Assembly: GCA_965218435.1 (NCBI GenBank)
Contig: CBDCKW010000009.1
Location: 3,680,001-3,744,000 of the forward strand
Length of the DNA stretch: 64,000 bases
Direction: 5' to 3'
From: Truepera sp.
Lineage (GTDB): Bacteria > Deinococcota > Deinococci > Deinococcales > Trueperaceae
A program made the position numbers and the translations under genes. The notes below the pieces were generated by a model. That model worked only from the letters and a program-made list of their open reading frames with translations. It did not search any database and had not been told where the DNA came from. Positions 1-64,000 of this stretch are shown one piece after another. The number at the start of each line of letters is the position of its first letter. Positions within the stretch are counted from its first letter, which is position 1.

Positions 1-19
1 GCCATATCGCATCTTCATT

Positions 20-942
20 AGACCTCCGGCGAAAGTCACACAATGGCTTGTAGATCATGGTTGTAGAGAGCAGCAATGAGATTAAGCCGAAGTCCAAAGC
101 GCCTGCGCCGATGACGATAGGTTTCTTTGAGGATACGCCAGACCTTAAGCTTACGAATGACGTGTTCAGCGAGGATGCGTTCTTTAGCTAGGATGCGGTT
201 ATGTAGCTGTTGCTCTGGGGTAAGTACGTTACCCTTCCAACGTTTATGCGGGGTACGGCTTTTGGGATGAAGCTTAGCCACGCCCTGAAAGCCGCTATCA
301 GAAAGAAGTTCGGTGTTTGGCGCGAGCACCGTAGCGCAGCGGCTTTGTGTCAATAACTTGAAGTCGTGTGCTCGGCCTTTGCCATAAGCCGTACATAGGA
401 TGCGCTGACTGTTTTGTGCAACAAATACTTGGCTCTTTTGCGTGTGTCGTTTCTTCTTACCCGAGTAGTAACGCCGCTACCCTGCCGCTGCGCTTGGGGC
501 ACTTTGTTTTTTTGGGACGTTCAACCGGCGACTCGGCAATATCCACTACCACAACTTCTAGCGTCTGGTCGTCACGCAACGCTTTGCGTCCCGGCAGTGT
601 GAACTTACCCGAGCTGATGAGGGCGTCTTCGACGCGTTCTATGGTGCGCCGCACGGTGCTCTCGTCTACGCCCCAATCTTCTGACAAGTGAAAGTGGGTT
701 CGGTATTCTCGTAAAAACGATAGGGTCAGTACAAGTTGGTCTTCAAGACACAGCGCGGGAGTTCGTCCGCGTTTCTTCTTCCGCCCCTCTCTCGCTTTAA
801 GTAACTCCAGCATCGTTCTGAAAGTGGTGGGCTTGACCCCAAGTTTGCGTTTGAACTTCTCAGGTGACAACTTTAGACTCCGTGCTGTTTGTTCGCGCAT
901 CTTTACATGTTGTCATCTTCGAGCTACTTTCGCCGGAGGTCT
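20..942 (-). mobile_element. IS5 family (ISL2/IS702-like) insertion sequence, degenerate
   Basis: Perfect 17-bp IRs AGACCTCCGGCGAAAGT (20-36 / 926-942) and a 3-bp TSD ATT (17-19 / 943-945). Confidence 0.9.
36..900 (-). pseudogene. IS5 family transposase (HTH + DDE), split frames
   Basis: ORF 457-900 ends near ERPKK at an A7 run. The second frame reads *RRYYSGKKKRHTQKSQ..HDFKLL..DSGFQG..ERILAEHVIRKLK, with an in-frame TAG just before RRYY. Confidence 0.85.
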
Positions 943-1243
943 ATTAGGTAGCGGGTAGCCGGACGTTTTGAGTGCCAGCAAAATTTGTCCCCGATGATGC
1001 GCGTCGTGAACCATCATGTGAATGAGGTAAGCGTCGGCGCTGGGATAGGGCGAGGTGCCGGTATTTCCCCCGGCTACAGCGTCTTGAACGGCAGCAGCGG
1101 TTTGTGCCAACACGTCTTTGATACGCGCCAAGTCGGTTTCAGGGACGAACGCTCGAGCGTCCCCTTCAGCTAAATCTTCCCGAAGGGTAAAGTGGTCGGG
1201 TAACGTTTCCAGTCCTTCGTCAAGCTGTACGCCTCGGTATTTA

Positions 1244-1815
1244 GTTTAGCGTGAAAACCCACCGTCTTTGGCGGTGGTGATGTAACGTCGGCTATGCCTT
1301 ACTGTTTCGCCTGGGACACATAGGTCGTACCCTAAGGCGTGGGGAAGTATAGAAAGCTTGCGCACGTTGTCTATCAGTGTAATTACCACATTGTGTGGGT
1401 GCCTAAATACCGTTACCGAGTGCTGACGGGTATGGTCAAAGAGTTGGTTGAGAAGGACGTCCATACGCTTTGTGAGTGGCGCTCTGTAGAAGTAATAGAG
1501 CTGAGTGTTCAAGCCGATCACATCCACTTGGTTTGTTCAATTCCTCCCAAGTTGTCAGTATCGGATTTCATGGGATTTCTCAAAGGGAAGCTTGCCATCA
1601 AGTTGTTCAAAAGCTAGCCAGGCTTACGGAAGAAACCATACTGGGGGAATCACTTTTGGACACGCGGTTACTTTGTCAACACTGTAGGTATAAACGAAGA
1701 CCTGATCCGTCGTTATGTGAAGTACCAAGAGAAGCGCGAAAAAGAGGAAGAACGCAATCAGCAGGACTTTCTCTTCTAGAGTCATTTTCAAATCCACCGC
1801 CTCTGGCGGTGGTCG
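1244..1815 (+). mobile_element. IS200/IS605 family element (tnpA only)
   Basis: Subterminal hairpins CCACCGtctttggCGGTGG (~1259-1277) and CCACCGCctctgGCGGTGG (~1794-1812). TTTA occurs at both junctions, and removing the element restores the host reading frame. Confidence 0.85.
1339..1779 (+). pseudogene. tnpA: Y1 (HUH) transposase TnpA with internal TAG
   Basis: YHIVWVPKYR and DHIHL motifs. TAG at 1615-1617, then in-frame PGLRKKPYWGNHFWTRGYFVNTVG..IRRYVKYQE to the stop at 1779. Confidence 0.88.
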
Positions 1816-2053
1816 TTTAATGATCCCAACGATATGTGCGAGGTGCTGCGCGACGCTGTAGCCGCCGCCCGGTGTGCGGGCTCCCAATCCGAGGTTAGAT
1901 GCCCCAGCAGTGTTTGGTTGACCCTTAGGTTGGCTTGCCACACGGTCTGTACGGGGTTTGCTCTAACAGATTCTGCCTCGAAAGGGTCCATCTCAGCTCC
2001 TTAGCGAAAATGAAAGTGATTTGTGCTGAGAAACAGACCTGAGGCAGTATAGC

Positions 2054-3106
2054 TTATTGGTTGAACGTTGTATCCGGCCCCATCCGCCCGATTGCTGCCG
2101 CAATCAGCTTGATGACGTTTTCCACGTCTTCAGGGTCTACCATCTCATTGGGCGAGTGCATATAGCGGTTGGGTAGGCTCACCACGGCCGTCGGCACACC
2201 GCCCCGGTTTTTGGCGATGTCGTCGGCGTCGGTATAGGTGTGCGCGGGCGAGGTGCCGAACGTGTGCGGAATGTCCTCGGCCTCGGCGGTTTCCTCTAAC
2301 AGCGCCGTCAGGCCGCGATGCGCGTACGAGCCGATGGTTAGTTCTGCGCCCGACCCGAACGGTTTTTCACCCTCGCGTTTGACGTCTACACTCGGGATGT
2401 CGGTCGCGTGCGTCACGTCTACGGCAATGGCTGCGTCAGGTTTAAGGGTGTGCGACGCAATGTACGCGCCGATACCGCCGATCTCTTCTTGGACGGTGCC
2501 GACAGCGGTCACTTCTGCGCCCGACTTGGCGGCGCGGCGAGCCGCGAGGAGCACAATAAACGCCCCGATCCGGTTGTCAATCGCTTTGGAGACGAGCCGC
2601 CCATTGAGGAGTTCTAAAACAGGTTGCTCGATCACTGCAAAGTCCCCGGCCCGCACGTGCTCTTTTGCTTCGTCACCATTTTTCGCCCCGATGTCAATCC
2701 ACAAGTTTTCGATTTTAGAGACTTTGCTGCGTTCGTCGCTCTCCATCAGGTGGATGGGTTTTTTACCGATGACGCCGAGCAGTTCGCCTTTATAGCCGAC
2801 CACGCGGACCCTCTGTCCGACGAGCTGTTGTGAGTCCCAACCGCCGACGCCCTTAAAGTACAAAAACCCTTCTTTGTCAATGTAGGTTACGAGCAAGCCG
2901 ATTTCGTCTAAGTGTCCAGCAAGCATGACGCGGGGATTACCGCCCGCACCAAAGGTCGCGTAGACGTTGCCGTAGCTGTCGCGTTTCACAGACGCACCAT
3001 AGCTTTCGGCTTGCGCCGTGTAGACGTCGGCGGGTTTCGTTTCAAACCCACTTGTACCGGGCGCACTTAGCAGTGCGGTTAAAAAGTCTTTTTCGGTTTG
3101 ATTCAC
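2054..3106 (-). CDS. M42 family metallo-aminopeptidase
   Basis: AGHLDEIG, KAIDNRIG, VQEEIG and RYMHSPNE motifs. Probable leaderless GTG at 3106 (ORF extends to 3151). Confidence 0.9.
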   Translation of the reverse strand: MNQTEKDFLTALLSAPGTSGFETKPADVYTAQAESYGASVKRDSYGNVYATFGAGGNPRVMLAGHLDEIGLLVTYIDKEGFLYFKGVGGWDSQQLVGQRVRVVGYKGELLGVIGKKPIHLMESDERSKVSKIENLWIDIGAKNGDEAKEHVRAGDFAVIEQPVLELLNGRLVSKAIDNRIGAFIVLLAARRAAKSGAEVTAVGTVQEEIGGIGAYIASHTLKPDAAIAVDVTHATDIPSVDVKREGEKPFGSGAELTIGSYAHRGLTALLEETAEAEDIPHTFGTSPAHTYTDADDIAKNRGGVPTAVVSLPNRYMHSPNEMVDPEDVENVIKLIAAAIGRMGPDTTFNQ

Positions 3107-3229
3107 AAAGCGGACTCTACCACGCATAGTTGGGACGGCTGGCAGGGTCACAGGTTTATCACATGACGGTAGGACAACCGGGCAGATAGAGGCTTCTACC
3201 TACGCGTTTTAACTTATGATGGGGCCACG

Positions 3230-3763
3230 ATGGAGATTCGATTTGCTCGCCCCGACGATGTACCGGCCATTGCTAAAGTTCATGTGGACAGCTGGCGCAC
3301 GACCTACCGCGACGTGTTGCCGAAGGGTTATCTCAACGACCTCTCGTATGACGCCCGCGAAACGATGTGGGAAGGGTCGTTTGAGGAGGAAAGCACCTCG
3401 TTTTTAATCGTCGCTGAAGACCACGGCAAAGTCGTTGGGTTTTCAGCCGGTGGGCGCGCCCGTCAAGACACACCTGAAGCGAAGGGCTACGGCGGCGAAC
3501 TCTACGCGGTCTATACCTTAGAAACCTACCAGCGGCGTGGGCTCGGGCGGCGGCTCGTCGCCGCAGTTGCTGAAGAGCTAATTGAACGTGGGTTTGACAC
3601 GATGATTACCTGGGTGATTGAAGACAACGCCGCCTGCCGCTTTTACGAGCGGCTCGGTGGGGTGCTGTTAGGCAGCAAAACCGTTGAAATTGCCGATATG
3701 TCGCTCCGAGCGGTGGCGTATGGTTGGGCGGACTCGAGCACCCTCCTCAAACCCGAGGTGTAA
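3230..3763 (+). CDS. GNAT family N-acetyltransferase
   Basis: YQRRGLGRRL acetyl-CoA motif and NAACRFYERLG. Confidence 0.9.
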   Translation: MEIRFARPDDVPAIAKVHVDSWRTTYRDVLPKGYLNDLSYDARETMWEGSFEEESTSFLIVAEDHGKVVGFSAGGRARQDTPEAKGYGGELYAVYTLETYQRRGLGRRLVAAVAEELIERGFDTMITWVIEDNAACRFYERLGGVLLGSKTVEIADMSLRAVAYGWADSSTLLKPEV

Positions 3764-3765
3764 GT

Positions 3766-4323
3766 ATGCTGCACCTACCTGAAAACGTCGCTACGGTCGC
3801 CATCGTTGGCTTTTTGGTGCTCGAGGCTGTACTCAGAAAGGGCAAAGCAGCGAAGTCGTGGCAGAGCGAGTCAGACAGGGGGACGACGTTTCTGCTTCTG
3901 CTGGCCTACTTGGTGATCGGCGCAGCTCTCTCGCTGCGGCTACCGGGTCCGCGACTGATTGTCCCAGTGCAGTGGTTCGGTGTTCTCTTTGCGTTTGCGG
4001 GGCTGGCGCTGCGCGTTGTGGCGTTTCGGACGTTGGGGCCCAGTTATTCACGCACCTTACGCGTCAATCAAGATCAAGCCCTCGTCACTACTGGAATCTA
4101 CCGGCTCGTTCGCCATCCGGGATATCTTTCATCGTTGGTACTCTGGTTGGGCGCAGTTACCGCTTCAGGCTCGCTGGTGGCGGTTTGCACCGTAGCGATA
4201 GCACTTTTCGTTGCCTATATGCGCCGTATCCAAGTTGAGGAAAAGCTACTCGCCGCGTCGTTTGGTGAAGTGTACAAAACCTATCAGCACACGTCTTGGA
4301 AACTTATCCCTTATCTTTACTGA
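3766..4323 (+). CDS. Isoprenylcysteine carboxyl methyltransferase (ICMT/PEMT) family membrane protein
   Basis: LVTTGIYRLVRHPGY and RIQVEEKLL motifs, hydrophobic helices. ATG at 3766 follows the GNAT stop. Confidence 0.85.
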   Translation: MLHLPENVATVAIVGFLVLEAVLRKGKAAKSWQSESDRGTTFLLLLAYLVIGAALSLRLPGPRLIVPVQWFGVLFAFAGLALRVVAFRTLGPSYSRTLRVNQDQALVTTGIYRLVRHPGYLSSLVLWLGAVTASGSLVAVCTVAIALFVAYMRRIQVEEKLLAASFGEVYKTYQHTSWKLIPYLY

Positions 4324-4326
4324 TTA

Positions 4327-5349
4327 CTAAACCCCTACGGCTTCGGGTTCTTTAAGTTTTTGCGCAATATCCGCCACTGCCTGCCGCGCGTGCACGAGCC
4401 CGTTTTCGATAAAGACGTCGCTGGTGCGTTCACCGAAACCTGCCGAGCCGATGAAGTAAAGCCCCGGCACGGTACTTTCAAACTTAGCGTTAAGCGTAAC
4501 CGAATGGTCTTGCTCGCTGAAGGTCAGCGGCAGATTCTTCAAAAACCCTCCGGGCGCAGCGTAGTAACCCGTCAGCGCAAAGATCACGTCCGTCGGAATG
4601 CGAATCGTCTCGACGCCCGCATCGGTCTTTTGGTCAATGACGACAGCGGTCGGTGTAATCTCTCGGACCACGCTGTTAAAGTAGGCTTTGATCGAGCCTT
4701 CCTTCACGCGGTTTTCCAAATTCGGCCTGACCCAATACTTAAGCGAGTGCCTAAAGTCTTCACCGCGGTGCACCATCGTCACTTTGGCCCCAGCGCGGTA
4801 CAGCTCTAACGCAGCGTCCGCAGCTGATGAACCTGCCCCAACAATCGTCACGTTGCGGCCCCAGTGCAGGTGCGCTTCGTCGAAGTAGTGCGCCACGTTC
4901 TCCTGGTCTTCACCCGGTACACCGAGCAGCTTGGGCGTGTCAAAGTAGCCGGTTGCTACCGCCACCTTGCGGGCATAGAGTGTCTCCGCAGGTTTATTGT
5001 CCGGGACGACGCTCAGCTCAAAGCTTTCACCTACGCGCCGCACGTCGGTCACGGGGGTGTAGAGCCGGACGTTAAGCCCTTCGCGCTGCGCTACTTTACG
5101 GTAGTACTCCAAGGCTTCGCGCCGCGTCGGTTTGTCGATTGCAGTGACAAACGGATGGTCGCCGACCTCGAGCCTATCACTCGTCGTAAAAAAGGTCAGA
5201 AAGGTCGGCCAGCGGTAGATGGCGTCCACCATCGCGCCTTTGTCTAAAAGCACATACGAGAGTCCGGCGCGCTGGGCATGAATGGCCGCTTCGGTCCCGA
5301 CGGGGCCGGCTCCGACGATGGCGAGGTCGTAAGTAAAGAGGTCAGACAT
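4327..5349 (-). CDS. ypdA: YpdA family putative bacillithiol disulfide reductase
   Basis: GAGPVG and GAGSSA Rossmann motifs, KPTRREALEYY, VFIENG. Confidence 0.8.
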   Translation of the reverse strand: MSDLFTYDLAIVGAGPVGTEAAIHAQRAGLSYVLLDKGAMVDAIYRWPTFLTFFTTSDRLEVGDHPFVTAIDKPTRREALEYYRKVAQREGLNVRLYTPVTDVRRVGESFELSVVPDNKPAETLYARKVAVATGYFDTPKLLGVPGEDQENVAHYFDEAHLHWGRNVTIVGAGSSAADAALELYRAGAKVTMVHRGEDFRHSLKYWVRPNLENRVKEGSIKAYFNSVVREITPTAVVIDQKTDAGVETIRIPTDVIFALTGYYAAPGGFLKNLPLTFSEQDHSVTLNAKFESTVPGLYFIGSAGFGERTSDVFIENGLVHARQAVADIAQKLKEPEAVGV

Positions 5350-5461
5350 AGCCGTATGGTAGCAAGCTCGTGCAAAAGCGTTCACGTAAAGGACTACACA
5401 CGGTGGTGATCGGTGCCCTGAGCTGTTCGGGGCACCGAAGGATCGGCAAGGCGATTCAATG

Positions 5462-5914
5462 TTAAGTGCTCGTCGTTTCTCTTTTGGACGTGTACATCAA
5501 CCAAGCGATCAGGATTCCCATCGCTGCACTCCAAAAGATAAACCCTGCCCCGTGCCGGATATGTTCTTCTGAATTACCGTACCACCCGCTTAAAAAGGTA
5601 AAAACGAGGCCATCTAACAGCATCGCGGCAACGGTTGCCAGCACGACGCCTTCAAAAACCGTCTGCGAAGTCAGCGCCACCACCTTCTTTAAGAACACCA
5701 CCGACGCCCAAGTTAGCGGAATCGTCGCCAAGAACAGGAGTGCACTTCTAACCCCTCCATCAAACGCCCAGGGGATAGACCGAACTACAAAGACGAAGAC
5801 GAGCCATAGAAACACGCCCACCGCTACCGAGCCCACCTTTTGACCTGTGCTTAAAGTACGCACGATCTCGCCCTCTTGCTTGCCGATTTTCCGACCTGTA
5901 CTCGAGGTGTCCAT
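5462..5914 (-). CDS. Hypothetical 4-TM membrane protein
   Basis: Four hydrophobic segments, AGGAG-like RBS before ATG 5914, downstream of tetR. Confidence 0.6.
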   Translation of the reverse strand: MDTSSTGRKIGKQEGEIVRTLSTGQKVGSVAVGVFLWLVFVFVVRSIPWAFDGGVRSALLFLATIPLTWASVVFLKKVVALTSQTVFEGVVLATVAAMLLDGLVFTFLSGWYGNSEEHIRHGAGFIFWSAAMGILIAWLMYTSKRETTST

Positions 5915-5992
5915 ACCCTCTCCTTTACCTAACTTGGTAGCTGTCCTCCAACGCCAAACGAGATTTTTCACCGGTTGCTTCTTAAACTAAAG

Positions 5993-6547
5993 TCATGATT
6001 TTCCCTCCCGGATCAGGCTTACAAACGCCCCGAATGAAGCGTCTGTACGCCTAAAGTCTTTCGTTACGAGCCGGTCGAGCAGTAAACTCGAAAAGGCGTT
6101 GACGATTAAGTTGGCGGTCGCCTTGTCACAGTCGGTAAGGCGGCTCTGTACGAACGCGGCCCAGTCCTCCAACATCTGCAGGGCAAACGAAGCGTAGAGC
6201 GTGTTGCCGTTTATAGCCTCGACCTCGACCGCGAACAGGAGTTTGACAAAAGGGACGAAACTCTCCGAAGTAAACCGTCCCCAGAGGCTCATCAGCTCGG
6301 CTTTAGTATCACTTGCAGGTTCCGGGCTGCTGCTTAACACAGCGATTTGTTTCCCTTGGGCAAGGTTCAGCGCCGCTACAATCAATTGGTCTTTAGAACC
6401 GAAGTGGTAGATGAGCATCCTGGCGTTGGTACCGGTGGCGTCGGCTAGCGGACGGAGGCTGAAATTGTGAAGACCATTTTTTAGGAGGTACTCGAGCACC
6501 CGCTCGAGTACCTCGGCTTTGATAGTAGGGTCAGAGTCTCTCGCCAT
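5993..6547 (-). CDS. TetR/AcrR family transcriptional regulator
   Basis: N-terminal HTH FSLRPLADATGTNARMLIYHFGSKDQL. Confidence 0.88.
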   Translation of the reverse strand: MARDSDPTIKAEVLERVLEYLLKNGLHNFSLRPLADATGTNARMLIYHFGSKDQLIVAALNLAQGKQIAVLSSSPEPASDTKAELMSLWGRFTSESFVPFVKLLFAVEVEAINGNTLYASFALQMLEDWAAFVQSRLTDCDKATANLIVNAFSSLLLDRLVTKDFRRTDASFGAFVSLIREGKS

Positions 6548-6632
6548 AACTGGAACGCTCGTTACGTGTAACAAGTGTTTCATATCTGGATATAGGTGTC
6601 AAGTTTTGGAAAGCTAACAGCCCCCAGGTTTA

Positions 6633-7817
6633 CTATGTACACGACAAACCTGTAGCGTTGGTCAAGCATTGAAAACACCGGGCAAATTCCCGTCGATTGT
6701 TTTTCCCGCCTAGAAGCAGGTGACGTAAATGGTCGAGCCCATACCGAAAGAAGCTTTTTGCTTTTCGGCCATGCTTTTTGATTGCAATGGGCTTCTGTTC
6801 GTGTAGCCATTCACCTACCCAATGAGCCCATGCGAAGGCGATAGCTAAAAAAGTAACAAGTTTGCTAACACGCTCGTCGTAGTAAAGATGAGTTGCTTCC
6901 ATATCGAAGCCCCTAGACTTCAAGCAAGAGAACAAGGTTTCAATCTCCCACCGTTGCGCATAGATGGCGAGAGAATCTCGAAAATTTTGGCTGCTGACGA
7001 TTAAGACATCGTCTTCCTGGCGCTTGAGAGAGGTTAGGTAGAGCTTATGCCCATAAATAGACATTCGTCGCTGGAAGTACCGCACTTCGCCCGACTGTAT
7101 CCCGTCCAAGCGCCGCTCAATCGGCTTGGTCACGCCTCTATATGTCTCTCTGCCTGTAGAGGTTGCCGCCTTCGCTTTTTCTTCGATCTGCCGGACGCGC
7201 TCCGGAATTTCTCGCCCTTCGTCCACATCTCGGGTAAAACCGGGCATCACCAGGTTTGTGAGGATGCCGCTCCTAGCAAGTTCCCTCGACATCGTTCGGG
7301 TAAGTCCGTGCAGTCCTGCCTTGGCTGTAACGTAAGCCGACACCCCCGGTAAGCCATCTTCGACTAACCCGGTAGACACGTGAACGACACGGCCCCAACC
7401 TGCTTCTCGCATTCCGCCCACAACCGCTTGCGTAAGTAGATAATGCCCTTCGAGGTTTGCTTTCAGCGAGTCGCGGAAGCGTGCGGCGGGTGCTGTCTCG
7501 AAGAGCTCACCCGGCCCCGGAAACCCCGGCCACGCCACCCCATTATTAACTAGCACGGCGACCGCACCAAAGGTGTCCTGGACGGTCCGCACCGCAGCAG
7601 TGATCGACGCCTCATCGGATAGATCAAGAGGTACCACGAACGGAACTCCTCCTGCGGCCTTGACACTGGCAGCCGTCTCCTCGCCGCCTGCCTGGTTCTG
7701 GTGATAGGTTACCGCAACCTTCGCGCCTTCACGAGCAAAAGCCACGGCGGTTGCGCGACCAATACGTGACGAACTCCCCGTGACCATCACGACAACATCC
7801 TGTAAACCCATGTCCAT
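6633..7817 (-). CDS. 3'-truncated SDR oxidoreductase fused in frame to the C-terminal part of an IS4 family transposase
   Basis: SDR motifs TGSSSRIG, LVNNG and YVTAK up to ~7145, then YAQRWEIETLFSCLK (YREK) and KKHGRKAKSFFRYGLD. Confidence 0.8.
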   Translation of the reverse strand: MDMGLQDVVVMVTGSSSRIGRATAVAFAREGAKVAVTYHQNQAGGEETAASVKAAGGVPFVVPLDLSDEASITAAVRTVQDTFGAVAVLVNNGVAWPGFPGPGELFETAPAARFRDSLKANLEGHYLLTQAVVGGMREAGWGRVVHVSTGLVEDGLPGVSAYVTAKAGLHGLTRTMSRELARSGILTNLVMPGFTRDVDEGREIPERVRQIEEKAKAATSTGRETYRGVTKPIERRLDGIQSGEVRYFQRRMSIYGHKLYLTSLKRQEDDVLIVSSQNFRDSLAIYAQRWEIETLFSCLKSRGFDMEATHLYYDERVSKLVTFLAIAFAWAHWVGEWLHEQKPIAIKKHGRKAKSFFRYGLDHLRHLLLGGKNNRREFARCFQCLTNATGLSCT

Positions 7818-7820
7818 CGT

Positions 7821-8189
7821 TCAGCCCTCCTTCTGGCTCTGCCGAAAACGCTCGATCTTGCCATCGATGACCGCTAGCGAACCTTGCAGTGCTTCGATAC
7901 GCGCCTGCACCTCTTTCTGATGTTCTTCGAGTAGGGCGATGCGGGCGGGTACGGTGGCGCGACCTGCCCGGGTTAGTGCTGCGTACTCCTTGAGATACCG
8001 GATGGGCATCTCTGTTGCACGCAAGCACGCCAAGAAGCCGAGGCGCTCGAGGTCGACCTTTGAGTAGCGGCGGTGACCGCCGGGATTACGTTCTATGGGC
8101 TCGAGGAGCCCCGCGCGTTCGTAGTAGCGCAGGGTGTCGGCGCTTAGGCCGGTGAACTGAGCGGCGTCTTTGATGCTTAAGGTGTCCAT
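7821..8189 (-). CDS. MerR family transcriptional regulator
   Basis: SIKDAAQFTGLSADTLRYYERAGLL HTH followed by a coiled coil. Confidence 0.92.
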   Translation of the reverse strand: MDTLSIKDAAQFTGLSADTLRYYERAGLLEPIERNPGGHRRYSKVDLERLGFLACLRATEMPIRYLKEYAALTRAGRATVPARIALLEEHQKEVQARIEALQGSLAVIDGKIERFRQSQKEG

Positions 8190-8196
8190 AGGCCGC

Positions 8197-8228
8197 AGTA
8201 TAGAAACTTGGAGCGCGCTCTAAGTCAA
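8197..8228 (-). promoter_or_regulatory. MerR-type promoter/operator (leaderless)
   Basis: TTGACT-20 bp-TATACT with dyad ACTTaGAGCGCGCTCcAAGT across the spacer. The -10 lies 7 nt before the ATG. Confidence 0.8.
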
Positions 8229-8444
8229 GCATCCAATACATCTGCCCGCACCAGCGGTTGCTACTTAGTGCAAGTGGAAACAGACCTTTATGAAACTATT
8301 GTCGTGTACTTAGCCAGGTTTATTGTTTTACCTGTGAACGCCGTAAATCAGGCTCAGGAGTGCTAAACAAAACTATAATGTGCTGTTTTGCAAGTTTGCA
8401 GACAGAGCGATTTACCTCTTCTTACAGCGTATAGTCGGGTAACG

Positions 8445-8984
8445 TTACGCCTGTCCAGACTGGTAAGTGAGTATGACGACACCTTCATCCGTCGTTTGAG
8501 TATCTACAAGTTTTAGCTTGGCTTCGCTGCCCTCGGCAAAAAGCCGTTTGCCAGCCCCTAGGCTTAGAGGATAAATCATGAGCCTGTACTCATCGATAAG
8601 GCCGTGCTGCATGAGGGTTTGTACAAGAGTTGCACTGCCGTAGATGAGAAGATTTTCTCCTTTTTGCTGTTTCAGCGTTTTTACTGCTTCGACGACATTT
8701 CCTTCTATAAGGCTGGCGTTCCACTCGAGTTCCTTTAGGGTGGTCGAGGCAACATGTTTAGGTAAGCTGTTCATACGCTCAGCGAACCCGGCTTCATCTT
8801 TCATGTCAGGCCACGCTTTAGCGAAACCTTCATACGTGACTCTGCCGAGGAGTAAAGCGTCACTGGCAAAGAGCAGGTCATGCTGGAGTTTCCCTAACTC
8901 GTCACTCCAATAGGGTGCTGTCCAGGCGGGTTCTTCCATAACGCCGTCCAGGGTAAGGTACTCGGCTGCAACAATTTTTCGCAT
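8445..8984 (-). CDS. Dihydrofolate reductase/RibD C-terminal domain protein
   Basis: TLDGVME, LLGRVTYE, GSATLVQTL and IDEYRL motifs. Confidence 0.88.
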   Translation of the reverse strand: MRKIVAAEYLTLDGVMEEPAWTAPYWSDELGKLQHDLLFASDALLLGRVTYEGFAKAWPDMKDEAGFAERMNSLPKHVASTTLKELEWNASLIEGNVVEAVKTLKQQKGENLLIYGSATLVQTLMQHGLIDEYRLMIYPLSLGAGKRLFAEGSEAKLKLVDTQTTDEGVVILTYQSGQA

Positions 8985-9083
8985 CGCTAAACTCCTTTAG
9001 TCGTTGTTCGTCGAGGTTTTTTCGACAAATATATGCTACGTATCAACGTGGTACCTTGTCTTGAATAAAAACGACAGCTACTC

Positions 9084-9148
9084 TTAGCAGGGATCAGCTG
9101 GTCGGCAACGCTCTCTGTCTAAGCTTTGCTGTCTAGCACGCACATTCT
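9084..9148 (+). repeat. Dispersed intergenic repeat, short copy
   Basis: Aligns without gaps to 34702-34766 (about 85% identity by eye). Confidence 0.85.
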
Positions 9149-9163
9149 AAAATAATAATGGTA

Positions 9164-9856
9164 TCAACCTTTTGTGCAAATGCTCTTTGTATAGGTTCTT
9201 AAGATTTGTGCAGGCGTTTTACCTGAGAGGTGTTTAAGCGACCGGGTAAGGTGCGGCTGGTCTGCGTAACCCGTTTGGTAGATCACATCAGCGATAGAGA
9301 GACCTGCTTCCAATAAGGTCATAGCCCTGTGACCGCGCTCAATTTGCCGGAGCATGTTAAGACTTAGTCCTGTCGCTTTGGAAAAGCGCCGCTGCACGGT
9401 TCGTAGCGACATTTCTATAGGTTCGTCACGAAGTACCGCTTCGACAACGGAGTCTTTAACCAGTTCGCCCTGCTTGATGAGTCTGCCGATAAAAATATCT
9501 GCGTCCTCAAAACTCGGAATTTCTACAGCTGAACCGCCGAGCCAAAAGCGGGTCTTGCTGGCTTTAGGTAGATCAAGCCCTCCATCTACAAGCCGACCGA
9601 TAGGAAAATGAGGCATAAAGCTACCGTGTTGGAACTGAATACCCCAAAATTCAGCGTCGGGGGGTGTAGGTGCAAAACTTGCTTTAGTTTCGGGGCCGCG
9701 CAAAGTAACAGTGCAGTGACCTTGTATTTTGGTAATAACCAGTTCCCAATGACTGACGGCCTGGGAGATAAAAGAACCCGTTTGGTCACTCTGTGTTTGC
9801 CAAACCGTCCTTACAAACGCAGAATCCGGCGTGTACTGGTCAAAGTCAAAAGGCAC
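9164..9856 (-). CDS. AraC family transcriptional regulator
   Basis: MSLRTVQRRFSKATG and GYADQPHLTR HTHs. Probable leaderless GTG at 9856. Confidence 0.85.
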   Translation of the reverse strand: MPFDFDQYTPDSAFVRTVWQTQSDQTGSFISQAVSHWELVITKIQGHCTVTLRGPETKASFAPTPPDAEFWGIQFQHGSFMPHFPIGRLVDGGLDLPKASKTRFWLGGSAVEIPSFEDADIFIGRLIKQGELVKDSVVEAVLRDEPIEMSLRTVQRRFSKATGLSLNMLRQIERGHRAMTLLEAGLSIADVIYQTGYADQPHLTRSLKHLSGKTPAQILRTYTKSICTKG

Positions 9857-9995
9857 TAAGGTTAGTCTAGAGGTTCGCACCCGTAAAGTAAACTTGGGAT
9901 AACTACGTGGCCGTAAACCTACGCCTGGGCGGTTAGCCATAAGGCTACACGTGAGGGCTCTCTAAGAGCTTTTTAGAACCTGGCGAGCTGCAAAA

Positions 9996-11210
9996 TTACA
10001 GCCGCCTTACTGCCGGTACAAGTAGGCCCACGAGTGCTAAAATAACGGTTACAAGCCCATAGATCAAAATTAGGGATGACGCTCCAAAACGCTCGGCCAA
10101 GGAACCGGTGACAACAAACCCGAGCGGCAAGAGCGCAAACGACCCGAGCATATCGAGGCTGAACACACGCCCCAGCACCTCTTCTGGAACTAGGGTTTGC
10201 ACCGCCGTCTCCCACACGACGCCGAACACGGTGAGGCTCGAGCCCACACACCCCATCGCGGTGACGCCTAAAACGAGCTGCGGGGCGAGCCCTACGCCGA
10301 CCAGCCCTAACCCGGCGGCAGCGACGGCCAGATACGCCGTCCAACCTCGACGCTGCAAGGTCAGCCGGTTGAGCGCGAGCGCCGAGAAGAGTGCGCCCCC
10401 GGCTAGTCCCGACAACAGCCAGCCGAGCGACGCCGCGCCCGCGAACCGGGACGCTGCCAGCAGCGGCAAGAGCACGCTCATAACCCCGGCAACGAAGATA
10501 TTGACAAACGAGAAAAGCACAATTGTCACCCACAACCAGCGTAAGCCCGCCACATAGCGAAAGCCTTCCCTGAGGTCGCGCCAGTAGCCTGAAGCGTTCG
10601 CCGTACCGCCAGCTTGACGCGGCACTAGACGGGGGCGCAGCGCCAGCAGGCAGAGCGCGCCGAGCACAAACGTCAGCGCGTCAAAACCGAGCGCCAAGCT
10701 CAGGCTCCCAAACGTAATCAGCAGCCCTCCGAGCGGTGGCCCGAGAATGCCTGCCAGCTCCGAAGCGAACGAGCGCAGGGCGTTGGCCTGCGTGAGCACT
10801 TCACGGGGGACGAGCTGCGGCGTGATACTCATCGCCGCAGGCATAAAAAATGCGCTCAGCAGGCCGAACAAGCCGGAGAGCACGTAAAGATGAGATAGCT
10901 CGAGCCTCCCGCCCATCATCAGTACCAGGACGACGCCCAGCAAAAGGGCGTGCAAACCGTTGCTGACGAGCATCGTGAGGCGGCGGGGAACTCTATCCAC
11001 GAGCACCCCGCCGGTCAGCAAAAAGAGCAGTTGCGGTACCGAGTAGACCGCCAGCAGCCGCCCGATTTGGGCCGCGCTGCCGCCTAACTCGAGCACCAAA
11101 AACGGCAGCGCCACGCTGTAGACGCGGTTGCCTAAAAGCGAAATACTCTGACCGAGCCAGAACCAGACGAAAGGGGCGTGCCGGAGGGGATGAGACGCTG
11201 AGCTAGCCAC
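9996..11210 (-). CDS. MFS transporter (DHA3/MefA-like)
   Basis: About 12 TMs, GVLVDRVPRR loop motif, DLREGFRYV. Confidence 0.9.
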   Translation of the reverse strand: MASSASHPLRHAPFVWFWLGQSISLLGNRVYSVALPFLVLELGGSAAQIGRLLAVYSVPQLLFLLTGGVLVDRVPRRLTMLVSNGLHALLLGVVLVLMMGGRLELSHLYVLSGLFGLLSAFFMPAAMSITPQLVPREVLTQANALRSFASELAGILGPPLGGLLITFGSLSLALGFDALTFVLGALCLLALRPRLVPRQAGGTANASGYWRDLREGFRYVAGLRWLWVTIVLFSFVNIFVAGVMSVLLPLLAASRFAGAASLGWLLSGLAGGALFSALALNRLTLQRRGWTAYLAVAAAGLGLVGVGLAPQLVLGVTAMGCVGSSLTVFGVVWETAVQTLVPEEVLGRVFSLDMLGSFALLPLGFVVTGSLAERFGASSLILIYGLVTVILALVGLLVPAVRRL

Positions 11211-11239
11211 GCCTTCAGCTTTACGCTAAGCTGCTCTCA

Positions 11240-11890
11240 GTGACAGAGAAAAGTGCAAGCAGCCCCTTGACCGTAACGACACCGGAGGCTGCGCGGATGT
11301 TGCTCGAGCCCAAACACGCCCGCTTTATCGCCCCTTTTCTCGGGCGCGAACGGCTTGTCGCGGAGGTCGCCCGAGAGATCGGTGCGCCGCTCAGCACGAC
11401 CTTCCGGCACGTGACGCGTTACTGCGAGGTCAGTATCTTAAAAGTGACGCGGGAACAGGCTCGTAAGGGCCGTGCGCTGAAATGTTACCGAACGGTGGCC
11501 GATGCTTTTTTCGTCCCGAACAGCCTGCGAGTAACGTTCCACAACGCTTGGCTGGATAAACTCGAGCGTGCCACCAAGCGAGGCGTAGAGCACGTTTACG
11601 GCGAACACTTGGCGGACTGGGGAGAGCTCATCTTTCGCAACGAAGCGGGTATCTTTTCAACCAGCCTGGCGAGAGCGCCGGGGCAGCCGGTGACTTCGCT
11701 TGCGTCCGACGCGCCCGCGATGCTCACGACCGCGCACGACGCCGTGTATCTGGATTTTGCCGACGCTAAACGCTTACAACGAGATTTACACGCGCTGCTC
11801 GAGACCTACGCAGCCAAGGGGGGAGCGCAGCGTTATCTTTTACGGCTCAGCCTCGTGCCGCTGCCGGAAGATGTCGATTTGATCCTCTAA
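11240..11890 (+). CDS. Winged-helix (ArsR-like) regulator, divergent from the MFS gene
   Basis: VAEVAREIGAPLSTTFRHV HTH and GRALKCYRT wing. Confidence 0.65.
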   Translation: MTEKSASSPLTVTTPEAARMLLEPKHARFIAPFLGRERLVAEVAREIGAPLSTTFRHVTRYCEVSILKVTREQARKGRALKCYRTVADAFFVPNSLRVTFHNAWLDKLERATKRGVEHVYGEHLADWGELIFRNEAGIFSTSLARAPGQPVTSLASDAPAMLTTAHDAVYLDFADAKRLQRDLHALLETYAAKGGAQRYLLRLSLVPLPEDVDLIL

Positions 11891-11894
11891 CGGT

Positions 11895-12545
11895 TCAGAC
11901 GGTACTGCTCGGGCAGAGGTCGCTGAGTGGACATACCGCGCACAGCGGCGTCCGGGCCAAACACACCCGCCGTCCATGAAAAATCAGGGCGTTGTGCAGA
12001 AAAATCCAGCTGTCTTCGGGGAACTGGGCCTCGAGGTCACGCTGCACTTTGTCGGGATTGGTCGCCTCCGTCAGCCCCAAGCGCCGTGAAAGCCGCCCCA
12101 CGTGCGTATCGACGGCAACCGCCGGGCGGCCAAACGCATTCGCCAGCACCACCGCCGCCGTTTTACGGCCTACCCCGGGCAGGCTCAGCACCGCGTCGAA
12201 ATCTTCCGGGACCTCGCCGCCGAAGCGTTCGGTCAGTGCCTGCGCGGTCGCCACGCAGTTTTTGGCCTTGTTACGGTACAGTCCGATGCTTTTGATAAAG
12301 GGGACAAGCTCGTCCGACGTTGCCTGCGCCATCGTGGGCGCATCCGGGTAACGGGCGAACAGCGCAGGCGAGGCGGCGTTGACGCTTTTGTCGGTGGCCT
12401 GCGCAGAAAGAATGGTCGAGATGAGCAGTTCGAAGGGGTTGTGGTGGCTGAGTTCGGTTTTGGCGTCCGGGTAGGTTTCCCTAAGTGTATTCAAAATGGC
12501 CTGCGTGCGGCTTGGCTCAATCTCTGGAGGGTTCGGCGTCATCAC
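11895..12545 (-). CDS. nth: Endonuclease III
   Basis: LSAQATDKSVN, HhH LPGVGRKTA, VDTH and the 4Fe-4S Cys cluster. Confidence 0.95.
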   Translation of the reverse strand: MMTPNPPEIEPSRTQAILNTLRETYPDAKTELSHHNPFELLISTILSAQATDKSVNAASPALFARYPDAPTMAQATSDELVPFIKSIGLYRNKAKNCVATAQALTERFGGEVPEDFDAVLSLPGVGRKTAAVVLANAFGRPAVAVDTHVGRLSRRLGLTEATNPDKVQRDLEAQFPEDSWIFLHNALIFHGRRVCLARTPLCAVCPLSDLCPSSTV

Positions 12546-12560
12546 CTAATTATGTAGGAT

Positions 12561-13184
12561 GTGAGGGTGAAAGACGAAGGCTCCGCTGTCGCTGCTTTAC
12601 AGCTTCCCGACAACTCACCGGGGGCAGTTCGTGACTTTGTTTGGAGAGAACTTTCTCGGCAACGGCAGGTCGGTTATCCGCTGCCCCCACACGGTCATCA
12701 TCCGAACTTTACCGGCGCGGCGAAGGCGGCCACGCTGCTGCTGGCGCATCTGCTCGAGGTCCAAACCCTTACCCCTGGTGACACCGTTCTTGCTTATCCC
12801 GATATGGTTTTGAAACCGCTGCGTAAAAGGCTGCTCGAGGCCGGTATCAGCGTCGTCGTACCCGCACAGCACAGCGAGCACTACCGGCTACTAAAAAGTG
12901 GCGTGGTCAACCCCGTAAAAGCTTCCTCGATTGCTGGAGCCGAACGCGAAGGTGGACTTGTGACGCTGCCTGAAGTCAGTTTTGTCTTCGTCGCCTGCGT
13001 CGCCATAAGTTCAGCCGGTGAGGTGCTGACCAAAGGCTATGGCTTCGCCCCGCCCCAGGAAGTTTCAGGGTTGCCCTCGGCCACCGTCGTTCATCCTCTG
13101 CAGATCATTCCGGGCCTTGTTCCGGACGCGCCGCCGGTGACGCTTTTTGCGACGCCTACAGAAGTGTTCAAAAAAGGTGCATAA
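12561..13184 (+). CDS. 5-formyltetrahydrofolate cyclo-ligase family protein
   Basis: PHGHHPNFTGA, KGYGF and ATVVHPLQI resemble the MTHFS-domain family. Confidence 0.65.
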   Translation: MRVKDEGSAVAALQLPDNSPGAVRDFVWRELSRQRQVGYPLPPHGHHPNFTGAAKAATLLLAHLLEVQTLTPGDTVLAYPDMVLKPLRKRLLEAGISVVVPAQHSEHYRLLKSGVVNPVKASSIAGAEREGGLVTLPEVSFVFVACVAISSAGEVLTKGYGFAPPQEVSGLPSATVVHPLQIIPGLVPDAPPVTLFATPTEVFKKGA

Positions 13185-13255
13185 GCCCTTGACCCGGGTA
13201 AACACAAGTAAAAAATCCGTCAGCCGTTTTCGGGGCTGCTTTATAAACTTGGGCT

Positions 13256-14485
13256 ATGCCCGCCTATACCTACAAAGCCAGAGACCGCAGCGGCAAACTT
13301 ATCGAGGCGGTCATGGAAGCCGCGTCACAACGCGACGTGGCCGCCAACCTCCGTGAAAAAGGGCTGATTCCTACCGAAATCGCGGTTCCCAAAACCGGGA
13401 TGCAAGCTGACATCAAACTCCCCGCTTGGTTAGACATCGGCGGGAAAACCAACCTGCGCGACGTGACCGTCTTTAGTCGGCAGTTTGCCACGGTGATTAA
13501 CGCCGGTCTGCCGGTTGTGCAGTCACTGGCCATTTTGCAGCGGCAAGCTGAAAAAGCCAGCCTCAAAGACGCGCTGAAAAAAATCCGGGAAGAGGTTGAA
13601 ACCGGCCTTCCTCTCTCCGAAGCGATGGGCAAACACCCGAAAATCTTTAACCGCCTGTACATCTATTTGGTACGCGCCGGGGAAGCCTCGGGCAACCTAG
13701 ACGGCATTTTAGAGCGGATTGCAACCTATCAGGAGAAACAGGCGGCCTTACGCGGCAAGCTTAAAAGTGCGATGACTTACCCCGGCGTCGTCCTCACGAT
13801 TGCTTTAGGCGTGACCTACTTTTTGCTCACCGGGATTGTGCCGCAGTTTGCGGGTATCTTGACGCAGCTCGGCGGCGAGTTGCCGATTATCACCAAGATT
13901 CTCATGGCGCTCAGCGACTTTTTGACGAATCAGTGGTGGGTACTCGTGCTGATGATCGTCGGCACGGTTGGCGGCATCACGCTCTTTTACCGCACCGATA
14001 AGGGCAAACATGTGATTGACGCCCTTCTTCTGAAAACGCCGGTGGTCGGCAACCTGATTCAAAAGGCGGCGATTGCGAGCTTTTCTAATACTTTCGGGCT
14101 ACTGTTAAAAAGCGGCGTCAATATCATCGAAGCGATTGAGATTACTAAAGGCACGGCGGGCAACGTCATCATTGAAGATGTGCTCGAGGAGGCCAAACAG
14201 TCGGTGCAGCGCGGCGAGCAGATCAGCGCGACGCTGATTAACCGGCCTAAAATATTTCCGCCCTTAGTCAGTTCAATGATTTCCATCGGTGAAGAGACCG
14301 GCAACGTGGACGCGATGATGGAGAAGATTGCCGGCTTTTACGAACGCGAGGTCAACGAGGCCATCGAAGGTTTGACAGCAGCCTTAGAACCGATGCTCAT
14401 CGTATTTTTAGGGGGCGTGGTCGGGTTTATCGTCGCGGGGATGTTCTTGCCGATGTTTGCGATTATGGGGCAGCTGAGCGGCTGA
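13256..14485 (+). CDS. pilC: Type IV pilus platform protein (T2SS F family)
   Basis: FSRQFATVINAG, AGEASGNLD, AMTYP, GEETG and LEPMLIV. Confidence 0.93.
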   Translation: MPAYTYKARDRSGKLIEAVMEAASQRDVAANLREKGLIPTEIAVPKTGMQADIKLPAWLDIGGKTNLRDVTVFSRQFATVINAGLPVVQSLAILQRQAEKASLKDALKKIREEVETGLPLSEAMGKHPKIFNRLYIYLVRAGEASGNLDGILERIATYQEKQAALRGKLKSAMTYPGVVLTIALGVTYFLLTGIVPQFAGILTQLGGELPIITKILMALSDFLTNQWWVLVLMIVGTVGGITLFYRTDKGKHVIDALLLKTPVVGNLIQKAAIASFSNTFGLLLKSGVNIIEAIEITKGTAGNVIIEDVLEEAKQSVQRGEQISATLINRPKIFPPLVSSMISIGEETGNVDAMMEKIAGFYEREVNEAIEGLTAALEPMLIVFLGGVVGFIVAGMFLPMFAIMGQLSG

Positions 14486-14495
14486 ACTACCGTTC

Positions 14496-15656
14496 TTAAG
14501 GTGCTTGAGAAATTACTGAATCCGGTGGCAAAGATGTCCTATAACTATCCGGCATTTGCATGATGAAGTTGAAAAAAACCGTGCTGACAAGGCTTTGAGG
14601 AATACTGAAGAGGCGACCAAAAGGCTTAATCTCCCAGTCATCGGCTCGAGCTCGTTCATAGCTTCCTTGCAGCCGAGTAATGATACTGTTGGCAGCCCGA
14701 GCTTGAGGCACGCCTTCTCTGACATAGTAAGCTGCAGCGTCACGGGCTGCCCGCCACAAAAAGTTTTGTAGCTGCGCGACGCTGTAGTGTTTCAGAATAG
14801 TTGTCAATACATCAACTGTTTTCTCGCCAACTTGAAGCCGAAAGTGGTGTTCGGCAGCGTAGTGCTGAAGAAGCTCTAATCCCTCTTGTAAAACTATCTC
14901 TTGCCAAACTCCGGGAACGCTTGCTTGCCACTTAGGTGGAAGCCCCTCAGCAATTATGCTCTCGAGCGTCGAGGCAGTTTCTCTCAAGCTCCTCCGTTCA
15001 GGCATTACCCAATGGACTTTGTAAAGGTAGAACGACTTCGGCTCACCTTCAGTAAACTCGAAGGCGCTGATACTGCTTCCTGGATGTGGTGTGAGCAAAG
15101 CTCTATTGAAAACGTAATTGAGGACGTCACTGGTAAACTCTTTGTGCGGTGTGAGCGGGTCGTCAAAATAGTCCACAGGTTTTATGTAGCTATAATCTTC
15201 AGCTGCGCCGCCCCTAATCATGCCAAGCATTACAACCGCGTCCATGAGAGAGTACTCTTCTGTCGGACGTGCCGCGCGATTTTGCGGCTCCCACGCTTTA
15301 ATAATCTCGTCTCGTTGAATCTGCTCCGCCTTCAGTTTCGCTTCTACTATCTGCTGCTTCTCACTTGCAAGGCAATCAGAGCAAGTCCATGTTTTAGACG
15401 GTTTTCTCTCGCTAAAGCTAGTCCGGCTGGTCAAAGGGTAGTAGCGTCCGCAGGCGCTACATTGTTTGTCAGTTGCCATAGCAGCTGTATATTGGCGTAT
15501 AAGAGAAGTGAGAGTTTGCACTGGAATACCTAGCTCTTCGGCTATGTCTCCAGTGAAATAGACGAATTTGTCGGCTTCATCAACTAACCAGTATTTGCGT
15601 GCAGCTGTTGAGAAATTTTCATCGTCACTATGAATAGAAAACTTAATCTTGTCCAT
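14496..15656 (-). CDS. Hypothetical protein with N-terminal HTH-like segment and CxxC..CxxC Zn ribbon
   Basis: 386-aa ORF, lower GC than its flanks, CSAC..CSDC. Confidence 0.7.
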   Translation of the reverse strand: MDKIKFSIHSDDENFSTAARKYWLVDEADKFVYFTGDIAEELGIPVQTLTSLIRQYTAAMATDKQCSACGRYYPLTSRTSFSERKPSKTWTCSDCLASEKQQIVEAKLKAEQIQRDEIIKAWEPQNRAARPTEEYSLMDAVVMLGMIRGGAAEDYSYIKPVDYFDDPLTPHKEFTSDVLNYVFNRALLTPHPGSSISAFEFTEGEPKSFYLYKVHWVMPERRSLRETASTLESIIAEGLPPKWQASVPGVWQEIVLQEGLELLQHYAAEHHFRLQVGEKTVDVLTTILKHYSVAQLQNFLWRAARDAAAYYVREGVPQARAANSIITRLQGSYERARADDWEIKPFGRLFSIPQSLVSTVFFNFIMQMPDSYRTSLPPDSVISQAP

Positions 15657-15684
15657 GTAGTTGAAGCTATTATTTCACGTCCAG

Positions 15685-15859
15685 CAGGGCTACCGCAAAG
15701 TCCAAAAAGGCTTTTGAAACGAAAGTTTGACTAAGATAGATGCTTACGTTGAAGAGCAATTCAACAACAATTTCCGGCTTTACTCGGGAGGTGGCGCTTT
15801 CAGAAGAAAAGTCATTTGCTCCTGTGACTTACTGGGATGCCGACTTTGCGGTAGCCCTG
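15685..15859 (+). mobile_element. 175-bp MITE, probably ISAs1-derived
   Basis: Perfect 18-bp TIRs CAGGGCTACCGCAAAGTC (15685-15702 / 15842-15859) and an 8-bp TSD ACGTCCAG (15677-15684 / 15860-15867). Confidence 0.88.
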
Positions 15860-15953
15860 ACGTCCAGTAACCTCATGTTTACGTTGCACCGCCTCCTGTG
15901 CTAAGCTATCAAGGTTGATTACGGTTTGAACCTTCATCAAATTAAGGAGCATC

Positions 15954-16229
15954 ATGGCAAGAAACCCATCGGCGATGAAGTACCACCGCCAAGCCCAAAA
16001 AGCCCGCGCTCAAAACCGCGCCGCGAAAAGCACCATCCGCACGTTCGGTAAAAAAGCTGCTGCCGCCGCCGAAGCCGGTGACGCCGAGGCCGCCGCCAAG
16101 TTTCAGCGCGTTACGGTCAGCTTGATTGACCGGGCCGCTAAAGGTTCGACGTTACATAAAAACGCCGCAGCGAGGCGTAAATCACGTCTTGCGAAAAGGT
16201 TAAATAAGGCGCTCGAGGCCGCCGCCTAA
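15954..16229 (+). CDS. rpsT: 30S ribosomal protein S20
   Basis: [13 protein letters not shown] motif and AAGGAG RBS. Confidence 0.95.
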
Positions 16230-16249
16230 ACACAGCTCAAACGCAAACG

Positions 16250-16274
16250 AAGCTCCCGAAGTGGGAGCTTTTTT
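16250..16274 (+). terminator. Rho-independent terminator after rpsT
   Basis: AAGCTCCC gaagt GGGAGCTT followed by a T run. Confidence 0.8.
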
Positions 16275-16962
16275 AGTGGTTTTCTGGAACACCGTGCAGG
16301 TGGTAGGGGAGACCCGGTTCGGTGTAGTCGAACGTTTGAGAGCTGCGAAGGGTCAGCTCGAGCGGCGCAATGCCCGCTCTCACCTCGGTCGGCAGCCCTG
16401 CAGTCGGAAACCACGGTCTGTTCATCTCTGCCACAATTAATAGCCCGTGCGCGTCACCGACAGCTGCAAACTTTTCTTCAGCTTCACGGTAAGGTTCTAA
16501 GCCTAAGTCACCCAGACCGGAGACGGTTTTGAGCACATCCGGTACAACATACCCGACTTCGCTGACGTTCAAAATGTGCTGTGAATCAAATGGGGCAGTG
16601 CTGGCGTTGGAAAGTTCGTGGCGAGCGATGAACTCTACGATATTTCCGTCCGCGTCTAAGAAGTACACCTGTTCAGCGTTCCAGCTTTCAGAGAAAAATT
16701 GGTCTTGTCCAGCTTCCTTAAGCAGCTCTACCCGTTCTAACAGCCACGTTTTCGCTTCAGCTAGCTTGTTTTCCGGGATATTAAAAGCGAAATGATACGG
16801 TCTCAACTCTACTGCCGTACTGAACTGCAGTGCCGTAAACCCTACTTTTACAGTGAAAGATTCGGGAGTTTGCTCGAGCAGCCCCAGTCCCAACGTCCCA
16901 CCGTAAAAGTTGCGTTGACGCGTTAAGTCTCGCGTGCTGAGGCGAAGCTCGAGAAACTCCAT
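16273..16962 (-). CDS. VOC/glyoxalase family protein
   Basis: YHFAFNIP and YFLDADGNIVEFIAR. Confidence 0.82.
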   Translation of the reverse strand: MEFLELRLSTRDLTRQRNFYGGTLGLGLLEQTPESFTVKVGFTALQFSTAVELRPYHFAFNIPENKLAEAKTWLLERVELLKEAGQDQFFSESWNAEQVYFLDADGNIVEFIARHELSNASTAPFDSQHILNVSEVGYVVPDVLKTVSGLGDLGLEPYREAEEKFAAVGDAHGLLIVAEMNRPWFPTAGLPTEVRAGIAPLELTLRSSQTFDYTEPGLPYHLHGVPENH

Positions 16963-16968
16963 TAGCTC

Positions 16969-17553
16969 TCAGCCGTAACGCTCTTCCTTAAACGGGTCGC
17001 CGCGCATGTGGTAGCCGTTCCGCTCCCAAAAGCCCGGTTTGTCACCCTTCATAAACTCCATGCCGGAAAGCCACTTCGCGCTTTTCCAAGCGTAAAGGTG
17101 CGGAACGATGGTCCGAACCGGGCCGCCGTGTTCGGTGGGGATGTCTTTACCCTCCAACTTATGCGCCACCATACAGTTTTCCGCCGTAAAATCTTCGATT
17201 GAAAGGTTGGTGGTGTAGCCGCCGTAACAGTGAAACAAGATATGCGTCGCTGCGGGGTCGGGCTCGAGGTGCTTCATCAGTTCAGAAGTCAAGACGCCCG
17301 TCCAGCTTACGTCCATCTTCGACCAGTGCGTGACGCAGTGAAAATCTTTGGTCATATCGGTTTGCGGCATGGCTAAGAGGTCGTCCCAGCTGAAAGTCTT
17401 CTCCTTAGCCAGGCCGAATACGCGCAGCTCAAACTCCGCTCGGGTCACGCGCGGCGTCGGGCCGTAGGTCATAATCGGGAAACGTTCGGTAACGCTCTGC
17501 CCCGCCGGAACTTTGGGGTTGTCGGGTTGTTTGCGAAAGATATTTCCGAGCAT
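16969..17553 (-). CDS. Sulfite oxidase-like molybdopterin oxidoreductase
   Basis: DFHCVTHWS, EHGGPVR, YAWKSAKW and GFWERNGYH. Confidence 0.88.
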   Translation of the reverse strand: MLGNIFRKQPDNPKVPAGQSVTERFPIMTYGPTPRVTRAEFELRVFGLAKEKTFSWDDLLAMPQTDMTKDFHCVTHWSKMDVSWTGVLTSELMKHLEPDPAATHILFHCYGGYTTNLSIEDFTAENCMVAHKLEGKDIPTEHGGPVRTIVPHLYAWKSAKWLSGMEFMKGDKPGFWERNGYHMRGDPFKEERYG

Positions 17554-17683
17554 CGTTTAGCTTAGCACGCAGCTCCGGTAGAAAAAGTTGTCTTCGGCGG
17601 GTTTTACGGTAGATTTTGCGGTGGGTTTTGAGTTGGGCGCTTTACACTTAAATAGACAGTCTCAAACAGGTAGTCTTAACCAT

Positions 17684-18388
17684 ATGGCTGCGCTTCGTAT
17701 CGTTTTAGTAAGGCCCAAAGACCCGGCGAACATCGGCTCAGCGGCTCGAGCGATGAAAAACTTCGGCCTGAGTGAGCTCTACCTCGCCTCACCGCAGCGC
17801 CCGGTGAACCGGCACGCCTACGCGCTCGCGTCGCACGCCGGAGATGTGTTAGACAGCGCCGTCGTCTGTGAAACAGTCGCTGAAACGCTGGTCGGTTGCA
17901 CGCTCGTTCTCGGGACGACGGCGCGCCCGAGAGACTCCGAGATGCGCGTGTACAGTCTCAGGGAAGCCGCTGAAACGCTGCCACAGGGAGGTGTTGCTAT
18001 CCTTTTCGGCCCGGAGGATTACGGCCTCAGCAACGAGGATTTGCGCCACTGCCAGGGATATATTCAGATTCCGACCGCCGAATATGCGTCCTTAAATCTC
18101 GCCCAAGCCGTGCAACTCGTTGCCTACGAATGGTTTGTTGCTACTGCTGACCGAGAAAGCCTGTCTGCCGCGCGTGAAGTGGCCCCCAGAGAGAGGCTCG
18201 AAGGGCTGTACACGCATCTGCTGGAAATGCTCTACACCATCGGGTATACCGACGCCCAACGTGAGGGGGGTGCCGACGCGATGTTTCGCGCCATCTTTGA
18301 CCGCGCCGAGCTGAGCGAGCGCGAAGTTGCGGCGCTACGCGGCGTGTGGCGGCAGGTTTTATGGGCGGTAGCTAATAACTCCCGTTGA
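17684..18388 (+). CDS. trmJ: TrmJ/TrmH (SPOUT) RNA methyltransferase
   Basis: NIGSAARAMKNFG, FGPEDYGLSN and SLNLAQAV. Confidence 0.85.
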   Translation: MAALRIVLVRPKDPANIGSAARAMKNFGLSELYLASPQRPVNRHAYALASHAGDVLDSAVVCETVAETLVGCTLVLGTTARPRDSEMRVYSLREAAETLPQGGVAILFGPEDYGLSNEDLRHCQGYIQIPTAEYASLNLAQAVQLVAYEWFVATADRESLSAAREVAPRERLEGLYTHLLEMLYTIGYTDAQREGGADAMFRAIFDRAELSEREVAALRGVWRQVLWAVANNSR

Positions 18389-18414
18389 CACTCCCTAAGC
18401 TCCGCTTGTATACT
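18385..18414 (+). promoter_or_regulatory. Sigma-70 promoter of the tRNA cluster
   Basis: TTGACA-18 bp-TATACT. Confidence 0.75.
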
Positions 18415-18445
18415 CATGGACGCTGACCTGAGGGTTGTCCCTCGA

Positions 18446-18535
18446 GGAGGGTTGGCCGAGCGGTTTAAGGCGGCAGTCTTGAAAACTGCAGTAGGGGCAA
18501 CCTTACCGGGGGTTCGAATCCCTCACCCTCCGCCA
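18446..18535 (+). tRNA. tRNA-Ser(TGA)
   Basis: Cloverleaf with long variable arm, anticodon arm GCAGT-CT TGA AA-ACTGC, GTTCGAATC, CCA end. Confidence 0.97.
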
Positions 18536-18558
18536 TAACACGTTCAGCGGTACAGTCT

Positions 18559-18650
<92 letters not shown>

Positions 18651-18726
18651 GAATGTCAGGGGTATCATCCCTAAAGAAGTTAGTGGTAGCGGCTAGAAAG
18701 TTACTGATGATAACAGTAATTAGTTT

Positions 18727-18803
<77 letters not shown>

Positions 18804-18806
18804 AAG

Positions 18807-18837
18807 AACCCCCGTCAGGGACGGGGGTTTTCTTTTG
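18807..18837 (+). terminator. Terminator after the tRNA cluster
   Basis: AACCCCCGTC agg GACGGGGGTT followed by TTCTTTT. Confidence 0.85.
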
Positions 18838-18926
18838 CCCTTGGTGTGATTGGTTGCCAACAAAGACAAAATGTATGCCTACGGTGTGCCGCTTCTAAAC
18901 GCGCAGATTATGAAGATATGGATTGT

Positions 18927-19314
18927 CTAGGATCGGTACACTACGGCCTTTCGCCGCTTGGGACGGAGAGCGCACTATCTTTTGCTCGAGCCTCGTCTGC
19001 CGGAACGTCTTGTGTAAGCAAGGGTAACGTGACGACTGCCCTGTCTCTGCAAAAGAGCAGCAACGGCGTCTCGGGTAATCTGCGCTTCGCCGCGCCCGCT
19101 TGCATTAGCGTATACGAGCGGGCAAGTGCTTTTTGCCACCCTGCCTTTACGAGCGGCGCAATCCGCTCAGAAACGTCTCGGGGCCGAATACACTCCGGTG
19201 TAAGAGCGCTGCAAAGCTGTCCTCAGCCAGCGTTTTGTTGAAGTCGAAGAAGGCGATACGGTCAAATACGGGCTGCGCGGCTCGGCTCATCTGTGAGGAT
19301 TCGTTTGATAACAT
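18927..19314 (-). pseudogene. Probable remnant of a HAD-superfamily hydrolase
   Basis: RIAFFDFNKTLAEDSF (degenerate DxDxT), then a frameshift to ERIAPLVKAGWQKALARSYTL. Truncated. Confidence 0.4.
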
Positions 19315-19380
19315 AGCCAGGCTACCCGGAAGTGGGGCCTAAAAACCAAAGGGTAGCGGCGCGGACGAAGAGCATTGATT

Positions 19381-19482
19381 TAGCATTTCCATAAAAGGTT
19401 GCCACAAGTATCATCGCAGAATGTGCGTGCTGGTCAGCTAAGCTTAGATTGAGAGCGTTGCCGACCAGATGATACCTGCTAA
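19381..19482 (-). repeat. Dispersed intergenic repeat, long copy
   Basis: Reverse complement of 34702-34803 with about 5 mismatches. Confidence 0.9.
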
Positions 19483-19556
19483 TTCTAGGGGAGCACTCGA
19501 GGTTTTGCAAAAGGCAAAAAGCGTCCCTTCGCTTTTACCGGGCCGACACAAGAATG

Positions 19557-20903
19557 TTACGAAGGTGCGCCCTGCCCCTCTTCCCTACGAAGCCGTAAAA
19601 ACCACCACTCGCCGCCAAAAATCAGTACGAGCCCAATCGCCGCGATAGCGAGTACCAACGGGTCGGACTGCGCTTTGACGGCCAAAAACGCTCCTAAAAC
19701 GACCACATCGAGCACGATAGCCGTTACTAACACCCAAGCCCTAGCTTTGACCTCCTGACGCGTATGACGCAGCACGCCCCAGTGGACGGCGATGTCCATG
19801 ACGATGTAAAAAATTGCTCCGAGCGACGCAATCCGGCTGAGGTCGAAAAACACGGTCAGCAGCGTAGCAATCAGAATGGTATAGACGAGCGTATGTGCCT
19901 GCGTGTCACCAGGTAAACTGAAGCTTCGGTACAGCGCGAGGTTCATATCAGTGAGCATGGCGAGCATCCTCGAGACCGCAAACACGCTGGCGATGACGCC
20001 GGAAACGGTGGCAACGATAGCAAAGCCAACTGTCAGCCACAACCCCGCTTGACCGAAGGCGGGTCTCGAGGCCCGCGCGAGCGAGTAGTCCCGCGCCTGC
20101 GTGATCTCTTGAACGCTCAGGTTACCCCCGACCGCCAGCGTCACGAGCAGATAGACCACCACACAGATGCTGATAGACACGACGATAGCGCGGCCCACGT
20201 TTTTGTGCGGCTTTTTGATCTCACCCCCGCTATTGGTAATCGTCGTAAAACCTTTGTAACCGAGCAGCGCCAGCGCCACAGCGCCCAAAAAGCCGCCCGG
20301 ATTCGTCCCAGCAGGACTTACAGACACGCTTTCAAAAGAAAATCCAGCTGCCCACAACCCGCCTCCAGCGAGCAGCAACAAACCGCCAATCTTAACAAAC
20401 GCCATCACAAACGAAAAGCTTTGGATGAACTTATTACTCAAGATGTTGATAAAAAAAGCGAAGATGAGTAAGCTGACGCCCAAAACTGGCACCAACCAGC
20501 TGTTCTTGCCGACGTTAAAGAGCTGCAGCGTATACGTCCCAAAGGTGCGGGCAACGAGGCTTTCGTTAATCACCATCGAAAAATACATCAAGAGCGCACA
20601 CGCGCCCGTGACGACCGTTTTACCGTAAGCTTGTTGCAAGATCATGGCGATACCGCCCGCCGACGGATACGCGTTGGACATCTTGACGTACGAGTAGGCG
20701 CTAAAGGCGGCGACGACTGCCGCAGCCAAGAATGCCAAGGGAAACCAGCTCCCGGCGAGTTCAGCGACTTGCCCGGTCAGGGCGAAGATACCCGCGCCGA
20801 TCATCACGCCGGTTCCCAGCGAAACTGCGCCGAGAAGCGAGAGGCTGTTCTTCTGATAATCTGATGATTGTTGGTCTTTACCTTGTGCCATAGGCTCCCA
20901 CAC
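19557..20903 (-). CDS. APC family amino acid permease
   Basis: GVMIGAGIF in TM1, about 12 TMs. Confidence 0.88.
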   Translation of the reverse strand: MWEPMAQGKDQQSSDYQKNSLSLLGAVSLGTGVMIGAGIFALTGQVAELAGSWFPLAFLAAAVVAAFSAYSYVKMSNAYPSAGGIAMILQQAYGKTVVTGACALLMYFSMVINESLVARTFGTYTLQLFNVGKNSWLVPVLGVSLLIFAFFINILSNKFIQSFSFVMAFVKIGGLLLLAGGGLWAAGFSFESVSVSPAGTNPGGFLGAVALALLGYKGFTTITNSGGEIKKPHKNVGRAIVVSISICVVVYLLVTLAVGGNLSVQEITQARDYSLARASRPAFGQAGLWLTVGFAIVATVSGVIASVFAVSRMLAMLTDMNLALYRSFSLPGDTQAHTLVYTILIATLLTVFFDLSRIASLGAIFYIVMDIAVHWGVLRHTRQEVKARAWVLVTAIVLDVVVLGAFLAVKAQSDPLVLAIAAIGLVLIFGGEWWFLRLRREEGQGAPS

Positions 20904-21005
20904 GAATACGTTTCGTTTGCGTCGGTGTAATTTTCTAGCAAGCCGTGTTGCTGAGCTTATGTGAAATGCCCTCTACGGTGCCCACGGCTTTCCGGCTCGA
21001 GCCCA

Positions 21006-23519
21006 TTAAGCAGCGGCAGCTCGAGGTTCGGCAGGACGCGCCGCTCTAGGTGTCGCCCCTAGCGGCGGTCTAAACCTACGTAACCGCAGCGCGTTGGTGA
21101 GGACGAAGGCGCTCGAGACCGCCATCGCCGCCGCCGCGAAGATGGGCGAGAGCAACACGCCGAACGCCGGAAAGAGCGCCCCGGCAGCTATAGGAATCAA
21201 GATAATGTTGTAAAAAAACGCCCAGAAGAGGTTTTGCTTGATGTTAGTGATTGTACGTTTCGATAACGCCAGAGCGTTGGGAATCCCACGCAAGTCGCCC
21301 GCCATCAGCACCACGTCGGCGGACTCGGTAGCAATATCCGTCCCCGTCCCGATGGCTAACCCGACGTCAGCTTGGGCCAAAGCGGGCGCGTCGTTGATGC
21401 CGTCACCGACGAACGCAACGCGGCCTTCACGTTGCAGAGCTTTTACGGCGTCGGCTTTGCCACCTGGGAGCACCTCAGCCAACACCTCGTCAATGCCTAG
21501 CTGATGGGCGATAGCGTCAGCCGTGCGCACGTTGTCGCCGGTCATCATAATGACGCGTAGACCCAAGTGGTGCAGGGTTTGAACGGCTTCCAGAGAGGAG
21601 GCTTTAAGCGGGTCGGCCACTGCAATAACCGCAGCCAGCTGTCCGTCTACGGCAGCGTAGAGCGGCGATTTGCCCTCGTCGGCCAGGCGCTCCGTCTCAC
21701 TCGAGGCGGGCCGCTCGAGTCCCAACCGGGTCAGGTAACGCTCAGCGCCGATCTGTACGAGTTGGCCCTCAACCCTGGCCTCGACCCCGTAACCGGGCAC
21801 GGCGTTAAAAGCGTCCGCACCAGGCAAGGTGAGCCCGCCCGCCTTCGCGGACTGCACGATAGCGTCCGCGATGGGATGCTCCGAGTTCTGCTCTACCGCG
21901 GCAACGAGTCTTAACAGCTCACGCTTGTCAAAACCGGGTTGGACGATAAAGTCGGTCAGTTCAGGTTGGCCCCGCGTCAGCGTTCCCGTTTTATCGAGCA
22001 TCACGACCTGAGTTTCTTGCAGACGTTGCAACGCGCCCCCGTTACGAAACAAGATACCCAGCTCAGCGGCTTTACCGGTCCCGACCATGATTGACGTCGG
22101 CGTCGCCAGCCCCATCGCACACGGGCAGGCGATAATCAGCACTGCAACCGCGTTGACAAGCGCAAAACTCAGCGCGGGTTGGGGGCCGAACGCCAGCCAG
22201 AGCCCGAACGTAAGCATGGCAATCCCAATGACGACCGGTACGAACACACTGACTACGCGGTCGGCGAGGGCTTGAATCGGAACTTTCGAGCCCTGCGCGT
22301 CTTCAACCATTTTGACGATCTGCGCGAGTACGGTGTCAGCGCCCACTTTGGTCGCCGTAAAACGGAACGAGCCGGTTTTATTGAGCGTGCCGCCGACCAC
22401 CTCGTCGCCTTCGCCCTTTTGTACCGGGAGCGGTTCACCGGTCATCATCGAAGCGTCAACGAATGAGGAACCGGAGAGCACCAGCCCATCAACCGGAATC
22501 TTTTCACCGGGGCGTATCAGCACGGTGTCCCCCGGTACTACTTCGTCAAGGGGCAGCTCGAGCCGTTCCCCGCCCCTTTCAACTCGAGCGGTTTTGGGTT
22601 GCAAGTTCAGCAGTTTCTTGATCGCTTCACCGGTGCGGCCTTTGGCATGGGCCTCGAGGTATTTACCCAGCAAGATCAGTGTGACAATTGCCGCCGACGC
22701 TTCAAAGTAGACGTGAACTGTCCCGGCAGGCAAGAGCCGCGGTAAAAACGTCGCCACAACCGAGTAGCCGTACGCCGCCGATGTGCCCAGCATTACCAGC
22801 GTGTTCATATCCGGGGACCCGTGCCGGAGGGCGGGCCAGCCCGAGCGGTAAAAACGCCGACCGGGACCGAACTGCACGGCCGTTGCCAAGATAAAAGAAA
22901 CGTAAAATACTGTCTGTGCCGGGACAAAGCCGTTTAGCTGAGCTCCCAAGCCGGGAACAAGCATCGGCAGCATGGCGAGTAAAATTAGCGGCACCGCAAA
23001 AACCGCTGCGACGATCAAGCTGGTTTTAAGCTTACGAAGTTCACCTTCATGTACTTCGCCCTCGGTGTCGGCGTGGTCTTTGCCGGGAGTCTCTTCGCGG
23101 ACGCCGTAGCCAGCCTGACGAACCGCCGCTTTGAGTCCTCCCGGACTCACCTCGTCCGGTAAGTAAGTTACCGTTGCCTTTTCGGTCGCTAAGTTGACCG
23201 ACGCGTCTACTACGCCGCCCGTTTTTTTAAGTGCCCGCTCGACGCGGCCGACACAGCTCGCGCAGGTCATCCCCTCGACGCTGAGGCTGGTCTGCGCTGT
23301 AACCGGCGTGTACCCGCGTTCTTTTATGGCCTCGAGTAGCGCCGGAACCCCGACCTTTTGCGGATCGAAGGTGACGCTGGCTTTTTCGGTTGCCAGATTG
23401 ACCGACGCTTCTTCTACGCCGTCAACTCTGCCGAGCGCACGTTCAACCCGGGCCACACATGACGCGCAGGTTATACCCCGAACACCTACGCTCAGTTGGC
23501 GCTGCGCAACTTCACTCAT
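21006..23519 (-). CDS. copA: Copper-translocating P1B-type ATPase
   Basis: Two HMA domains (TCASC), [21 protein letters not shown] and YN motifs. Confidence 0.95.
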
Positions 23520-23560
23520 AGTTGGTCTCCTAAGCCCTCGCTCGAGCTATCCTTAGCCGA

Positions 23561-23588
23561 CGTTATCACCCCACCCCGGGTGGGTCAA
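23561..23588 (-). promoter_or_regulatory. copA promoter with CsoR-type GC-rich operator
   Basis: TTGACC-17 bp-TAACGT on the minus strand overlapping palindrome CCCACCCcGGGTGGG (23570-23584). Confidence 0.6.
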
Positions 23589-23762
23589 GCAAAAGCTATA
23601 CAAACTCTACCGATAGACCGGGCGTCTATAGCTTGGGCGCACTACCCTACTCGGGGCAACACGCAACCTTGCTAAACTTATGGCGCACTACGTGTATCTC
23701 GCTCCGTTAACCAAACTCACTAACAGCTCCCGGAGGGCAGCCGTAGAAGCAGGAGGAAATCC

Positions 23763-24110
23763 GTGTCAGACCTAACAAACGACCTAGCAGACGATCTAAA
23801 TGACGTGGATAACGTCACAGCAGTAGCCCCGGAGTGTTTGCACCTTGACCCGGAAACCCGGAAAACTGCCATATTGCGGCTGAAAAGTGCCAAGGGACAC
23901 CTCGAGGGTATCTTGCGGATGTTAGATAACCCGGAGGTCTACTGTGTTGACGTGATGAAACAGCTGAGCGCCGTCCAGGGCGCACTGACCAAAGTCAACG
24001 ACAAGGTGTTGCGTGCGCATATCAGAGACCACGTGGCCACCGCCGTATTGCGCGGCGACACGGAGCACATCGTTGCCGAGCTGATGGAGGCGCTGAAATA
24101 TAAAGGCTGA
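23763..24110 (+). CDS. csoR: CsoR family metal-sensing repressor
   Basis: RLKSAKGHLEGILRM..YCVDVMKQLSAV..HIRDH, divergent from copA. Confidence 0.88.
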   Translation: MSDLTNDLADDLNDVDNVTAVAPECLHLDPETRKTAILRLKSAKGHLEGILRMLDNPEVYCVDVMKQLSAVQGALTKVNDKVLRAHIRDHVATAVLRGDTEHIVAELMEALKYKG

Positions 24111-24195
24111 CAAACTGTAGGGCTCGCCGTACTCAGCCGTAAACCGAGTGTCCTTTTTTTAACTCCGGCAGCTCTAGCTCGCAATCTTTTAGAAC

Positions 24196-24262
24196 TTTCA
24201 GTATTGACTAAAAGCTTAAAAGAGACTATATTTGCCAAAAGAGGTTTCAGTTATTTCTAAAC
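24196..24262 (+). promoter_or_regulatory. Operon promoter with two putative autorepressor sites
   Basis: TTGACT(24204)-17-TATATT(24227). Imperfect dyads TTTCAG-N6-CTAAA at 24196-24213 and 24245-24262. Confidence 0.6.
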
Positions 24263-24276
24263 ATACAGAAAAACAG

Positions 24277-24720
24277 ATGTATCTCGAGGAACTGGGAATG
24301 GCCCTAGAGGGTTTGGGAATGCCCCGTATCGCTGGCCGGGTACTGAGTGCGCTGCTGGTAGCCGACCCCCCGGAGCAAACCGCCGAACAACTCTCAAAAA
24401 CGCTCCAGGCGAGCCGGGGAGCCGTCAGCGGCGGTACGACGATGCTTACAACGATGGGCCTGATTGAACGCCGCCGCCGACCGGGAGACCGTAAAGATTA
24501 CTTCTGCAACCGACCCAACGCCTGGTTCGAGGCGACCAAGCGGCAAGTCACCCTGATCGCGCAGCTCAGGCAGTTATCCGAAAAGGGGCTCGAGGTTCTG
24601 GGGAGTGACGACCCCGAAGTCACCAAAGGTTTGCGCGACATGCGCGACATGCTCACCTTTTACGAACGCGAACTGCCGGATATCTTCGCCCGCTGGGAGG
24701 AGAAAACCAGAAAGGAATAA
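24277..24720 (+). CDS. GbsR/MarR family transcriptional regulator
   Basis: GMPRIAGRV, LQASRGAVS and PGDRKDYF. Start may be ATT at 24253 (after AGAGG) rather than ATG 24277. Confidence 0.85.
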   Translation: MYLEELGMALEGLGMPRIAGRVLSALLVADPPEQTAEQLSKTLQASRGAVSGGTTMLTTMGLIERRRRPGDRKDYFCNRPNAWFEATKRQVTLIAQLRQLSEKGLEVLGSDDPEVTKGLRDMRDMLTFYERELPDIFARWEEKTRKE

Positions 24721-24722
24721 GG

Positions 24723-25949
24723 ATGAACACCTCAATCTCTAAACTCGCGTGGCGTAATTTGTGGCGGCACAAACGCCGCACGCAGCTCTTACTCGCTGTA
24801 GTGGCTTACGCAACGGTTGCTATCATCTTTTTTTGGGGTTTTTACGACGGCTTTGTCAATGTCCTGCTAGGCGGTCAAGCGCGTTACCTGAGCGCCCCGG
24901 TGATGGTGCAAACAGAGGCGTATCGTACCGACCCCGACCCGGAAAACCGGTTGCCGACGCTGAACTTCGACGATAAGCTCACTCAGATTGACGGGGTACG
25001 CGGCGCTGCGCCGAGGCTCGAGTTTCAAGCCCTGCTGCGCTCCCCGTACCGGACGCTCGGCGCTCAGGTACGCGGCGTCAATCCGGCGTTAGAAGGGCAA
25101 GTCAGCGATATTCCCGGCACCATCGGTGAGGGTCGGATGATCCAAAATTCGGGCGAACTCGTCCTCGGCAAAACGCTCGCTGAAGACCTCGACGTGCGTG
25201 TCGGTGAAAGGCTGGCTTTAGACGTGCAGTCACTGGCGGGTGCTCAGGGTACAGGCTTAAGGGTTGTCGGGCTGATTGACAGCAACATTGACCCCGTAGA
25301 CGAAGGCGTGGTGCTCGTTCACCTAGACGACGCACGGGCGCTCACAGGGGTTAAAACAGCGACGGGCGTCGCGCTAGACGTGCAGCAAGGCAGTGAAGAC
25401 GCCGTAGCCGAGGCGGTCAATAGTGCAGCCGTTTTACCTGTAGGCGTAGAGGCGTATCCCATTAAAGCCCTTTTGGGCGGTCTCATGGCAGGTATCGAAG
25501 GCAAACGCAGCTCGATGGTCCCCATTGTGCTGATCTTTGCGCTTTTCGCGGCTGTCACGGTGATGAGTACGGTGATCGTCAGCGTGATTGAACGTACCAG
25601 AGAGTTTGGAGTGATGACCTCGCTCGGGCTGAGCCAAAACCAACTTGCGCGGATGGTGACGCTCGAGGCCGTCTACACCACCCTGATCGGCTTTGTTGTC
25701 GGTGCTGCGCTGGGTTTCGGCCTCAACGCGCTCTTATCCATAACCAACCTGATGGGACCCTTTATCAAAACCTTTTACGGCAACTATCTGCAAGGTCTGG
25801 CGCTCAGCGACACCTTTGTCCTGGCAGCGAGCCTGAGTTACCTCGGCTGGGCCGCTGTGACCATCTTGTTTGCCGCTGTCTTAGCCGTGACCGTCCCCGG
25901 CAAACGCGTCCGCAACCTCAACTCTGCCGAGGCGATGCGGGCGAACTAA
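24723..25949 (+). CDS. ABC transporter permease, FtsX/LolC-E family
   Basis: LAWRNLWR, periplasmic domain, ERTREFG and AEAMR C-terminus. Confidence 0.9.
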   Translation: MNTSISKLAWRNLWRHKRRTQLLLAVVAYATVAIIFFWGFYDGFVNVLLGGQARYLSAPVMVQTEAYRTDPDPENRLPTLNFDDKLTQIDGVRGAAPRLEFQALLRSPYRTLGAQVRGVNPALEGQVSDIPGTIGEGRMIQNSGELVLGKTLAEDLDVRVGERLALDVQSLAGAQGTGLRVVGLIDSNIDPVDEGVVLVHLDDARALTGVKTATGVALDVQQGSEDAVAEAVNSAAVLPVGVEAYPIKALLGGLMAGIEGKRSSMVPIVLIFALFAAVTVMSTVIVSVIERTREFGVMTSLGLSQNQLARMVTLEAVYTTLIGFVVGAALGFGLNALLSITNLMGPFIKTFYGNYLQGLALSDTFVLAASLSYLGWAAVTILFAAVLAVTVPGKRVRNLNSAEAMRAN

Positions 25950-26000
25950 CAGAAGTCAGAAATCAGCATAGCGTCTCTGCTGATGACCGACTACTGACCA
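25950..26000. repeat. Heptamer-period inverted repeat array (empty site)
   Basis: CAGAAGT CAGAAAT CAGCATA .. CTGATGA CCGACTA CTGACCA. Confidence 0.75.
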
Positions 26001-26019
26001 CCCTCATCAAGGAGAAACC

Positions 26020-26757
26020 ATGAAGCTTAGTTACCTACTACTTACCTTCTTTCTTTCGCTCAGCTTTGCCGGTGCCCAAGATGCAGCGAGCATCCTAGAC
26101 ACCATCACCAATAACCTACGCGGCGAGTCGCAAGCTGCGACCCTAAACATGCAGGTGATCCGCCCGGACAAAGAAGATACCTACACGATGCGGATTTACA
26201 GCGAAGGTGAATCGAAAGGTCTGACCCGCGTCATCGCCCCGCCCCGCGACGCTGGCCAAGCGTTCCTAAACGATGGCGATAACGTCTTTATCTATAACCC
26301 CCGTCTGCGCCGCGTGCTGCGGCTGCCGCCGAGCGGTCAAAGCGATTCGTTTTTAGGTTCGGACATCTCGTACGACGACCTCGCCGGAGACGATTTACAA
26401 GAGAACTACTCGGCGAAGATTTTAGAAGAGACGGATAGTAGCGTGACGCTCGAGCTAACGCCCAACCCAAACGCCCCGACGCCCTACGGCAAAGTTCACC
26501 TGACTGCTGAGAAGCCCTCATACGCGCCCACTCAAATCACCTACTTCGACCAGCGCAACACGGCGGTTAAAGAGAATATCTTGTCGGACTACGCCGAGGT
26601 AGACGGGCGCTACATCCCGCAACAGTTTGAAGTCAAAGACTTGCTTACTGAAGGCAACATGACCGTTGTCACCTGGCAAGACGCGGAGTTCGGCGTTTCT
26701 ATTCCTGAGTCATGCTTTAGCCAAAACGCCTTAGAGCGTGAAGGAGCCTGCGAATGA
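26020..26757 (+). CDS. Outer membrane lipoprotein-sorting (LolA-like) protein
   Basis: Signal peptide, PPRDAG..L, IYNPRLRRVLRL and SFLGSDISYDDL. Confidence 0.85.
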   Translation: MKLSYLLLTFFLSLSFAGAQDAASILDTITNNLRGESQAATLNMQVIRPDKEDTYTMRIYSEGESKGLTRVIAPPRDAGQAFLNDGDNVFIYNPRLRRVLRLPPSGQSDSFLGSDISYDDLAGDDLQENYSAKILEETDSSVTLELTPNPNAPTPYGKVHLTAEKPSYAPTQITYFDQRNTAVKENILSDYAEVDGRYIPQQFEVKDLLTEGNMTVVTWQDAEFGVSIPESCFSQNALEREGACE

Positions 26758-27983
26758 TCGCTTTAGCTTGGCGCAACCTCTGGCGGCAGGGGCGGCGCAG
26801 CCTGATTTCACTGTTGGCGGTGGCTCTCGTGGTGCTCTTCGCCACCGTGATGTACAGCTTAGGCGGCGCGCTGACCAACGGGATGTACGGCGACTTGACC
26901 GCTGAGGTGGGCAACGCCCAGATTCGTCCTGAAGGTTACCGCGACGCCCGTAACTTTGACGATGGACTCTTAAAGGATGCCGCCGAGCTTAGGAAGACGG
27001 TTGCACAGACCGCGCCGGACGCCGTAGTCGTGGGTGCGTTACAAGTTCCCGGTCTCGTTGCGGGGGAAACCCGCTCGCGTGGGCTGGCCGTTCAGGGACA
27101 AGATTGGCCGGAACTGTTAAAAAAAGATTTTGTCAATGACCACCTTGCTAAGGGCAGCTTTGTTGAGGGCGATAACGTCACCGGCATTATGCTCGGGCAA
27201 TCTCTGGCTACAGCACTCAAAGTCGGCTTGGGCGATGATGTGTACGTCTATGCCCCCGGCACCGACGGGTACGGCGCAGCAGCTTATACGGTTGAAGGTT
27301 TGCTAGACTTTGACGATCCGAATCAAGAGATCAACGCGGCTTACTTGTCTCTCCCGGCGGCACAAGAACTTGCAGCACCGGATGGGTTGTCGAGGCTCGA
27401 GTTGCACTTCCCCGACATCAATACCTTAGATCAAGACAGTCAGGCGGTAGGCGAACTGACCCAGCTTAGAAACGCACTGCCGCAAGGGGCTGTTGTCGAA
27501 ACCTGGCGGCAACTCGATCCGAGTCTCGCCACACTGGTCAACTTCTTTACGCCCGTTTTAGTCGTGATGTCGTTGATTTTTTTCGTGCTGGCAGGTCTGC
27601 TCGTTCTCAACACGGTTTACCTGAGCACCTTGGAGCGTGTCCGCGAGTTCGGTGTGATTATCAGTTTGGGCGCACGCGGACGGCAGATCATGGGTATGGT
27701 CACCTTAGAAAGTGTCTTGCTGTGTATGACCGGTGCTGCCCTCGGTCTGGCACTTGGTTTGGGCTTTGTGGCGCTCGGTAGAAACGGTTTGACCTTACCC
27801 GGTTACACCGAAGAAATGCTCGCCGAGGTCGGCTTACCCAACGTCCTTTACCTCTCGGTTGACCCGTGGCAAATCTTGCTCGCTGTAGGCTTCGCCGTGT
27901 TGACCGCCTTTTTTGCGGCGCTCGGCCCCGCGCGAATGGCGGCCAACATCGAACCTGCCGAGGCGATGCGGTATACGGCTTGA
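26754..27983 (+). CDS. ABC transporter permease, FtsX/LolC-E family
   Basis: LAWRNLWR, ERVREFG and PAEAMR. ATGA overlap with the upstream gene. Confidence 0.9.
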   Translation: MIALAWRNLWRQGRRSLISLLAVALVVLFATVMYSLGGALTNGMYGDLTAEVGNAQIRPEGYRDARNFDDGLLKDAAELRKTVAQTAPDAVVVGALQVPGLVAGETRSRGLAVQGQDWPELLKKDFVNDHLAKGSFVEGDNVTGIMLGQSLATALKVGLGDDVYVYAPGTDGYGAAAYTVEGLLDFDDPNQEINAAYLSLPAAQELAAPDGLSRLELHFPDINTLDQDSQAVGELTQLRNALPQGAVVETWRQLDPSLATLVNFFTPVLVVMSLIFFVLAGLLVLNTVYLSTLERVREFGVIISLGARGRQIMGMVTLESVLLCMTGAALGLALGLGFVALGRNGLTLPGYTEEMLAEVGLPNVLYLSVDPWQILLAVGFAVLTAFFAALGPARMAANIEPAEAMRYTA

Positions 27984-27987
27984 CAAG

Positions 27988-28034
27988 CAGGAATCAGTAG
28001 TCAGCATTCGGTAGTAGGCTCAGCTATCAGGAGT
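27988..28034 (+). repeat. Heptamer array, left arm flanking the four-helix-bundle gene
   Basis: CAGGAAT CAGTAGT CAGCATT CGGTAGT aggct CAGCTAT CAGGAGT. Confidence 0.8.
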
Positions 28035-28075
28035 CAAGAGAAAAGTAATTATTGGCAATCGGCGGAAAGGTGGAA

Positions 28076-28441
28076 ATGATAGGACCGGCTAAAGTATTCA
28101 CGGATTTGGTCGTGTGGCAGAAGGCTCACGCCTTTGTGCTGGCTGTTTACCAACACACCGATGGTTTCCCCAGACAGGAAATCTACGGTCTAACTTCGCA
28201 GTTTCGGCGGGCTGCCGTTTCAGTTCCAGCGAACATCGCTGAGGGGTTTAGAAAACGGGGCAAGGCAGATAAAGCGCGTTATTACAACATCGCCCAAGGT
28301 TCGCTCGAGGAGTGCCGCTACTATCTCATTTTGAGTAGAGATTTAGGTTACGGCGACACCGATGACCTTACGCCCCACCTGGTCGAAACCAGCAAGCTAC
28401 TCGACGCTTTTATCAAATCTCTACTGAATTCTGAACGCTGA
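28076..28441 (+). CDS. Four helix bundle protein (23S rRNA IVS protein/Avd-like family)
   Basis: FTDLVVWQKAH, FPRQEIYGLTSQFRRAAVSVPANIAEG and IAQGSLEECRYYL. Confidence 0.92.
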   Translation: MIGPAKVFTDLVVWQKAHAFVLAVYQHTDGFPRQEIYGLTSQFRRAAVSVPANIAEGFRKRGKADKARYYNIAQGSLEECRYYLILSRDLGYGDTDDLTPHLVETSKLLDAFIKSLLNSER

Positions 28442-28452
28442 CTACTGACTAC
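28421..28452 (-). repeat. Heptamer array, right arm overlapping the four-helix-bundle stop codon
   Basis: cta CTGAATT CTGAACG CTGACTA CTGACTA c, complementary to the left arm. Confidence 0.8.
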
Positions 28453-28479
28453 ACGTAACTCTCGAAAAAGGAGAAACCT

Positions 28480-29178
28480 ATGTCTTTATTTACCGTAAAA
28501 AATCTGACCAAGACCTATCAAATCGGTGAGGTCAAAACGGACGCCTTACGGGGAGTTGACCTCAGGGTTGATAAGGGCGAGTTTACCGCTATCGCCGGGC
28601 CTTCGGGAAGCGGTAAAAGTACGCTGCTGCACCTCATGGGCGGCCTCGACCAACCCACCTCGGGCGAAGTTTATCTGAACGACAAGCGGATTGACCAGCT
28701 CAGTAAACAAGAGAGTGCGGCCTTGAGGCTCGAGCATCTCGGCTTCGTCTTTCAGGCGTATAACCTGATTCCGGTCCTGACAGCTTTGGAAAATGCGGCG
28801 TTTGTTTTAGAGCTCCGGGGTGTAGCTAAGAAAAAGCGTGAAGCTCGAGCCTTAGCGTCTCTTAAAGCTTTGGGGATAGCAGAGTTCGCCGACCGTAAAC
28901 CTAATCAGCTTTCAGGCGGACAGCAGCAGCGTGTCGCCGTGGCAAGAGCCTTCGCCGCCGAACCCGACATCATCTTGGCGGACGAACCTACAGCAAACCT
29001 CGACAGCAAATCGGGCGGTGACCTGATCGAACTGATGAAACGCCTGAACCGTGAGCAGGGCGTGACCTTCGTTTTTTCCACACACGACCCAAGACTTTTG
29101 GAACACGTCACGCGCACGGTTGAGATGGAAGACGGGCGCATTGTCGATACGGACAAGCTCGAGCCCGTCCTCGCCTAA
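28480..29178 (+). CDS. ABC transporter ATP-binding protein (LolD/MacB-like)
   Basis: GPSGSGKST, LSGGQQQRV and ILADEPTANLD. Confidence 0.95.
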   Translation: MSLFTVKNLTKTYQIGEVKTDALRGVDLRVDKGEFTAIAGPSGSGKSTLLHLMGGLDQPTSGEVYLNDKRIDQLSKQESAALRLEHLGFVFQAYNLIPVLTALENAAFVLELRGVAKKKREARALASLKALGIAEFADRKPNQLSGGQQQRVAVARAFAAEPDIILADEPTANLDSKSGGDLIELMKRLNREQGVTFVFSTHDPRLLEHVTRTVEMEDGRIVDTDKLEPVLA

Positions 29179-29184
29179 AAGAAT

Positions 29185-29258
29185 GAGAAGTCAGAATACA
29201 GGAGTCGGTAGTCAGCAGATTCATCCTAACTACTCGACTACTGAGCACTGACAACTAA
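29185..29258. repeat. Heptamer-period inverted repeat array (empty site)
   Basis: GAGAAGT CAGAATA CAGGAGT CGGTAGT CAGCAGA .. CTAACTA CTCGACTA CTGAGCA CTGACAA. Confidence 0.8.
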
Positions 29259-29261
29259 GAC

Positions 29262-30296
29262 ATGAGATTTTTCTTTGCTCTGTTGTTTCTTATCATCTCT
29301 TCTACCTTCGCCCAGCCCTACTACCGGGGTGAGGTAGAGTTTGCGCTGGACTCGAGCCTCAGCACAGCGTTTCCAGCCCAAAACGGCTTGACACTGGCAG
29401 GGCACCTCGAGGCCGGTTACGACTTGGACCTTGACGACTTGGGACTCAGTGACGCTTCTCCAGTTGCGTTTAACCTCGTCCTCGACCCGAGCATACACGT
29501 TAGCCAACTTGTTACGACCGAGCCAGGGCTGACCGAGCTCTACGCCGCGACAACTTACGGCGACGTTGACCTCAGCTTGGGCGTCGAGCGGCTGCCGTTA
29601 GAAACCGCCCGCTTGAGCGTGCCTTACAGCGTTGAAACCGTGGGGGTGCGGGGCGTTCGTCACGGTGTAGCGGGCGTGCGCGGCGTCTTTTATAGCGGCG
29701 ACTGGCGTGTGCGGGGAGCTGTCTTTTATAGAGACACTGAGCGAGATTTTCTCGAGAATGTGACGCCGCTCGTGAGTGTCAGCCGAACGTTTAACAGCTT
29801 TGACTTGGAGGCTCACGCGCTCTACCAAAACGGCCTCGTTGCCGGACTCAGTAGCAGCGGCTTGGTCAGCGACGTGGTGGTTTACGGCGAAGCGTGGCTT
29901 TTGGTGGACGCAGGTTTTAACGACGTTTCTGGGCGGGGCGCGTTGGGGCTGAACGGGAACCTGGCAACCGGAACCTGGACGCTCGAGGCTGCCTACCTAG
30001 CGCCGGGACTAACGAGCCTTAAAGACGATGACGACTTCTCTCCCTCACAACTGTCATCCACAGCCGACCCGCGTCCCGCAGTGCTGGGTCAGGTCACACT
30101 GCCACTCGGCGACGAGGGCGATATGAGCTTGTCGCTAACCGGTAACGCGTTTTTCGACCCGGACGCACTGCGTTCGGGTGTCGGCGCGGGCTATACGCTC
30201 TTTGGAGACAGCGAACTCACACTCGGCGCAGCGGCGCGGTTCGGGCCTGAACCTGTGGTTGCGACGCTCAGCTTGAGCCTAAAAGCGTTTTTCTGA
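29262..30296 (+). CDS. Hypothetical exported protein, probable outer-membrane beta-barrel
   Basis: Signal peptide, alternating amphipathic strands, C-terminal LSLSLKAFF. Confidence 0.6.
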   Translation: MRFFFALLFLIISSTFAQPYYRGEVEFALDSSLSTAFPAQNGLTLAGHLEAGYDLDLDDLGLSDASPVAFNLVLDPSIHVSQLVTTEPGLTELYAATTYGDVDLSLGVERLPLETARLSVPYSVETVGVRGVRHGVAGVRGVFYSGDWRVRGAVFYRDTERDFLENVTPLVSVSRTFNSFDLEAHALYQNGLVAGLSSSGLVSDVVVYGEAWLLVDAGFNDVSGRGALGLNGNLATGTWTLEAAYLAPGLTSLKDDDDFSPSQLSSTADPRPAVLGQVTLPLGDEGDMSLSLTGNAFFDPDALRSGVGAGYTLFGDSELTLGAAARFGPEPVVATLSLSLKAFF

Positions 30297-30436
30297 ATCT
30301 TTAGCTCGAGTCTAAGGTCGGTAGCTACTGCTGATTGGGTCCGCAAAGCCCTGTAAGACGTTATTCTTGCTGTCAACTTGACGCAACCTTTGCAAAATCT
30401 TGATGCAAAAAGCGCATACTTGCATTGGAGGAACTC

Positions 30437-31462
30437 GTGAGCAAATCAGCATTCCCAGAAAAGCTTACCAAGACGATTTTTGGCAGTACAGGCGTCGTCG
30501 TAGGTTCAGTTTTAGCCGCAGTGGGCGGTTGGTGGCTTTACAGCAGACTCGGTATCAACCATGACGCCGAACTGCCCCCGGCCATTGACGCACCCCGAAC
30601 CAACTTTACGACCAAGGCCGCCGGACGGCTGAATTACTACAAGAACGACAACGACAGTGGCACCCCCCTCGTCCTGCTTCACAGCGTCAACGCGGCGGCG
30701 AGCGCGTTTGAGGTGAAGCCGCTGTTTGACATGTACCGCAACACCCGCCCGGTGTACGCCCTCGAGCTTCCGGGCTACGGGTTTTCAGACCGCGCTGACC
30801 GGGACTACACGCCTGAGCTTTTTGCCGGGGCCTTCGGTGAGTTTTTAGAGACGCAAGTGGGTAAAGCCGCCGACGTGGTGGCGTTGTCGCTCAGCAGTGA
30901 GTTCGTAGCGAGAGCAGCCCTTACTGCCCCGCAGCTGTTCCGTTCCCTGACCCTGATTTCTCCTACCGGTATGAACACCAAACGCGAGGCGAGAGCCTCG
31001 GACAAAGCTGGAAAGGAAGGCGGCAACGAGACGTTTTACGCCGTCTCGTCAAACCCGCTCTGGGCAAGAGCGTTTTATGACCTGATTGCGACGCCTGCCA
31101 GCATCCGCTACTTTTTGCAGAAGAGTTTCGTCGGGCCGGTGCCCCAAGACCTAGCGCGTTACAGCTACCTGACCTCGCATCAACCGGGGGCCGAACACGT
31201 CCCGCTGCGGTTTATCGCCGGCAAGCTCTTTAGCCCGCAAGTCAGAAAGCGGGTTTACGAACAGCTGAACGTACCGACGCTGGTGCTCTTCGATGAAGAC
31301 GGCTTTGTCAGCTTTGAAAAACTGCCTACACTGACCGCTGCCAACCCCAAGGTCAAGGCAGTGAGGCTCGAGCCCTCGAAAGGCTTGCCGCAGTTTGAGA
31401 TGCCGAGCCGCACGGCGCAGGTGCTGGACAGCTTTTGGCGTGAAGTCGGCGTTCACACCTAA
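30437..31462 (+). CDS. Alpha/beta fold hydrolase
   Basis: PLVLLHS, LPGYGFSD and ALSLSS nucleophile region. GGAGG RBS before GTG. Confidence 0.8.
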   Translation: MSKSAFPEKLTKTIFGSTGVVVGSVLAAVGGWWLYSRLGINHDAELPPAIDAPRTNFTTKAAGRLNYYKNDNDSGTPLVLLHSVNAAASAFEVKPLFDMYRNTRPVYALELPGYGFSDRADRDYTPELFAGAFGEFLETQVGKAADVVALSLSSEFVARAALTAPQLFRSLTLISPTGMNTKREARASDKAGKEGGNETFYAVSSNPLWARAFYDLIATPASIRYFLQKSFVGPVPQDLARYSYLTSHQPGAEHVPLRFIAGKLFSPQVRKRVYEQLNVPTLVLFDEDGFVSFEKLPTLTAANPKVKAVRLEPSKGLPQFEMPSRTAQVLDSFWREVGVHT

Positions 31463-31558
31463 CGAGCTTTATAGCTGGGATGTGATTTGCTTGCGCCCAT
31501 CAAAAAGCCCCCGCTCTATACGGGGGCTCGACCACGCTGTCCAAGACAGCTTTTATTT

Positions 31559-31633
31559 TGGCTCCGCGGGTAGGGCTCGAACCTACGACCGATCGATTAA
31601 CAGTCGATTGCTCTACCACTGAGCTACCGCGGA
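31559..31633 (-). tRNA. tRNA-Asn(GTT)
   Basis: Reverse strand TCCGCGGTAGCTCAG..ATCGA-CT GTT AA-TCGAT..GGAGCCA. Confidence 0.97.
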
Positions 31634-31709
31634 ACACGCGCCCGCATAACGTTCAAGCAGGCGAAGCCAGTTTAACAGGGTGCGCTCGCCCTTGGCAAGT
31701 GCAAGGCGC

Positions 31710-33635
31710 TCAGACGTCCTCTAAGTACGTGTACCCCACTAACTCCGCACTGTACTTGCTGAGGAGCGCCTCAGCGTCCGGGCGCGACAGGGTACCGTTT
31801 GCCATCGCCTCATCCGCCTCTTCAATGAGCCAGTCCCGAAGCTGCGGTGCTTCGTAGCCCATATTTTCAATGACGCGGCGCGCCTTTTGACCATTGACGA
31901 TACGTTCGATGATGAAACCTTCGGGTGTCAAGCGGATGTGCGCTTCGTTGACACGGCCGAAGAGGTTGTGCGAGTTGGCCAGCACATCTTGGTATGCGCC
32001 CGTCAAAAACCCGCCTAAATAGTAGGGTTCCCCGTTGAGTTTGTGAAGTGGCAACGTCGCTTTGACGTCGCGGAGGTCGATAAACTTATCAATTTTACCG
32101 TCCGAATCGCACGAGATATCTACCAGCGTGGCGTCCCTGGTCGGTCTCTCGTCGAGCCGGTGCAAGGGCGCAATCGGAAAAAGTGCGCCGATAGCCCAGT
32201 GGTCGGGCAAGCTTTGGAAAAGGCTGAAGTTGCAGATATATTTGTCGGCTAAGAGCTTGGGCAAATCTTCGATGTCTTCAGGTACATAGTCCAAGTCGCG
32301 GACGATACGCCCGATTTTACTGAGCGTTTGGTAGTACAAGGTTTCGATGTGGGCGCGCTCTAAGATGCTCAAATAGCCCAGGTCAAACAGGCTGTGCATC
32401 GTGTCTTTATTACCTACCGCGTCGTTAAAGACCTCGCGGTAGTTTTTGAGCGTGACGGTCTCTAACAGCTCACGCATATCGCGGACGAGCGTGTGCGCGT
32501 CATCCGGCAAAGCCGGCAGCGTGACCGCGACCTGTGTCGGACCCACCGCGTCTATGACTGGTAAGACCAAAACCGCGTGGTGTGCGGTCAGGGCGCGGCC
32601 CGATTCGGAGACGACGATAGGGTGCGGCACGCCCGCTTCTTGGCAGGTTTCTAAGATCGTATAGATGACCGTATCGGCGTACTCTTGCAAGCCGTAATTG
32701 GCCGACGCGTGAAAACTCGTACGAGAACCGTCGTAATCTACTGCCAAACCGCCACCGACGTTTAAGTATTCGACCTCAACGCCGAGTTCGCGCAGCTCGA
32801 CGTAGGTCTGCGCCGCCTCGCGCACCGCCGCCCGGACTTTGCGGATGTCGGTGACCTGCGAGCCCACGTGACAGTGCACCATCTTGAGCGTATCCAACAT
32901 CCCCAAGTCGCGCAGTTTTTCGGTTGCGCCGATCATCTCGCCGGTGCTGAGGCCGAACTTGGCGTTGTCGCCGCCCGAGTCTTCCCACTTGCCTGAGCCC
33001 TGCGCGTGCAACTTAAAGCGTAAGCCCAAGGCCGGACGAATCCCCATTTCACGGCTGACCTTGAGGACGCGCCCTAGTTCCGTGTACTTCTCGAGGGTAA
33101 TCACGACGTTTTTATTTAGTCGCCGCCCCCAGAGTGCCAGCCGGATAAAGTCCTCGTCCTTAAAACCGTTACAGCATAAAAGCGCCTCAGGATGGAGGTC
33201 TTGCACCAAACAGAGCGCCAGCTCAGCTTTGCTCCCGGCCTCGACGCCGGTCCGGTAACGTGCGCCCGCCTCGGCGATGGTTTCTAGCACGACCCGGCGC
33301 TGATTGACCTTGATTGGGAAGACGCCTTGGTAGTGGTTTTGATACTCAAACTTCTCGGTGGCCGTAGCAAAGGCCCGGTTAAGCTGCGCCAGCCGGTCTT
33401 CTAAAATCTGCGGAAACCGTAAAATTAGCGGCAGCGCGTGACCTGCGTCCCGAAACTCGCGGATCATCCCCAGCAGCGGTGCTTTCATCCCGTCAAGCGT
33501 CACGTTCATCTCGCCGCGCACGCCGACCTCGAAGTAGCCGCCGCTCCAGTTGGGGACGCCGTAAAGTTCAGCCGCGTCGGACGCCTTAAAACGCTTGTCG
33601 AGCGCAGGGTTGGTTGTACGTTGTGTAAGGTTCAT
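31710..33635 (-). CDS. speA: Biosynthetic arginine decarboxylase
   Basis: FPIKVNQ (PLP Lys), EAGSKAEL, HVGSQ, VGGGLAVDY, DISCDSDG and HNLFG. GGAGG RBS. Confidence 0.95.
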   Translation of the reverse strand: MNLTQRTTNPALDKRFKASDAAELYGVPNWSGGYFEVGVRGEMNVTLDGMKAPLLGMIREFRDAGHALPLILRFPQILEDRLAQLNRAFATATEKFEYQNHYQGVFPIKVNQRRVVLETIAEAGARYRTGVEAGSKAELALCLVQDLHPEALLCCNGFKDEDFIRLALWGRRLNKNVVITLEKYTELGRVLKVSREMGIRPALGLRFKLHAQGSGKWEDSGGDNAKFGLSTGEMIGATEKLRDLGMLDTLKMVHCHVGSQVTDIRKVRAAVREAAQTYVELRELGVEVEYLNVGGGLAVDYDGSRTSFHASANYGLQEYADTVIYTILETCQEAGVPHPIVVSESGRALTAHHAVLVLPVIDAVGPTQVAVTLPALPDDAHTLVRDMRELLETVTLKNYREVFNDAVGNKDTMHSLFDLGYLSILERAHIETLYYQTLSKIGRIVRDLDYVPEDIEDLPKLLADKYICNFSLFQSLPDHWAIGALFPIAPLHRLDERPTRDATLVDISCDSDGKIDKFIDLRDVKATLPLHKLNGEPYYLGGFLTGAYQDVLANSHNLFGRVNEAHIRLTPEGFIIERIVNGQKARRVIENMGYEAPQLRDWLIEEADEAMANGTLSRPDAEALLSKYSAELVGYTYLEDV

Positions 33636-33745
33636 TTTGGCCTCCAGCGCGCCGAGAGACTGCTTATGGCAGCTAGGCAAACAGAGGTGAGAATAGCACG
33701 TGTAGCGCGCTTTTCTCGTCTGCTGAACTGAGGTTAAGCAGACAT

Positions 33746-33795
33746 ACACGGATTTTTACGGCCGTTCCTACACACACGGATTTTTACAGCCGTTC
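33746..33795. repeat. Two 22-bp direct repeats upstream of speA
   Basis: ACACGGATTTTTACRGCCGTTC at 33746-33767 and 33774-33795. Confidence 0.85.
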
Positions 33796-34088
33796 TTAAA
33801 GCGCCGCCAAATTGCCACGCCTTACGCAGCTAAAGGGCGACGTAAGGCGTTAAACCAGTGAGGATAGACGGGGGTAACGCGTGGCTGAGGAGTGCTGGGA
33901 GCAAACAAAAGCTAAACCTAACTGCTCACCGCTCGAGTTCCTCCGGCGTTTTAGTCACGAGCGCCACGCTTAAATAGAGAACAAACAGCACGGTAAGGAG
34001 GTCGAGCACGGTGCAGTTTAAGACGTACACCGCCCTTGCAGACGCATAACTTCGCACCGTCTAAAGGGCACAGCTAAAACAGTTGTTC

Positions 34089-34304
34089 CTAAGCTGCCTC
34101 CAAGCTGTATTCGTTCGGCTGCAGCTCACCCAGCAGCGCCGATAAGTAGCTCGCCCGCTGACGCCTCAGCTGACGCAGCGTTTTGTTTAGTGCCGCGTCG
34201 TTTAGAAGCCGAGCTTTTACGCCCTCAGCGCGTTCAATCTCGTTTTCCAAGCTGACGATTTTAGCAATCAGGGTTTGTTCAGCAGCGTTAGGGGTGTAGG
34301 TCAC
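34089..34304 (-). CDS. Small hypothetical coiled-coil protein
   Basis: 71 aa, GGAGGAG RBS, heptad-like helix. Confidence 0.55.
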   Translation of the reverse strand: MTYTPNAAEQTLIAKIVSLENEIERAEGVKARLLNDAALNKTLRQLRRQRASYLSALLGELQPNEYSLEAA

Positions 34305-34701
34305 AGCTCCGTCTCCTCCAAGTCGGGTGGTAAGTTAGCTTTCAGATGGTCCACATGGACCTGAAAGGGTCTGTAACGCTACTTTAAGGCGTGCATTCTG
34401 ACAAAACTCTGACTCTTGGGGACACGGTGGTCTCAACCCAGGTCAATTGGCGCAGTTATCAGACAGCTTACAAAAAAGTCTCGCGTAAACTACACGGGAC
34501 AAAAGGAGCGTACCCAACATAATAAAGAGAGACCGGGCAGCTCGAGCCGACTCTGATTCGGACGTTTGTATAAGATAGTTTGTAGCTCTGCCTCAAACCG
34601 AGCTGCACCCACCAAAAAGCACCAAGGCTCTTAACACTTACCCACGACAAATTTTGTAAAGACGTAACGGTTTTAAGCTGAAGTGGTAGATGTTGGTTTC
34701 T

Positions 34702-34803
34702 TTAGCAGGTATCAGCTGGGCGGCAACGCTCTCAATCTAAGTTTAGCTGACCAGCACGCACATTCTGCGATGATACTTGTGGCGACCTCTTATGGAAATG
34801 CTA
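34702..34803 (+). repeat. Dispersed intergenic repeat, long copy
   Basis: Matches 19381-19482 (reverse complement) and 9084-9148. Confidence 0.9.
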
Positions 34804-35138
34804 CTTTGAGGTAAGGTTCGCTGAGATAACGAGGTAAGCCGAGAGAAACGAGTAGGATTGTGGTCAGCTTCGCAGTCGGTTTGATGGTTTGGTATATGGT
34901 CAACCTCCCGTCGCAAAGTATGCCCTTGCCGAACACCTATAGATACAGATTTATCTTACGGACGGCCGTCTAACGGACCCTAGGGTCAATCTGGGCGCAA
35001 CCTAAACGGATAACCTCGGCGTGACCTCTTTACCTCAGCAGAGACCGGAAAACGCGACCCGCCGAGCCAAAAGCGCCCAAGGTGGGTAGGGGCCAACCTT
35101 GGGCACGGTAAAGTGGAAATCAACGTCTTTAGGTCAGT

Positions 35139-38100
35139 CTAGCCGCACTTGCTGTAGCCGCAGGTGTAGCACTTGACGCAGCCTTCTTCACGTACTAAAG
35201 TGCCGCCGCACCCTTCGGGGCAGCTGGTCTTTTCTAACGCGGGGCTCTGAACGCCGGCGGTCTCGAGCGCCACTGCAATCAGATCAGCCTTAGACGCCAC
35301 CATCCGGCCCTGATACGAGCCGTACATCCCGCCGTTGATGCCGCGCAGCGTTTTCACAATCGCCTCAGCCGGAACCCCGTACTGCAGCGCAATCGAAACG
35401 AGTCGTCCGAGCGCCTCGGAGTCGGCCATAATCTCTTCGCCGCCCTTGCCCGACTGGATAAAGACCTCGGTCGGCAGATCGTCTTGCTTGTTCACAGTCA
35501 GGTAGAAGCTGCGCCGCTCACCGCTCGAGGTCGTCAGCTTTACGCTGTCGGTAAAGCCGACGAGCCGCCCCGGACGGTCAAAAAGGGGTTCACCGGGGAG
35601 ACGCTGAGGGTCTTCGGCAGCTTCTTGAACGGGGGCTGCTTGGGAACGTTGAGGTTGAGCAGCTTGGACGCCCGCTTTCTTTTTGCCGTCGCTCTTTTTG
35701 GTGGATAAGACCTGAAACTGCCTCGAGCCGTCGCGGTAGACCGTAATCCCTTTACAACCCGTGTCAAACGCTTGGCTGTAGGCGTCGTACACGTCTTGCA
35801 CAGTTGCGTGGTTCGGCATATTGATGGTTTTAGAGATGCTGTTGGCGACCCTTTCACCGCCCGCATCGAAGGCGCTCTGCACCGTGCCCTGCATCAACAC
35901 GTGTGCGCCCGGGGCGATGTCGTGGGCACAGACCAGCACGCGCTGCACCGCTTCGGGGATAAACGCGATGCCCTGCACGCTGCCGTGGTTGTTTTGCACG
36001 GCCTCGACTACTTTGTCCCAATCCCACGCGCCGTTTCTGGTGCAGTCTGGGTGCGGTGGGTGCTGCTCTAACATCTCGCGGAAAAGCGGGGAGACGAGCG
36101 CCGCATACGAGTCACCGATTTTGCGGTAGATAAAGGGCGCAAAGATGGGTTCAACGCCAGAGGAGACGCCCATCAGCATACTCGTCGTCCCGGTCGGGGC
36201 CACGGTCAAGAGGGCGACGTTACGGCGGGGAGTGTCCAAATCGCTCTCATTAAAAAGCGGAAACGCGCCGCGCTCCCCAGCGAGTTCTCGGCTCGCCTGC
36301 GTCGCACCCTCACGTAGTTCGTCAATCATCGCTTTGGCGGCGGCGCGGCCCTCGGGCGCGTCGTAACGGAGGCCCATCTTGATAAGCGCGTCGGCCAGTC
36401 CCATAATGCCGAGCCCAAGTCGCCGCAGCTTCATGCTCATGCTGCGGTTATCTTCTAAGGCAAAACGGTTGACGTCTAGGACGTTATCCAGAAATCTGAT
36501 ACAGGTCTTGGTGTCATCCTTAAAGCTTGCCCAATCAAAGCCGCTGAGCCCTTGGTCGGGTGTCTCGACGTACTGCGCGAGGTTGATTGCGCCCAAGTCG
36601 CAGGGTTCACCGGGAAAAAGGGGGATTTCTCCGCATTGGTGGGCGACAATACCGTTGGCAACAACCGAGTGGGCAACCGGTTCGGTCGTGTCGTAAACAC
36701 TCTCTATACCTTCAAAGACGATCTCGGTCACAACTGTTTCAAATGGTTCTGTATTTGAGGGGCGTTGTTTAGAGGCGATAAAATCAAGAACGCGTTGCTG
36801 CTTACTGCGCGTTAGAAAACCGATTTTATGGGCAAACAGATCACGGTTAATTTTATCCAGCATAAGCTCGTATTGACTGGCGTGCGGATAGAGCTGCGTG
36901 CCTCCTTTGCCGTCCGGCATTGCGCGTACACCCGCCTCGCGGCGCTGGTAGAGACGCGAGACGAGACCGAAGTTAGAAAGCAAGAGTTGAACGTCTTTTA
37001 GCAAAGTTTCGGACGAACTTGCCAGCCGAATACTACAACTCTTCTTGCTACAACTAAGATTGACCGTACCGTCAGCAGTAAAAAGCCCCTGCAAAAAACC
37101 CACGACCGCCTCACGTGGTGCCGAGAAGATGCTCTCAGGCACACGTTTGTTGATCGCTTTTTCAGAGCCTAATCCTAGCGCAGCCAAGTAGCGAATCACG
37201 ACCTTGCCAAACCTGATCTGTGAGCAGCTAGCATGATGCTGGACGCTTCCACCAAACCACGCTTTGTACTGGGCAATCGTGTCTTTTAACTCCTCGTAAT
37301 CACTTTCTGAAAAGGTAATACCTGCTTTATCCTCACTTACGAAGCCGTCGCCCACCATAAATCCTAGAAACGCGCCGAGGTCGCGGCTCCACCGCTCCGG
37401 CATACCCCCAAACTTCTCGCGTACATCCTTGCGCCCTGTACGTGAGGTAACGTCACCACGGTTGTTGCTACCCGCCGTTGCCAGCAGTTCAGCGTGCGCA
37501 GAGAGGACTTCGTGGGTAAAAGCATAGTGATCGCTCCACATCCCCTCAGCACTCTGAACGAAGAGCGTGTCACCGGTAGAGAGTTCAGCGAGTTCTTTCC
37601 AACCGTCTGGTGTCAAAAATTTGTGATTCGCCGTGGCGCGCACCTCAAAACCGTGCTTAGTGGTAACTCGGTAGACCTTTTCAGCTTCCGAAGTCTTAAA
37701 CACAGGAACGGCAGCTCGAGGGGTAACGCCTAAACCGTTTGTCAATACGCGGCGGTCTGAAGCGACTACAAGTTCTTCCTGGGTTTTGTAAAGCTCTCCT
37801 AAAGTGAGGAGGCCACGCTGCGTGGCGATGCGAACATCTGCGGGAAAACACGGATTCGTTGCCTTGATGTCCCCGAGCGCCCCCCGCATCGGATTAAACG
37901 CGTTGATCCGGTCTATAAAAATGAGTCCCGGCTCACCGGTCTGCCACGCGTGCTCGGCCACGTCTTGCAGTACATTTCGCGGTACATTTTGCTGTACGCC
38001 GGACGCACGCGTCTTTTTTGCGGCTTCCATAAACGTGTCTGAAACGAGCACCGAGATGTTAAAGGTGCTGATGTCGCCCTCGGCCTCTTCGCGCTCCAAG

Positions 38101-39038
38101 TCTTTACAGGTGATGAAGTCCTGAATATCGGGGTGCGTGACCGACATCGTCGCCATCCCTGCGCCGCGCCGGGTGCCGCCCTGCCGAATCACGCGCAACG
38201 TCGGGGCGAAGATATAACGGAGCGTTGCAATAGGTCCGGCGTAAGCTGCGCCGCCCAAGGACGCCCAAAGTGCGAAGTTGTCGAAGACCTCGACGGCAAA
38301 CGATGACGGCCCGCTGCTGCTGCCGCCCGAACCCTCGACCGGCGTTCCTTCAGCGCGGAGCCCGGACAGGTCTAAAAGCAGATCGTCGCCGGTAAGGACT
38401 GAGCTGACCGCCTCACTCGCGCTCTGCCAGATGCTTTCGACCGAATCACCGACGTTTACAGTCGGCAGCGCGTCGGGTACTTCGTCTTGCTCTAAAAAAG
38501 AGGCGTAGCGGTAACCTTTGCTCACATATTTGCCGTGAACGAGGTCCATATAAGTGCCACTTTTGACCTTGGCGTAGTCGGGGTGCGAGGCTGAAATCGT
38601 GAGGTAGAGCCCGCCAGTACGTGCGTTGTAAGGGCGTTTGGGCGAAAGCGGGTCGAGACAGAGGCCGTTACCGCCACCGACTTTGGTCACAAGCGCCAGT
38701 TTGGTCGCTAGGTGCATCACCCAAGCGTCGGTACCGACGGTTTCCGGTGAGCCGTCCTGAACAAAGCAGTTGAGCACGTTGCCGTGGTTGGTTGCCGCGC
38801 CCGCGAGAACTCGTCCACCGGGGCAGAAACGCTTCGAGGCCATCAGATCGAAGAACCGTTCCTCGAGCCCCCCCCGTTCCCTTTCAGCTTCCGGTGACGC
38901 TACCCACGCCGCTACTCGGCCGAACAACCCGGCTAAGTCGTCATCCCCCGGCTGAAAATATTGCCGTTTGGCGATGGTTACGGCGTGCTCATCGAAGTCG
39001 CTCAGCATAGGGTCTACTCGTTCGGGCTGTGTACTCAC
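35139..39038 (-). CDS. nrdJ: Class II (adenosylcobalamin-dependent) ribonucleotide reductase with intein
   Basis: PGGRVLAGA, NCFV, RQGGTRRGAGM, GEPGLIF, TNP|CGEIPL, APTGT, KGITVYRDGSR, C-terminal TSCPD-like domain and Zn ribbon. Confidence 0.93.
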   Translation of the reverse strand: MSTQPERVDPMLSDFDEHAVTIAKRQYFQPGDDDLAGLFGRVAAWVASPEAERERGGLEERFFDLMASKRFCPGGRVLAGAATNHGNVLNCFVQDGSPETVGTDAWVMHLATKLALVTKVGGGNGLCLDPLSPKRPYNARTGGLYLTISASHPDYAKVKSGTYMDLVHGKYVSKGYRYASFLEQDEVPDALPTVNVGDSVESIWQSASEAVSSVLTGDDLLLDLSGLRAEGTPVEGSGGSSSGPSSFAVEVFDNFALWASLGGAAYAGPIATLRYIFAPTLRVIRQGGTRRGAGMATMSVTHPDIQDFITCKDLEREEAEGDISTFNISVLVSDTFMEAAKKTRASGVQQNVPRNVLQDVAEHAWQTGEPGLIFIDRINAFNPMRGALGDIKATNPCFPADVRIATQRGLLTLGELYKTQEELVVASDRRVLTNGLGVTPRAAVPVFKTSEAEKVYRVTTKHGFEVRATANHKFLTPDGWKELAELSTGDTLFVQSAEGMWSDHYAFTHEVLSAHAELLATAGSNNRGDVTSRTGRKDVREKFGGMPERWSRDLGAFLGFMVGDGFVSEDKAGITFSESDYEELKDTIAQYKAWFGGSVQHHASCSQIRFGKVVIRYLAALGLGSEKAINKRVPESIFSAPREAVVGFLQGLFTADGTVNLSCSKKSCSIRLASSSETLLKDVQLLLSNFGLVSRLYQRREAGVRAMPDGKGGTQLYPHASQYELMLDKINRDLFAHKIGFLTRSKQQRVLDFIASKQRPSNTEPFETVVTEIVFEGIESVYDTTEPVAHSVVANGIVAHQCGEIPLFPGEPCDLGAINLAQYVETPDQGLSGFDWASFKDDTKTCIRFLDNVLDVNRFALEDNRSMSMKLRRLGLGIMGLADALIKMGLRYDAPEGRAAAKAMIDELREGATQASRELAGERGAFPLFNESDLDTPRRNVALLTVAPTGTTSMLMGVSSGVEPIFAPFIYRKIGDSYAALVSPLFREMLEQHPPHPDCTRNGAWDWDKVVEAVQNNHGSVQGIAFIPEAVQRVLVCAHDIAPGAHVLMQGTVQSAFDAGGERVANSISKTINMPNHATVQDVYDAYSQAFDTGCKGITVYRDGSRQFQVLSTKKSDGKKKAGVQAAQPQRSQAAPVQEAAEDPQRLPGEPLFDRPGRLVGFTDSVKLTTSSGERRSFYLTVNKQDDLPTEVFIQSGKGGEEIMADSEALGRLVSIALQYGVPAEAIVKTLRGINGGMYGSYQGRMVASKADLIAVALETAGVQSPALEKTSCPEGCGGTLVREEGCVKCYTCGYSKCG
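36636..37850 (-). mobile_element. Intein (405 aa) with LAGLIDADG homing endonuclease and C-terminal His-Gln
   Basis: Block A CFPADVRI, block B ATANHKF, LGFMVGDG and FLQGLFTADG, block G ANGIVAHQ|C. Confidence 0.93.
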
Positions 39039-39187
39039 TGGGGCCTCCTCGGTTGTACCAAATCTTGTACTTCTTTAAGCTACTTGCACATCTTACTGTA
39101 TTTGCACATACTACTTTAGACGCTAACCGCACTACTCGTCAAGTCCTTTGGGTGATTGTGAGTTGGTTAGAGGATTAGAGGAACATA

Positions 39188-39228
39188 CCACATGGTGTAC
39201 GGGGGCGGCAAGTCCCCTCAAGATATAG
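39188..39228. promoter_or_regulatory. Putative tandem NrdR boxes
   Basis: Cores CCACATGGTG and CAAGATATAG 31 bp apart upstream of nrdJ, plus a third candidate CCAAATCTTG at 39058-39067. Confidence 0.5.
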
Positions 39229-39398
39229 CTAGATTCTGTTGGTCGTTCGGTCTGATATTACAGCAAATAATTTGGTGAGCGTTTGTACCGGCTTGGTCGG
39301 TATAGCGACGACGACACCAGTTCAGAGCGCGGCTATGCCATTTGCGCCGCCGAGCACAGCGTTATGCACTCTGACTGCGGCTGTAATATTAGCCGGTT

Positions 39399-40928
39399 CT
39401 AGTGCCGGAAGTGCCGCTCCCCGGTCATGACCATTGCCAAGCTCAGCTCATTGGCGGCGGCGGTCAACTCAGCGTCTTTGACCGAACCGCCCGGTTGGAT
39501 AACTGCGGCGACGCCCGCGTGGGCAGCCACCTCGAGCCCGTCCCGAAACGGATAAAACGCGTCGCTCGCACACGCGCCGCCCGCCGCGCGGCCCGCTGCT
39601 TTTTGCGCGGCGATTGCTGACGCGTCTACCCGGCTCTGCTGCCCCGCGCCGATACCAACAGCTTGAACGTCTTTAACCAAAACAATCGCGTTGGACTTGG
39701 TATAGGCGCAGACGAGCCACGCGAGTTCTAAGTCCTGCCATTCGTTTTCAGTGGGGTGCCGCTCTGTCACAACTTGCCAACGACTTCTGTCGAGGCTTAC
39801 CACATCGGGTTCCTGCACTAAAAAGCCGCCGTCTACGCGGCGCAACTCGAGCCCTGCTGCGTAGGGCGGCGGCGCACTCAGCACCCGCATATTTTTGCGT
39901 TTGGCCGCGAGTCTTTCGGCGGTTCCCGGCGCAAACTCAGGCGCAATCAGCACGTCGGCTTTGGGATTGGCGAGGAGTTCAGCGGCGAGCGCCTCACTGA
40001 CAGGCCGGTTGAGGGCGACAATCCCGCCGAAGGCAGATTTAGGGTCGGCGGCAAACGCGCGTTCGTAAGCTGTCTCGATATTTTCGGCTAACGCCACGCC
40101 GCACGGGTTGGCGTGTTTGACGATCACAGCGGCGGGCGCGTCAAACTCGTGAACTAAGCGCCACGCAGCTTCGGCGTCGAATAAGTTGAGGTAAGAGAGT
40201 GCTGCGCCGCTATGCTGCACCGCCTCGTCCCACCAGCTTTTTGCGCCGACCTCGCGGTAGCGTGCGCCGGTCTGGTGCGGGTTTTCACCGTAACGCAAGT
40301 TCTGGGCGTGCTCGAGGCTCAGCGTGAGCATCTCCGGCAATTTGGGTTTGTCCGGGCTTTCCAACTGCGTATCCAACCACGCCACAATAGCGGCGTCGTA
40401 GGCGCTCGTGTGGGCGAAAGCTTTGCGGGCCAGCGGCAATCTCAGCGCGTCGATCTCGTCTTTTTTGAGCGCAGCAAGCACCCGCTCGTAATCTGCCGGG
40501 TCACACACAACCAATACCTGCGCGTAATTTTTAGCCGCCGAACGGAGCATCGCAGGGCCACCGATGTCAATGTTTTCAACCATTTCGGCAAAAGGCGCGC
40601 CTCTGGCGACTGTCTCCCGAAACGGATACAGATTGACGACCAAGAGGTCTATCGGGGTGATGGCGTGCGCTTTAAGTTGTACCTGGTGTTCGGGCGTCCG
40701 GGTCGCTAGCAGGCCACCGTGAATTTTGGGGTGGAGCGTTTTGACGCGGCCGTCTAAAATCTCGGGAAAACCCGTTTCATCGGCGACACGGCGAACGCTG
40801 AGACCGGTGTCTGAGAGCGCGGCGTAAGTTCCGCCGGTTGAGAGCAGCTCAAATCCCAACTCGGTGAGGGCGCGGGCAAAGGGCTCGAGGCCCGCCTTGT
40901 CGGAAACACTTAAGAGGGCGCGGGGCAT
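39399..40928 (-). CDS. purH: Bifunctional AICAR transformylase/IMP cyclohydrolase
   Basis: [38 protein letters not shown] and RHFRH. Confidence 0.97.
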
Positions 40929-40974
40929 AGGTCAATTTAACTTATTGCAAAGGTCTGGCGTACAAAACAGAATG

Positions 40975-41003
40975 AAAAACCCCGCAGTGCGCGGGGTCTT
41001 CTC
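40975..41003 (-). terminator. Terminator after the PPIase gene
   Basis: ACCCCGC agtgc GCGGGGT with an A run (T run on the minus strand). Confidence 0.7.
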
Positions 41004-41011
41004 TTTGGCAG

Positions 41012-43636
41012 CTAGTTCGCGCTGTTACCCGGCGGTGTAGGGGTAGGTTTTTCGGGCACAGGCTTCGTGGGTACAGGTTTCACAGGCGCGGGTTTCACAG
41101 GCGCGGGTTTCGTAGGCGTGGGTTTTGTGGGTACTGTGCTCCCGCCATTTTGAGGCGTCGTGCTCTGCGTCTTGTTACCCTGAGCACTTGGCTTCGTCGG
41201 CTGCGGGACGCTCTGAGCGTTATCACTTTGAGCTTGTCCCGGAGCATTGTTCGGCTGAGTTTTATTGCCGGTACTACTCTCGGTGTTGCCTTGAGCGGCT
41301 CCGTTTGCAGGCGCTGCGCTCCCCTGCGGGGTTGGCGGCTTAGCTTTACCCGGCGCAGTTTCGTCTGGAGCAGCAACACCTTCGCCGTCTTGAGTCGCGT
41401 TCCCGTTCTGACCCTGATTCGCCCCGTTTCGAGCTTTGCTTTGACCCTGGTCAGTGGCCGCGTTTTGCGCCTTTCCGCTCGGTGTAGTTTTAGCTTCTGT
41501 TTTACCCTGGTTACTTCCAGCTGTGTTTGGTTGGTTGGGACTCGAGGGATTGGTGGCCGCGCCGTTATTTGGCTGGCCCGTCTCGGTCGCCTGTGGGCTC
41601 GAGCTGCCTTGCACGGTCCCGCCGCCACTCGCTGCCGCGCTTGGAACGATACTCGGTACGTTGCCGACCGCTGCGCCGCCGCTCTGGGTCCCGCCACTCT
41701 GGACACCACCGCTCTGAGTAGCATCTTGTGTAGCGGTCGGGGTTTGCGCCGACGCTAACAGGTTTTCGACCGGGAACTTTTTGCGGAGGCCGTCTAGCCA
41801 GGTTTGCTGCGCCTGATTTCGCTGCTGCTGCAACGCGGCTTGCTCAACCTGGGCGCGTACCTCGTCAAAGGGCCGGACCCGTTCGGGGGTACGGGCTGCG
41901 ACGAGCACGACAAACTGTTTTTGGGTTGCGGGCACAGTGGTTCCAGCAGCGGCTCCGCCTGACGCTGTGCCCCCGGAAACTGTGCCGCCGGAAACCGCGC
42001 CGCCCGAAGCTGCGCCCCCGCTGGCACTGCTGAGGGGAACCTCGAGCGTCAACACCTCCGAGATGTCAAAGCCACTTTGACCGAGCGCAGTCATCCCCTG
42101 CTTAAAGTTAAAAAGCACGCTGTCAAGCTGTTTGGGCTGCGCCCCCGGCGAAACGTTGCCGAGGTTTTGGACCGTGCCCCCGGCAGCTTTCGCTGCAATC
42201 CCGGTACTGTCGGTGCTGATGGCGTCGGCCGTCGTCAGAGCTTGGCGAAAGTCTCTAGCTGCCGCCGCCTCAGCGAAGTTGACCCTGGTTGTAAGCGCAC
42301 TGGGCTGCTCGGTATAACGCGCTTTATTGTCGTTGTAAAAGCTCTGAACTTGTGCGGGCGTGACCTTGACGTCGCGGCTCACATACCCGAGCGCACTCTG
42401 CGCCACAGCCGAGTCCGGCCCGGTAAAGGTGCCTTTGAGCGACTTTGCACCCTGAACGGCGAGGTCGGTGTCAATCATCTGCGTTAAGATGTTGGGTTTG
42501 ATTGAACTTTCGATAATCCCGGCAAAGTTCGGATTTAAGAGCTGCTGAATCTGCGGGTTTAGGTAGGTGCTGCGGTCGAGTTCGGCAGCGGTGATCGTCC
42601 GGTCACCGACTTTGGCGACGATGGCATTTTTGTACTGGTAGCTGCTGCCTGCCGGTGAAGTGATGTCGGCGCTGGCTTTCAGGGTCCGCAGCGCATTCTC
42701 CTCAGCGGCAGCTTTTTGCAGGTCGGTCAGGTCTTTTTCGACCTCGCTCCGCACGTCTGTCAGGGGTTTTGTTCCAGCGGGCGTATACGCCTCAACTTTG
42801 ACGATGTGATAGACGCCGCCCGCTTGGGTGGGCGTGGTTAAACCGGGGCCTTGCAGCGCGAAAGCCGCTTGCGACACGGCGGTCGGGAGGGCGACGCTGG
42901 TTACAGGTTTAGGTGTGCTTTCACCTTCGGCTGCGCCGAGTGCGCCGCCCTGCTCGGCGCGCTCTGTGGAGTTGTCGCGGGCAAGCCCCGCGAAATCGGC
43001 TCCGGCGAGCGCCTGCGCGTACAGGGCGTTGGCTTTGCTCTCGTCGGCAACGACGATTTCACGCGCGGTAATCCGCGGTTCACTCTGATAAGCCTGCTGA
43101 TTGGCCTCGTAATAGGTCTGAATCTCGGCGTCGGTTGGCGTGGTATCAGCCGTCAGACCGGCTAAATACTTCTCTTGCTGCAGCTGCTGACGGATAAGGT
43201 CGCGGAAGGTTCCGTCGGTGTAACCTGCCCCGGCGAGGAGGTTTTGATAGGCGCGGTCGTTGCGGCTCCCGGCGACGCCCTGCTGCCCGCGGAACTCGTT
43301 GACGCGCGTTCTGACCTCACCGCTCGAGACACTGATGTCCGCCGCCGCTTGTTGCAGCAACGTCTGCGTTACCAGCTGATCTAACAAGACGAGCTGTAAA
43401 TCTTGGGCCACCGGACCTTCTTGTACCGCGTTAAAGGGCGGGTTTTGCTCGAGGCGCTGTACCTGCAGTTCACGGATCGGTTCATCATTAACGGTGAGGG
43501 CCACCGGCCCTTCGGCGGCCTCTTGCTGGGTACCCCGGTTCCCGAACAGTCTCCCTGGGGTAAAACTGATGACCATACTGACGAGTAGACCGATGGCGAC
43601 GATCCACAAGATGATATTTCGGTTGCGTTGGCTCAT
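41012..43636 (-). CDS. SurA/PpiD-like peptidylprolyl isomerase chaperone with long low-complexity tail
   Basis: N-terminal TM, SurA_N-like region, parvulin-like ADFAGLARDNS..GGALG, SGGx and PTKP/PVKP repeats. Confidence 0.8.
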   Translation of the reverse strand: MSQRNRNIILWIVAIGLLVSMVISFTPGRLFGNRGTQQEAAEGPVALTVNDEPIRELQVQRLEQNPPFNAVQEGPVAQDLQLVLLDQLVTQTLLQQAAADISVSSGEVRTRVNEFRGQQGVAGSRNDRAYQNLLAGAGYTDGTFRDLIRQQLQQEKYLAGLTADTTPTDAEIQTYYEANQQAYQSEPRITAREIVVADESKANALYAQALAGADFAGLARDNSTERAEQGGALGAAEGESTPKPVTSVALPTAVSQAAFALQGPGLTTPTQAGGVYHIVKVEAYTPAGTKPLTDVRSEVEKDLTDLQKAAAEENALRTLKASADITSPAGSSYQYKNAIVAKVGDRTITAAELDRSTYLNPQIQQLLNPNFAGIIESSIKPNILTQMIDTDLAVQGAKSLKGTFTGPDSAVAQSALGYVSRDVKVTPAQVQSFYNDNKARYTEQPSALTTRVNFAEAAAARDFRQALTTADAISTDSTGIAAKAAGGTVQNLGNVSPGAQPKQLDSVLFNFKQGMTALGQSGFDISEVLTLEVPLSSASGGAASGGAVSGGTVSGGTASGGAAAGTTVPATQKQFVVLVAARTPERVRPFDEVRAQVEQAALQQQRNQAQQTWLDGLRKKFPVENLLASAQTPTATQDATQSGGVQSGGTQSGGAAVGNVPSIVPSAAASGGGTVQGSSSPQATETGQPNNGAATNPSSPNQPNTAGSNQGKTEAKTTPSGKAQNAATDQGQSKARNGANQGQNGNATQDGEGVAAPDETAPGKAKPPTPQGSAAPANGAAQGNTESSTGNKTQPNNAPGQAQSDNAQSVPQPTKPSAQGNKTQSTTPQNGGSTVPTKPTPTKPAPVKPAPVKPVPTKPVPEKPTPTPPGNSAN

Positions 43637-43757
43637 AGGCGCTGACTCATACTCTGGCTTTGACTCATAACTGGGTAACGTCCTCCTGCTAACGGGTAGC
43701 GTTTTTCTGGCTTTAGGGGTATCATCTTTAGTGCCTTGGCGCTTAGCTTCGGCACCT

Positions 43758-43787
43758 GGTAGACCAAGTCACGGTAGACCAAGTCAC
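43758..43787. repeat. Perfect 15-bp tandem duplication upstream of tRNA-Arg
   Basis: GGTAGACCAAGTCAC x2. Confidence 0.9.
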
Positions 43788-43809
43788 TGATGATACCAGT
43801 AATCTGTTT

Positions 43810-43886
43810 GCGCCCGTAGCTCAGCCGGATAGAGCGTTCGCCTCCGGAGCGAAAGGCCACAGGTTCGAATCCTGTCGGGCGCACCA
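43810..43886 (+). tRNA. tRNA-Arg(CCG)
   Basis: Anticodon arm TTCGC-CT CCG GA-GCGAA, CCA end. Confidence 0.97.
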
Positions 43887-44095
43887 CCCCTCTAAAACAG
43901 CAAGAAGTGTAACACGCAGCCTCGTTAAGCTGCGTGAAACGTTGGCTGTGCTTGGCTAAACGCTCAGCTTAGCCGGAGCACATCTCTAAAACACCTTTAA
44001 CCGTATGCAACAAGGCTTTAGGTTGACCTACTGCTCATCACGGCTTGCCCGCTCCGAAAAGTTTTTCACGCTGCGCTGCTCAGCAGTGACAAAGC

Positions 44096-45145
44096 TCAAA
44101 CGCTCGGCTCGTCACCGACTTTGACGAGCTGCTTACCGAGGTTGTCCCCTCCAAGCATCCCGATCAACGCTTCCGGTGCATTTTCAATCCCTTTGGCGAC
44201 CGTCTCACGCTGTTTGACCTTACCTTCTTTGAGCCAGCCGCTCATCTCCTCTATAAAGGACGGCATACGCGCCAGATGGTCCGAGACTATAAAACCTTGT
44301 AAACTGAGCCGTTTGCTGGTGATAAGCGGCAGGTTGCGGGGGCCGGGGCGCGGCGTTTTGTCGTTGTAGTGAGAGATCATGCCGCAGACCGTCATACGCC
44401 CGAAGTCGTTCATATGGTTGAGGACAGCCTCGAGCAGCTCGCCACCGACGTTTTCAAAGTTCAGGTCAATCCCGTCCGGGCAGCTCTCTGCCAGGGCTTG
44501 GTTTAGGGGCGCGGTCTTGTAGTTGAAAGCGTCGTCAAAGCCCAGGTCGTTTTTTAGATAGTCGATCTTTTCGTCTGAACCCGCCGTCCCGACCACGCGG
44601 CAGCCTTTAAGCTTAGCAATTTGCCCGACTGCGCTGCCGACCGCGCCCGCCGCCGCCGAGACAAAAACGTTGTCGCCCGTTTGCAGCTTGCCAATATCAA
44701 AGAGCCCGACATACGCCGTCAGTCCGGTGACGCCCAAGATACTCAGGTAGTAGGGGAGTGGAGCGCCGTCTGCGGTGAGTTTGCGGACGCCTTCACCCTC
44801 GGCGAGCGTATAGTTTTCCCAACCGAACATTCCCGTCACCAGGTCGCCTTCGCTAAAGTTGTCGTGTTTGGACGCCACCACTTCACCCACCGCCTGACCC
44901 TGCAAGACCTCACCAAGTTGAAAAGGCGGCGTGTAAGATTTCACGTCGTTCATCCGGCCACGCATATAGGGGTCGAGTGAGAGCCAGATATTGCGCACCA
45001 CGATGTGACCGTCTCGAACGTCGGGAACAGGGTTATGCACCGTCTTAAAATTGTCTAGCGTAACCTCGCCTTGGGGACGGCTCGAGAGTAAAATCTGCGT
45101 ATTTTGCGCTGTCTGCTGCGCTGTGTTTGGTGCTGCTCGAGGCAT
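44096..45145 (-). CDS. NADP-dependent oxidoreductase (CurA/prostaglandin reductase-like, MDR)
   Basis: SLDPYMRGRM, SAAAGAVGS, FENVGG and CGMISHYN. Confidence 0.9.
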   Translation of the reverse strand: MPRAAPNTAQQTAQNTQILLSSRPQGEVTLDNFKTVHNPVPDVRDGHIVVRNIWLSLDPYMRGRMNDVKSYTPPFQLGEVLQGQAVGEVVASKHDNFSEGDLVTGMFGWENYTLAEGEGVRKLTADGAPLPYYLSILGVTGLTAYVGLFDIGKLQTGDNVFVSAAAGAVGSAVGQIAKLKGCRVVGTAGSDEKIDYLKNDLGFDDAFNYKTAPLNQALAESCPDGIDLNFENVGGELLEAVLNHMNDFGRMTVCGMISHYNDKTPRPGPRNLPLITSKRLSLQGFIVSDHLARMPSFIEEMSGWLKEGKVKQRETVAKGIENAPEALIGMLGGDNLGKQLVKVGDEPSV

Positions 45146-45748
45146 AAAGCTCCCTTCCAGCGTTCACTATAGGAGCAGAGAGGGGGCGTGACTGTAGACC
45201 GGGCAGGGCTTACGCGGCTGGAGTCGCGCCAAGGAGAGCTCTAATCTCGAGCTCTGGCCGCTGCGCTCCGATCTATCTGCGCCTCGCTAAAACGTGTTTT
45301 AGAGCCGGGCTACCCCTTTGAGTTCTCCGAACTCGGGCCTGCCTTATGTGATTTGCTCGAGCTTTCCGAGGCCCCGTCATAAATCCCGGTCATACATGAG
45401 AGGCTTACGAACCCTGATCAAAGCCGGTCATCGCTAAAGCTAACGTCAAAAAGTAACCCGCTGAAGCTTGGTTTCAGCGGGCCGCTTGTGAGCTACCCTA
45501 TTTTTAGGAGGCGTAACTCTGCACCGCCGCTGCCCCCAGCGGTATTCGGCAGTCTAACCGTCCTCAGTTTGTCCAGGTAGATACAGTTGCACTAAAAATA
45601 TAGGACTTAGTGCCGAGAGGACTGACAGCTCGAGTATCACTCTGAGCAACGCCCAGCTCTTCGCCCACAGGCTCTTTGAAACCCACCGTCTATTCGTTCT
45701 GCTCGAGACGTAAAAACGCCTCTCGTACTCGTTACAGATAACGCGACC

Positions 45749-46444
45749 GTGCAGCAAAACGTAGCACCGCCTGCCATAACAAACCAAACTGTACTGTACA
45801 TGTTGATTTATTACCATGACGCTCGAACCCAAACTTCTCCCGAATCTCTCAGAACTCAGGCTAAACGAAACCGGATGATCCAGGCCGCGAGGACGCTGTT
45901 TCTAACCCAAGGTTACGCCCGCACCACTATGGACGCCATCACAAGGGCGGCGGGCGTCAGCAAACAAACGCTTTACGTTTACTTTCCCGGTAAAGCCGAG
46001 CTTTTGGCCGCCGTCGTCGCCCAGGAACTCGGCGCCCTCAGCGTGTATGAAGGGACGCAGGTGCCCGAAACCCTGGCGGCGTTTCGCGCGAAGCTGCTCG
46101 CATTTGCCGGTGCGCTGACAGGCCAACTGATGCAAGACGAGGCGGTGGCCTTGCTGCGGCTTCTCTTAGGCGAAGCGTTTCATATGCCTGAACTGCGCAG
46201 CCTGGTACCTCAGACCTTTCCGGCGCGGCTCCTCGTCATCACCGAAACCCTCGTCCGCAAGGCTCATGAACAGAGGCTAATCAGCGCCCCCCAGCCTGAG
46301 CTGAGCGCCCGGATGTTTATCGGTCCGGTGATGAGCTTTGTGATGCTCGACGGCTTTTTTAGTCCCGCGTTACCCACACCACCCTCGGCAGAAACCCTGA
46401 CGCAAATCGTTGACGCTTTTTTGCTCACTGTAGCTGTGCCGTAA
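45749..46444 (+). CDS. TetR/AcrR family regulator (true start uncertain, possible 5' frameshift)
   Basis: GYARTTMDAITRAAGVSKQTLYVYFPGKAEL. Confidence 0.82.
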   Translation: MQQNVAPPAITNQTVLYMLIYYHDARTQTSPESLRTQAKRNRMIQAARTLFLTQGYARTTMDAITRAAGVSKQTLYVYFPGKAELLAAVVAQELGALSVYEGTQVPETLAAFRAKLLAFAGALTGQLMQDEAVALLRLLLGEAFHMPELRSLVPQTFPARLLVITETLVRKAHEQRLISAPQPELSARMFIGPVMSFVMLDGFFSPALPTPPSAETLTQIVDAFLLTVAVP

Positions 46445-46471
46445 TTATCCCGTAGCCAAAGGAGGCTAACT

Positions 46472-48208
46472 ATGTCAGCACAAACGACCCGAGAAACGCT
46501 AAAAGAAACGTGTGAAGTCCTTGTAGTTGGAGCCGGTCCAACCGGGCTGATGGCCGCGAACTTGCTCAAGCGGCGCGGCGTAGACGTTCGCCTGGTCGAA
46601 CAGCGGGCCGCAGCCTCGAGCGAGTCCCGCGCCTTTGCGATTCAAGCGCGTTCGGTGGAGCTCTTTGAGCATATGGGTATCGTCGACGAGTTTCTGGCTC
46701 AGGGTGTGCTCAACCCCGGCGTCGAGTTCTACGTCGGTAAGCGTCACCTCGGTGGGCTGAATTTTGATAAAGCAGCCTCGCCGGATACGCCCTACGGGTT
46801 TATCTTTATGCTGCCGCAGTCGCACACCGAAGCCATTTTGATCAAAGATTCGGAGCGCCTGGGCCTCGAGGTTGAATGTGAGGTCACCGTCACCGGACTG
46901 ACCCAAGACGAGGGCGGGGTCAGCGTACAAGCGACCACCAAGGGCGGCCGAGAGCGGACGATTCGCAGCCGTTACGTCGTCGGGGCAGACGGGGCGCACA
47001 GCGTCGTCCGCAAAGCGTTAGGGCTGAGCTTTGAGGGTTCGAGGTTTCAAGCTGCGTTTTTGCTCGCGGACTGTCAGGTTCACTGGCCGCTCGATCACGC
47101 CCACTTCCGCGTCTTTATGAACGGAGGCTCGACCGCCTTTTTCTTGCCACTTGGCGGGGCCAACCGCTCGCGCGTGATGACAACCGACCGCAGAGACAAA
47201 GGCAGAGATAAACACAGCAGTCAGGTCAACCGTAACGGCCCGAACGCGGCGTCTTCAGAGCTCGGGCTTAAAGAGCTCGAGACGGCCTTTCAAGCGGTGA
47301 CCGACATGGACGTGACGCTCAGCGACGCCGTGTAGACTTCGCGTTACAGCATCAACCACCGGGGCGTAGACTGCTACCGTAGCGGGCGCGTCTTTGTCGC
47401 GGGTGACGCCGCCCACAGCCATTCACCCGCAGGCGGGCAGGGCATGAATACCGGTTTGCAAGATTCCGCCAACCTCGCCTGGAAACTCGCCTCGGTCATC
47501 CGTGACGACGCGCCGGACACGCTGCTAGGAACCTACGACGCCGAGCGCAGGCCGGTCGGTGAGCGGGTGGTGGCGACGACCGACCGGTTGTTTCAGGCGG
47601 CGGCGGGTGGTACCGGTTTAGTAGCAACGGTGCGCGACTGGCTCGCGCGGCCCGCAGCGGCGGCGGTGACCAAATCCGACGCGCTCCAGCACCGGGCGTT
47701 TCGGGCGCTGTCTGAGCTCGACATCAGCTATGAAGGCGACTTTTTAGAGGACGCTGCCTTGTCACTCAAAGCGGGGCCGAGCGCCGGACACCGTGCGCCG
47801 AACGCAGCCGTTTCAAGGCACCAAGACGTGTTTGACCTGACTGCCGGGTACGGCTTTACCGTCTTGGCGCTGGCGCACAAACCCCTCGAGCATAACGAGG
47901 CGCACCGCGTCGCCGATGAACTCGGTAAGCTCTCCGGCAAAAATGTAAAAACGCAGCTCATCTCCCGGTTGGCGGTGGGCCAAGACCCGCGCGTGGTGTT
48001 CGTCTCGTCGGCTGAGGTCTTCCGCGCCTACGGGCTGACGGGGCTCGAGCAGCAGGCGCTCTACGTGGTGCGGCCTGACGGATACGTCGCTTGGCGCTGC
48101 GACGGATTCGACTTTGAGGCGTGTGGGCGGTTTTTGGAACGTTTCGGGTTGAGTAGTGCTACCAACCAGGCTGTAAACCATGCCGCAGCTGAAAGCGTCG
48201 CTGCTTGA
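46472..48208 (+). pseudogene. FAD-dependent monooxygenase with internal TAG
   Basis: GAGPTG and GADGAHS motifs. TAG at 47333-47335, then in-frame GRVFVAGDAAHSHSPAGGQGMNTG, and C-terminal VRPDGYVAW. Confidence 0.88.
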
Positions 48209-48218
48209 GTTATAAGGG

Positions 48219-48260
48219 GATTACACCCAAGAGATTACACCCAAGAGATTAAACTCGGGA
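48219..48260. repeat. 14-bp tandem repeat
   Basis: GATTACACCCAAGA x2 plus a degenerate third unit. Confidence 0.8.
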
Positions 48261-48323
48261 GAGCGCACCGGTAGGGACGCTTATAGTAAGGAGTATGATG
48301 ACTTTGACGCAAAGAAACGCAGC

Positions 48324-48983
48324 ATGGCGCTCCAAGTAATCGGGGCCGGGTTCGGGCGTACGGGCACGATGTCCTTAAAGGCGGCGCTCGAGGAGCTCGG
48401 CTTTGCTAAGTGCTACCATATGCAAGAGGTTTTCAAAAACTCCGGCGACGCCCCCATTTGGCAGGCCGCCGCTGAGGGGAAGCTGGTTGACTGGGACGCG
48501 CTTTTAGAAGGCTATCAAGCAACCGTAGACTGGCCCGGTTGCACGTTTTACCAAGACTTTATGACACGCTACCCCGACGCCAAGGTGCTCTTAAACGTCC
48601 GTGACCCCGACGCGTGGTATCAGAGCATGACCAATACGGTCTACCGCGCGAGCCGCCCCAGTTTTCCTAAGTCGCTCGTGCCGCTTTTTGTCCCGCGTTT
48701 GAGGCGCTTTATTCGGATGACCCAAGTGCTCATCTGGCAAAAGACCTTTCACAACCGCTTTGGTGACAAAGCCTACGCCCTAAAAGTTTTCGACGACCAC
48801 ATCGCCGAGGTCAAAAGGGTCGTGCCCGCCGACAAGCTCCTCATTTACGAGGTTAAAGAGGGCTGGGAACCGCTCTGTGCGTTTTTAGGGGTGCCTGTGC
48901 CCGACAAGCCCTTCCCCCGGCTGAACGACTCGGCTTCGTTTAACCGGCGAGCGGGGCCGGGTCTTTTTCGGCGGCGCTCGTAA
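48324..48983 (+). CDS. Sulfotransferase family (P-loop) protein
   Basis: VIGAGFGRTGTMSLKAAL, CYHM, VDWP and GWEPLCAFLG. Confidence 0.88.
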   Translation: MALQVIGAGFGRTGTMSLKAALEELGFAKCYHMQEVFKNSGDAPIWQAAAEGKLVDWDALLEGYQATVDWPGCTFYQDFMTRYPDAKVLLNVRDPDAWYQSMTNTVYRASRPSFPKSLVPLFVPRLRRFIRMTQVLIWQKTFHNRFGDKAYALKVFDDHIAEVKRVVPADKLLIYEVKEGWEPLCAFLGVPVPDKPFPRLNDSASFNRRAGPGLFRRRS

Positions 48984-49060
48984 TTTGCCCAAACGCAAAC
49001 CGTGTTAGAAAACTGCGTTAGCGTAGACAAAGCTGAGGCGAATATGTTACACCTACACTT

Positions 49061-49117
49061 ATGACCGTGAGCACCAGCTTTTGTACTGCTTATTTTGCGG
49101 GGTATTGGCTCGGCTGA
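49061..49117 (+). CDS. Putative aromatic amino acid leader peptide MTVSTSFCTAYFAGYWLG
   Basis: 18 codons including 2 Phe, 2 Tyr and 1 Trp, directly upstream of a terminator and DAHP synthase. Confidence 0.75.
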   Translation: MTVSTSFCTAYFAGYWLG

Positions 49118-49157
49118 AGCCGGGAGGACGCCACGCACTAAAAACATGTGATTGGCC

Positions 49158-49185
49158 GCGCCCGGAACCTCCGGGCGTATTTTTT
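49158..49185 (+). terminator. Attenuator terminator before DAHP synthase
   Basis: GCGCCCGGA acc TCCGGGCGT followed by ATTTTTT. Confidence 0.8.
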
Positions 49186-49245
49186 GGCCGTCTGCGCAGC
49201 TGTTCTGTATAAAAGCTGAGGTATCAGGGTAAAGAGGAGTTAACT

Positions 49246-50319
49246 ATGAAGCGCGTCGAAAACCTCAACGTTTCCCGGATTGAACCGCTGAGTCCGCCCG
49301 AGATGCTTAAAAAGGCGCTGCCTGCGTCCGAACGGGTCAATCAGACCGTGGCTGCGGGCCGCGCGGCGATTCGCCGGGTTTTGCATAAAGAAGACCCTCG
49401 GCTGCTGGTGATCGCGGGGCCTTGTTCGGTCCATGACGCGGGGTTGGCACTCGAGTACGCCCGCCGCCTAGCCACGCTTCAAGCACGTTTTCAGGACCGC
49501 CTTCTGATCGTCATGCGCGTCTACTTCGACAAACCGCGGACCACGGTCGGCTGGCGCGGGTTTATGAACGACCCGGAGATTGACGGCTCAAACAACTTGG
49601 AAACCGGCCTCAAAAAAACGCGTGAGCTGCTCTTACAAGTTAACGAACTCGGCCTGCCGGTCGCCACGGAGATTTTAGACCCGTTTATCCCACAGTATCT
49701 CTCCGACTTGTTGGCGTGGGGAGCCATCGGCGCACGTACAACCGAATCGCAGACGCACCGGGCGATGGTCAGCGGCTTATCCGTGCCAGTCGGCTTCAAA
49801 AACAGCACCGAAGGCAACATTCAGCTCGCAGTGGACGCGGTAGCCTCTTCGGGTCAGCCGCACACCTTTCTAGGCATTGATCAGGCCGGGCAAGCCGCCG
49901 TAGTCTATACCAAGGGTAACCCCGACTGTCACGTGATCTTGCGCGGGGGCCGCGCCGGACCGAACTACGCCGCGCCTTTTGCTGCTGAAGCCGGGGAGAA
50001 GCTCCGTAAAGCCGGACTCAACCCGGCCCTGATTGTAGACTGCAGCCACCACAACTCCGGCTACGACTTCCGCGAACAGGCGACCGTTTGGGAGAGCGTG
50101 CTAGAACAGCGCGCCGCCGGAAACCGTGATCTGGTGGGAATGATGCTCGAGAGCAACCTCTCAGAAGGTAAACAGGCGATTCCGGCTGACCTCAAAGACT
50201 TGCAGGTCGGCGTCTCGCTGACCGACTCGTGCGTCGGCTGGGAGGCAACCGAAAAGCTCTTACAAGAAGGCTACGATACGCTGCAAAACGCTCCTGAAAC
50301 GGTGTCGGTTGGCCGTTGA
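49246..50319 (+). CDS. aroG: 3-deoxy-7-phosphoheptulonate (DAHP) synthase, type I-alpha
   Basis: GPCSVHD, RVYFDKPRTTVGW, IGARTTESQTHR, DCSH and TDSCVGW. Confidence 0.93.
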   Translation: MKRVENLNVSRIEPLSPPEMLKKALPASERVNQTVAAGRAAIRRVLHKEDPRLLVIAGPCSVHDAGLALEYARRLATLQARFQDRLLIVMRVYFDKPRTTVGWRGFMNDPEIDGSNNLETGLKKTRELLLQVNELGLPVATEILDPFIPQYLSDLLAWGAIGARTTESQTHRAMVSGLSVPVGFKNSTEGNIQLAVDAVASSGQPHTFLGIDQAGQAAVVYTKGNPDCHVILRGGRAGPNYAAPFAAEAGEKLRKAGLNPALIVDCSHHNSGYDFREQATVWESVLEQRAAGNRDLVGMMLESNLSEGKQAIPADLKDLQVGVSLTDSCVGWEATEKLLQEGYDTLQNAPETVSVGR

Positions 50320-50543
50320 CCTGCCCTGGTTGACCTGCTCTACTTGACCTACAGATATGAGTTCGTTCATACAGCGCTGCTCAACCGCTTCGCTTGGGCG
50401 TATTACCGGTGACCGAAACTTGTGCCACATGTCCACGGCTCAGGCTGCTCGAGGCCGTGGACGTCTTTATCAGCTTAAAAAGTACCGCAGTGCCCTCGCT
50501 TCACAGTAACTTTCGGGGTAGCCTAAACCTCTAAAGGTGCTTT

Positions 50544-51056
50544 ATGACAAATGATTCCCCCAACTTCTCTCAATTTCGCTCGGGCACACCGTTGCTGCTT
50601 CCCGGCGGTGGACAGGTTGCTTACACCGAACTCAGCAAAAGTGGTTTAGCAGACCACTACCTCCGTATCGTTCACGACCTAGCCGGACACGGAAAACTGA
50701 CGCGTGAGCAGATCGAGAGTTTGGTAACTCGCTCAGCGTCGAGCGACCGGCGCAAACAGCAGGCGGTTAAAGTTGAACTCGAGGCCCTTCGCCCCCCGCC
50801 CGCCCGGACGCCCACGCCCCCACCGCCGAAACCCGGTGCACGCAGGAGCACCAAACCTGAAAGGGTCTTTGAACTCGTCTCTTCGGGCGACCACAAACAG
50901 GCGCTCAAACTTGCACAGAGCTACGGGCTGCGGCCCGTCCAGATACCGAAAAGCGCGCTGCGTCCGGGACAATCGCTCGACGCGCACACGGTGCGGGCAA
51001 CCGAAGCCGTAGCGAGCAAGCTGATTACGAGCGGGTGGTGGAAGACCGTTAAATAG
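50544..51056 (+). CDS. Hypothetical protein with Pro-rich linker
   Basis: 170-aa ORF with host-like codon use. No family recognised. Confidence 0.55.
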   Translation: MTNDSPNFSQFRSGTPLLLPGGGQVAYTELSKSGLADHYLRIVHDLAGHGKLTREQIESLVTRSASSDRRKQQAVKVELEALRPPPARTPTPPPPKPGARRSTKPERVFELVSSGDHKQALKLAQSYGLRPVQIPKSALRPGQSLDAHTVRATEAVASKLITSGWWKTVK

Positions 51057-51145
51057 GTCAGGCCATAGACTTTATGCACCCCATTAGGGCTTCATACCTT
51101 GGAGAACAGGTGTTGCTACGACATAGGGGATGATAACGTCTGTTT

Positions 51146-51661
51146 ATGTCAGATTCAATAATCAACTACTGGGACTATATAAGGAAGCTGAAGCGAGATT
51201 ATCGCCTCGACACGACCCAGCTCTTTGCGAGCGCAGACATTTTCCAGCAAGCTATCCGCGACCTCGCAGAGCCGTTCCGAGAGAAAGGGGTAACAAAGGT
51301 CGTGGCGCTTGACGCGCTAGGCTTCACACTTGGTGGAGGCGTCGCTTATGTTCTAGGCGCTGGGCTTGTGCATATCCGTAAGGAGGGCAAGGTGTCGTGG
51401 GACGTTGAAACGTATGCGTTCCGTGACTACAGCCGAACAGATAAGACGTTCGAGATAGCTAGTGACGCGGTACAAGCGGGTGATAATGCTTTGATTGTAG
51501 ACGACTGGTCCGAAACAGGCGCACAGCTCAAGGCCGCGTTTCACTTGGTCGAGCGTTTGCAGGGCCGAGCTGTTGGCGCTGCTCTCTTGCATATAGATGA
51601 ACCTGTACGGCGCGACCCATTGTTGTCTGGTTACACCCTCCACCACTTGTTCGATTACTGA
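51146..51661 (+). CDS. Type I phosphoribosyltransferase (APRT-like)
   Basis: IRKEGK loop and PRPP motif LIVDDWSETGAQ. Confidence 0.8.
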   Translation: MSDSIINYWDYIRKLKRDYRLDTTQLFASADIFQQAIRDLAEPFREKGVTKVVALDALGFTLGGGVAYVLGAGLVHIRKEGKVSWDVETYAFRDYSRTDKTFEIASDAVQAGDNALIVDDWSETGAQLKAAFHLVERLQGRAVGAALLHIDEPVRRDPLLSGYTLHHLFDY

Positions 51662-51824
51662 TAACGCCCCTAAACCAGTTATGCAGAACTTTTCCTATTT
51701 TGGAGGTGGGTACTACTCAAGCACCAACTACTAAATTTCACCCATTTACTACGCCCCTAGCCGCTGCGCCTCCGTCGCAAAAAATCAGTAGGTAGTGTTT
51801 CCGACTCGAGCAAACCTTTAGCCC

Positions 51825-53792
51825 TCACTTTGTCTCTAGCGCCTCGGTCAAGTTGGGGATTTGTTCAGCGCCGGTCAGCACCTCGAGGCTCGAGCCCTCA
51901 AAATCATCCCCTATAGGTTCGGCGCGGCCCCCCAGATGCTCGGCCAAAAATGCCTCGGCCACAGCGGTAAACGACAGAGTGTTGGCAGGACGCGCAAACC
52001 CGTGCCCCTCATCGGGATAGAGCACATAGGTTACCGGAATCTCTTTTTCTTGCAGTGCCGCGACGATTTGGTCGGACTCGGCCCTTTTAACCCGTGGGTC
52101 GTTCGCGCCCTGCGCGATCAGCAGCGGGCTGACAATGTTTCCGGCGTGAGTCAGCGGCGAGCGTTCAATAAGGAGTGCTTTACCCGCTTCCGTGCTCGGG
52201 TCACCCATCCGTTTGGAAAAGGTTGACAGCAGCGGTTTCCAGTAGGGCGGAACCGATTCGACTAGCGTCATCAGGTTGGACGGCCCGACGATATCTACAC
52301 CGGCGGCGTAGACTTCCGGGGTAAAGGTCAGCCCTGCCAGCGTCGCGTAGCCGCCGTAAGAGCCGCCCATAATCGCCACTTTGTCCCTTTGGGCAATGCC
52401 TTCAGAGATGGCCCAGTGAACGGCGTCGGTCAGGTCGTGTTGCATCGCGCCGCCCCACTCGAGGTTACCCGCGTTGATAAATCCTTTGCCGAACCCCGTC
52501 GAGCCCCGAAAGTTGACCGACAACACCGCGTACCCTCGGTTCGCCAGCCACTGATGGTAGGGCTGAAAGCCCCGGCGGTCACGCGCCCAAGGGCCGCCGT
52601 GAACAAACAAAACCAGCGGAAGTGGCGCGTCCGGGCGAGTATCGCCGTCTTTACTCGTACCGACCGGCAGCGTGAGGTAGCTGACCAGCTCGAGGCCGTC
52701 CCTGGCCCTGATCACCACCGGGTGCATCTGGGCTAGAGGCGCATCCTCTAAAGCGGGGCGGTCCGTAAAGAGAAACGTCGCCTCGCCTGCGTTTCGGTCG
52801 TACAAGTAGTAGGTCGTAGGCCCGTCCGCGAGCGTGTAAGCGACCAGCCAGGTGCGGTCGTCTAAAGTGCGGCTGACGACGCTGAGGTCGCCGCCTGTCA
52901 CGGTGCGCAGGTACTCGAGGTCACTGGCAATGCTCTCGTCTAAAACCGTCCAGCTGACCCGTTCGTATTCACTGGCAACAGCTTGCAGGGTCTTTTCAGT
53001 CGGGTGAATAAGCGCGTCGCTCACGTCTGCACGGGGGTCTACAAACAGCATGTCTGACTCGCCGGTAGCTAAATTGACCTTCACTGCCGCCGCCGTATCG
53101 CGCCCGCGACTGTCCATCATATAGACATAGGTGCCGGACTTGTCTAACCCAATCGGCTGCGTCGTAAGGCTGTCCTCCAAGCTGGCGGTGATAAGAAGTT
53201 CCCAGCCCTCCTCGGTTCGCTGCAAGATTTCGGACTCGCCGTCCGCCGTCGCACGGTTGCCGAGGTGGAGCTGATAATCGTCGTCCGTCATGTAACCAAT
53301 CAGGTTGTCGGTATTCTCGTAAACTAAGGTGCGCTCACCGCTCCCGATGTTGATACGGTAGAGGTCGAATACTTCGGGGTTACGGGCGTTGAGGCCGACC
53401 AAAACTTCGTTGGGTAACTTCGGACTCAGCTTCTGTATTTGCGCGTTGACCCCCTCAACCGGGGTGAGGTCTTGGGTATCACCCGAAGCCAGATTCACTC
53501 GGTACACGTGCCAGTTCTCATCGCCACCTTTATCTTGCTGGTAAAGAACCGCGTCGCCCGTGTACGCCCAAGCGTAGTTGCGGATACCTCTTTCGGTGTC
53601 GTTCGTCACCGGTTCGGCGGCCTCCGGCTGATCCACGGGACCGACCCAAACGTTGAGCACGCCGCCACTGGGCGCGAGGTAGCTGAGTTGGGTGCCGTCA
53701 GGACTCAGACGGGCCTGCGTTTTTTCGGGATTGCCGAAGAGGAGGTCCCTGGGAATCAACTTGGTGGTGTTACCGGAAGATGTCATTGTCAC
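51825..53792 (-). CDS. S9 family peptidase
   Basis: VHGGPW, GGSYGG, GANDPRV and DEGHGF. Confidence 0.93.
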   Translation of the reverse strand: MTMTSSGNTTKLIPRDLLFGNPEKTQARLSPDGTQLSYLAPSGGVLNVWVGPVDQPEAAEPVTNDTERGIRNYAWAYTGDAVLYQQDKGGDENWHVYRVNLASGDTQDLTPVEGVNAQIQKLSPKLPNEVLVGLNARNPEVFDLYRINIGSGERTLVYENTDNLIGYMTDDDYQLHLGNRATADGESEILQRTEEGWELLITASLEDSLTTQPIGLDKSGTYVYMMDSRGRDTAAAVKVNLATGESDMLFVDPRADVSDALIHPTEKTLQAVASEYERVSWTVLDESIASDLEYLRTVTGGDLSVVSRTLDDRTWLVAYTLADGPTTYYLYDRNAGEATFLFTDRPALEDAPLAQMHPVVIRARDGLELVSYLTLPVGTSKDGDTRPDAPLPLVLFVHGGPWARDRRGFQPYHQWLANRGYAVLSVNFRGSTGFGKGFINAGNLEWGGAMQHDLTDAVHWAISEGIAQRDKVAIMGGSYGGYATLAGLTFTPEVYAAGVDIVGPSNLMTLVESVPPYWKPLLSTFSKRMGDPSTEAGKALLIERSPLTHAGNIVSPLLIAQGANDPRVKRAESDQIVAALQEKEIPVTYVLYPDEGHGFARPANTLSFTAVAEAFLAEHLGGRAEPIGDDFEGSSLEVLTGAEQIPNLTEALETK

Positions 53793-54033
53793 CTTACCTT
53801 TCGTCTGCTTTTGCGTATATCTAAGATTCTGACTTGACGTGTAACAACCCTGGGGTAGGTTGCTCGAGCGGTTGCGTCATTCTAGGCTGAAAGTAATCCA
53901 GGAGTTTATAGGCCATCTGATAGTTGACCTCGATATGTACATCTCCTGTTCTTGCTACCGAAACCAGCGTATATAGCAAACAGGTTTAAGTTATACCCAC
54001 TTGCAAGGGAACGCTGTGTATTAATCTATTTGT

Positions 54034-54423
54034 ATGAGTGAGCCTGTTTTAAGATGGAAATTAAATGATCTGCTCGAGGGTGCGAACGTAAGCGTCTACG
54101 CCCTTAATCAGCAGTTGGTCGCGGCGGGGCGCGGTGTTTCTAGAAACACACTCTACCGCCTTGCTAGCGAACAACCTGAACGTATTGACCTCGAGGTCGC
54201 AGGCCGGGTGCTCTGGGGCCTCGAGCAACTTACCGGCAACCATTACACTGTGACGGATTTACTCGAGTACGAACCCGGAGCAGCGGACGATGACCGGGCC
54301 TGGTTGGACGCCGACCTCTCGCGCCTGGGCGAATACCAGCCCTACGACTGGGGCGAGGGAGAAGCCGACGAGGGAGAAACCTTAAGCTTTGTGCCCGGTC
54401 AAGGTTTGGTCATCGGTGAGTAG
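54034..54423 (+). CDS. Cro/C1-type HTH protein with acidic tail, probable antitoxin
   Basis: HTH GVSRNTLYRL, acidic C-terminus, overlaps the toxin start. Confidence 0.65.
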   Translation: MSEPVLRWKLNDLLEGANVSVYALNQQLVAAGRGVSRNTLYRLASEQPERIDLEVAGRVLWGLEQLTGNHYTVTDLLEYEPGAADDDRAWLDADLSRLGEYQPYDWGEGEADEGETLSFVPGQGLVIGE

Positions 54424-54706
54424 CCAAGGTGTGCTCAGCATCGGCGACATAGTAACAGCGGCCATCCCCGAGAGGGTCCCATCAGGTCACGAGCAGGAGG
54501 GCTTGCGGCCTGCGGTGGTCGTGCCGGAACTGCTGGGCCGACCTCGTTTTGATATGGTGCTGGTGGCACCGCTCACCACCGACCGACAAGAGAGCTGGAG
54601 CCGTTCTCCGCTTTAACCTCGTTTGAAGGCGGGTACAGGCGGGTTGCCAAAAGACTCGGTTGTATTACTCGAGCAGACTAGAGCACTCGACATTCTCTCA
54701 AAGTAA
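54416..54706 (+). pseudogene. PemK/MazF family toxin, inactivated
   Basis: GDIV..GHEQEGLRPAVVV..VAPLTT. TAA at 54614-54616, then PRLKAGTGGLPKDSVVLLEQTRALD, truncated. Confidence 0.82.
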
Positions 54707-54810
54707 ACGCCTAGACATTTATCTAAAAAATCTCCACAAGTTAAATTTTCTTCAGCTTCCGCATAGCTTTACCGTTACCCTAAAGGTACATTTAACTATG
54801 AAGGAGATTT

Positions 54811-55203
54811 ATGATAATTGCCCGCTTTAGAGTTATAGCCTTAGTGTTTCTTGCAGTAGCACTAACTTCATGCAACCTCGCTTCAGCTCCGAAGATTGAT
54901 GCCACCGGCTTTTGGTCGGGTACTGGAACTTCTACTAATGGTGTAACTCAACCGATAACATTTAGTCTAACTGAATCTGAAGCGCAGGGAGATGTACCGG
55001 TGTATGGCACACTGACAGTTAACAACATACCTCTTAATGTCAGTGGTAAACGCAGAGAAAACAGACTTGCGTTGACTTACACTGATGCATCAAGTGTCGT
55101 TTTAGTCGCAGCCACAATAGATGGTGACAGCATGTCGGGCGAGCTGAACATTCTCACTGGTGGAGTAGCCGACGCCAAGGCTACGTTTACGGTCACAAGA
55201 TAA
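54811..55203 (+). CDS. Hypothetical lipoprotein
   Basis: Lipobox LTSC, beta-rich body, AAGGAG RBS, AT-richer than its flanks. Confidence 0.7.
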   Translation: MIIARFRVIALVFLAVALTSCNLASAPKIDATGFWSGTGTSTNGVTQPITFSLTESEAQGDVPVYGTLTVNNIPLNVSGKRRENRLALTYTDASSVVLVAATIDGDSMSGELNILTGGVADAKATFTVTR

Positions 55204-55291
55204 TAGCTCTAGGCTGTTCCTGTCTTTCTGAGTGACATAAACTCACAACCTTATCTATTGAACGTAGACTGTCAGTCAAATCTTGGTTCGG

Positions 55292-56716
55292 TTACTGCAT
55301 ACCTAAACGCTTCGCCTCCGCCGCAAAAAAGCGGTAGGTGGTGTTGTCAGGCTCGAGCCCCAACGCCTTGCCATACGCCGCTGCCGCCTCACCGTAACTT
55401 CCCGACTCAAAGGCCAAGCGCCCGAGCCAACCCCACGCGTCGGCGTAGTTAGGGGCCTCTTTCGTGGCCGTTTCAAACGCCTGCCGTGCAGCCTCTAAGT
55501 CAGCCTCTTCATACGCCCGAACGCCCGCATCAAACGCCCGAGTCGCACCCTCACTGATGGCCTGCTGAGAGCGGGCGGTCTCGAGAAAATACTGCGCTCT
55601 CTTATCGTCCGGGTTGAGCGACACAACGCGCTCCCAGTACGGCACAGCCCGCGCCGCTTGGCCCGATTCTTGCAGGCTGCGGGCGGCCCAGCTCGCGGCG
55701 GCTGGATACTCCGGGTTGGCGTCGCTCGCTTTGGTAAACCGCTCGGCTGCGTCTCGCACCTCGCCCCGGTTATAGAGGTCTTGTCCGGCGTAAAACGCCC
55801 GCCCCGCCGCTGCGCCCCAGGTTTCTTGCGCCTCGGCCAGCGTCAGGTAATAGGTGACCGTCTGGTCATCTGGTTTGCGTTCTAACAGGGCTTGCCAAAA
55901 TCGCTTGGCGACGCGGGGACGGCCCAGCTCGAGCGCCACTCGTCCGGCCCAAGTTGCCGCCTCTTCAAAGTCGGGATTGACGTCGGCGGCGCGGGTAAAG
56001 GCGTCTAACGCAGCGGCTTTTTGACCGGCGTTGTAGGCGGTCAGACCTTCGTTAAAGGCTCCCGTCGAATCGGCCCCGAATTTGAGCTGCTGTTGGCTCT
56101 GCGCCAGGTAGTAACGGGCAGTTTTGTCGCCGGGTTTAAGCGTCAGCACGCGCTGCCAGTACATCTCGGCTTTTTTAGACTCGCCCTGCTCGAGCGCAAT
56201 CCTTCCTAACCAGGTGAGCGCCTCGACGTTTCGGGGCTCGAGTTCACTGACCTTTTCAAAGACTTGGGCCGCGTCTGCTAAATTTCCGGCGGTGTAACGG
56301 GCGTACCCGAGTTCGCGGCCCGCCTCGCTGACGGCCTTAAGTGACGGGGCGTCAAGCTCGCCGCCCGCCGCCAGGTACGCGTTCCAAACATCCCAGGCGC
56401 GGCCGTTCCACGATAAGGTGCTGTAGATTTGGGCTAAAAACCGTAAACTGGTGAGATTTTCCGGGTCTGCGGCTCTTGCCGCCTCACCTAAGTCAACAGC
56501 CTCACGCCATAAGGGTTGGTCGGGGGTCGGGAGTGCGCCCTCGTTGCGGGCTTTTTCTGCTGCTGCCTGGGCCTGTGCCAAAAGCTGCGCAGCTGTCGGC
56601 GTTTTTGTCTGTTCGGTCGTTTGTTCTGTAGGCGTAGACGTAGGCGAAATCGGCGTCACGACAATCTGCGCCGAGGCTATCCCGGCCCACGCCAGACTTA
56701 GCAGTACCCATTTCAC
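55292..56716 (-). CDS. Exported tetratricopeptide repeat protein
   Basis: Signal peptide and repeated A..WLGR.ALE.G TPR units. Confidence 0.85.
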   Translation of the reverse strand: MKWVLLSLAWAGIASAQIVVTPISPTSTPTEQTTEQTKTPTAAQLLAQAQAAAEKARNEGALPTPDQPLWREAVDLGEAARAADPENLTSLRFLAQIYSTLSWNGRAWDVWNAYLAAGGELDAPSLKAVSEAGRELGYARYTAGNLADAAQVFEKVSELEPRNVEALTWLGRIALEQGESKKAEMYWQRVLTLKPGDKTARYYLAQSQQQLKFGADSTGAFNEGLTAYNAGQKAAALDAFTRAADVNPDFEEAATWAGRVALELGRPRVAKRFWQALLERKPDDQTVTYYLTLAEAQETWGAAAGRAFYAGQDLYNRGEVRDAAERFTKASDANPEYPAAASWAARSLQESGQAARAVPYWERVVSLNPDDKRAQYFLETARSQQAISEGATRAFDAGVRAYEEADLEAARQAFETATKEAPNYADAWGWLGRLAFESGSYGEAAAAYGKALGLEPDNTTYRFFAAEAKRLGMQ

Positions 56717-56790
56717 CCCTTTAGTCTACTGTCCCAACCTGAGCGTAGGGCTAACGCAGCGCACGGCTCCGGGCTGCTACACTGAGCCCT

Positions 56791-58104
56791 ATGTTTGAGA
56801 GTCTAGGAGACAGATTACAAGGAGTTTTTGACGGTCTGCGCGGGCGCGGCCGCCTGACCGAAGCCGAGGTCAAAACGGCGCTGCGCGAGGTGCGGGTCGC
56901 GCTGTTAGAAGCCGACGTCAATTTAGAAGTTGCCAGAGAGTTCACTAAACGTGTGCAGGAAAAAGCGATCGGTTCCGATACGCTGTTGTCGCTCCAACCC
57001 GACCAACGTGTGGTTTCTATCGTTCACGACGAACTCGTAGAGATTTTGGGCGGCAAGGCCGCGCAACCGAGTCTCAAAAATGAAGCGAACGTCTGGATGC
57101 TTTTAGGGCTTCAGGGCGCAGGGAAAACGACCACCGCGGGCAAGCTCGCGTATAAGTACAAAGCGCAGGGGAGGCGGCCTCTACTCGTCGCGGCCGACAC
57201 GCAGCGCCCCGCCGCTAGGGAACAGCTCCGGGTTTTGGGCAATCAAATCGGTGTGCCGGTGTTAGAAGTTGAGGACGATGAAACGCCGGAGCGTACCAAA
57301 GCGCGGCTCCAAGAATACCTGCGGACGAACTTCCGCGATTTGGTCATTGTAGATACCGCCGGACGCCTCCAGATTGACGAAGCTTTAATGGACGCGGTGG
57401 CCGACCTCAAAGCGGCCGTTGAACCCAACGAGACGATGTTGGTGATTGACTCGATGACCGGGCAGCAGTCGTTGCCGGTCGCCCAAGCGTTCGACGCCCG
57501 CGTCGGGGTATCGGGTCTGATTATGACGAAGCTCGACGGGGACGCGCGCGGCGGCGCAGCCTTATCCGCCAAACACGTGACGGGTAAACCCATCTATTTT
57601 GCGGGGATGAGCGAGAAGATTGACGGCCTCGAGCCCTTCTATCCCGACCGCGTAGCAGGCCGCATCCTCGGCATGGGCGACGTCATGACGCTCATCGAAA
57701 AAGCCAAGGTCCTAGAGGGCGACGATGATGAAGTAGGTCCTGCCAGCCTCAAAGACTTTTCGCTCCAAGACATGCTCACCCAGATGCGCAAAATCAAACG
57801 GATGGGCTCGTTTGGCGACATCATGAAGATGATTCCGGGCGCGAGCAAGATGCTGCCGCCGGGCGCTGAAATTGACGAGGGCGAAATCGGGCGGATCGAG
57901 GCGATTATCTCCAGCATGACCGACAAAGAGCGCCGTCAACCCAAACTCTTAAACGCCAACCGCCGCAAACGCATCGCGGCCGGGTCCGGCACGACGGTGC
58001 AAGACGTGAACCGTTTGATGAAAAACTACGAGCAGATGAAAAAAATGATGAAACAGTTTGGCCGTCGGCCACCGAAGATGCCGGGGCGGAGCTTGGGGCG
58101 GTAG
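56791..58104 (+). CDS. ffh: Signal recognition particle protein
   Basis: [24 protein letters not shown] and Met-rich M domain. Confidence 0.97.
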
Positions 58105-58147
58105 CGGGCTACCACGTTTTTCGGCTGATTTAGAACCAAGGATAACG

Positions 58148-58834
58148 ATGCGTGATGTCATCATCGGCAAGGGTAAATTGGCAGGCAAAGGCATTTATGC
58201 GGCTCGTGATTTTGACAAGTGTGAATTGGTCGTTCCATACAACCTGACCGAGCTAAGCCAAGCCGAATTTGATGCCCTACCCTATAGTGAACGTGAGTGG
58301 ACACACTCTTTTTGGGGTAAGATTTACCTTTTTCCTGAACCGGCCAGGTACGTGAACCATGATGACGACCCGAGTACCTACCCAGACCTGGATAGAACGG
58401 GCAATTTTGCTCTACGCTCTATCAAATCAGGGGAGGCTATCACCATTGATGACACGGTTGAACTGCGAAACGAGCTAAACACATTTTTGGAGGCTTACGA
58501 AAAAGCAGCGAATAGCAGAGATTTTGATAAGGTCGCCCCGTTCATCGCGGAAGGTGCGTCGTTCTGGTTCACGAACGGTTCTTATGAAGGCAGAAGGGAG
58601 ATCAGGAAAGCCTTTGAGGATAGCTGGTTGGGCGTTCGGGAGGAAACGTACACCACCACTGAGGTGACATGGGTTGTCGCCTCTTACTGGAATTCAGCCT
58701 GCACCTATACGTTTAGGTCAGAAGGCTTTGTTGAGGGTCGGCAGCAAAGTTCCAAGGGTCGCGGGACGAGCGTACTGCGACGGCTAGCGGGTAGCTGGCG
58801 AATTGTCCACGAGCATCTAAGCAAGGCGGTATGA
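58148..58834 (+). CDS. SET domain + SnoaL/NTF2-like fusion protein
   Basis: GKGIYAARD..RYVNHDDDP..ALRSIKSGEAITID, then an NTF2-like domain ending WRIVHEHLS. Confidence 0.75.
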   Translation: MRDVIIGKGKLAGKGIYAARDFDKCELVVPYNLTELSQAEFDALPYSEREWTHSFWGKIYLFPEPARYVNHDDDPSTYPDLDRTGNFALRSIKSGEAITIDDTVELRNELNTFLEAYEKAANSRDFDKVAPFIAEGASFWFTNGSYEGRREIRKAFEDSWLGVREETYTTTEVTWVVASYWNSACTYTFRSEGFVEGRQQSSKGRGTSVLRRLAGSWRIVHEHLSKAV

Positions 58835-59033
58835 ACCGCGAGCTATCCAGGTAACTGCAACACTTTCTTCTCTATTGCTTTTTACCTCCCGCACATGACT
58901 CGACCAGCTTCTCGCTTGACCTCGTTGCTCACAAAAACTAGCTTAACCGGCCTGAATCTGCTAGACTTGCAAGGTTGCCCGTTTGGGCTTAAGTATCTCG
59001 TTATAGTTGGGTTTAGAGCCTACGGAGGAACTC

Positions 59034-59348
59034 ATGGTTAAGATTCGCCTTATGCGCCTCGGCGCAAAGAAAAACCCCCATTACCGCGTGGTTGTCATTG
59101 ACGCCCGCAAACGCCGGAGCAGCGAGTACATCGAACTGCTCGGTCACTATGACCCGCGCGAAACCGTCGCCGAACCGCTTAAAATCAACGTCGAGCGGGC
59201 GCAGCACTGGTTGTCGCAGGGTGCGCAACCGACCGATACGGCTTTGAGGCTTTTGGAACGTGCTGGCGTCGCAGCCGGTGCTGTGCGCGTCAAGCAGGGC
59301 CGCGCCTATACTGCCCGCACCGAAGCGCGGGCTGCTCAAAGCGCCTAA
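59034..59348 (+). CDS. rpsP: 30S ribosomal protein S16
   Basis: [21 protein letters not shown] and GAQPTDT. Confidence 0.97.
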
Positions 59349-59362
59349 CTAGCTAACCGTTT

Positions 59363-59596
59363 ATGGTGGCCGAGCTTGTCGCGCTGATCGTGCAAAATCT
59401 GGTGTCTGAACCGGACAAGCTGACGGTTTCCTCGCGTGCTGAAGGGCGTAACCTGCTCGTTGAGATTCGCTGTGCGCCGGAAGATGCTGGACGTATTATC
59501 GGCCGCGGCGGGCGCACCATTAACAGTATCCGCACGTTGGCAAGGGCCGCTTCTGAAGGGCAAGAGCGTGTCGAAGTGCAACTGCTCAACGCTTAA
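59363..59596 (+). CDS. khpA: KH domain RNA-binding protein
   Basis: GRIIGRGGRTINSIR, located between rpsP and rimM. Confidence 0.9.
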   Translation: MVAELVALIVQNLVSEPDKLTVSSRAEGRNLLVEIRCAPEDAGRIIGRGGRTINSIRTLARAASEGQERVEVQLLNA

Positions 59597-59605
59597 GCAA
59601 CTTTG

Positions 59606-60133
59606 ATGGCAGCTTCAGATACAGTCCCAGACAATTACGTTCTGCTCGGTACGCTAGGCAGGACGTTTCAGTTGGAGGGTGGCCTGCGGTTTTACGCGCT
59701 CGGTGACGCAGAAGAGGCCGCGATTAAAGACCTTAAACGTGTCTTTTTAGAGGGCGTTGGTGAACTTGCTATCACCCGTGTGCGTCCGATCGGGGCACAA
59801 CTCATCCTCTACTTTGTTGGGACAACCAATCCGCAAACCGCGCAGCTGCTAGTTAACGCTGAAGTCTACGCCGCCAAAGATGCGCTCCCGGAAACGCCCG
59901 CGCACTACTTAGATTTGCTGCTCGAGCTCCCCGTCACCGTCAACGGTGAACCGCTCGGCGAAGTGGTAGACGTGATTCCGGCAGGCGGCGACATCGGTCA
60001 AGATGTGCTAGTTGTGGGGGCCGGTGAACGCGAAGTGCTAATCCCCTTGCAAGCTGATTATGTGAGCATTACCGAAGCCGGGGTGACGCTCATAAACCCG
60101 CCTGAAGGGTTGCTCGAGCTTAACGCCAACTGA
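59606..60133 (+). CDS. rimM: Ribosome maturation factor RimM
   Basis: PRC barrel LGEVVDV..QDVLVV..LIP..PPEGLL and synteny. Confidence 0.85.
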
Positions 60134-60161
60134 GCACCTGAAGATAAATGCCCACAAAGCC

Positions 60162-60884
60162 GTGAAATACACTGTCCTGACCCTATTTCCGCAACTCATC
60201 CGACCTTGGACACAAGAGGCACTTTTGGGGCGCGCGGTCAAAGCGGGACTGCTCGAGTTCGATCTGCGTGACCTTCGTGACTACGCCGGAAACCGTCATC
60301 GCCGGGTAGACGACACGCCCTACGGCGGCGGCGCGGGGATGGTTATTCGGGTAGATGTGGCAGCGCGGGCGCTCGCTGAGGTGAGCGAACCTGACGAAGT
60401 TATCCTGCTCTCACCTGCTGGGGAACCTCTGACGCAGCGTCTGGCCGAACAACTCGCGCAAAAGGAGCATCTCTGCTTGCTCTCCGGGCGTTATGAAGGT
60501 TTTGACGCCCGCACCGAAGCACTTGTCACGCGTGAGGTCAGCGTCGGCGACTTTGTGATGATGGGCGGTGAGGTTGCGGCACTCGCGCTGATCGAGGCGA
60601 CGGCGCGGCTGTTACCGGGTGTTTTAGGTGACGCGGAGAGTCACGCGCAAGATTCGTTTACGACCGGCTTGTTAGATTACCCGGAGTACACGCGGCCCCT
60701 AAGCTATGGGGGCACAAGCGTTCCTGACATGCTCTTAAGTGGTCATCATGCTTACATTACGCGGTGGCGGCGGGAACAGGCGCTCCTCAGGACCTTGGCG
60801 CGTCGCCCGGAGCTGTTGCAACAAACCGAGCTGAGCAACGAGGATAAGGTGTTTCTCGAGGCTCAAAAAAAAGCGACCCCGTAA
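60162..60884 (+). CDS. trmD: tRNA (guanine37-N1)-methyltransferase
   Basis: [21 protein letters not shown] and YPEYTRP. Confidence 0.97.
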
Positions 60885-60922
60885 GGCCGCCTCGTCTAAT
60901 TTTGATCTAACTGTCTACAAGC

Positions 60923-61462
60923 TTAGTTACTGCCCGTACCTGCGTCTGGATGTGCGGCCTGAATCTCTTTAACGGCCTCTTCGGTAATATCCGGGATACT
61001 GCTCGCGCCGTAAACCACGAGTGATGAGGTGGCGGCAAGTTCGCGGTTTAAGACGAGCGTATAGCCGTTCGCCTCAGCAATTTTGGTGATAATGTCGTTG
61101 ATCTCTGCTTCGGCGGGTTTGGCCGCGTCTCGAATTTCCTGTTGATAACGCTGCTGCGTTTCCTGATAGGTGCGCTGTGACAGTTCTAAGGTATTTTGCT
61201 CTTCAGGCGTAAGCTGCTGGCCGCTGTTGCGCTTATCAATAAGTGGTTGTAAGCCTGTGGCAATTTGCTGCAACTCGGTACGTGCTTGTTGGGTCAAGGC
61301 TTCAGCGGCTTTACCAGCAGGGTGCGCGGCTAAAACTTTTGAGGTCTGGACAAACGCAATGCTAAGGGGCGCGGCGGCGGTACTGGTGTCTTGAGCACTG
61401 ACTACAGCTAAGGGAGACAAAAGGGTTAAAAGGGCAAAAACAGGAGTAAGAAAAGTGCGCAT
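60923..61462 (-). CDS. OmpH/Skp family chaperone
   Basis: Signal peptide, IAFV, coiled coil, IAEANGYTLVL..DIT. Confidence 0.8.
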   Translation of the reverse strand: MRTFLTPVFALLTLLSPLAVVSAQDTSTAAAPLSIAFVQTSKVLAAHPAGKAAEALTQQARTELQQIATGLQPLIDKRNSGQQLTPEEQNTLELSQRTYQETQQRYQQEIRDAAKPAEAEINDIITKIAEANGYTLVLNRELAATSSLVVYGASSIPDITEEAVKEIQAAHPDAGTGSN

Positions 61463-61577
61463 AAGGGCGAGTTTACCAAGGGTTCAATGAGATGTGTCTT
61501 AACCGAACTGCGGCCACTTCTGACCGATGCCCAAAATTACACGCCTCTGCAGAGCCGTAAAACTTAGACTGCAGCTT

Positions 61578-62708
61578 ATGTTGGTTGCGCTTACGCTTGC
61601 GCTCTTCGGGGCGCTGATCGGTTCGTTTGCAAATGTAGTTATCTACCGCCTGCCACGGGGCGAGTCTATCGTCTTTCCGGGGTCGCATTGCCCCAACTGT
61701 GGGCACGAATTAGGGGCGCTCGAGCTCGTTCCCGTGCTGTCATGGGCCGTTCTAGGTGCTCGCTGCCGCCGGTGTAAAAACGGCATCTCGGCGCGGTATC
61801 CACTTGTCGAAACGCTCTTCGCGCTCGGGTTTTTTACGCTGACGCTGCGCTATCCGCTCGAGACAGACGGCCCTAGTGTGTTTCCCCTGCTCGTTCTTTT
61901 TGCGCTGCTCGTCATCCTCGCCGCTATCGACCTCGACACGCAGCTTTTACCCGACGTGCTGACCTTTCCGGCCCTCGCAGCTGCCCTTTTCGGCACTATT
62001 TTTTACGTTCCGGAGAGCGGTTTGCCCAACTTTATGGACGCACTTTACGGCGCGTGTTTGGGCGCGGGCGTGTTGGCGCTGCTGAACCGCGTCGGCGCGC
62101 TCGTATTGCGGCGCTTTGGGGATACCGGCGAACGTCTCTGGCCGTTGGGGATGGATCAGGTCAACGTGGCGGCGCTTGTAGGGGTTGTCGGTTGGCCATT
62201 CGGCTTTTTGGGCGCAGCGGGGTCGCTGGCGCTCAACACCGTCACGCGCCGCACCCTGCGGCTACCGGAACCGCTCGTTTACGGGCTCTGGTTGGTGGCG
62301 CTTGTCGTGATGAGCGTACTTTTACCCAATCCGCTGACAGCGGTGTCCGGCTCGCTCGTCGCGGCGGGCGGGGCGGCGCTCGTCGGGGCATTCTACTGGT
62401 GGCTGCACGACCTGAAAAATCCTGAAGCGTCCGCAAATGATCTTGAAGACGAGGCCGACGAACCCGTTGCGATGGGCTTTGGGGACGTTAAACTGGCGGG
62501 CGTTCTAGGGGCGCTGTTGGGGGTGCAAAACCTGCTGGTGGCGCTGCTGCTAGCGTTTATCTTCGGTGCAGTGGGTGGACTGCTCGGTAAAGCTCTAGGG
62601 CGGGGGAGAGTCGTGCCGTTCGGCCCTTATCTAGTCTTAGGCGCGCTGGCCGCACTTTTTTACGGGACGCCGCTGGTGACGTGGTATCTGGGGTTGCTCA
62701 GCGTTTGA
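61578..62708 (+). CDS. pilD: Prepilin peptidase (A24)
   Basis: GSFANVVIYRLP, SHCPNC..CRRC, IDLD, MGFGDVKL and PFGPYL. Confidence 0.92.
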   Translation: MLVALTLALFGALIGSFANVVIYRLPRGESIVFPGSHCPNCGHELGALELVPVLSWAVLGARCRRCKNGISARYPLVETLFALGFFTLTLRYPLETDGPSVFPLLVLFALLVILAAIDLDTQLLPDVLTFPALAAALFGTIFYVPESGLPNFMDALYGACLGAGVLALLNRVGALVLRRFGDTGERLWPLGMDQVNVAALVGVVGWPFGFLGAAGSLALNTVTRRTLRLPEPLVYGLWLVALVVMSVLLPNPLTAVSGSLVAAGGAALVGAFYWWLHDLKNPEASANDLEDEADEPVAMGFGDVKLAGVLGALLGVQNLLVALLLAFIFGAVGGLLGKALGRGRVVPFGPYLVLGALAALFYGTPLVTWYLGLLSV

Positions 62709-62808
62709 TAGAACTGTTTCAAGTACACCGGCGGTGTACTTGAAACAGATAAAGAGGGGGCGGTGCAGCCTCCTCTTCGCTTGCCTTATTTCGGGTTTTT
62801 GAGCGCGG

Positions 62809-63678
62809 TTAGGTTTCGCTCTGACCGTGCGCAACCTGCGCGAGAGCCGTCGACCAGTCCAACTCGGCCCCGCCTGCTTCAGCCGCTTGTATCAGGTTAC
62901 TCCTGACCGCTTCGGCTAGCGGCAGCTTAACGCTAGTTTTCTGAGCAGCCTCAAGAAAGAGCCCATTATCTTTGAGCGGTAGCGTTAGACCTGATGGGGC
63001 AGCCGGTGCTTGTCCAGCAATCATCGGGCCGTACGAACGGTAGACGAACGACGCAAATAGCGTCTCGCCCATGACAGAAAAGAAACGTTCAACGTCTGCG
63101 CCTTGCGTTTGGAGCACGGCCGCAGCCTCAGCCATCGCCTCGAGCGCCCCGCTGATCATAAAGTTGGCGGCGAGCTTGGCGATCTGTGCTTGGACGGGAT
63201 TAGGGCCGATCAGCCAGGTTTTACCCAGGGCTGCAAAGGGCGCTTCGAGCAGCTCGAGGTTTGCCGCTTCACCCCCGACCAGCAAGTTTAGCCCCTTCTG
63301 CTCGATGGCTTCAGGGCGTCCCAGTATCGGCGCTGCAACGTAAGGCAGACCGATACTGGTATGAACGTCAAAAAGTTCGTGAGCTAGCGACATCGAGATC
63401 GTCGACATACAAACGTGTAGGCAGGTTTTATCGACCCGCTCGAGGGCACCTGAACCGAGTAAAACCGTCCGAATCGCCTCGTCGTCAAACAAAATCGACA
63501 GCGCGAGGTCGGTTTGGAAGGTATCTTCAACCCTTTCGGCGCGGCGTGCGCCCGCTTGCACAAGGGGGTCTACGGCTCCGCGAGAGCGGTTCCAGGCGGT
63601 AACTTCATATCCAGCGTTCAGCAAGTTGAGCGCCATCTGACGCCCCATTGCGCCGACGCCTATAATTCCAATATGCAC
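62809..63678 (-). CDS. NAD(P)-dependent oxidoreductase (3-hydroxyisobutyrate/6PGD family)
   Basis: GVGAMG, WNRS, MSTIS and KLAAN. GGAGG RBS before GTG 63678. Confidence 0.88.
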   Translation of the reverse strand: MHIGIIGVGAMGRQMALNLLNAGYEVTAWNRSRGAVDPLVQAGARRAERVEDTFQTDLALSILFDDEAIRTVLLGSGALERVDKTCLHVCMSTISMSLAHELFDVHTSIGLPYVAAPILGRPEAIEQKGLNLLVGGEAANLELLEAPFAALGKTWLIGPNPVQAQIAKLAANFMISGALEAMAEAAAVLQTQGADVERFFSVMGETLFASFVYRSYGPMIAGQAPAAPSGLTLPLKDNGLFLEAAQKTSVKLPLAEAVRSNLIQAAEAGGAELDWSTALAQVAHGQSET

Positions 63679-63722
63679 GGTCAAACCTCCAGATACGTTA
63701 AGTAATAGTCTTGGACCCAACA

Positions 63723-63758
63723 GTTAGGCTACAGCCTAAACTTAGGTTGTAGCCTAAC
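63723..63758. promoter_or_regulatory. Tandem palindromic operator, probably TetR
   Basis: TTAGGCTACAGCCTAA and TTAGGTTGTAGCCTAA between divergent genes. Confidence 0.75.
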
Positions 63759-63780
63759 ATATCTGAGGAGGCAACCATAG

Positions 63781-64000
63781 GTGACAAGCTACAAGGCACC
63801 AAAGCGACGACGGGAAATCCAACGTGAGCGGATGCGTACGCGGCTGCTCCAAGCTGCCTTAACGCTGTTTGCCGAATACGGTTATGAGGCTACGACCATC
63901 GACCAGATCGCCGAACGCGCCGACGTAGCGCGGCAAACTGTACTTAATCACTACCCCCTCAAACGGGACTTTTTGCGGGCTTGGGGGCAACAGCGCCGCG
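63781..64000 (+). CDS. TetR/AcrR family regulator (5' part, runs off the window)
   Basis: GAGGAGG RBS, GTG, then GYEATTIDQIAERADVARQTVLNHYP. Confidence 0.85.
   Translation, partial: MTSYKAPKRRREIQRERMRTRLLQAALTLFAEYGYEATTIDQIAERADVARQTVLNHYPLKRDFLRAWGQQRR

Follow-up and report, generated by a model that had tools for sequence, protein, structure and literature searches.

A TIGR02436 gene between inverted heptamer arms in a Truepera transporter operon as a candidate passenger cassette

Among the closest described relatives of the element analyzed here is the 23S rRNA intervening sequence (IVS), which in Coxiella burnetii has terminal inverted repeats, heptameric repeats before an S23p open reading frame, and a transcript cleaved by RNase III in vitro (described in part of PMC4990558). 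In the pentamer Avd, every one of the five protomers takes part in binding a stem-loop (a section of 10.1101/2023.10.23.563531), and the likeness of the IVS protein family to Avd has already been remarked upon (a passage of PMC10053308). Intergenic TAACTGA heptamers are reported from Beggiatoaceae, Cyanobacteria, and Bacteroidetes, with S1, Csp, or Csr as proposed binders (PMC4679880). The protein family itself is very common; TIGR02436-type genes have been listed merely as strain-specific (in the relevant passage of PMC8700078) or noted inside cas operons (in that of PMC3936711). In the main texts of a mostly open-access literature, our searches listed no paper that connects non-rRNA TIGR02436 genes with heptamer arrays at their flanks.

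We compared these systems with a TIGR02436 gene in a transporter operon of Truepera sp. (GCA_965218435.1, contig CBDCKW010000009.1). The window, meaning the whole stretch of DNA analyzed, comprises 64,000 nt (3,680,001 to 3,744,000 of the forward strand). All coordinates are window positions, and the host genome (100% complete) is designated G000.

The cassette at J3 and the gene-free hairpins at J1 and J4

The operon encodes a MarR-type regulator, a permease, a LolA-like protein, a second permease, the TIGR02436 protein, an ABC ATPase, and an unknown protein, in this order (Table 1). Scans for promoters and terminators gave numbers expected by chance (3 versus 2.4 and 5 versus 7.3, respectively), positions 24000 to 32000 held no rRNA match, and Rfam returned one tRNA and one chance match. 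The initial annotation had described every sizeable spacer of the operon as CAGnAGT-like 7-nt units followed by their complements and had seen no such arrays elsewhere in the window; we confirmed the first for three of three spacers and the second by a scan of the window that gave no further array.

Table 1. Features of the transporter operon and its heptamer arrays, in window positions
Feature	Positions	Strand	Remarks
MarR-family regulator, operon gene 1	24232..24720	+	PF12802, E 2.1e-8
LolC/E/FtsX-like ABC permease 1, host	24723..25949	+	
Permease 1 3' end	25913..25940	+	28 nt, 86% identity to 27944-27971
J1 gene-free hairpin, left purine-rich CAG arm	25950..25971	+	3 units, directly after stop codon
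J1 gene-free hairpin, right CTG arm	25975..25996	+	Pair-keeping changes in related alleles
LolA-like periplasmic protein, host	26020..26757	+	PF17131, E 3.5e-44
LolC/E/FtsX-like ABC permease 2, host	26754..27983	+	
Cassette left arm, J3	27988..28041	+	Four CAG-type heptamers, 5-nt slip, three more
Four-helix-bundle gene (TIGR02436 / PF05635)	28076..28441	+	121 aa, E 2.7e-33
Cassette right arm, J3	28424..28452	+	Overlaps last codons, supplies TGA stop
LolD-like ABC ATPase, host	28480..29178	+	
J4 gene-free hairpin, left arm	29185..29219	+	5 units
J4 gene-free hairpin, right arm	29229..29258	+	
Final operon gene, host	29262..30296	+	No Pfam or NCBIfam match

At J3, the arms are split around the four-helix-bundle gene, which probably begins with the ATG at 28076. 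As first described, 17 of the 18 positions in 27994-28011 can pair with 28431-28448, one of them as a G-U, and the right arm runs over the stop codon. The stop codon (28439-28441) is wholly paired in the predicted closing stem, which appears in both the MFE and centroid folds with pair probabilities of 0.81 to 1.0 at four sampled pairs. The whole 506 nt fold no better than shuffles (z = -0.89), and the count of long-range pairs is non-discriminating for the closing stem (33 to 56 in filled alleles, 0 to 48 in random windows). The terminal inverted repeats close a stem around the open reading frame, as is demanded of a 23S rRNA IVS, and the cassette sits after the host stop codon and before the next ribosome-binding site. 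GC3 of the gene is 0.545, compared with 0.62 to 0.67 in host genes.

Folding against shuffles supported the empty hairpins that had been proposed at 25950-26000 and 29185-29258. The J1 hairpin (25950-25996) reached -17.2 kcal/mol (z = -3.53), a stability equaled by 0 of 200 shuffles, and the J4 hairpin (29185-29258) reached -22.2 kcal/mol (z = -2.29; 2 of 200 shuffles equally stable). Covariation among eight paralogous hairpins was uninformative, with a two-sided change in only one of nine pairs. J1 and J3 have a common upstream flank, formed by the permease 3' ends.

The protein scored 114.5 bits against TIGR02436 (cut-off, 24) and 119.3 against PF05635 (cut-off, 33.8). Profile and structure searches matched it only to four-helix-bundle families, with no nuclease, transposase, or tyrosine-transposase match. 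The predicted fold has four helices (pLDDT 92.8) and matches pentameric 2GSC (Xcc0516) at TM 0.89 and also 2RLD and Avd (TM 0.75). A four-copy model reached 0.55 compared with 0.00 for the best control, with at least 97% of contacts agreeing between runs and pLDDT of at least 82; 20 of the 30 solved pairs attained the oligomer mark, as did 1 of the 23 single chains, and with a like complex (2GSC) already solved and possibly remembered, the model indicates likeness only. In 14 of 14 homologue pairs, pN was well below pS, indicating purifying selection.

Distribution across phyla and within the host family

The proposal that the gene and its repeats form one unit was borne out by arms around homologues across phyla. 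Both arms flank 66 of 80 close homologues in a first set drawn from many phyla. At 78 of these 80 loci, lag-7 periodicity of at least 13/21 marked 83% of the flanks upstream of the gene and 91% of those downstream, versus 4% of control windows, lag 5 had no excess in the same analysis, and the duplex between upstream and downstream flanks had z < -3 in 52 of 78. For a second, independent set, the matrix of the first was applied to 69 of 80 metagenome loci; we detected the left arm in 49, the right arm in 61, and both in 42, whereas arms in the wrong orientation numbered 2 and 8, and the stop codon lay within the right arm in 54. The modal arm length was five units in both sets, a mode sensitive to score thresholds and with a tail to 33 units. 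Polarity and position of the arms relative to start and stop are fixed, and other heptamer types accompany other protein clades. Orientation was counted over 108 loci, most of them ambiguous; in the collinear cases that were unambiguous, the cassette was sense to its neighbours in 23 and antisense in 2. Viral contigs yielded one distant homologue among 38 candidates.

Within the family, 5 of 128 genomes contained a close homologue, and the LolA-like gene of the operon was present in 51 of the 128. J3 holds the gene in the sense orientation in G000 and also in contig L289, inverted in G001, and as a pseudogene in G073, and J1 holds it in the sense orientation in G023. Filled operons are scattered over the operon tree, with gene-free sister operons for each of G000, G073, and G001 (SH-aLRT 96 to 99), and the G000, G001, and G023 proteins form one clade (SH-aLRT 98) in a tree that omits G073, G077, and L289. 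A single old insertion followed by about 11 to 13 precise losses, counted by hand, is the less parsimonious account. The permeases of G001 and G023 are only about 47 to 55% identical to those of G000, which is far for homologous transfer.

Comparison of filled and empty orthologous operons upheld variation in presence, position, and orientation of the gene but revealed no empty J3 hairpins: 0 of 37 orthologous unfilled J3 spacers had a hairpin of the cassette type. A relative of about 93% identity has 27976 joined to 28468 by a plain spacer of 25 letters; we rejected this joint as an excision in the host strain, as the 25 letters are different ones and the relative is diverged. Since J3 sites without the gene have plain spacers, the gene did not enter a preformed hairpin at J3, and the earlier suggestion that it inserts into a hairpin, or leaves one behind on excision, was not borne out at this junction. 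No target-site duplication is visible relative to plain spacers, with the closest empty allele about 93% identical and its spacer replaced rather than interrupted. A filled site paired with an empty hairpin was found solely at J1, between distant species, and gene-free J1 hairpins also occur in G004 and G075, in which we found no close homologue. Our spacer classifier called heptamer hairpins lacking matrix arms in G077, G148, and G134 (probably false) and missed short hairpins in G072, G074, and G036b.

Arrays are not confined to the operon. Contig C9 contained 93 arrays at a score of at least 18, compared with 3 in shuffled C9, and G000 has 16 heptamer hairpins with one TIGR02436 gene of the J3 type. 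One-sided arrays made up 92 of 114 in G000, 54 of them within an unrelated-looking dispersed repeat. Arrays can thus exist without the gene, and of the expected link between arrays and gene, the association with the gene family stood whereas specificity for the operon did not, as arrays occur genome-wide. Array load follows any TIGR02436 gene rather than the cognate clade, a relation confounded by base composition and kinship. Our strict array pattern missed most G000 arrays, and a looser one gave high control counts in some genomes.

Explanations for the gene and its arms

The package recurs across phyla, at two operon junctions, in both orientations, and in scattered lineages, and it replaces a plain spacer without visible target duplication. 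On balance, these sequence comparisons point to the gene and its two inverted arms probably being a selfish, transposase-free passenger cassette that is likely moved by host recombination. The cassette would ride on the host transcript, and the closing stem would loop the passenger out so that the host operon tolerates it. The pentamer predicted for the protein likely recognizes its own repeats; it may bind some five of the purine-rich heptamers in the arm, as RNA or single-stranded DNA, with one unit per protomer. Such binding would keep protein and repeat type matched and would likely favor copying of the cassette. Passage of the cassette between J1 and J3 could rely on the common permease 3' ends, and its flipping on the symmetry of the arms. 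The empty hairpins are likely gene-less derivatives, which may have arisen by internal deletion and would be retained and dispersed as small REPIN-like units. The mobilizing step is one that we infer.

An unlikely competitor is a host-serving, TRAP-like ring that binds NAG triplets in the three spacers and sets operon processing, termination, or subunit ratio. TRAP is an 11-mer ring on NAG repeats with a 5-nt period. It offers a possible binding geometry, with a ring protein seated on regularly spaced NAG triplets, whereas the element here has a period of 7 rather than 5, probably five protomers, no known ligand control, and a patchy and mobile distribution. Regulation would fit the position of 2 of the 16 genome hairpins no more than 2.1 kb from the one gene (probability by chance about 1.4e-4), the ability of the arms to cross-pair, the pair-keeping changes among J1 alleles, the purifying selection on the protein, and the location of four of the five family copies in the same transporter operon. 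However, 47 of 51 operon-bearing genomes lack the gene in the operon, only 2 of 160 close homologues (L076 and L289) occupy the transporter operon, and other hairpins adjoin unrelated genes. With most orthologous operons lacking the gene, one copy antisense (G001), and one a pseudogene (G073), the operon control offered by the initial annotation has fared poorly.

Retro-mobility appears improbable. An Avd-like pentamer would grip the stem-closed RNA and recruit a reverse transcriptase (RT) encoded elsewhere, leading to copying of the cassette to new junctions. RT genes are available in G000 (seven matches), G023, and G073, but none was found in two carriers of the gene, G077 and G001 (99% complete in one contig); the neighbours of the cassette are ABC genes, no RT lies within or beside it, and the seven G000 matches lie elsewhere. 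The protein has its fold in common with Avd, an RT cofactor that binds a stem-loop, yet it scored only 23.4 bits against the Avd model (DivGenRetAVD; cut-off, 80). The excess of sense over antisense embedding favors this route, whereas the ambiguous orientation of most loci and the inverted copy in G001 do not.

Passive hitch-hiking, in which slippage-made repeats promote local recombination and the protein has an unrelated role without action on the arrays, is quite improbable. It does not sit well with the fixed polarity and position of the arms, a repeat type that follows the protein clade, the mode of five units, or an association that persists across phyla, although it would suit arrays that are abundant, degenerate, mostly one-sided, and at times without a gene. 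Quasi-palindromes can self-correct by template switching, which would also account for the pair-keeping changes at J1.

Least probable is an mRNA version of the 23S rRNA IVS, in which RNase III cuts the stem, frees a gene-bearing RNA, and splits the operon transcript: the architecture is that of the Coxiella IVS (as part of PMC4990558 describes it), but the cassette lies outside rRNA genes, and the failure to find an RNase III domain in the host makes IVS-type excision by that enzyme unlikely. G000 gave no PF00636 match and a TIGR02191 match to the dsRNA-binding part only, and the catalytic domain was not found in G001, G005, G023, G036, or G073 in searches that were positive in 8 of 14 controls.

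The passenger cassette may, more tentatively, have a wider counterpart, with TIGR02436 genes as possible autonomous members of an undescribed transposase-free mobile class. The ring, a non-enzymatic pentamer, would read five heptamers, one per protomer, drive copying of the cassette and gene-free hairpins into operon junctions, repeatedly revisit the same junctions by flank homology, and be the source of unexplained intergenic heptamer arrays in many bacteria, and the 23S rRNA IVS would be a special case with rRNA as its landing site. If the ring itself drives spread, the cassette would count as a mobile element that needs no transposase, which would hint at the origin of the DGR helper Avd.

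Comparison with known systems

This analysis links three loose ends: a common orphan protein family, ORF-bearing rRNA IVSs, and unexplained intergenic heptamers. The locus also amounts to a natural experiment: within one family, the same junctions exist in filled, inverted, broken, plain, and hairpin-only form, in hosts whose genomes gave no RNase III domain. New here are the recurrent targeting of one operon, the inversion, and the likely RNase III independence.

The 23S rRNA IVS (S23p) belongs to the same family and has its open reading frame within terminal inverted repeats, variable-number heptamers before the start, and an orientation sense to the host transcript. In contrast, the cassette occupies a protein-coding operon, varies in junction and orientation, and has gene-free hairpin copies, and no host RNase III was found; it likely works unlike the rRNA inserts of its gene family. 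DGR Avd (4DWL, 8UB7) has the fold in common, and its five-protomer barrel on a stem-loop is a plausible model, whereas identity is only 10 to 13% and the gene has neither an RT nor a template or variable repeat beside it. The paper on TAACTGA repeats does not use the terms four-helix, helix bundle, intervening, or pentamer (PMC4679880). REPIN / RAYT systems, in the part of PMC3116915 that describes them, resemble the cassette in having one gene between inverted repeats and gene-free hairpins dispersed in extragenic space; the 16 G000 hairpins are REPIN-like gene-free inverted doublets, but 92 of 114 arrays lie outside hairpins. RAYT is a tyrosine transposase with palindromic REPs, as set out in the same part of PMC3116915, whereas the cassette encodes a four-helix bundle without a nuclease or transposase match and has tandem heptamers as its arms.

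The cassette and its host operon

The host operon contains seven genes in the order MarR-type regulator, LolC/E-like permease, LolA-like protein, second permease, TIGR02436 four-helix-bundle gene, LolD-like ATPase and an unknown gene. The initial annotation described adjacent heptamer arms in two of its sizeable spacers (J1 and J4) and arms split around the TIGR02436 gene in the third (J3), and this description proved correct. Hairpins fold at J1 (z -3.53) and J4 (z -2.29), and the J3 arms pair at 17 of 18 positions around the gene (probabilities 0.81-1.0 for four sampled pairs), with the stop codon inside the closing stem. By eye, J1 hairpin units look like the J3 arms of their own genome in the host (G000) and in relatives G001 and G073. 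The ends of permeases 1 and 2 are 86% identical over the 28 nt immediately upstream of J1 and J3, a likeness in sequence that may have offered the cassette (gene plus arms) a route between the two spacers.

Features of the operon, its relatives and their surroundings
Feature	Location	Description
J1		Spacer between permease 1 and LolA-like gene
J3		Spacer between permease 2 and ATPase
J4		Spacer between ATPase and last gene
Cassette, G000	J3	Sense
Cassette, G073	J3	Frameshifted copy, drifted arms
Cassette, G001	J3	Inverted, arms intact
Cassette, G023	J1	
Cassette, L289 (metagenome contig)	J3	Intact copy
J1 cargo loci	L032:1305-2252, L036:1280-2320, L044:855-2150	
Second allele	Window 25859-26175	Sequencing run X1
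tRNA gene	Window 31562-31633, minus strand	
Ribonucleotide-reductase-like ORF	Window 35139-39038, minus strand	1299 aa; apparent intein-type insert (by eye)
Separate dispersed repeat	Window 34700-34805	~100 nt; dozens of matches in G005, several in G004
Intergenic dispersed repeat, G000	L156-L175 (C9:3846810-3847010 and others)	~200 nt; about 100 copies, degenerate
Stand-alone dsRNA-binding domain	G000:C9:1243734-1243952 (L305:1501-1719, minus strand)	No RNase III catalytic domain found in the genome

Heptamer arms across phyla and across the host genome

Of 80 close homologues in named genomes spanning many phyla, 66 had both arms and 62 had the stop codon within the right arm. When the 78 loci with enough flank were tested without a matrix, periodicity at lag 7 was evident in 83% and 91% of flanks versus 4% of controls; lags 3-6 and 8-12 showed no excess. 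An independent set came from metagenomes, where 69 of 80 loci had enough flank; we observed both arms in 42 of the 69, and 2 and 8 loci had arms in the wrong orientation. The most frequent arm length is five units in either set, the distribution having a long tail, and by eye the left arm also provides GGAG and ATG in many loci. Other heptamer types accompany more distant TIGR02436 clades of related genomes. The association of gene and arms at this operon is real.

We also observed differing TIGR02436 clades with differing heptamers at one junction type across species (L059, L064 and L072 versus L071; L053 versus L055), the junctions being chorismate-binding/GATase (trpE-trpG-like) and aconitase/aconitase-C (leuC-leuD-like), and two further clades at separate junctions within a molybdo-hydroxylase operon, suggesting that junctions between subunit genes are hot spots.

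G000 has one TIGR02436 gene, and its contig C9 carries 93 arrays versus 3 after shuffling (matrix from homologue flanks). At a score of at least 16, 22 of the 114 G000 arrays make up 16 hairpins, 54 belong to a degenerate dispersed repeat of ~200 nt, and the other 38 are solo. The purine-rich arm leads in 10 of 12 close opposite array pairs, the polarity found around the TIGR02436 gene. The proposed co-location of arrays with such genes held in part: the single gene has two of the 16 hairpins within 2.1 kb (~1.4e-4 under uniform placement), but arrays occur genome-wide, and the remaining hairpins checked (6 G000 and 8 G001 loci) lie between unrelated metabolic genes. That the protein serves as a regulator of its operon is an unlikely reading. 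Within the family, all 8 genomes with any TIGR02436 gene have at least 10 array-pattern matches, as do 3 of 29 without one; this comparison of 37 genomes is not clade-specific and has GC and kinship as confounders.

The ~200-nt repeat gave 116 nhmmer matches at E <= 0.01 (mean column identity, 46%) in G000 and 0-3 weak matches in each of five relatives. It bears a one-sided array, mostly of 4-5 CAG-type heptamers, and is possibly a MITE-like element that captured a cassette arm.

Presence, position and history in relatives

The LolA-like gene of the operon occurs in 51 of 128 family genomes and a close homologue of the TIGR02436 gene in 5, of which 4 have it in this operon. Of 42 fetched operon loci, 37 were readable at J3, where 34 had a plain spacer, 2 were filled and 1 had a hairpin of a different heptamer type. 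J1 was readable in 41, of which 30 were plain, 7 were flagged as hairpins (matrix arms in 5), 3 contained unrelated cargo genes and 1 was filled. J4 was readable in 30, of which 29 were plain. In a relative ~93% identical in DNA, J3 is plain. Compared for filled and empty sites, orthologous operons vary in presence, position and orientation of the cassette; the alternative to a filled J3 is mostly a plain spacer, and an empty hairpin of the CAG-type cassette heptamer was found at 0 of 37 readable J3 loci.

Cargo at J1 comprises a short-chain dehydrogenase in G005, with a similar ORF in G008, and a glycosyltransferase in G021. The G001 J1 spacer (L050) is a hybrid that joins a long CAG-type left arm to a right arm whose heptamers are of another type and match repeats of a different TIGR02436 clade.

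The G000 operon is 76-81% identical to those of relatives G004 and G005, as are neighboring genes, and was therefore not recently imported as a block. Gene-free sister operons stand beside each of G000, G073 and G001 in the operon tree, and the G000, G001 and G023 proteins form one group (SH-aLRT 98, tree of 93 rows). A hand count makes a history of four gains more parsimonious than a single gain, which would also require about 11-13 clean losses, a move and a flip.

A two-sided change (25963 with 25983, U-A to G-C) occurs together with a pair-restoring change at 25985 in two contigs that are 92-95% identical to J1 and may not be independent observations. Both contigs contain one additional pair-forming change each; in one of them a pair is also broken and four outer bases are missing. 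Template switching could produce a like pair-keeping pattern. In run X1, the second allele is about 8% diverged at similar depth, nearby operon parts forming a single identical contig; it is possibly a recombination tract across J1.

Candidate mechanism and known systems

The cassette is a cross-phylum package that changes in presence, position and orientation and has no transposase, and no RNase III domain was found in its host. Gene and arms very probably constitute a mobile unit. The protein belongs to TIGR02436/PF05635, with a predicted fold like 2GSC, 2RLD and Avd and a predicted self-association (0.55 versus 0.00) that shows likeness to a solved ring; it is subject to purifying selection (pN < pS in 14 of 14 pairs). 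We lean towards a mechanism in which the cassette is a selfish passenger. Its stem would loop out the gene from the host mRNA, and its predicted pentamer would bind some five heptamers, in analogy to Avd, five protomers of which touch one stem-loop (excerpt of 10.1101/2023.10.23.563531). Its movement would be recombination-type replacement, and the empty hairpins would be its deletion derivatives. We propose more tentatively that this spread is promoted by the protein itself.

Mobility assisted by a reverse transcriptase (RT) is slightly less likely than operon regulation; G000, G023 and G073 have RT genes, and none were found in G001 or G077. Passive hitch-hiking of the cassette is improbable. 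Least probable is IVS-like excision. Coxiella IVSs have terminal inverted repeats and heptameric repeats upstream of the S23p ORF and are cut out by RNase III (excerpt of PMC4990558), a route that looks closed in G000 because the RNase III catalytic domain was not found there or in five relatives, whereas 8 of 14 control genomes gave matches.

In the open-access literature searched, we found no description of a link between TIGR02436 genes and heptamer arrays outside rRNA. The TAACTGA repeats in an excerpt of PMC4679880 match the right-arm unit at locus L132. The cassette is built like an ORF-bearing IVS yet lacks a defining IVS feature, and it is distributed like RAYT/REPIN elements (PMC3116915) yet lacks a defining feature of these.
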